Below, in pieces: positions 1-20,000 of a stretch of DNA of 20,000 nt. The notes under the pieces are model-generated. The model searched no databases and was not told the DNA's origin. It saw only the letters and a list, made by a program, of their open reading frames with translations. The DNA is from an uncultured virus (IMG/VR IMGVR_UViG_3300008450_000021) (taxonomy: Duplodnaviria > Heunggongvirae > Uroviricota > Caudoviricetes), in IMG/VR virus record IMGVR_UViG_3300008450_000021; one strand, 5' to 3'. Positions within the stretch are counted from its first letter, which is position 1. The number at the start of each line of letters is the position of its first letter. The position numbers were made by a program, and so were the translations under genes.

Positions 1-622
1 CTGCTTCAGTATACATTCTATGAAACCAGTTACCTACACCATTAGGTGAAGATAAAGCTATAATACCACCACCAGTAGCAATTGTAGGTTTAATACTCGT
101 GTATATTTTATCAATACCCTCGATAAACGCAGCCTCATCCACTATTAGTAAAGATACTGCGTATGATCGACCAGCATCGGATGCTGCTGATGTAGCTACG
201 ATTTGAGAGTTATTAGCTAATTTAAGTGATAATTTGTTATCGGAAATAGGTTTTTGATTACCTCTTAACCAACTAGGAAGATTGTTATACATAAACTGTA
301 CTTTTTCAACCATGCCTTTAGCGGTTTCTTGTTTAGTAGCGATACATAGTACTGTTTTATCTTTATGGAATAACATAGTCCATAATGAATATCCAGCTAC
401 TAGAGTTGATATACCTAACTGGCGAGATTTATTGATGATAGTAAATCTATTATCTCGAATATCTTGTAATGTATCGGCCTGAAATGGATATAGGTGAAAT
501 AGTACTCGTCCTTTTACAGGATGGGTTATATAACAATATTTACGAAAAAAATGGATTGGATCAGTAGCACATTTAATGTATTCTTGCTTTATGATCTCCT
601 TAATTTGTTGTTGATTACTCAT
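1..622 (-). CDS. terL: Terminase large subunit, N-terminal ATPase domain (T4 gp17-like); runs off the left edge
   Basis: Manual translation from ATG at 622: MSNQQQIKEIIKQEYIKCATDPIHFFRKYCYITHPVKGRVLFHLYPFQ...INKSRQLGISTLVAGY...SLLIVDEAAFIEG...ALSSPNGVGNWFH. Contains the adenine-binding YPFQ, P-loop KSRQLGIST, Walker B LLIVDEAAF and motif III SSPNG. Not in the ORF track because it has no stop within the window. Confidence 0.95.
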   Translation of the reverse strand, partial: MSNQQQIKEIIKQEYIKCATDPIHFFRKYCYITHPVKGRVLFHLYPFQADTLQDIRDNRFTIINKSRQLGISTLVAGYSLWTMLFHKDKTVLCIATKQETAKGMVEKVQFMYNNLPSWLRGNQKPISDNKLSLKLANNSQIVATSAASDAGRSYAVSLLIVDEAAFIEGIDKIYTSIKPTIATGGGIIALSSPNGVGNWFHRMYTEA

Positions 623-643
623 ATACTACACAATGTGTTGTAT

Positions 644-651
644 ATAAATAT
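644..651 (-). promoter_or_regulatory. ATATTTAT motif (putative phage late promoter) upstream of terL
   Basis: Minus strand TATATTTATA, about 21 nt upstream of the terL ATG; the same 8-mer recurs at eight other gene boundaries. Confidence 0.5.
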
Positions 652-679
652 ATAAGATTTATTATCTCAAATAAGATAT

Positions 680-1342
680 TTATTTTACTACAAGTATTAC
701 AGTTAAAATAGCAGCAACAGCAGTTACGGCCTTAGTACTTAATTTTAAAAGCTTATTTTGAGTATTTACTTTAGTATACTCTTTATTTAAAGTATTATAC
801 TTTACATCTTGTAAAGATATGATATTTTGTTGTGCTGTATCTTTTATTTGGAACGAGTGTATAGTACTGTCTTTAATGACTATCTGTTGACCTAATACAG
901 TGTTAATACTATCAGCATATGATAAATCTTGTCTATCACCATCACAATATAATAGATCACGAGCAGCACCTACTGCTGATTCCTTAGGTAAAGAAAATGC
1001 TGTTTTATCTTCAGTTGGGTATCTGTCTACAAAAAATTTATGTAATGTATCTGAATTAGATAAATTAGGGTTATTTGCTTTTTTATTAGCTTCAGCTCTA
1101 GCTTTATTTCTTTCTTGGGCTAAATAAACTACTTGTTTTGCTAAAGCTGAGTCCTTTTTAGCTAAACCAGCAATAATTAAATTTTGTTCGTCTACAATTA
1201 TTTTTTCAGAATCAATTACTTTATTCAAGCTATCTATTGTTTGTTGAAATTTAGCGTCCGACGGACCATTACAAACAGAATAAGTAGTAAGTAAAATACC
1301 TACTACTATTCCTATTAATAACCATATTAATTTATTTGTCAT
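680..1342 (-). CDS. Membrane-anchored coiled-coil protein, possibly spanin-like
   Basis: N-terminal hydrophobic segment LIWLLIGIVVGILL followed by Cys24, long predicted helical/coiled-coil middle, and a C-terminal hydrophobic segment AVTAVAAILTVILVV. Confidence 0.55.
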   Translation of the reverse strand: MTNKLIWLLIGIVVGILLTTYSVCNGPSDAKFQQTIDSLNKVIDSEKIIVDEQNLIIAGLAKKDSALAKQVVYLAQERNKARAEANKKANNPNLSNSDTLHKFFVDRYPTEDKTAFSLPKESAVGAARDLLYCDGDRQDLSYADSINTVLGQQIVIKDSTIHSFQIKDTAQQNIISLQDVKYNTLNKEYTKVNTQNKLLKLSTKAVTAVAAILTVILVVK

Positions 1343-2235
1343 TTTATTATATTTGCTAACTTTTGGAACCGTTCCATTATTTCATCTTCAGATGGAGCGT
1401 TTTTTTCTTGTTCTACTTTATTTCTAACGTATTCGTTTGAATCAATTATACTTTGAACACGTTGTTCAAGAGATGCTTTTAATTTAGTTAAACGTTCTAC
1501 TTCGCTTGAACCTAATGATAAATCATCTCTACTTTTACCCATTTTTTTAGCTTGTGTTAATGCACTTTTAGTTCTAGCTAAACGTTCTTTAAATTTAGAA
1601 TAATCCATCCAAGCATTATAATCTTCATCTGATAATCCTCCTACTGATGGTCTGTCCATTGGTAGTTCTGGCATTTCTGGCTCTTCCTCTTCTTCAGGTT
1701 GAGGCATACCAGATGGGAAAAATTCACCTGTTCTTCCACCTATGAAAAAATCTTCCATACTGGGTGGTCCTGAGACTGTTTCAGGTTCACTAACTACTGT
1801 AGTCTCTCCCGTTTCATCATCCACTACTACTTCACCCATTTTAGCTATAACACCGGCATCTTTCAAACCATTCATTAACGCATTTGCTATTTGTGGACGA
1901 ATAAAGTTAAATTGATCTTGGATATCTTTCTTTTCTACACCTGGATTCTCTTTAATGTAATTAATAACATCAGCTACTGACACACCACTAATCATTTTAG
2001 TAGCATATGGTGTGGTATCAAATTCAGGATCAACAATTTGGTATCCTTTAGCTTTACGAGCCATTTCCGTTACTTTTTTATATTTTTGTTGAAAAGCAGA
2101 AGATTTTTCTGTATTATCATCAGGATCAATTACTGACGATAAACCTTTAGTGGCATCTGTTGGATTTTTTAATGTATATAATCCTACTTCTGATATTACT
2201 TCTTTAACTACGGCACGAATTTGTTTCGGGGTCAT
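1339..2235 (-). CDS. Hypothetical acidic/Pro-rich protein with N-terminal leader; possible HTH; putative virion-internal protein
   Basis: The ORF track starts at 2262, but that ATG overlaps the ATATTTAT motif. ATG at 2235 gives MTPKQIRAVVKEVISE, matching the shared leader. The central VINYIKENPGVEKKDIQDQFNFIRPQIANALMNGLKDAGVI looks winged-helix-like; the C-terminus is MERFQKLANIIK. Confidence 0.65.
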   Translation of the reverse strand: MTPKQIRAVVKEVISEVGLYTLKNPTDATKGLSSVIDPDDNTEKSSAFQQKYKKVTEMARKAKGYQIVDPEFDTTPYATKMISGVSVADVINYIKENPGVEKKDIQDQFNFIRPQIANALMNGLKDAGVIAKMGEVVVDDETGETTVVSEPETVSGPPSMEDFFIGGRTGEFFPSGMPQPEEEEEPEMPELPMDRPSVGGLSDEDYNAWMDYSKFKERLARTKSALTQAKKMGKSRDDLSLGSSEVERLTKLKASLEQRVQSIIDSNEYVRNKVEQEKNAPSEDEIMERFQKLANIIK

Positions 2236-2260
2236 GATGTTTGCGTTTATTTCTGTATAC

Positions 2261-2268
2261 ATAAATAT
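2261..2268 (-). promoter_or_regulatory. ATATTTAT motif (putative late promoter)
   Basis: Minus strand TAATATTTATG immediately after the kinase stop codon, about 25 nt before ATG 2235. Confidence 0.5.
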
Positions 2269-2792
2269 TAGTTTATTTGGGAAAGTATTGAATTGATGCG
2301 TTCTTCTGTAGAACCTTTAATTTCTATTAATTTTTTAGGTGGATATTGTTGTAGTAAACCTTTTATAACAAAATCAATTTTTTGACGATATTCTGCATCC
2401 GTTATGCGCACACCGTTGTCTTCAATATCAACGCCTTCAGGTGATACATAAATTATAACGTCATAATCACCTCTAATTATTAAAAATGATTCAATTAATT
2501 TTATTTTATCTTCCCAACTAATTGACTTAGCACTCATAGTAAATGCACACACATCATATATTGTTCTGTCTGTCAATAAATCATCATGCATTAATTCTAA
2601 ACTGCGTTCTGCCGCAAACACAAATTGTCCTTTAGTTGTTGAGTCGTCATTTAATAAGATTCCTTGATCACGTAAATATTTACTACGTTCTGTAGCTACA
2701 TGATAATCTTTAAATTGTTCTAATTTGGCTAGCTCTTTAACTAAAGTGCTTTTGCCTACTGATACTGTTCCTGCTAATCCTATTCGTGCCAT
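2268..2792 (-). CDS. P-loop NTPase / nucleotide kinase-like protein (AAA_28, NadR kinase-like or dNMP kinase fold)
   Basis: N-terminal Walker A GTVSVGKST, the LLTDRT motif typical of NMP/dNMP-kinase folds, and IEDNGVR plus IKGSTEER as seen in AAA_28 proteins. Confidence 0.8.
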   Translation of the reverse strand: MARIGLAGTVSVGKSTLVKELAKLEQFKDYHVATERSKYLRDQGILLNDDSTTKGQFVFAAERSLELMHDDLLTDRTIYDVCAFTMSAKSISWEDKIKLIESFLIIRGDYDVIIYVSPEGVDIEDNGVRITDAEYRQKIDFVIKGLLQQYPPKKLIEIKGSTEERINSILSQIN

Positions 2793-2798
2793 ATTTTT

Positions 2799-3482
2799 TT
2801 ATATTTTAAATTTCCAAATAAATCCTCCTGCTGTTTTTTGTTTACCTTTACAGCAAGCCTGTATATCTCCTTTTCCTATATATTTTTTAGCTTCAACAAT
2901 TGAAGGCCATTCTTGAATAAAATCACCTTCTAAATTATATTGGTTAATTGGTTTACTATTAGCTAATCTTACTCCTTTTATTATATTGTCTTTTTTTAAT
3001 TTTATGTTATTTTTATGACTTTCAGATTTAAATTTTCCTATAGCTGATTTTCTCATTTTTTCTTTTGTTATCTCAGATGGAAACTTTCCTATCATTGATA
3101 TTCTTTTTTTATTTTTAGTTTCATTAGAAACTATTTTTCCTTTATTAGATTTACTAATTTTATTTTTAGTTTCTTCTGATCGAGGTCCTGTTCCTCTGTC
3201 GTATAATTCACAAAACAATACTTGTTTCCAATCTCCATTTACTTGATCTAAATAATATTGTTTCCAATATATTTCTCTTTCATTTAATTGTTCTAAATTG
3301 CATTCTTCAATTATTTCAAATATGTGTTGTTCCCAACCATATTTTTGATATGAATTATATAGTTTAGAACCTATATGAGATTTACTTTTATGTTTATGTT
3401 GGTATTTTCTATTTTGTATATTAATAGATTGTCCTACATAAATTTTACCTTTAGGATTTGTTATTTTATATATTCCTGTCAT
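2799..3482 (-). CDS. Free-standing GIY-YIG homing endonuclease with NUMOD3-like repeats and a C-terminal NUMOD1-like HTH
   Basis: MTGIYKITNPKGKIYVGQS...R...LNEREIYW catalytic module; repeats SEETKNKIS / SNETKNKKR / SEITKEKMR / SESHKNNIK; C-terminal KPINQYNLEGDFIQEWPSIVEA...IQACCKGKQKTAGGFIWKF. Confidence 0.9.
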   Translation of the reverse strand: MTGIYKITNPKGKIYVGQSINIQNRKYQHKHKSKSHIGSKLYNSYQKYGWEQHIFEIIEECNLEQLNEREIYWKQYYLDQVNGDWKQVLFCELYDRGTGPRSEETKNKISKSNKGKIVSNETKNKKRISMIGKFPSEITKEKMRKSAIGKFKSESHKNNIKLKKDNIIKGVRLANSKPINQYNLEGDFIQEWPSIVEAKKYIGKGDIQACCKGKQKTAGGFIWKFKI

Positions 3483-3488
3483 ATGATA

Positions 3489-3496
3489 ATAAATAT
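3489..3496 (-). promoter_or_regulatory. ATATTTAT motif (putative late promoter) before the homing endonuclease
   Basis: Minus strand TATATTTATT, 6 nt before ATG 3482. Confidence 0.45.
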
Positions 3497-3506
3497 ATAG
3501 GAATAC

Positions 3507-3755
3507 CTATTTCCCGTTAGAAGGAGAAGTAAGTCCCAAAGCTCTAGCTCTCTGGTAGGAAACATATTTACCATTTGCTGGGTTTAAATATTTTTTATCT
3601 GTTTTATTGTCTTTAGTATTTTCTACAGTTCCTAAATACTCTTTAGGATAAGACGTAGTTGTTTCAATAGGTCCACTAGTGGATTTATTTAAATCATATT
3701 TCCAAACACAAGTAGTACCATCATCATTAATAAACGTTCTTGTAAATTGTTTCAT
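3507..3755 (-). CDS. Hypothetical protein
   Basis: 82-aa ORF in the gene-dense strand with its own promoter-like site immediately upstream. Confidence 0.7.
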   Translation of the reverse strand: MKQFTRTFINDDGTTCVWKYDLNKSTSGPIETTTSYPKEYLGTVENTKDNKTDKKYLNPANGKYVSYQRARALGLTSPSNGK

Positions 3756-3759
3756 GTTA

Positions 3760-3791
3760 TAAAGATAAAAAAAGGGTCTTGACGACCCTAA
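3760..3791 (-). promoter_or_regulatory. Bacteroidota sigma-A-like promoter (-33/-7)
   Basis: TTAG-ggtc-GTCAA-N11-TATCTTTA, 4 nt before ATG 3755. Confidence 0.5.
3767..3789 (-). terminator. Intrinsic terminator
   Basis: Minus strand AGGGTC-GTCAA-GACCCT (6-bp stem) followed by a T-run, just after the stop of ORF 3795..4037. Confidence 0.6.
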
Positions 3792-3794
3792 TTT

Positions 3795-4037
3795 TTAAAC
3801 TCTTGCTCCTGTATTTTTACCTATAGCGGTTTTAAACCATGGTAATCCATTAGTATCACGTTTACGGTCTATCCAATCCTCTTTTGAATATTGAATACCG
3901 TAGATATAATATTCTGCTAATTTCATGTTACCTTGAGGGATTAAGGCTGGGCCATCCCAGTTATGGAGCTTATTTACTCCTGTTGTGTCACTATAATGTA
4001 ATATAGTACCGTCTTTCGTTCTAAAAGTTCTTGTCAT
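3795..4037 (-). CDS. Hypothetical protein with an LHxxDGPA motif
   Basis: KLHNWDGPALI...EYYIYG resembles the LHRxDGPA repeat unit seen in large phage and giant virus proteins; single copy here. Confidence 0.75.
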   Translation of the reverse strand: MTRTFRTKDGTILHYSDTTGVNKLHNWDGPALIPQGNMKLAEYYIYGIQYSKEDWIDRKRDTNGLPWFKTAIGKNTGARV

Positions 4038-4056
4038 ATTTTTACTTTCTTTTTTC

Positions 4057-4087
4057 GAAAGTTAATATTTCTTTTTCACTAATCCAA
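4057..4087 (-). promoter_or_regulatory. Bacteroidota sigma-A-like promoter
   Basis: TTG-N20-TAACTTTC upstream of ATG 4037. Confidence 0.45.
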
Positions 4088-5095
4088 GCCTGAAAGTTCG
4101 GTATCATCTTTCTTCAGATCTACCTCAATTTCTTTCATCGTGTCTGCTGCCCATTTCTTTTGAGCTGGGGTTAATTTATTATTAATGATGTTTTCTATAA
4201 ATAGAAGGAAATTTTTATCGTCTAATTTATATACTTCAGCAAAGAATAATTCACGAACACGAGCATCTTCTATATTACTTTGGTTATATAAGTTTGATAA
4301 AGCATCATAAATAAATTTACCATATTGAAAATCACGAGGTTCGTTTGATACTTTATCTACTTTACCAACAATAGCTTTATTTTGTTCTTTATCAGTTCCA
4401 AATCCTTCTGTTCCTACTATTTCATATAATCCTTTTACTATCTCATGAAATAACATAGGAAAACATATAGCTCTTGCTTTAATAACAAATCTATCTTCTT
4501 CTTCATCATACACCATTTCAGATGATCCACCACTAATATTTTGTTTTTGACCAAGAGCCGCTAACATCATAGCGATAGCATTCTCATCATCATATATACC
4601 AAAAACTAGTTTCATTATTTCGTTGTATTTTTCAACTAATTCCGGACTTAAATCATCTAAATGTTCTCTAAATAATAAGAAACCAAAAGTTCCACGTACT
4701 GATGCGCCTTGAGTGATACCGTTGATTATACGGCGTTTTTTCTCCATAGCTTCGGTATCAGTTGATGGTATTTCGTCTATAGATATTTCATCTTCATCTT
4801 CATTTTGTTGAACTTGACCCATACTTACTATTTTAGCATCTATTTTTACATTAGCATAATCTAAAATAGGGTAAGCTTCTCTAGCCATAATTTCAGCTAT
4901 CATTGCTAATTCAATACGGTAATCAGATTCAGCCTCAATAATTTGACTTAGTAATTCCTGAGAACGCATCATTGTTTGCATTAGATTTTTGTTACCTAAC
5001 ATAGCACGCAATGATTCACCTGACTTACCTTTTAAGGCAGCCATTGTTTCAGGGCTGAATATATCTTCGTATTCTACTTCTAATAAACGTTTCAT
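4079..5095 (-). CDS. Hypothetical acidic protein, putative virion protein
   Basis: 338 aa; short leader MKRLLE; KKRRIINGITQG and PMLFHEIVKGLYE segments (a degenerate HExxK). Confidence 0.75.
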   Translation of the reverse strand: MKRLLEVEYEDIFSPETMAALKGKSGESLRAMLGNKNLMQTMMRSQELLSQIIEAESDYRIELAMIAEIMAREAYPILDYANVKIDAKIVSMGQVQQNEDEDEISIDEIPSTDTEAMEKKRRIINGITQGASVRGTFGFLLFREHLDDLSPELVEKYNEIMKLVFGIYDDENAIAMMLAALGQKQNISGGSSEMVYDEEEDRFVIKARAICFPMLFHEIVKGLYEIVGTEGFGTDKEQNKAIVGKVDKVSNEPRDFQYGKFIYDALSNLYNQSNIEDARVRELFFAEVYKLDDKNFLLFIENIINNKLTPAQKKWAADTMKEIEVDLKKDDTELSGLD

Positions 5096-5568
5096 TATTT
5101 TGTTTTTTTAGCTTTCATAAAACGAGCAGTAATCTTATCAATCATTTCCTCTTCCTTTAAATTTTTAGGAGCAGGTTTTACATCAGGATTACCAATTCTT
5201 CTACGTTTAGGTTCGTCTGGAGTCACTTTAGGTCTAGGTAAAACTGCTGGTTCACTTGGTGTAGTAGCTGGTTTAGGTTGATTTTCGTTTAGTTCTTTAC
5301 GAATTATTTCACGAATAGCTTCGCGTAGTTGTTTAATTTTCATATTTTCTTTTAATTTAGTTCTAGGTAATTTCATTCCTGCTACCGCAAAATTTGATGG
5401 AATTAGGTTTAGGCGTTGCTCTAATGCATTATCAGGAGCAATGGCGCGTTTTTCAACCCATAACCATTTAAGATATTGTGGATCAATTATCATTATATCA
5501 GATACTAATCGGTTTTTATATTTACCAAATGGTATTTTAGATGATAATGTTAAAGTAACAGGGATCAT
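5095..5568 (-). CDS. DUF3820/exonuclease X C-terminal-like (PFGKYK) domain fused to a leader-bearing Pro-rich peptide
   Basis: N-terminal IPFGKYKNRLVSDIMIIDPQYLKWL; an internal ATG at 5343 begins MKIKQLREAIREIIRKELNE, followed by a Pro/Lys-rich tail. Confidence 0.65.
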   Translation of the reverse strand: MIPVTLTLSSKIPFGKYKNRLVSDIMIIDPQYLKWLWVEKRAIAPDNALEQRLNLIPSNFAVAGMKLPRTKLKENMKIKQLREAIREIIRKELNENQPKPATTPSEPAVLPRPKVTPDEPKRRRIGNPDVKPAPKNLKEEEMIDKITARFMKAKKTK

Positions 5569-6920
5569 GCCAATAAATATTCAGCAACATATATTCCATG
5601 CGCTCCTGATACTGTGATACCACGAGCTGATAAAGCATCACCAACAAAATGCACATTTGGATATTCAGTTAATGCTAAACTATTATAATCAACTAATGGT
5701 TCAGGACTTAAATATTTTACCTCGGGTATATACATGCCCCAGTCATCACCAAAGTTAAATACTTCATTCATTTGTTCAATAAAGTTAGTTATATAAAATG
5801 CATACTTACCTAATACTTTATCAAAATCTTCTAAATCATCAGTTTGATATGCTGATACAACTGCGCCTTCTGATGTTATACCTGGCGTACGAGTTTTATT
5901 TGGTGAATAATATAATCCTTTACCATCAACTTGTAACTGTCCTACTACATGACGTGACCACTCAAACGGATTTTCAATACCTTTAATTTCCATTAATATA
6001 CCAAAATTAGTCATATCATTGCGATACTCTTCACCTTTTTTCGCATGACCATTGTAAGTAATATCACCATAAGTTTCTTCAACAGCCACATAGGCAGCGT
6101 TATTGTTAGTACAAAAACTACGCAAAGATACGTTATCAAATTTTTGATATAGTTTAAAATCATAAGAGACATCAATTAATTTTTGGAAATATTTTTGTGG
6201 TGCTTCAAAACGAACACCTATTTGAACTGATTTGGGTTCAGTTGGTAATTTATAATCATTTGATAGCTGTTGAGCAAAGTCAATACCTGATTTACCTACA
6301 GCAAATATGAGAGTATCATATTCGATCTCAGTGTTAATATAAGGTCTAAAATTAGCCAATCCGCTTTCTTTTCCTAATTTATCAAATCTATCTACTATTG
6401 TATTATCGACAAATAATACTATTTGTTTATCAAAATCAATAGATGTAACTTCACAATTCCAACAAAATTTAACACCTTTATCTAACAAATATTGATACCA
6501 TGCTTTAGCAATCTCGTGCAAGAAATTGGATCCTATGTGCCATACAGGAAACATTCTTAAACCAAAATATGGTTTAATAAATTCAGGTTCTTCCTGAGGA
6601 TCAGACATGAATATTTCTTCTGGTTTAGGATGGAAACGAGTAAAATTATCTACTACTTGTTTCATTAATTCCATTGCTTTGTCCTCACCACAATATTTTG
6701 ATAATTGACCTCCAATTGCTGTGTGATAAGTAAGTTTACCATCTGACCACCCACCTGCTCCTAACATACCTGTCATTACCTCTTCAGGTAAACGATTATG
6801 TGGGTCGTTGCCTTTATCTATGATAGTGATTAATTCACCTGGGTATCCATTGTCTACTAATTTGGTAGCGGCATTTATACCTGCAACACCAGCACCTACG
6901 ATTACTATTTTTTTATTCAT
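5565..6920 (-). CDS. FAD-dependent oxidoreductase (uncharacterised FAD-dependent dehydrogenase, COG2509-like)
   Basis: Rossmann motif IVIVGAGVAG, GMLGAGGWSDGKL, IGVRFE, RSFCTNN, NGHA, and a C-terminal HFVGD...RGITVSGAHG FAD-binding motif. Confidence 0.85.
   Translation of the reverse strand: MNKKIVIVGAGVAGINAATKLVDNGYPGELITIIDKGNDPHNRLPEEVMTGMLGAGGWSDGKLTYHTAIGGQLSKYCGEDKAMELMKQVVDNFTRFHPKPEEIFMSDPQEEPEFIKPYFGLRMFPVWHIGSNFLHEIAKAWYQYLLDKGVKFCWNCEVTSIDFDKQIVLFVDNTIVDRFDKLGKESGLANFRPYINTEIEYDTLIFAVGKSGIDFAQQLSNDYKLPTEPKSVQIGVRFEAPQKYFQKLIDVSYDFKLYQKFDNVSLRSFCTNNNAAYVAVEETYGDITYNGHAKKGEEYRNDMTNFGILMEIKGIENPFEWSRHVVGQLQVDGKGLYYSPNKTRTPGITSEGAVVSAYQTDDLEDFDKVLGKYAFYITNFIEQMNEVFNFGDDWGMYIPEVKYLSPEPLVDYNSLALTEYPNVHFVGDALSARGITVSGAHGIYVAEYLLA
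5573..5580 (-). promoter_or_regulatory. ATATTTAT motif (putative late promoter)
   Basis: Minus strand GAATATTTATT within the last codons of the oxidoreductase, 4 nt before ATG 5568. Confidence 0.4.
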
Positions 6921-6926
6921 ACTTTA

Positions 6927-6957
6927 TAAATTTAATATCTTTATTTTGACTTTCAAA
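6927..6957 (-). promoter_or_regulatory. Bacteroidota sigma-A-like promoter of the oxidoreductase
   Basis: TTTG-aaa-GTCAA-N11-TAAATTTA (19-nt spacer), 6 nt before ATG 6920. Confidence 0.55.
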
Positions 6958-6962
6958 CTAAG

Positions 6963-7035
6963 GTGGCCCACCTTTTAGGGGTGGGCCACAGCTCCATAAT
7001 TTTATCTCTTACGAGCGACCGGCTATGAATCGGTC
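6963..7035 (-). ncRNA. Candidate structured RNA (hairpin with pseudoknot, GNRA hairpin and 10-bp hairpin); family unknown
   Basis: GC-rich island within an AT-rich intergenic gap: GACCG/CGGTC stem whose loop CATAGC is complementary to downstream GCTGTG; CTC-GTAA-GAG; perfect 10-bp stem GTGGCCCACC/GGTGGGCCAC. The strand is inferred from gene context and the GNRA loop. Confidence 0.5.
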
Positions 7036-7051
7036 TATAAATTATTTATTT

Positions 7052-7423
7052 TTATATCATCTTTATATTAGCTACAAATTCTTTTACGTAATTATCTATT
7101 TTATTTTTCTGTTTTTCGGCTTCTTCTTTAGTAAATAATGTTACTTTAATATCCCCCATAGGATGATTAAATAAATCATTTTTAGTTTTATATTGAGCCG
7201 GGATACTACTCCCGTCTTTGTATGTACCTATAAAATATCGTCTAACTTTATCTCCATATATTTTATCAACGTTTATATCGTTAATATTTACTTCTAAGTC
7301 TTTTAACTTATTTATAGTTTTTTCTACTTGTTGATATTTTTTAAGATCCTCTACAGGAATTAACTCAATGTAGTATTTTTTATTACTATCTATTTCTTGG
7401 ATTATGTTTACTAACTTAATCAT
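7052..7423 (-). CDS. Hypothetical protein with MIKL-type leader
   Basis: Starts MIKLVNIIQE; start overlaps the upstream stop codon (TAATG). Confidence 0.75.
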   Translation of the reverse strand: MIKLVNIIQEIDSNKKYYIELIPVEDLKKYQQVEKTINKLKDLEVNINDINVDKIYGDKVRRYFIGTYKDGSSIPAQYKTKNDLFNHPMGDIKVTLFTKEEAEKQKNKIDNYVKEFVANIKMI

Positions 7424-7860
7424 TATTGTACATTATATTCGTTATTACCAATTTTTAGTTTAGTAATAGTATTAACGTTTATCATTCTGTATCCACCTGT
7501 TTTTACATCATATACAGGAATTAATCCTTTTTCATCTGGATTGTAAGGTAATTCGCCACCTTTTAAATAAACTTTAACACCTAAACGAGCATTCATTACG
7601 CGAGTAGTACCATCTTTTTTAATAAAAGTTACAGTAAAAAACTTACCTTTAGTATCTTTAATTAATTGTTTAGCTTGTTCTTTAGTAATAGACCCAGCTG
7701 GGGTTTCAGGAGTTTCAGCTTCTGATGGTGCTTCTTCTGGTGAAGGAACATTAGCTGGTTCTTGTCCCGGTCCTGGGGTAATAGGAGGTAAATCTTCTTG
7801 TTCTTTAAGATATTGAGATATAGTTTCTCTGATTAATTGGCGTAATACTTTGCTGTTCAT
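7423..7860 (-). CDS. Leader + Pro/Glu-rich linker + SH3-like beta-barrel (WYL_2/DUF2693-like) domain
   Basis: MNSKVLRQLIRETISQYLKE leader; C-terminal GKFFTVTFIKKDGTTRVMNARLGV...LIPVYDVKTGGYRMIN typical of phage SH3/WYL_2-like proteins. Confidence 0.7.
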   Translation of the reverse strand: MNSKVLRQLIRETISQYLKEQEDLPPITPGPGQEPANVPSPEEAPSEAETPETPAGSITKEQAKQLIKDTKGKFFTVTFIKKDGTTRVMNARLGVKVYLKGGELPYNPDEKGLIPVYDVKTGGYRMINVNTITKLKIGNNEYNVQ

Positions 7861-7875
7861 TTTTATTGTTTTTTA

Positions 7876-7908
7876 CAAAGATAATAAAGGTACCTTGCCA
7901 ATAAATAT
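7876..7908 (-). promoter_or_regulatory. Tandem ATATTTAT motif and Bacteroidota -7 element
   Basis: Minus strand ATATTTAT-t-GGCAA-N11-TATCTTTG; the latter is a perfect TAnnTTTG. Confidence 0.55.
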
Positions 7909-8645
7909 TATAAAGCTATATTCTCAGCTGTTTTTTCAGATACAGTGTGATATCTACCGCATTTTTTACATTGCATTTGTACACGAATTGTTCCTAATGC
8001 TGACATTCTACGTTTAGAGAATGTCCATTTATTTGAACCGCATGTAGGGCAATCTGTTTTGTCTTCACTAACGCTACTTTTTTCAGGAAAATGTGGTGCT
8101 AATTTATTGTATACTTTTTCTAACAATTCAACATCACCTTTACAATATTCTACCATTTTTTCCATGGCTTCTTTATCTTTATTTAAGACAATGTCTTTCC
8201 ATAAATTAAAACCAGTGCTGATTTTAGCACCTAAACCTAAAAACTGAGCAATGTAATCTAATTTATTGCTATTAAATTTAAATTTAGATCTGGCGTATTT
8301 TAACGTATCTATTGTAGTATATGACGGAAATAAAGAGATGCCATGATATAGGCATCTAGTTCTAACCCACGGTAAATCGTATTTATCACCGTTATGTCCT
8401 ACTAATTCATCAGCTTCATTAGCTATTTTAATGAATTTTTCTAGTAGACTTTTATCGTTTTGTTTAGCATCCCAAGTTAAAGAGTGTACTTCTTTTTCGT
8501 CAGCCCATTTGTAACAAATACAAATGATAGCTCTTTCTTTTATAATATTGTCGTGACCTATATTTAATCTATAACCTGCGGTCCAAAACAAACCAATGTT
8601 TGGGCTTGTTTCAATATCAAAAAAGAGTCTTTTTACTTTACTCAT
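7908..8645 (-). CDS. RNase H-like / DnaQ-family 3'-5' exonuclease (RNase_H_2/YprB-like) with C-terminal zinc ribbon
   Basis: ExoI FFDIETS, ExoII VGHNGDKYDLP, TIDTL, KLDYIAQFLG, ExoIII YCKGDV; C-terminal CPTC...CKKC. Confidence 0.88.
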   Translation of the reverse strand: MSKVKRLFFDIETSPNIGLFWTAGYRLNIGHDNIIKERAIICICYKWADEKEVHSLTWDAKQNDKSLLEKFIKIANEADELVGHNGDKYDLPWVRTRCLYHGISLFPSYTTIDTLKYARSKFKFNSNKLDYIAQFLGLGAKISTGFNLWKDIVLNKDKEAMEKMVEYCKGDVELLEKVYNKLAPHFPEKSSVSEDKTDCPTCGSNKWTFSKRRMSALGTIRVQMQCKKCGRYHTVSEKTAENIAL

Positions 8646-8657
8646 ATGATTTTTTTT

Positions 8658-8689
8658 AAAATATAAAACTTATTTTTTGCCTATCCAAA
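8658..8689 (-). promoter_or_regulatory. Bacteroidota sigma-A-like promoter of the exonuclease
   Basis: TTTG-gata-GGCAA-N11-TATATTTT (20-nt spacer). Confidence 0.5.
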
Positions 8690-8691
8690 TT

Positions 8692-9219
8692 TTAGGCAGC
8701 AGGAGTTTCCTCAGGTGCTGGCGTTTCTTCAGGGGTAGGTACTTCTGAAGGTGGGGCTTCAGGTGTTGGAGGAATACTTCCTGCTTCTAAATCAGCTTTA
8801 ATATCAGTATTACGTTGTGATGCTAATTCTTCTGCTGACTCTTTAGGAGCATAATTTAGTTCAAGTAAATCTGCTATTGCTTGTGATGCTCTTTCAGATT
8901 CTCCTATGTTAATTGGATTATATTTTTTTCCAGATACTTTTACAACAAAATTATTTTTTCCTAAATATATCATTGTAAAGTCTTGTCCATTAATTAACCC
9001 AATACCAAATGTAGTTGGTTTAGGAGCTATTAATGAAACATCTGCTATATATCGTCCAAAAGCAGGTGACATTAATTCTTCTAATGTTTTCTTCAAACCA
9101 GGAAAGCGATGTATTAAATACATTGCTTTTTCAGCTTGTTTTTGTTGCTGTTCTTCTTCCTTTAAAGCCATACGAACAGCTTTTTTAATATATTTTTCTA
9201 ATAACAGAGTCTTATTCAT
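8692..9219 (-). CDS. Hypothetical protein with leader and Pro/Glu-rich C-terminus
   Basis: Starts [21 protein letters not shown]; ends in [25 protein letters not shown]. Confidence 0.75.
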
Positions 9220-9679
9220 CGTCTCTTAATTCATGAAAACCTTGAGCTGCTTGCTCAATATAGTTTTCAGCATTGGTAATATGATCTTGAATCCATCCTG
9301 GGATGTTACGTTCTACTGTTCCTATCTTTTGAGACAATTCCATAGCTGCTTTAGCAATAGCTTCTAAACTATTTTGAGCCATAGCAACTTCATGATCCAT
9401 ACCTTCTTTTTTAATATTTTTAGATATTGTCTTACGGCGATTTAAAAGATATTTATCTGTTTTATCAACTTTACCGTCATTGTTTATATCTTTATCTTCT
9501 TTACCTACTGGGTCTAAAGCTTCTTCTTTTTTACCTTTACCCATGGCTTTAGCTGTAGCTATAGGACCTGCTTTTTCAGGAGACATCCCTGAGTCAACTA
9601 AGGCATCGTAAATTTCTCCACGCTTTTTCTTTTGGCTAGGAGTCATTTTTTTCTCTAGTAAATCGATTAATTTTATCAT
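9212..9679 (-). CDS. Leader-bearing protein with an EF-hand/dockerin-like Ca2+-binding loop
   Basis: Starts [21 protein letters not shown] fits the DxNxDGxxDxxD pattern. Confidence 0.75.
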
Positions 9680-10053
9680 TTTAAAAAGCGTAATTTATAG
9701 ATGGTTGAATTAATAAGAGCAACAACTTCATCAATTTGATTTTGAATATATGAATCTTGGCAAAGCATTGTTCTACTTTTTTCAATATAAGAACAAAGTA
9801 CAGTAAAATACATAATGATACCTTCACAGCTTTGATATTCTTGTAAAGCAACATTTGTATACCCAGTAACGATACCGTATTTACCTTGATATGATTCTAC
9901 TATACCGTCAGTTATACCTACAATTTCATCATAATATTCATTTAATGCTTTATGAGCAGCAAATGAAGGTGTTTGTAGATGAAATACATGAGCCTGCGTA
10001 CGAGACGCCATTAACGTAGAAACAAATTGACCCATTAATGCGTTATGTTCCAT
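9676..10053 (-). CDS. Ferritin/Dps-like four-helix protein (DUF5856-like)
   Basis: [24 protein letters not shown]...[12 protein letters not shown]...QNQIDEV...TIYKLRFL, the His/Glu pattern of phage Dps-like proteins. Confidence 0.75.
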
Positions 10054-10057
10054 TATT

Positions 10058-10741
10058 TTATTTTTTAACTACTTTTTTTAGTATAGCACCAGCTACTTTT
10101 TGACCTGCTTCTTTTGAACCGTATTTTTTAGCTGCTGATTTAGCTATTTTGGCAAATCCTTTACCAGGTTTACCTACGTCTTCACCTTTTTCAAAGCGAG
10201 CTTCTTCCATTTTTTTATCATCGCCTTTTGGTAGACCTTTTTTGTAACTTCTATATGCGCTACCTATTGCTGCTCCTATTCCACCTACAGTTCCAGCAGC
10301 TGCTGCAATTTGTCCTATGAGTTCTCCTACTGAGATATTCATGGATTTGGCTAAATCTGTAAGAGGTCCCATAATTTCTGACGAGAGACCTTCGTTTATT
10401 TTTTTAGCTTCGTCTAATTCTTTTTTTTCAGATTTTTTAGGACCTTTAGAATTTTTATCCATTGTTTTTTTCTGGTCTTCTAGATCTTTTTTCTTAGTTT
10501 GTAATTCTTTAATACTAGCTTCCATATCATCCATCATATCACCTATAATTTCTGAGGAAACATAATATTTTAAACCATCCATTGATGTTAATGCTGTTTT
10601 AACAGACATAGCATCTTTAATATCTTCGTCTACTTTTTTAATTTTAGCTTCCAAAGCAGCTATATCACCAGCCTCGTCTATCATTTTGATACGGTCAGCA
10701 ATTGCTTCTTTAATTAATTTCTTTAATTCGGATTGTTTCAT
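10058..10741 (-). CDS. Leader-bearing coiled-coil protein with basic C-terminus; putative virion-internal protein
   Basis: Starts MKQSELKKLIKEAI; coiled-coil segment, Gly/Ala-rich hydrophobic stretch, and Lys-rich tail GKGFAKIAKSAAKKYGSKEAGQKVAGAILKK. Confidence 0.75.
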   Translation of the reverse strand: MKQSELKKLIKEAIADRIKMIDEAGDIAALEAKIKKVDEDIKDAMSVKTALTSMDGLKYYVSSEIIGDMMDDMEASIKELQTKKKDLEDQKKTMDKNSKGPKKSEKKELDEAKKINEGLSSEIMGPLTDLAKSMNISVGELIGQIAAAAGTVGGIGAAIGSAYRSYKKGLPKGDDKKMEEARFEKGEDVGKPGKGFAKIAKSAAKKYGSKEAGQKVAGAILKKVVKK

Positions 10742-10757
10742 GGTATTGTTATTTTAT

Positions 10758-10765
10758 ATAAATAT
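10758..10765 (-). promoter_or_regulatory. ATATTTAT motif (putative late promoter)
   Basis: Minus strand TAATATTTATA, 16 nt before ATG 10741, heading a block that includes three leader-bearing genes. Confidence 0.5.
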
Positions 10766-13359
10766 TAACTATTTTTTATTTCTTCAATATGTTTTTTCAA
10801 TTCGTCAACTCTATCAGGATTACGTTCGATATATTCATTGAATATATAATTGCGTATTTCTGTTAAATTACGTTGTCTTAATGCGGCTACCAAATTAGCA
10901 GGACTATCTAATTGAAATGCACCGTTTTGTGTTAATAACCAGTGGCTATTTCCTGGTTGGGCTACTATAGATGCTACTAAATTGCCTGATTCTAATTGGA
11001 TACCATATATGGCACTAGGGCCTACTATTCGTACATAATCAACGTGACCCAAATTACCTAATAGATTATCGCGGCGTGATACTCCTCTATCTGTATTTAA
11101 ATTTCCTCTAGTAGAATCACCGAAGAATTTAGCACGGATATTTACAGGTAATTGGTTAAATGAATTTAATAAATTACTATTTTCTAAAGTAGTTTGTAAA
11201 TCATCACTTATATTACCTTCAATTGGTCTATTAGCACCACCTGCTGGTCTTCCTCTTCTACCGGTTCCTGCTGCTGGTACTCGTTCACCTGCTCCTAATT
11301 GAGCTGGTGTTGGGCGAGGAGTAGTTGTTCTAGGAGCTCTAGCTTGTAATACTCTTCCTGTTTTTTCTGATATTCTAAAACTTTCTGCAGGGTTAGCTGT
11401 GTTTACAATGTATATTTTGTTATCTACTACTTTTAATCTATATGTAGAATCTTCTGTGTATGGTAAATCAGGGATACTAGCTAATGCTAGTTTATCTTTA
11501 TATCCTACTTGCCATTGGTTTTGTGAAAATATACTTCTAGTAGTATTGTTGTCCAATTTTATATTATTATCATTTAAAAATTGTTTATATGCTAAACCTA
11601 CTTCAGGACTATAAGAAAATCTTATTTCTTCCATTTTATCTGTTTCATCCGAATATCTAAAAGCTTTAAACTTAAAAGAAGAAGGAATATCAAACACGTA
11701 TAAGTTTCCATCATACGTAGATATACCTTCTACTCCTCTCATCAATTTACTTTTAGGAACATTAGATAATATCTTAGAAGAAATTTCACTATTAAATAAA
11801 GGTGATTTATTAAAAATAGAAGTTATTAAATTATTTTGAACTTCTTCATTTGATGCTGCTTCTTCAACAAATTTATTTTTAGCAGCTATTACATTTTCAT
11901 TACTAGTATCAGCAGGAATAATACTGTTTCCTTCAACTTGGTATATTTTAAGTCTATTTCCTGAGGTATCAAAAAGTACTTCAGTATCTCCTATTTTTAT
12001 TATTTTCTTTGATATATCGTTAGATGTTCTAGCTTTATCAATAATTCCGCTTATTGCGGTATTATCTAAATTGTTTGCCTGTATAGCACGTGCTAGTGAA
12101 TCTAAAGGTATATCACTTATGTTTGGGTAATCAAATAAATATTTTTGTGTTCTTTTAGATAATTTAACATCCTTATATGTTTCTTCTTCAGTAATAACGT
12201 CAATGTATGTTCCTGTTCTATCGTATGATATATTTACTATAGTTCTACCATCTTCAGTTACATAAAGATTATAATTACTATCAGTAGGTACTTTACCAGT
12301 TTTAACTAAAGCTTTAGCAAAATCAAAGTTAAACTCTTTGTTCAAGATATTTTCTCCAGTAACATTTATAGGATGACCGGGAGCATTAACTTTTGCTAAT
12401 AATGATTTTTGGTATTCTGGTTTAAATATTTCTATCTGTTTTAATAAATTATCAAAACCAAGAATCCACGGATTTTGAAATATCCATTCTGCTAATTTAT
12501 CATATTTAGGAAGAACTTTAACAATAAATGAGTCAGTAGATAAATCCCTAAATAATTCATTGCTTGAATATCTACTTGCTATATAAGAACCTCTTACAGA
12601 TATGTAAAGTTTTTTCTCTTCAAAATCTAAATCATTAGCCCATTCTCTAAAACTAATACCATTTTTAAATCTTTTTTCTACATTTATTTCTGCTTGACTT
12701 ATAGGAATATGCTTAAGAATACTTTTTACATTATCTATAGAATTTAAATAAGGTACTTCATCAAGTAATTTATCAAAATCCATTTCTTTAGATTCATGAG
12801 GACTATTTTTACGATTAGTATAAACATATCGTCCATTATTTCTTGCTTGAATAGCAACGAAACTAAGAGGATCACTATCTGGGAGATTGGTATTTCTAAC
12901 TAAGTAAAAGTTAGGATATCCTCTTCCGGGGTCAAATCGATAATTTCCAAATGATCCTCTAGTAATACACCATCTTTCTCCAGCACCATATCTTACACAT
13001 TTTCCTTCTACATCACCGTTATATATAACAATACCATCTTCATTATACACCATATCTGGAGTAGGTACTATAGTAACTTTTTCTTTTTCAAAGCCTGGTT
13101 TAGATGAAACTATTTTTAGTAGTTGTTTTAATGAGTACTTACTTAAATCTTTTTCAGAGACGTTTGGGTCTTGCTTAAATTTAGTATCAAAAACAGTAAT
13201 AGCCTTTTTAATTTCATCATCAGAAATAGTTATATTAAAGTCTTCTGCTTCTTCCTTAAATTTCTGGGTTAATGCTTGTACCACTTTTTCACTCATTGCC
13301 TCAGTTAGAAAAGGCCAATTAAGTACTACATGTTCTATTAATATGTGTATATTATTCAT
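10765..13359 (-). CDS. Large hypothetical protein (864 aa) with a YG...WCI motif and an AT-hook-like motif
   Basis: CVRYGAGERWCITRGSFGNY motif; low-complexity Pro/Arg/Gly linker containing GRRGRP; N-terminus ends ...PFLTE-A. Confidence 0.8.
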   Translation of the reverse strand: MNNIHILIEHVVLNWPFLTEAMSEKVVQALTQKFKEEAEDFNITISDDEIKKAITVFDTKFKQDPNVSEKDLSKYSLKQLLKIVSSKPGFEKEKVTIVPTPDMVYNEDGIVIYNGDVEGKCVRYGAGERWCITRGSFGNYRFDPGRGYPNFYLVRNTNLPDSDPLSFVAIQARNNGRYVYTNRKNSPHESKEMDFDKLLDEVPYLNSIDNVKSILKHIPISQAEINVEKRFKNGISFREWANDLDFEEKKLYISVRGSYIASRYSSNELFRDLSTDSFIVKVLPKYDKLAEWIFQNPWILGFDNLLKQIEIFKPEYQKSLLAKVNAPGHPINVTGENILNKEFNFDFAKALVKTGKVPTDSNYNLYVTEDGRTIVNISYDRTGTYIDVITEEETYKDVKLSKRTQKYLFDYPNISDIPLDSLARAIQANNLDNTAISGIIDKARTSNDISKKIIKIGDTEVLFDTSGNRLKIYQVEGNSIIPADTSNENVIAAKNKFVEEAASNEEVQNNLITSIFNKSPLFNSEISSKILSNVPKSKLMRGVEGISTYDGNLYVFDIPSSFKFKAFRYSDETDKMEEIRFSYSPEVGLAYKQFLNDNNIKLDNNTTRSIFSQNQWQVGYKDKLALASIPDLPYTEDSTYRLKVVDNKIYIVNTANPAESFRISEKTGRVLQARAPRTTTPRPTPAQLGAGERVPAAGTGRRGRPAGGANRPIEGNISDDLQTTLENSNLLNSFNQLPVNIRAKFFGDSTRGNLNTDRGVSRRDNLLGNLGHVDYVRIVGPSAIYGIQLESGNLVASIVAQPGNSHWLLTQNGAFQLDSPANLVAALRQRNLTEIRNYIFNEYIERNPDRVDELKKHIEEIKNS

Positions 13360-13568
13360 TGTGATTTGTTAACTTTAGAGCGCAATAAGAAATATAACCC
13401 AAGAAACAACCCCGCAGCTAGGTAAAAAAGTAAATCCGTAATCCAATAAGAACCGGTCAAGGTCATTATTAGTTTGAACAACACGTCGAATCCAAGAGGA
13501 TTGAAAAACATTGCTGCCATTAGGCAGAAAGTTGCTAAGTTGCTTAAAAATTGTTTTCTCCAGGTCAT
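13356..13568 (-). CDS. Small two-TM membrane protein
   Basis: Two hydrophobic segments and a basic C-terminus; ATGA overlap with the downstream gene supports this frame over 13375..13596. Confidence 0.65.
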   Translation of the reverse strand: MTWRKQFLSNLATFCLMAAMFFNPLGFDVLFKLIMTLTGSYWITDLLFYLAAGLFLGLYFLLRSKVNKSQ

Positions 13569-13599
13569 TAATTTTGTTTCTACTACCAGGTTCCATATA

Positions 13600-14022
13600 T
13601 TATTTATTTAAACGAACAGTAGCAGCTTTAGTATTTTTTACAAACTGTTTGCCTTTTTTGCTACCGGCTACTTTTTTTCGTGATGTAGCAGCACGTTCGG
13701 CTTTAGTTAAACTTTGAGCCTTTTTACGTGGTAAACAACGCGTGGTTGCTTTACCTTTTTTCATTGTCCCGCAAGGTCCCGTAATATTACCTTGTGTATC
13801 TATTCTTACCCAATCTTCTTTTTTAAACCAATCACGAAGTGATTCATGCATGTCCAAATCATCTTCTTCCATTAAACCTTTACATACTTTAACAGCACGA
13901 CCAGAAAGATAAGCGGATGGTTTTTCACCAGCAGCTATACGACGATTATAATAAGCTTTGCCTTTAGGGCATAGCTTTTTTTCTGTTAATATTTCGTTTA
14001 GTATGTCTGTTAGTTTAATCAT
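13600..14022 (-). CDS. Basic protein with MIKL-type leader (DUF5872-like C-terminal half)
   Basis: Starts MIKLTDILNEILTE; SLRDWFKKEDWVRI...CLPRKKAQSLTKAERAATSRKK. Confidence 0.75.
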   Translation of the reverse strand: MIKLTDILNEILTEKKLCPKGKAYYNRRIAAGEKPSAYLSGRAVKVCKGLMEEDDLDMHESLRDWFKKEDWVRIDTQGNITGPCGTMKKGKATTRCLPRKKAQSLTKAERAATSRKKVAGSKKGKQFVKNTKAATVRLNK

Positions 14023-14279
14023 GATTTATGTATCTTTAGTTTTAACGTACCTGTACCTTTAATAACGCGATGCCAAGTATGTCTCTCAATAAATATTGGC
14101 TGATTCATGGAAGTCGGCAGCTGGTTATCAAGCTGTATTTTCCAGTCAGTTTCACCTATAATTTGCAGTGTGCGATTTTCATCATCGCGATGCCACATTA
14201 ATTCGATAGGATCTATATTTTCGTTAAATTCACGAATAATGTAGGTATCTGTAGTTTCTAAATCAGTATAGGGATGCAT
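14019..14279 (-). CDS. Small cupin-fold protein
   Basis: LMWHRDDENR and IFIERHTWHRVIKG fit cupin motif 1 and motif 2 His patterns. Confidence 0.65.
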   Translation of the reverse strand: MHPYTDLETTDTYIIREFNENIDPIELMWHRDDENRTLQIIGETDWKIQLDNQLPTSMNQPIFIERHTWHRVIKGTGTLKLKIHKS

Positions 14280-14524
14280 TACTTCTTAGGATGAAACCAA
14301 TTACTACAATATTTTGATGGGTCTTTGATAGATTCTTTGGTTTTTGGATTTATTAAATCCTCAGTACCCATAAGTTTTTGGTAATACTTATTTTTACATT
14401 TGTGTTTACCTTCTTCCTGATAATGGTATTCACATACGTGACAACCAAAGCCTATGGATGAATACATGTATGATGGGTATTCCTCACCTTCATGTTCTTT
14501 TAATATATCTGTTAGTTTAATCAT
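14279..14524 (-). CDS. Leader-bearing small Cys-rich protein (CxxC...C...C), possible Fe-S/Zn binder
   Basis: Starts MIKLTDILKE; GCHVCEYH...HKCKN...YCSNWF. Confidence 0.7.
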   Translation of the reverse strand: MIKLTDILKEHEGEEYPSYMYSSIGFGCHVCEYHYQEEGKHKCKNKYYQKLMGTEDLINPKTKESIKDPSKYCSNWFHPKK

Positions 14525-14868
14525 TTGTTTAATCGTTTAGTTTTTTCTTTAGATGCTTCTTTACGTTTAGTAATATATTCTAATCCTCTTTTTAATCTTG
14601 CTTTTACTTCAGGATCTTTTGCTTTACCATAAGCTGCTCTAACACGTTGGTGAATTAAATTAATAATTTGTGATTGTCTAGCGTGTGATTTAGATTTGAA
14701 TGATGTTTTAGATAATGTATCTTTTATATCTTGAACTGTTTTAAATTTAACACGAACAGTATCAGATGGATCTTCATCTGTGTATAAGCGACGACCTGAT
14801 CCTTTAGGTTTTTTACCTGTGCCTACTTTAGGGTCTCTTTCTAATAATAAATCTGTTAGTTTGATCAT
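14521..14868 (-). CDS. Basic protein with MIKL-type leader
   Basis: Starts MIKLTDLLLE; DPKVGTGKKPKGSGRRLYTDEDP; very Lys/Arg-rich. Confidence 0.78.
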   Translation of the reverse strand: MIKLTDLLLERDPKVGTGKKPKGSGRRLYTDEDPSDTVRVKFKTVQDIKDTLSKTSFKSKSHARQSQIINLIHQRVRAAYGKAKDPEVKARLKRGLEYITKRKEASKEKTKRLNK

Positions 14869-14880
14869 TTGTTTATTTAT

Positions 14881-15495
14881 TTAAATACTGTATAAATGCT
14901 CTACTACAGTACGTTTTACTATTCTTCTAACAGCATTTACCTGTTCTATTTTACTTTTAGCAGTTATATCACCATTTTTCCAATAATTAACAGCTTGTTG
15001 ATATGATTCATTTATATGTTCCATTCGTTTTTGAATATTGGCTTCTGCTACATCTTCAATACGATTCATAACTACTGAATATTCAGGTGTATTATCAATT
15101 TTATATTGGTTATTGAATAAATCTTGTAATTTATTTATAAATGATTGTGATTTATAAATATTGGTTTTGGTATCAGTATTACCTGATATCTCTATAGATT
15201 TAGGATGTTTATTTTGAATAAAATCTGCTAATATTTTATATGAAGTAGCAGTTATTTGTTTCCACGCTTCTGGTGTAGTGTTTTGATTATTATCTGTAAA
15301 AGACCAAGCTATGGTCCATTTATTGTTTTGTATATCTATTCTTCTAAAGTAATATTCTGCTTCAATATCTTGTCCATTTCCTACAACGTATTTAGTATCA
15401 GATATTTTTTCTATATTAGGTAAAGGTTTATCGAACATTTCTAATATTCGACTTAACTCTTCTTTAATATATTTTTTTAAATATGTTACTTTCAT
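14881..15495 (-). CDS. Hypothetical protein with leader
   Basis: Starts MKVTYLKKYIKEELSRILE; preceded by ATATTTAT. Confidence 0.75.
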   Translation of the reverse strand: MKVTYLKKYIKEELSRILEMFDKPLPNIEKISDTKYVVGNGQDIEAEYYFRRIDIQNNKWTIAWSFTDNNQNTTPEAWKQITATSYKILADFIQNKHPKSIEISGNTDTKTNIYKSQSFINKLQDLFNNQYKIDNTPEYSVVMNRIEDVAEANIQKRMEHINESYQQAVNYWKNGDITAKSKIEQVNAVRRIVKRTVVEHLYSI

Positions 15496-15500
15496 TACTT

Positions 15501-15508
15501 ATAAATAT
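15501..15508 (-). promoter_or_regulatory. ATATTTAT motif (putative late promoter)
   Basis: Minus strand GATATTTATA fills the 14-nt gap before ATG 15495. Confidence 0.5.
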
Positions 15509-15509
15509 C

Positions 15510-16157
15510 CTACCAATAACCGCTAAAGCTGGTCTTAAAACCCAAGAGCTTGCTGTACCTGGGGAGCCTACAACTCCAATACGACGCCTTAGTTCTGTCT
15601 TTTTTATTTTTACAATCATGACGAGCAGCAAACGCTTTACGTGCTTTTGGGTTATTTAATTTAGCACGTAATCCTGTAGTATCACCAAACGATACTTTTT
15701 TAATTCCGCCTCCTGGTTTACGAACGTAAACGTAGAATTTTTTAGATCCACCACGTTTTGGTTTACCAATAGGCGGTGTTTTTTTCTTTTGTTTAGCGGC
15801 CTCAGTAATTAATTCATCAATACTGATTGGATAATCAAGTGGAACAGTTATCCCATTATATTCACCAAACTCACCTATATTAGATTCTAATAATTCAGCA
15901 TCGTCTTCAACTACAGATAATAAACCTTTGTTGTATAATTCACGTGCTTCACGGAATAATTCAAAATAATTTTTAGATAATGGGCGGTAAACATTATGAA
16001 TTAACATTTTACCTTCTCTGATGTGGTATTTTAATCCTTCAGATAAAACTAAATTATTAGTAGATTCTGTTAGGACTAATTTAGGACCATTACACCCACA
16101 ATCATCTTCTTTAAATAATTCTTCTTGTATTATTTGGCGTAGTGTTGATATTTTCAT
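15510..16157 (-). CDS. Leader-bearing protein with a basic C-terminal domain (KKVSFG...FAARH.C...YWSC)
   Basis: Starts MKISTLRQIIQEELFKE; C-terminal KKFYVYVR...KKVSFGD...ARKAFAARHDC...ASYWSC, a domain I recognise from large phage and giant virus hypothetical proteins. Confidence 0.78.
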   Translation of the reverse strand: MKISTLRQIIQEELFKEDDCGCNGPKLVLTESTNNLVLSEGLKYHIREGKMLIHNVYRPLSKNYFELFREARELYNKGLLSVVEDDAELLESNIGEFGEYNGITVPLDYPISIDELITEAAKQKKKTPPIGKPKRGGSKKFYVYVRKPGGGIKKVSFGDTTGLRAKLNNPKARKAFAARHDCKNKKDRTKASYWSCRLPRYSKLLGFKTSFSGYW

Positions 16158-16161
16158 ACCA

Positions 16162-16169
16162 ATAAATAT
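16162..16169 (-). promoter_or_regulatory. ATATTTAT motif (putative late promoter)
   Basis: Minus strand TATATTTATT fills the 13-nt gap before ATG 16157. Confidence 0.5.
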
Positions 16170-16170
16170 A

Positions 16171-16755
16171 TTACTTAATACTGTCCTTAAGTTTTTGTAT
16201 GTATTCTTGAATATCTTTAATTATTTCTTGCTCATCTACACCTTTACCTTTCCATTCTTCAACATCTCCACTTTCAGTTACGAATGAACCTTCGTTAATA
16301 CCTAATGATAATTCAAGTAGTATATCTTCCATTTCTTTAATATGTACTTCAACACCGCGAGATAATATGCTTTTTTGGTATTCCTCAAATTTACCTATGC
16401 GTTTTAGTTCGGTTTCATGCGCTATAACGCAATCAGAACATTTTTTATGGATACTGTACATATGTTTATCTAAACGGCCTTTATTCATGGCTCGTTTACA
16501 TTCAGGGCATGTTAGCGGCATTTGTAATATACTCTTAACCAAATCTAGTTTAGTTATGGTCATCTTTATACCATTTTTAATGGTCCATGTTTTGCCATTT
16601 TCTTCCCACACATCACCCTCTTTATAGTCTGTTTGTGCTTTGGTATAACCTACTTGTGTTACAGTTTTATCTGTATAATTTTTAGAAACTAAGTTACGCA
16701 AACGTTGCACATCGCGTTCCTTAAATTCTTTTTTCAATAACGATTCATTGCTCAT
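16171..16755 (-). CDS. Hypothetical protein with a CxxC...CxxC zinc finger
   Basis: EGDVWEENGKTWTIKNG; CPEC...CSDC. Confidence 0.78.
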   Translation of the reverse strand: MSNESLLKKEFKERDVQRLRNLVSKNYTDKTVTQVGYTKAQTDYKEGDVWEENGKTWTIKNGIKMTITKLDLVKSILQMPLTCPECKRAMNKGRLDKHMYSIHKKCSDCVIAHETELKRIGKFEEYQKSILSRGVEVHIKEMEDILLELSLGINEGSFVTESGDVEEWKGKGVDEQEIIKDIQEYIQKLKDSIK

Positions 16756-16759
16756 AACT

Positions 16760-17623
16760 TTATTTTATAAATTTCTTTATAGGAGTATCATATATTCCCT
16801 CATATTTTTTTCCAAAATCTCTTAACAATACACCTGCTTTAGCATTTGCTTCATTTTCGATATCACTACCAGTCTTACCACTTTCATAATTTATTTTTCC
16901 ATCTTCATCTTGTTTACGATGGATTAATTCATGAGCTAATGTACGAAAAATATCAGCCATGTTTCTATCGCCTACGTAAACCCATATTTCATTAGTATTA
17001 GGAGAAAAATACCCAAACGAACGTTGTTTTTTAACATGATCAGTATCGTCTGAGAATTGTATCTTAGGGATTTGGGCTAATCCTAAGTCTTCTTTAACGT
17101 AATTAATAAATTCGTTTACTAAATTAACTTCATCTTCTTGGCTTCCATCTTCCTTTATTTTAGGATTAATAATAGCTACTAATGCCTCAGGAATAAGATT
17201 TAATGCTTTATGTAATGATAATATAAATTCACCATTAACCAAATAATACTTATCACTATCATAATTTAGTATTAATGCTTTAGGTAGTGGTTTTAAATTT
17301 TTAACAGCCTTTAAATAAGGAACAGGGTCTATTTTATGTTCTTTAGCGTATAGCAATGCTTGACCCAAGCTTTTAATATTGTACGAATTAGTATTTTCTA
17401 ATTTAGACCAAACGTCATCAATTAATACTACGTCATTAGCACCGTTAAAAGCTAATTGTAAATCCTCTACAGGAAAATTAAAAACTAATGCTGCTTTATT
17501 TAAAGCACTTAAATTATCCTCAACATATTGGTGATTATCATCATCTTCAAAATTATTTGGGGGAGATTCATGTAATTGAAATGCTTTATTCCACCACTCT
17601 TTACTAAATATATTTTTATCCAT
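16760..17623 (-). CDS. Protein with a C-terminal zincin-type metallopeptidase domain
   Basis: SFGYF...IWVY...DIFRTLAHELIHRKQ...IENEANAKAG (HExxH plus a downstream Glu ligand). Confidence 0.75.
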   Translation of the reverse strand: MDKNIFSKEWWNKAFQLHESPPNNFEDDDNHQYVEDNLSALNKAALVFNFPVEDLQLAFNGANDVVLIDDVWSKLENTNSYNIKSLGQALLYAKEHKIDPVPYLKAVKNLKPLPKALILNYDSDKYYLVNGEFILSLHKALNLIPEALVAIINPKIKEDGSQEDEVNLVNEFINYVKEDLGLAQIPKIQFSDDTDHVKKQRSFGYFSPNTNEIWVYVGDRNMADIFRTLAHELIHRKQDEDGKINYESGKTGSDIENEANAKAGVLLRDFGKKYEGIYDTPIKKFIK

Positions 17624-17639
17624 AAATAATTAATATGGT

Positions 17640-17647
17640 ATAAATAT
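17640..17647 (-). promoter_or_regulatory. ATATTTAT motif (putative late promoter)
   Basis: Minus strand TATATTTATA, 16 nt before ATG 17623. Confidence 0.5.
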
Positions 17648-17648
17648 A

Positions 17649-18437
17649 CTACTCTGCTAGTTTAACGGATACAGGCAATGACTGGCTATAAGGTACATCA
17701 TCTGGGTTTTCTAATTTATATATATCGTATATTTTGGTAAACATTTCAAAATTTTTATCAATATCACCAATTACTTTTAATTGCCACCCAGCTCCTTGTA
17801 TTTTTTCACCTTTTTTATCCTCGCCACGAGTAGCTGCTTTTAACCATATGATTCCCGTATCAGTTACATGCTCATCATGAGTCTCGTTCCATGCTTTAGT
17901 GTAGGCAGCTAACTGTAAATCGTAGCTAGTGTGTAGTGAATTGGATGTTTTAATATCTAATAACCATAATTTACCACGTAATCTTACAATTAAGTCGGCT
18001 GTTCCTGCGTATTCATGTTGATCTGAGAATAAATGGTATTCTGCTGCTACTAACTCAGGTTTTTCACGGTTCCAAAATTCAGTAAAACGTAAGATCATTT
18101 TCCAAACATCTAGCGCATAGTTAACGTGACCGTTTTCTTCAATCCACACTATTTCTTCACCGTTTATAAATTTTTCAACAGCATTGTGTACTTGTGTACC
18201 TTCAGCAGCGGCTTTAGATGCTATAATATCACTATTATGACCTACATCTTTTAACCAATTATGAAAAAATTGATTTTTAGGAAAGTAATTTAATATCGTT
18301 GATACTGAAGGGTAATATTTGTCATTGCGTTTATAAAAACGTTGGTCTAAAATATTAATTTGTTTATTGTCTTCACTGTATTGAATAATGCGTTTAATTT
18401 TGGGATCTTTGATCACATTGAAATTTTTATCTATCAT
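17649..18437 (-). CDS. PD-(D/E)XK exonuclease (phage exonuclease, Cas4/RecB-like fold)
   Basis: YYPSVSTIL, GTQVHNAVE, E-x-YAGTADL...LLDIKTS, QLAAY. Confidence 0.88.
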   Translation of the reverse strand: MIDKNFNVIKDPKIKRIIQYSEDNKQINILDQRFYKRNDKYYPSVSTILNYFPKNQFFHNWLKDVGHNSDIIASKAAAEGTQVHNAVEKFINGEEIVWIEENGHVNYALDVWKMILRFTEFWNREKPELVAAEYHLFSDQHEYAGTADLIVRLRGKLWLLDIKTSNSLHTSYDLQLAAYTKAWNETHDEHVTDTGIIWLKAATRGEDKKGEKIQGAGWQLKVIGDIDKNFEMFTKIYDIYKLENPDDVPYSQSLPVSVKLAE

Positions 18438-19387
18438 ATATTATCTAATTTTTTTACTAATAAACTTTGGAATGTTAGTGGTAATGTATTTTCTATAATA
18501 TTAAGAAAATTTTCAAATCCTATTGTGTTTGCATCTTTACCATCTAACTCTACCAAGTATACTTCTTTACCAAAGGACATTAACATTTCACAATGTTTTA
18601 AAGCATCCTTAATAGCATCTTTATCTAATGCTATGTATATTTTTTGTACATCAGACGATACTAATTTTTTCATTAGTATTTCATGTATTACCTTACCAAA
18701 TAATGGAATACAATTACGTTTAATTGTTAGAAAATCAAACATACCTTCTACTAATATTATAGGAGCACTCCAATTAATGTATAGTTCCATACCAATTATA
18801 TTTTTAACAGGTACAGATGGGTTATCATATTTTCTACTTAAGGTATCTGAGTAGTCTCGTGCTATAAAATAATTTAGTTGACCTAATCCATCATAAGACG
18901 GTATAATAATTCTATTAGTATACTTGCCTTCTGCACAAAATCCAATATTGTATTTTAAAATATCCATCTCCGTCAATCCTCTATTTTTAATGTATTTAAT
19001 CGCATGTTTTGCGGCTAATTTTATGGATTTATCGGTTGTATTAACATTATAAAGAGGAATAAATTCAGCAGGTAATTTTGTATTAGTTTCTGTAGTTTGT
19101 TTAGTTTTACCTGGTCTAATTATTAGGTTTAGTTCTTTAGTTTTATCTTCAGGCGCGTCTAATTTCTTTAATAATGATTTTATTGTTTTACCTTTAGAAC
19201 TATTTTTTGGTGGGCACGTCCAACAATGCCATGGATTTTCATTTTTTTCATTGGTGTCAAGTTGAACCTCTAGTTTACGTTTGTGGTGATTACAAAAGGG
19301 ACAATGAAATGCTACATTGCCCTTACTAGTAGGATGACCTTTACCTAGTACGGATTCAAGTAATATAAGTAAAGCTTGATTTTCCAT
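18434..19387 (-). CDS. DNA primase (N-terminal zinc finger plus TOPRIM domain)
   Basis: CPFCNH...WHCWTC zinc-binding domain, YIKNRGL, RIIIP, YFIAR, LVEGMFD and ALDKDA TOPRIM motifs. Confidence 0.92.
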   Translation of the reverse strand: MENQALLILLESVLGKGHPTSKGNVAFHCPFCNHHKRKLEVQLDTNEKNENPWHCWTCPPKNSSKGKTIKSLLKKLDAPEDKTKELNLIIRPGKTKQTTETNTKLPAEFIPLYNVNTTDKSIKLAAKHAIKYIKNRGLTEMDILKYNIGFCAEGKYTNRIIIPSYDGLGQLNYFIARDYSDTLSRKYDNPSVPVKNIIGMELYINWSAPIILVEGMFDFLTIKRNCIPLFGKVIHEILMKKLVSSDVQKIYIALDKDAIKDALKHCEMLMSFGKEVYLVELDGKDANTIGFENFLNIIENTLPLTFQSLLVKKLDNI

Positions 19388-19393
19388 TTTGAT

Positions 19394-19424
19394 GGAATAT
19401 ACAAACTTTATTTAGCCAATCAAA
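19394..19424 (-). promoter_or_regulatory. Bacteroidota sigma-A-like promoter of the primase-nuclease pair
   Basis: TTTG-att-GGCTA-N11-TATATTCC (19-nt spacer), 6 nt before ATG 19387. Confidence 0.45.
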
Positions 19425-19873
19425 TCTTTTGTGTAAAACTTTCCAAGAATATTATCATTAATCCATTTGGTTGAATCTTCTAATACTCCATACTGGAATA
19501 GGTATTTGCACTCGTAATATGTTAATTCTTTCTTGGTTTTGCAAAGTTTTAATATTACTCGTATGAATTTATCTTTAGGATATTTCTTTAGATCCTCTTT
19601 TATTTCTTGTGACGAACCATAATATGTTTTCCAGTCACTTGGTTTTACTACTAATTTAGTTTGTTTAGTTCTACCACGTGTAACTGGTAAGTTGGCTAAT
19701 TCTTTTTTACCTAATTTAACATTATTTTTATGAAAGAAATTTTTCTTACCAATATAACTACGACCTGTTTCTAAGTTAGTAGTCATGTAAATATAACCCT
19801 CATATTGGGTTGGGTCAAATGATTCGTCGTTAATTAAATCTTCAACTGTCAAAACTAATTGTATTTGAAACAT
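19412..19873 (-). CDS. GIY-YIG family nuclease (T4 Seg-like catalytic domain only)
   Basis: GYIYMTTNLETGRSYIGKK...WKTYYGSS...FIRVIL...LTYYE...WINDNI. Confidence 0.8.
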   Translation of the reverse strand: MFQIQLVLTVEDLINDESFDPTQYEGYIYMTTNLETGRSYIGKKNFFHKNNVKLGKKELANLPVTRGRTKQTKLVVKPSDWKTYYGSSQEIKEDLKKYPKDKFIRVILKLCKTKKELTYYECKYLFQYGVLEDSTKWINDNILGKFYTKDLIG

Positions 19874-19874
19874 A

Positions 19875-20000
19875 TTATATATCTAATATTTTTATATTGT
19901 CTTGTTTATCATATCCAAAATTTTCTCTGTTTGCATCAATTCCATACATTTCTCTTTTAACTTTAGATAATTTAGATAAATACGTAATTAATTTATTATA
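19875..20000 (-). CDS. C-terminal end of a gene entering from the right edge
   Basis: Open frame YNKLITYLSKLSKVKREMYGIDANRENFGYDKQDNIKILDI* ends 1 nt before the next ATG. Confidence 0.55.
   Translation of the reverse strand, partial: YNKLITYLSKLSKVKREMYGIDANRENFGYDKQDNIKILDI

What the first reader, a model, noticed from the sequence alone, without database searches (positions are those of the whole stretch)
6963..7035. GC-rich intergenic element folding into a pseudoknot with a competing hairpin: candidate novel ncRNA or switch
Seen (minus strand): GACCG-AUUCAUAGC-CGGUC G CUC-GUAA-GAG AUAAAAUUAUGGA GCUGUG GCCCACC-CCUAAAA-GGUGGGCCAC. The P1 loop segment CAUAGC (7022-7027) can pair with GCUGUG (6987-6992; 6 bp including one G-U) to form a pseudoknot enclosing a GNRA-capped hairpin. 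The GUG of that strand is also the base of a perfect 10-bp hairpin (6963-6972/6980-6989), so the two pairings partly compete. It occupies the largest intergenic gap in the window and is far more GC-rich than its surroundings. A near-match to the late motif (TAATTTATA, 7036-7044) abuts its 5' end. Inference: either a stand-alone small RNA or a cis-regulator of read-through into the FAD oxidoreductase. I could not match it by eye to a known riboswitch or ribozyme.
Basis: partly seen in the sequence, partly recalled or inferred. Interest (0 to 1): 0.78.

Follow-up and report, generated by a model that had tools for sequence, protein, structure and literature searches.

The report
Phage kissing-loop RNA terminator switch
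A small, strongly conserved folded RNA in uncultured freshwater phages sits on top of a transcription stop signal and looks built to switch that stop off, so it is probably a new riboswitch-like regulator whose trigger is still unknown.

Summary
On the window's minus strand, the 131-nt gap 6921-7051 holds a 5-bp hairpin P1. Its loop pairs 6 bp with GCUGUG, and a 10-bp GC hairpin with a U-rich tail follows.

The same element precedes the same FAD-dehydrogenase gene in related uncultured phages: 56 of 69 loci, plus 53 more found by a DNA pattern. It gives 106 distinct sequences.

Compensatory changes support four helices:
- P1
- the loop pairing (99% paired; three covarying pairs; an invariant U-G)
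- the terminator

P2 closes a 9-nt loop carrying GCUGUG, so the pseudoknot is a kissing-loop complex. P2's 3' strand lies inside the terminator's 5' strand in 106 of 106 sequences. The two folds therefore exclude each other.

This is the layout of an ON-type riboswitch or attenuator, closest in architecture to guanidine-IV. It matches no Rfam 15 family. It is single-copy in complete ~160-kb relatives and was not found in the bacterial genomes searched.

The effector and the biological role are unknown. A promoter-like box lies between the terminator and the gene and complicates the regulatory logic.

The parts
7036..7043 (-). Conserved 5' flank AAUUUAUA (family consensus AAYWUAYA). The A at -1 faces a conserved G just after P1.
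   Evidence: of 105 sequences, -1 is A in 103, -4 is U in 98, -7 is A in 94 and -8 is A in 92. The base after P1 is G in 101. No pairing partner was found.
7017..7035 (-). Hairpin P1: GACCG (7035-7031) pairs with CGGUC (7021-7017). The 9-nt loop AUUCAUAGC (7030-7022) has CAUAGC (7027-7022) as the 5' strand of the loop-loop pairing.
   Evidence: Covariation: the five pairs are kept in 105-106 of 106 sequences with up to 6 pair types. Cells paired: 99.6% and 99.5%.
7006..7015 (-). Optional small hairpin CUC-GUAA-GAG in the linker.
   Evidence: A hairpin of varying sequence is present in some relatives. Others have an unstructured A/U-rich stretch instead.
6997..7005 (-). A/U-rich linker.
   Evidence: Linker length is 13-30 nt in 106 sequences. 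It is A/U-rich at all 8 positions before P2.
6982..6996 (-). Second hairpin P2 with the kissing loop: UGG (6996-6994) pairs with CCA (6984-6982). Its 9-nt loop is A (6993), GCUGUG (6992-6987) and GC (6986-6985).
   Evidence: P2 pairs are kept in 105, 104 and 87 of 106 sequences, with GC/CG/AU/UA all seen. The A is invariant in 106 of 106 and GC is present in 104 of 106. Shuffle control: 0 of 5000. Searches agree.
6963..6989 (-). Intrinsic-terminator hairpin: GUGGCCCACC, loop CCUAAAA, GGUGGGCCAC. Its 5' strand contains the last 3 nt of the kissing strand, the GC, and all of P2's 3' strand.
   Evidence: 10 pairs, 8 G-C; top terminator-like site. (-21.0 kcal/mol). Covariation in 5 of 7 pairs. Overlap with P2 in 106 of 106.
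6954..6962 (-). U-rich tail CUUAGUUUG.
   Evidence: In relatives, 81 of 106 have at least 5 U in the 9 nt after the predicted hairpin.
6927..6950 (-). Promoter-like box GUCAAA-N10-UAAAUUUA, ending 6 nt before the ATG.
   Evidence: the pattern occurs 19 times on the coding strand of the 54-kb contig and once on the other strand. 18 of the 19 lie 4-34 nt before an ORF start.
5565..6920 (-). Downstream gene: a 451-aa FAD-dependent dehydrogenase of unknown function (Pyr_redox_2; relatives carry PF21688).
7052..7423 (-). Upstream ORF (123 aa, no family). Its stop codon lies 16 nt before P1.
   Evidence: Relatives carry different genes here.

Best explanation
The element is a cis-acting, effector-dependent transcription attenuator of the ON type, that is, a riboswitch-like switch.

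Proposed mechanism:
- RNA polymerase arrives from the upstream gene and transcribes P1, the linker, and then UGG-A-GCUGUG-GC-CCA.
- That last segment can fold into the short hairpin P2, whose 9-nt loop kisses the P1 loop (CAUAGC:GCUGUG, with an invariant U-G).
- While this compact fold holds, the 5' half of the terminator is locked away, and polymerase reads through towards the FAD-dehydrogenase operon.
- If the fold is not held, the far more stable terminator forms and transcription stops.

Because the fold is much weaker than the terminator, it must be stabilised by something, most likely a small molecule bound at the invariant unpaired bases. The choice would be made during transcription.

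Shown here: the four helices, their covariation, and their mutual exclusion.

Inferred: read-through control, the direction of the switch, and the existence and nature of an effector.
For: Covariation:
- P1, the loop-loop pairing and P2 pair in 98.1% (A2) and 97.4% (A3) of cells. 10 and 9 of 13 pairs change on both sides. 0 of 500 shuffles reach the covariation score. Slid controls pair in only 16-55% of cells.
- The covariance model used to collect the sequences held neither the loop pairing nor P2.
- Loop pairing in 106 distinct sequences: CG 103/UA 3; AU 87/UA 18; GC 84/GU 13/AU 9; U-G in 106 of 106.
- P2 innermost pair: GC 63, CG 18, AU 13, UA 11.

Mutual exclusion:
- The terminator's 5' strand contains P2's 3' strand in 106 of 106 sequences and reaches into the kissing strand in 105 of 106.
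- In some relatives (e.g. L233, L255, L257) a continuous stem AGCUGUGGC...GYCACAGCU plus U7-9 swallows the whole kissing strand.

Energies in the window: terminator -21.0 kcal/mol, P2 -0.6, kissing duplex about -5.9.

Linkage to one gene:
- The next ORF is the dehydrogenase in 39 of 59 and 44 of 53 instances.
- Nearly all of the rest have one gene inserted before it.
- Upstream genes differ.

Copy number: one copy in each of 3 complete ~160-kb relatives; one strong and one weak match in a fourth.

Strand: the invariant U-G pair fixes the sense strand.
Against: - No effector is known and no binding or termination assay exists.
- A promoter-like box lies between the terminator and the ATG. The gene may not depend on read-through, which is unusual for a riboswitch.
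- No promoter is seen just upstream of the element. It sits a few bases after the stop codon of variable upstream genes.
- It is tied to essentially one gene family in one phage group. That fits a protein-operated leader as well as a metabolite sensor.
- 5 of 55 related loci with at least 900 nt of upstream DNA lack it, and so does one 140-kb record.
- The window's U-tail (CUUAGUUUG) is weak.
Confidence: 0.45

Rival explanations
1. Same switch, but operated by a protein rather than a metabolite. A phage or host protein, possibly the dehydrogenase itself, would bind the kissing-loop fold and prevent termination, as RNA-binding antiterminators do.
For: The evidence for a switch is the same. The element is single-copy and tied to one gene family in one phage group, as autoregulatory leaders are. 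The invariant U-G and unpaired bases could be protein contacts.
Against: No candidate RNA-binding protein is consistently adjacent. The gene directly after the element varies: dehydrogenase, phrog_624, or HslV-like. A ~54-nt fold with few invariant unpaired bases is typical of small metabolite aptamers.
Confidence: 0.2
2. A stable small RNA, made as the 3' end of the upstream transcript or processed at the conserved AAYWUAYA flank and ended by the terminator. It would act in trans or as a structural RNA.
For: The element follows the upstream stop codon directly and ends in a terminator. The downstream gene has its own promoter-like box. In an RNA library, one contig of 116 letters lies on 6996-7079, that is, the upstream ORF's end plus P1; DNA carry-over is not excluded.
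Against: P2 cannot coexist with the terminator hairpin that a terminated RNA would carry, yet P2 covaries with four pair types. Upstream genes vary while the downstream gene is constant. No target complementarity is known.
Confidence: 0.15
3. A constitutive terminator-plus-promoter boundary cassette. The upstream fold would only tune termination efficiency or protect the mRNA's 3' end, with no effector.
For: The contig is full of GC hairpins followed directly by the same promoter-like box. The terminator is thermodynamically dominant.
Against: Other cassettes in the contig lack P1, the loop pairing and P2. The model finds only one copy in the 54-kb contig and one strong match in each of four ~160-kb relatives. 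Selection on two exclusive pairings of the same bases is hard to explain without switching.
Confidence: 0.12

Closest known systems
Guanidine-IV (mepA motif) riboswitch
   Same: Two hairpins whose loops kiss. The kissing fold acts as antiterminator against an intrinsic terminator that overlaps it. It is an ON switch decided within a narrow window during transcription (passages of PMC11611296).
   Different: No match to any Rfam model, that one included. The conserved bases differ. The gene context is a phage FAD-dehydrogenase, not mepA or transporters. The ligand is unknown.
Small pseudoknot riboswitches with terminator platforms (preQ1-I, fluoride, ZTP)
   Same: A short P1 hairpin whose loop pairs with a 3' strand after an A-rich linker, with the 3' strand shared with the terminator. 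KL or pseudoknot formation on ligand binding is listed for these classes in PMC11611296. The architecture of preQ1-I is recalled.
   Different: Here the 3' strand sits in the loop of its own covarying hairpin, P2. There is no Rfam match. Association with queuosine, fluoride or purine genes was not seen in the genes examined.
Phage T4 gene 32 mRNA leader pseudoknot
   Same: A phage-encoded pseudoknot upstream of a gene that serves one gene's regulation (passage of PMC10690425).
   Different: That one acts on translation through its own protein and has no terminator. There is no sequence likeness, and the downstream gene differs.
Promoter-early stem-loop (PeSL) cassettes of T4-type phages (recalled, not looked up)
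   Same: A terminator hairpin directly followed by an early-type promoter at module borders. The contig has many such pairs.
   Different: Those are multi-copy and simple hairpins. This element is single-copy and has three further covarying helices.

Membership tests
Any Rfam 15 family | Match at the family's gathering score | tested here: not met
   0 matches in the window at gathering. At E up to 10 on 6850-7150, 5 matches score 9.6-24.8 bits, all far below gathering. 8 relatives gave 3 unrelated matches, E 0.98-3.3.
Guanidine-IV riboswitch | Kissing loops of two hairpins that form an antiterminator overlapping a terminator | tested here: met
   Loop-loop pairing and P2 covary, and both overlap the terminator. 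This is likeness of architecture only.
Guanidine-IV riboswitch | Family sequence and structure model; association with mepA or other guanidine genes | tested here: not met
   No Rfam hit. Downstream genes are the FAD dehydrogenase, phrog_624 or HslV-like.
Guanidine-IV riboswitch | Binds guanidine | not testable with these tools
   Needs in-line probing or a transcription assay.
Riboswitch (general) | Conserved structured aptamer supported by covariation | tested here: met
Riboswitch (general) | Expression platform that excludes the aptamer fold | tested here: met
   106 of 106 sequences; energies.
Riboswitch (general) | Lies in the leader of the regulated transcript | tested here: inconclusive
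   It is always upstream of the same gene. However, a promoter-like box lies between the two, and no start site is known.
Riboswitch (general) | Direct binding of a small molecule that changes expression | not testable with these tools
Intrinsic terminator | GC-rich stem-loop followed by a U-tract | tested here: met
   (10 pairs, 8 G-C). 81 of 106 relatives have at least 5 U in the 9 nt after the hairpin. The window's own tail is weak.
Multi-copy terminator/promoter cassette (PeSL-like) | Many copies per genome | tested here: not met
   One copy in the 54-kb contig. Of five large relatives, three have one match, one has a strong and a weak match, and one has none.
tRNA / tmRNA | ARAGORN detection | tested here: not met
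   0 genes in the window.

The most novel reading that the evidence does not exclude
A new class of metabolite-sensing riboswitch that exists only in phages. It would be a ~54-nt kissing-loop aptamer with which freshwater Bacteroidota-type myophages read a host metabolite or stress or immune signal (for instance a redox cofactor or a nucleotide-derived messenger). In response they would open transcription into an operon led by an uncharacterised FAD-dependent dehydrogenase.
Probability: 0.3. Interest if true: 0.88.

Novelty: new variant of a known kind. Interest (0 to 1): 0.76.

Why it matters
Riboswitch classes found only in phages are few, and each orphan class points to a signal that cells or viruses monitor. 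This one has unusually clean comparative support: four covarying helices, two of them competing for the same bases. It is small enough for direct biochemistry and occurs in many uncultured freshwater phages (589 relatives of its gene in the viral collection).

Finding its effector would also assign a first function to the widespread phage and bacterial 'uncharacterised FAD-dependent dehydrogenase' family. The fold itself, two 9-nt loops kissing through 6 bp with an invariant U-G, would be a compact module for synthetic antitermination control.

Tried and rejected
- **tRNA/tmRNA:** none in the window.
- **Known RNA families:** none.
- **Coding:** the short frame starting at ATG 6997 is not kept. 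In the 18 of 106 relatives with GUAGUG, a UAG falls in that frame, and the changes are compensatory rather than codon-like.
- **Pistol-like outer helix:** a helix between the linker end and the tail after the hairpin (CUAAGG:CCUUAG in L036) is not kept in other sequences (read by eye).
- **Helix between the 5' flank and the linker:** RNAfold predicts one in the window, but no diagonal of pairing appears in 105 sequences.
the terminator starts at the 4th base of the kissing strand, as in the window, in 43 of 106. It starts earlier in 43 and later in 20.
- **Cultured phages:**
  - No DNA match for 3.2 kb around the element (near mode).
  - No DNA match for the 101-nt element (distant mode).
  - The dehydrogenase matches only Campylobacter phages and faecal 'Bacteriophage sp.' records, at 27.5% identity or less in the 25 records listed of 47.
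- **Bacterial genomes:**
  - The pattern scan stopped at 120 stretches. The 80 with fetched DNA held no real instance; the best scores were 25.7 and 22.8 bits and lacked the motif.
  - In 5 Bacteroidota genomes, the one 36.6-bit match is only a terminator.
  - 0 of 151 genomes of one family matched at E up to 0.001, under strict filters.
  - So the element was not found in those searched; this does not show absence.
- **Metatranscriptome contigs:** there is almost no cover over 6911-6957, between cover on the element and on the gene. Contigs cannot show RNA ends, so this is not used as evidence.
- **Catalogue of 10,006 viral structured-RNA candidates (PMC10690425):**
  - The readable supplements held no FAD, Pyr_redox or oxidoreductase entry (file 4 was not included in that search).
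  - File 4 held none of six contig ids.
  - The alignment archives could not be read, so prior listing there is not excluded.
- **Two 2026 preprints on noncoding-element mining:** no relevant passage.
- **Earlier notes of this scan:** nothing relevant.
- **A preQ1-like reading:** considered from the shape only. Queuosine or deazaguanine genes were not searched for.
- **Paper search:** mis-set and gave nothing usable.

Full report
**What is in the window**

- P1 is GACCG (7035-7031) paired with CGGUC (7021-7017), around the 9-nt loop AUUCAUAGC.
- A small CUC-GUAA-GAG hairpin lies at 7015-7006.
- GCUGUG lies at 6992-6987.
- A perfect 10-bp hairpin pairs 6989-6980 with 6972-6963 and is followed by CUUAGUUUG.

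The element fills the 131-nt gap between ORF 7052-7423 and the FAD oxidoreductase ORF 5565-6920. That is the largest internal gap in the window. GC reaches 0.50 here against 0.31 for the contig. The 73 nt fold at -32.6 kcal/mol, z = -4.84, and 0 of 200 shuffles fold as well. The consensus scan ranks the hairpin as the best terminator-like site in the window. There is no tRNA and no Rfam family, either at gathering score or at E up to 10.

**Origin**

The window lies in a 54-kb viral record estimated at 33% complete. All but 2 of 86 called ORFs are on one strand. Its primase is 44.9% identical to that of Flavobacterium phage vB_FspM_immuto, a 160-kb phage. A Bacteroidota host is therefore likely but not shown. 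DNA of the stretch occurs mainly in freshwater metagenome runs.

**Relatives**

The oxidoreductase has 589 relatives in the viral-contig collection; the best 80 loci were fetched. Reading their upstream DNA showed the same element behind different upstream genes.

A covariance model was built from 51 distinct instances. It held only P1 and the terminator. I left out 11 of the 80 loci as apparent duplicates by eye. In the remaining 69 loci the model found 59 matches.
- 56 of the 69 loci have at least one match.
- 50 of the 55 loci with at least 900 nt of upstream DNA have one.
- 5 loci (L022, L027, L034, L039, L042) have none.

A separate pattern scan of viral contigs stopped at 119 stretches. 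The 80 that were fetched gave 53 more instances, plus 2 weak opposite-strand matches. Together this makes 106 distinct full-length sequences.

**Structure from covariation**

*P1.* Its five pairs are kept in 105-106 of 106 sequences, with up to six pair types. A sixth pair exists in 27.

| Pair | Types seen |
|---|---|
| 1 | C-G 103, U-A 3 |
| 2 | A-U 106 |
| 3 | U-G 106 |
| 4 | A-U 87, U-A 18, unpaired 1 |
| 5 | G-C 84, G-U 13, A-U 9 |
| 6 | C-G 102, unpaired 4 |

*A new helix, P2.* The three bases before an invariant A (106 of 106), just 5' of GCUGUG, pair with bases 3-5 after GCUGUG.
- Innermost pair: G-C 63, C-G 18, A-U 13, U-A 11, kept in 105 of 106.
- Middle pair: kept in 104 of 106.
- Outer pair: kept in 87 of 106.

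In the first 55 sequences the innermost pair was standard in 55 of 55, against a shuffle mean of 32.3, and 0 of 5000 shuffles reached it.

In the window P2 is UGG (6996-6994) with CCA (6984-6982). It closes a 9-nt loop, A-GCUGUG-GC. The 'pseudoknot' is therefore a kissing complex of two 9-nt loops.

*Formal counts.* These cover the four inner pairs of P1, the loop pairing and P2.

| Measure | A2 | A3 |
|---|---|---|
| Cells paired | 98.1% | 97.4% |
| Pairs changed on both sides | 10 of 13 | 9 of 13 |
| Shuffles reaching the covariation score | 0 of 500 | 0 of 500 |
| Cells paired in slid controls | 25-53% | 16-55% |

*Caveats.*
- Related sequences can beat shuffles without any structure. The slid controls answer that.
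- The A3 sequences were selected by a pattern that fixed the two loop motifs. That pattern still allowed mismatched combinations, and these were almost never seen.
- Neither the loop pairing nor P2 was in the model that aligned the sequences.

RNAalifold finds P1 and the terminator on its own. The terminator covaries in 5 of 7 pairs. The invariant U-G, which would be A-C on the other strand, fixes the functional strand.

**Two exclusive folds**

I folded the 3' part of each of the 106 sequences.
- The terminator hairpin's 5' strand contains P2's 3' strand in 106 of 106.
- It reaches into the kissing strand in 105 of 106.
- In 37 the predicted helix reaches the first base of that strand. In some of these a continuous stem AGCUGUGGC...GYCACAGCU is followed by U7-9 (e.g. 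L233, L255, L257).
- 81 of 106 have at least 5 U in the 9 nt after the hairpin.

Energies in the window:

| Element | kcal/mol |
|---|---|
| Terminator | -21.0 |
| P2 | -0.6 |
| Kissing duplex | about -5.9 |

Evolution thus maintains a weak fold and a strong fold that use the same bases. This is the signature of a switch that must be decided during transcription and needs help to stay in the weak fold.

**Context**

The next ORF after the element, by instance:

| Next ORF | First set, 59 | Second set, 53 |
|---|---|---|
| Dehydrogenase | 39 | 44 |
| ~160-aa phrog_624 protein (weak Pyr_excise, E 0.0047) | 14 | 5 |
| HslV-like peptidase | 0 | 2 |
| Putative homing-endonuclease-like ORF | 3 | 0 |
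| Other, or cut by the locus end | 3 | 2 |

Where another ORF comes first, the dehydrogenase follows it in nearly all cases. For the endonuclease-like ORFs the support is thin. L024 has NUMOD1 below Pfam's cut-off, nothing was found for L048, and the GIY-YIG-like start is my reading by eye. One locus (L025) has two copies, one before each of two genes.

The element is single-copy:
- one match in the 54-kb contig
- one in each of three complete ~160-kb relatives
- one strong plus one weak match in a fourth
- none in a 140-kb record.

The dehydrogenase belongs to the 'uncharacterised FAD-dependent dehydrogenase' group. Relatives by feature and fold carry PF21688. No solved structure matches by sequence.

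Two facts complicate the riboswitch reading.
- Upstream ORFs end only a few bases before the conserved flank AAYWUAYA. The element must therefore be transcribed from the upstream gene.
- Between the terminator and the ATG lies GUCAAA-N10-UAAAUUUA (6950-6927). This box occurs 19 times on the coding strand of the contig and once on the other strand, and 18 of the 19 lie 4-34 nt before an ORF. It looks like a promoter. Read-through would then add to, not replace, local initiation.

**Distribution**

The element was not found in cultured phages. It was not found in the 80 bacterial pattern hits examined, in 5 Bacteroidota genomes, or in 151 genomes of one family under strict filters. These are samples, so absence is not shown.

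In RNA libraries from freshwater, contigs lie on the element at depth 12-24. One contig spans the upstream ORF's end and P1. This is only a weak hint of transcription, because DNA carry-over is possible.

**Comparison with known systems**

In architecture the closest is the guanidine-IV riboswitch. There a ligand-promoted kissing loop forms the antiterminator against an overlapping terminator (passages of PMC11611296). Small pseudoknot ON switches share the loop-to-3'-strand logic. Membership in any of these fails: there is no Rfam match and the genes differ.

I could not check whether the element is among the 10,006 viral candidates of PMC10690425, because its alignment archives were unreadable.

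**Verdict**

This is a real, conserved, structured RNA (about 0.95). It is very probably a switchable terminator (about 0.65 over all effectors) and most likely a new riboswitch-like class. The effector and the physiological role remain open.

Noticed in passing
window 6927-6950 and 3760-3782; own contig G000 positions 236-10496 (outside the window): A gene-start box [GT]CAA[AG]-N9-11-TAnnTTTA occurs 19 times on the coding strand and once on the other strand. Often the CAAA sits in the loop of a GC-rich hairpin placed just upstream. These form terminator-plus-promoter-like cassettes that crowd the small-ORF region of the contig.
   Followed up: partly
own contig G000, upstream of many larger ORFs (e.g. 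window 6921-6934 region and one search list): A second box, ATATTTAT(A), lies 4-25 nt before many ORF starts. Leaders would be very short and no Shine-Dalgarno sequence is visible.
   Followed up: no
L048:1591-1932 and L048:2222-2990: Two copies of the element in one locus. The first is followed by a 74-aa ORF that begins with the first ~22 residues of the dehydrogenase and then diverges. The second is followed by a 222-aa ORF with a GIY-YIG-like start (by eye; no family found) and then the dehydrogenase. This looks like a rearrangement around an inserted mobile gene.
   Followed up: no
L024:922-1016: A variant in which the kissing strand itself is the 5' half of a short terminator (GAGCUGUC-UUAC-GACAGCUC-UUUU). 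P2 is missing and P1 has a mismatch. A 162-aa ORF with a weak NUMOD1 match follows.
   Followed up: no
L037:2452-2520: A truncated copy (P1, small hairpin and linker only) about 420 nt upstream of the full copy in the same locus.
   Followed up: no
L263:1165-1259 and L221:1165-1262 (minus strands): Two relatives have no obvious U-tract terminator. The P2 5' strand plus the invariant A (GGGA) can instead pair with a downstream UCCC. This may be a different expression platform.
   Followed up: no
window 2799-3482 (-) and 2268-2792 (-): A GIY-YIG/NUMOD homing endonuclease gene and an AAA_28 kinase-like gene (phrog 'thymidylate kinase'; weaker match to nicotinamide-nucleotide adenylyltransferase) lie further down the same strand.
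   Followed up: partly
window 6953-6997 (-): A 14-codon frame starts at the AUG inside the linker and runs through the terminator. It is not kept in relatives.
   Followed up: yes
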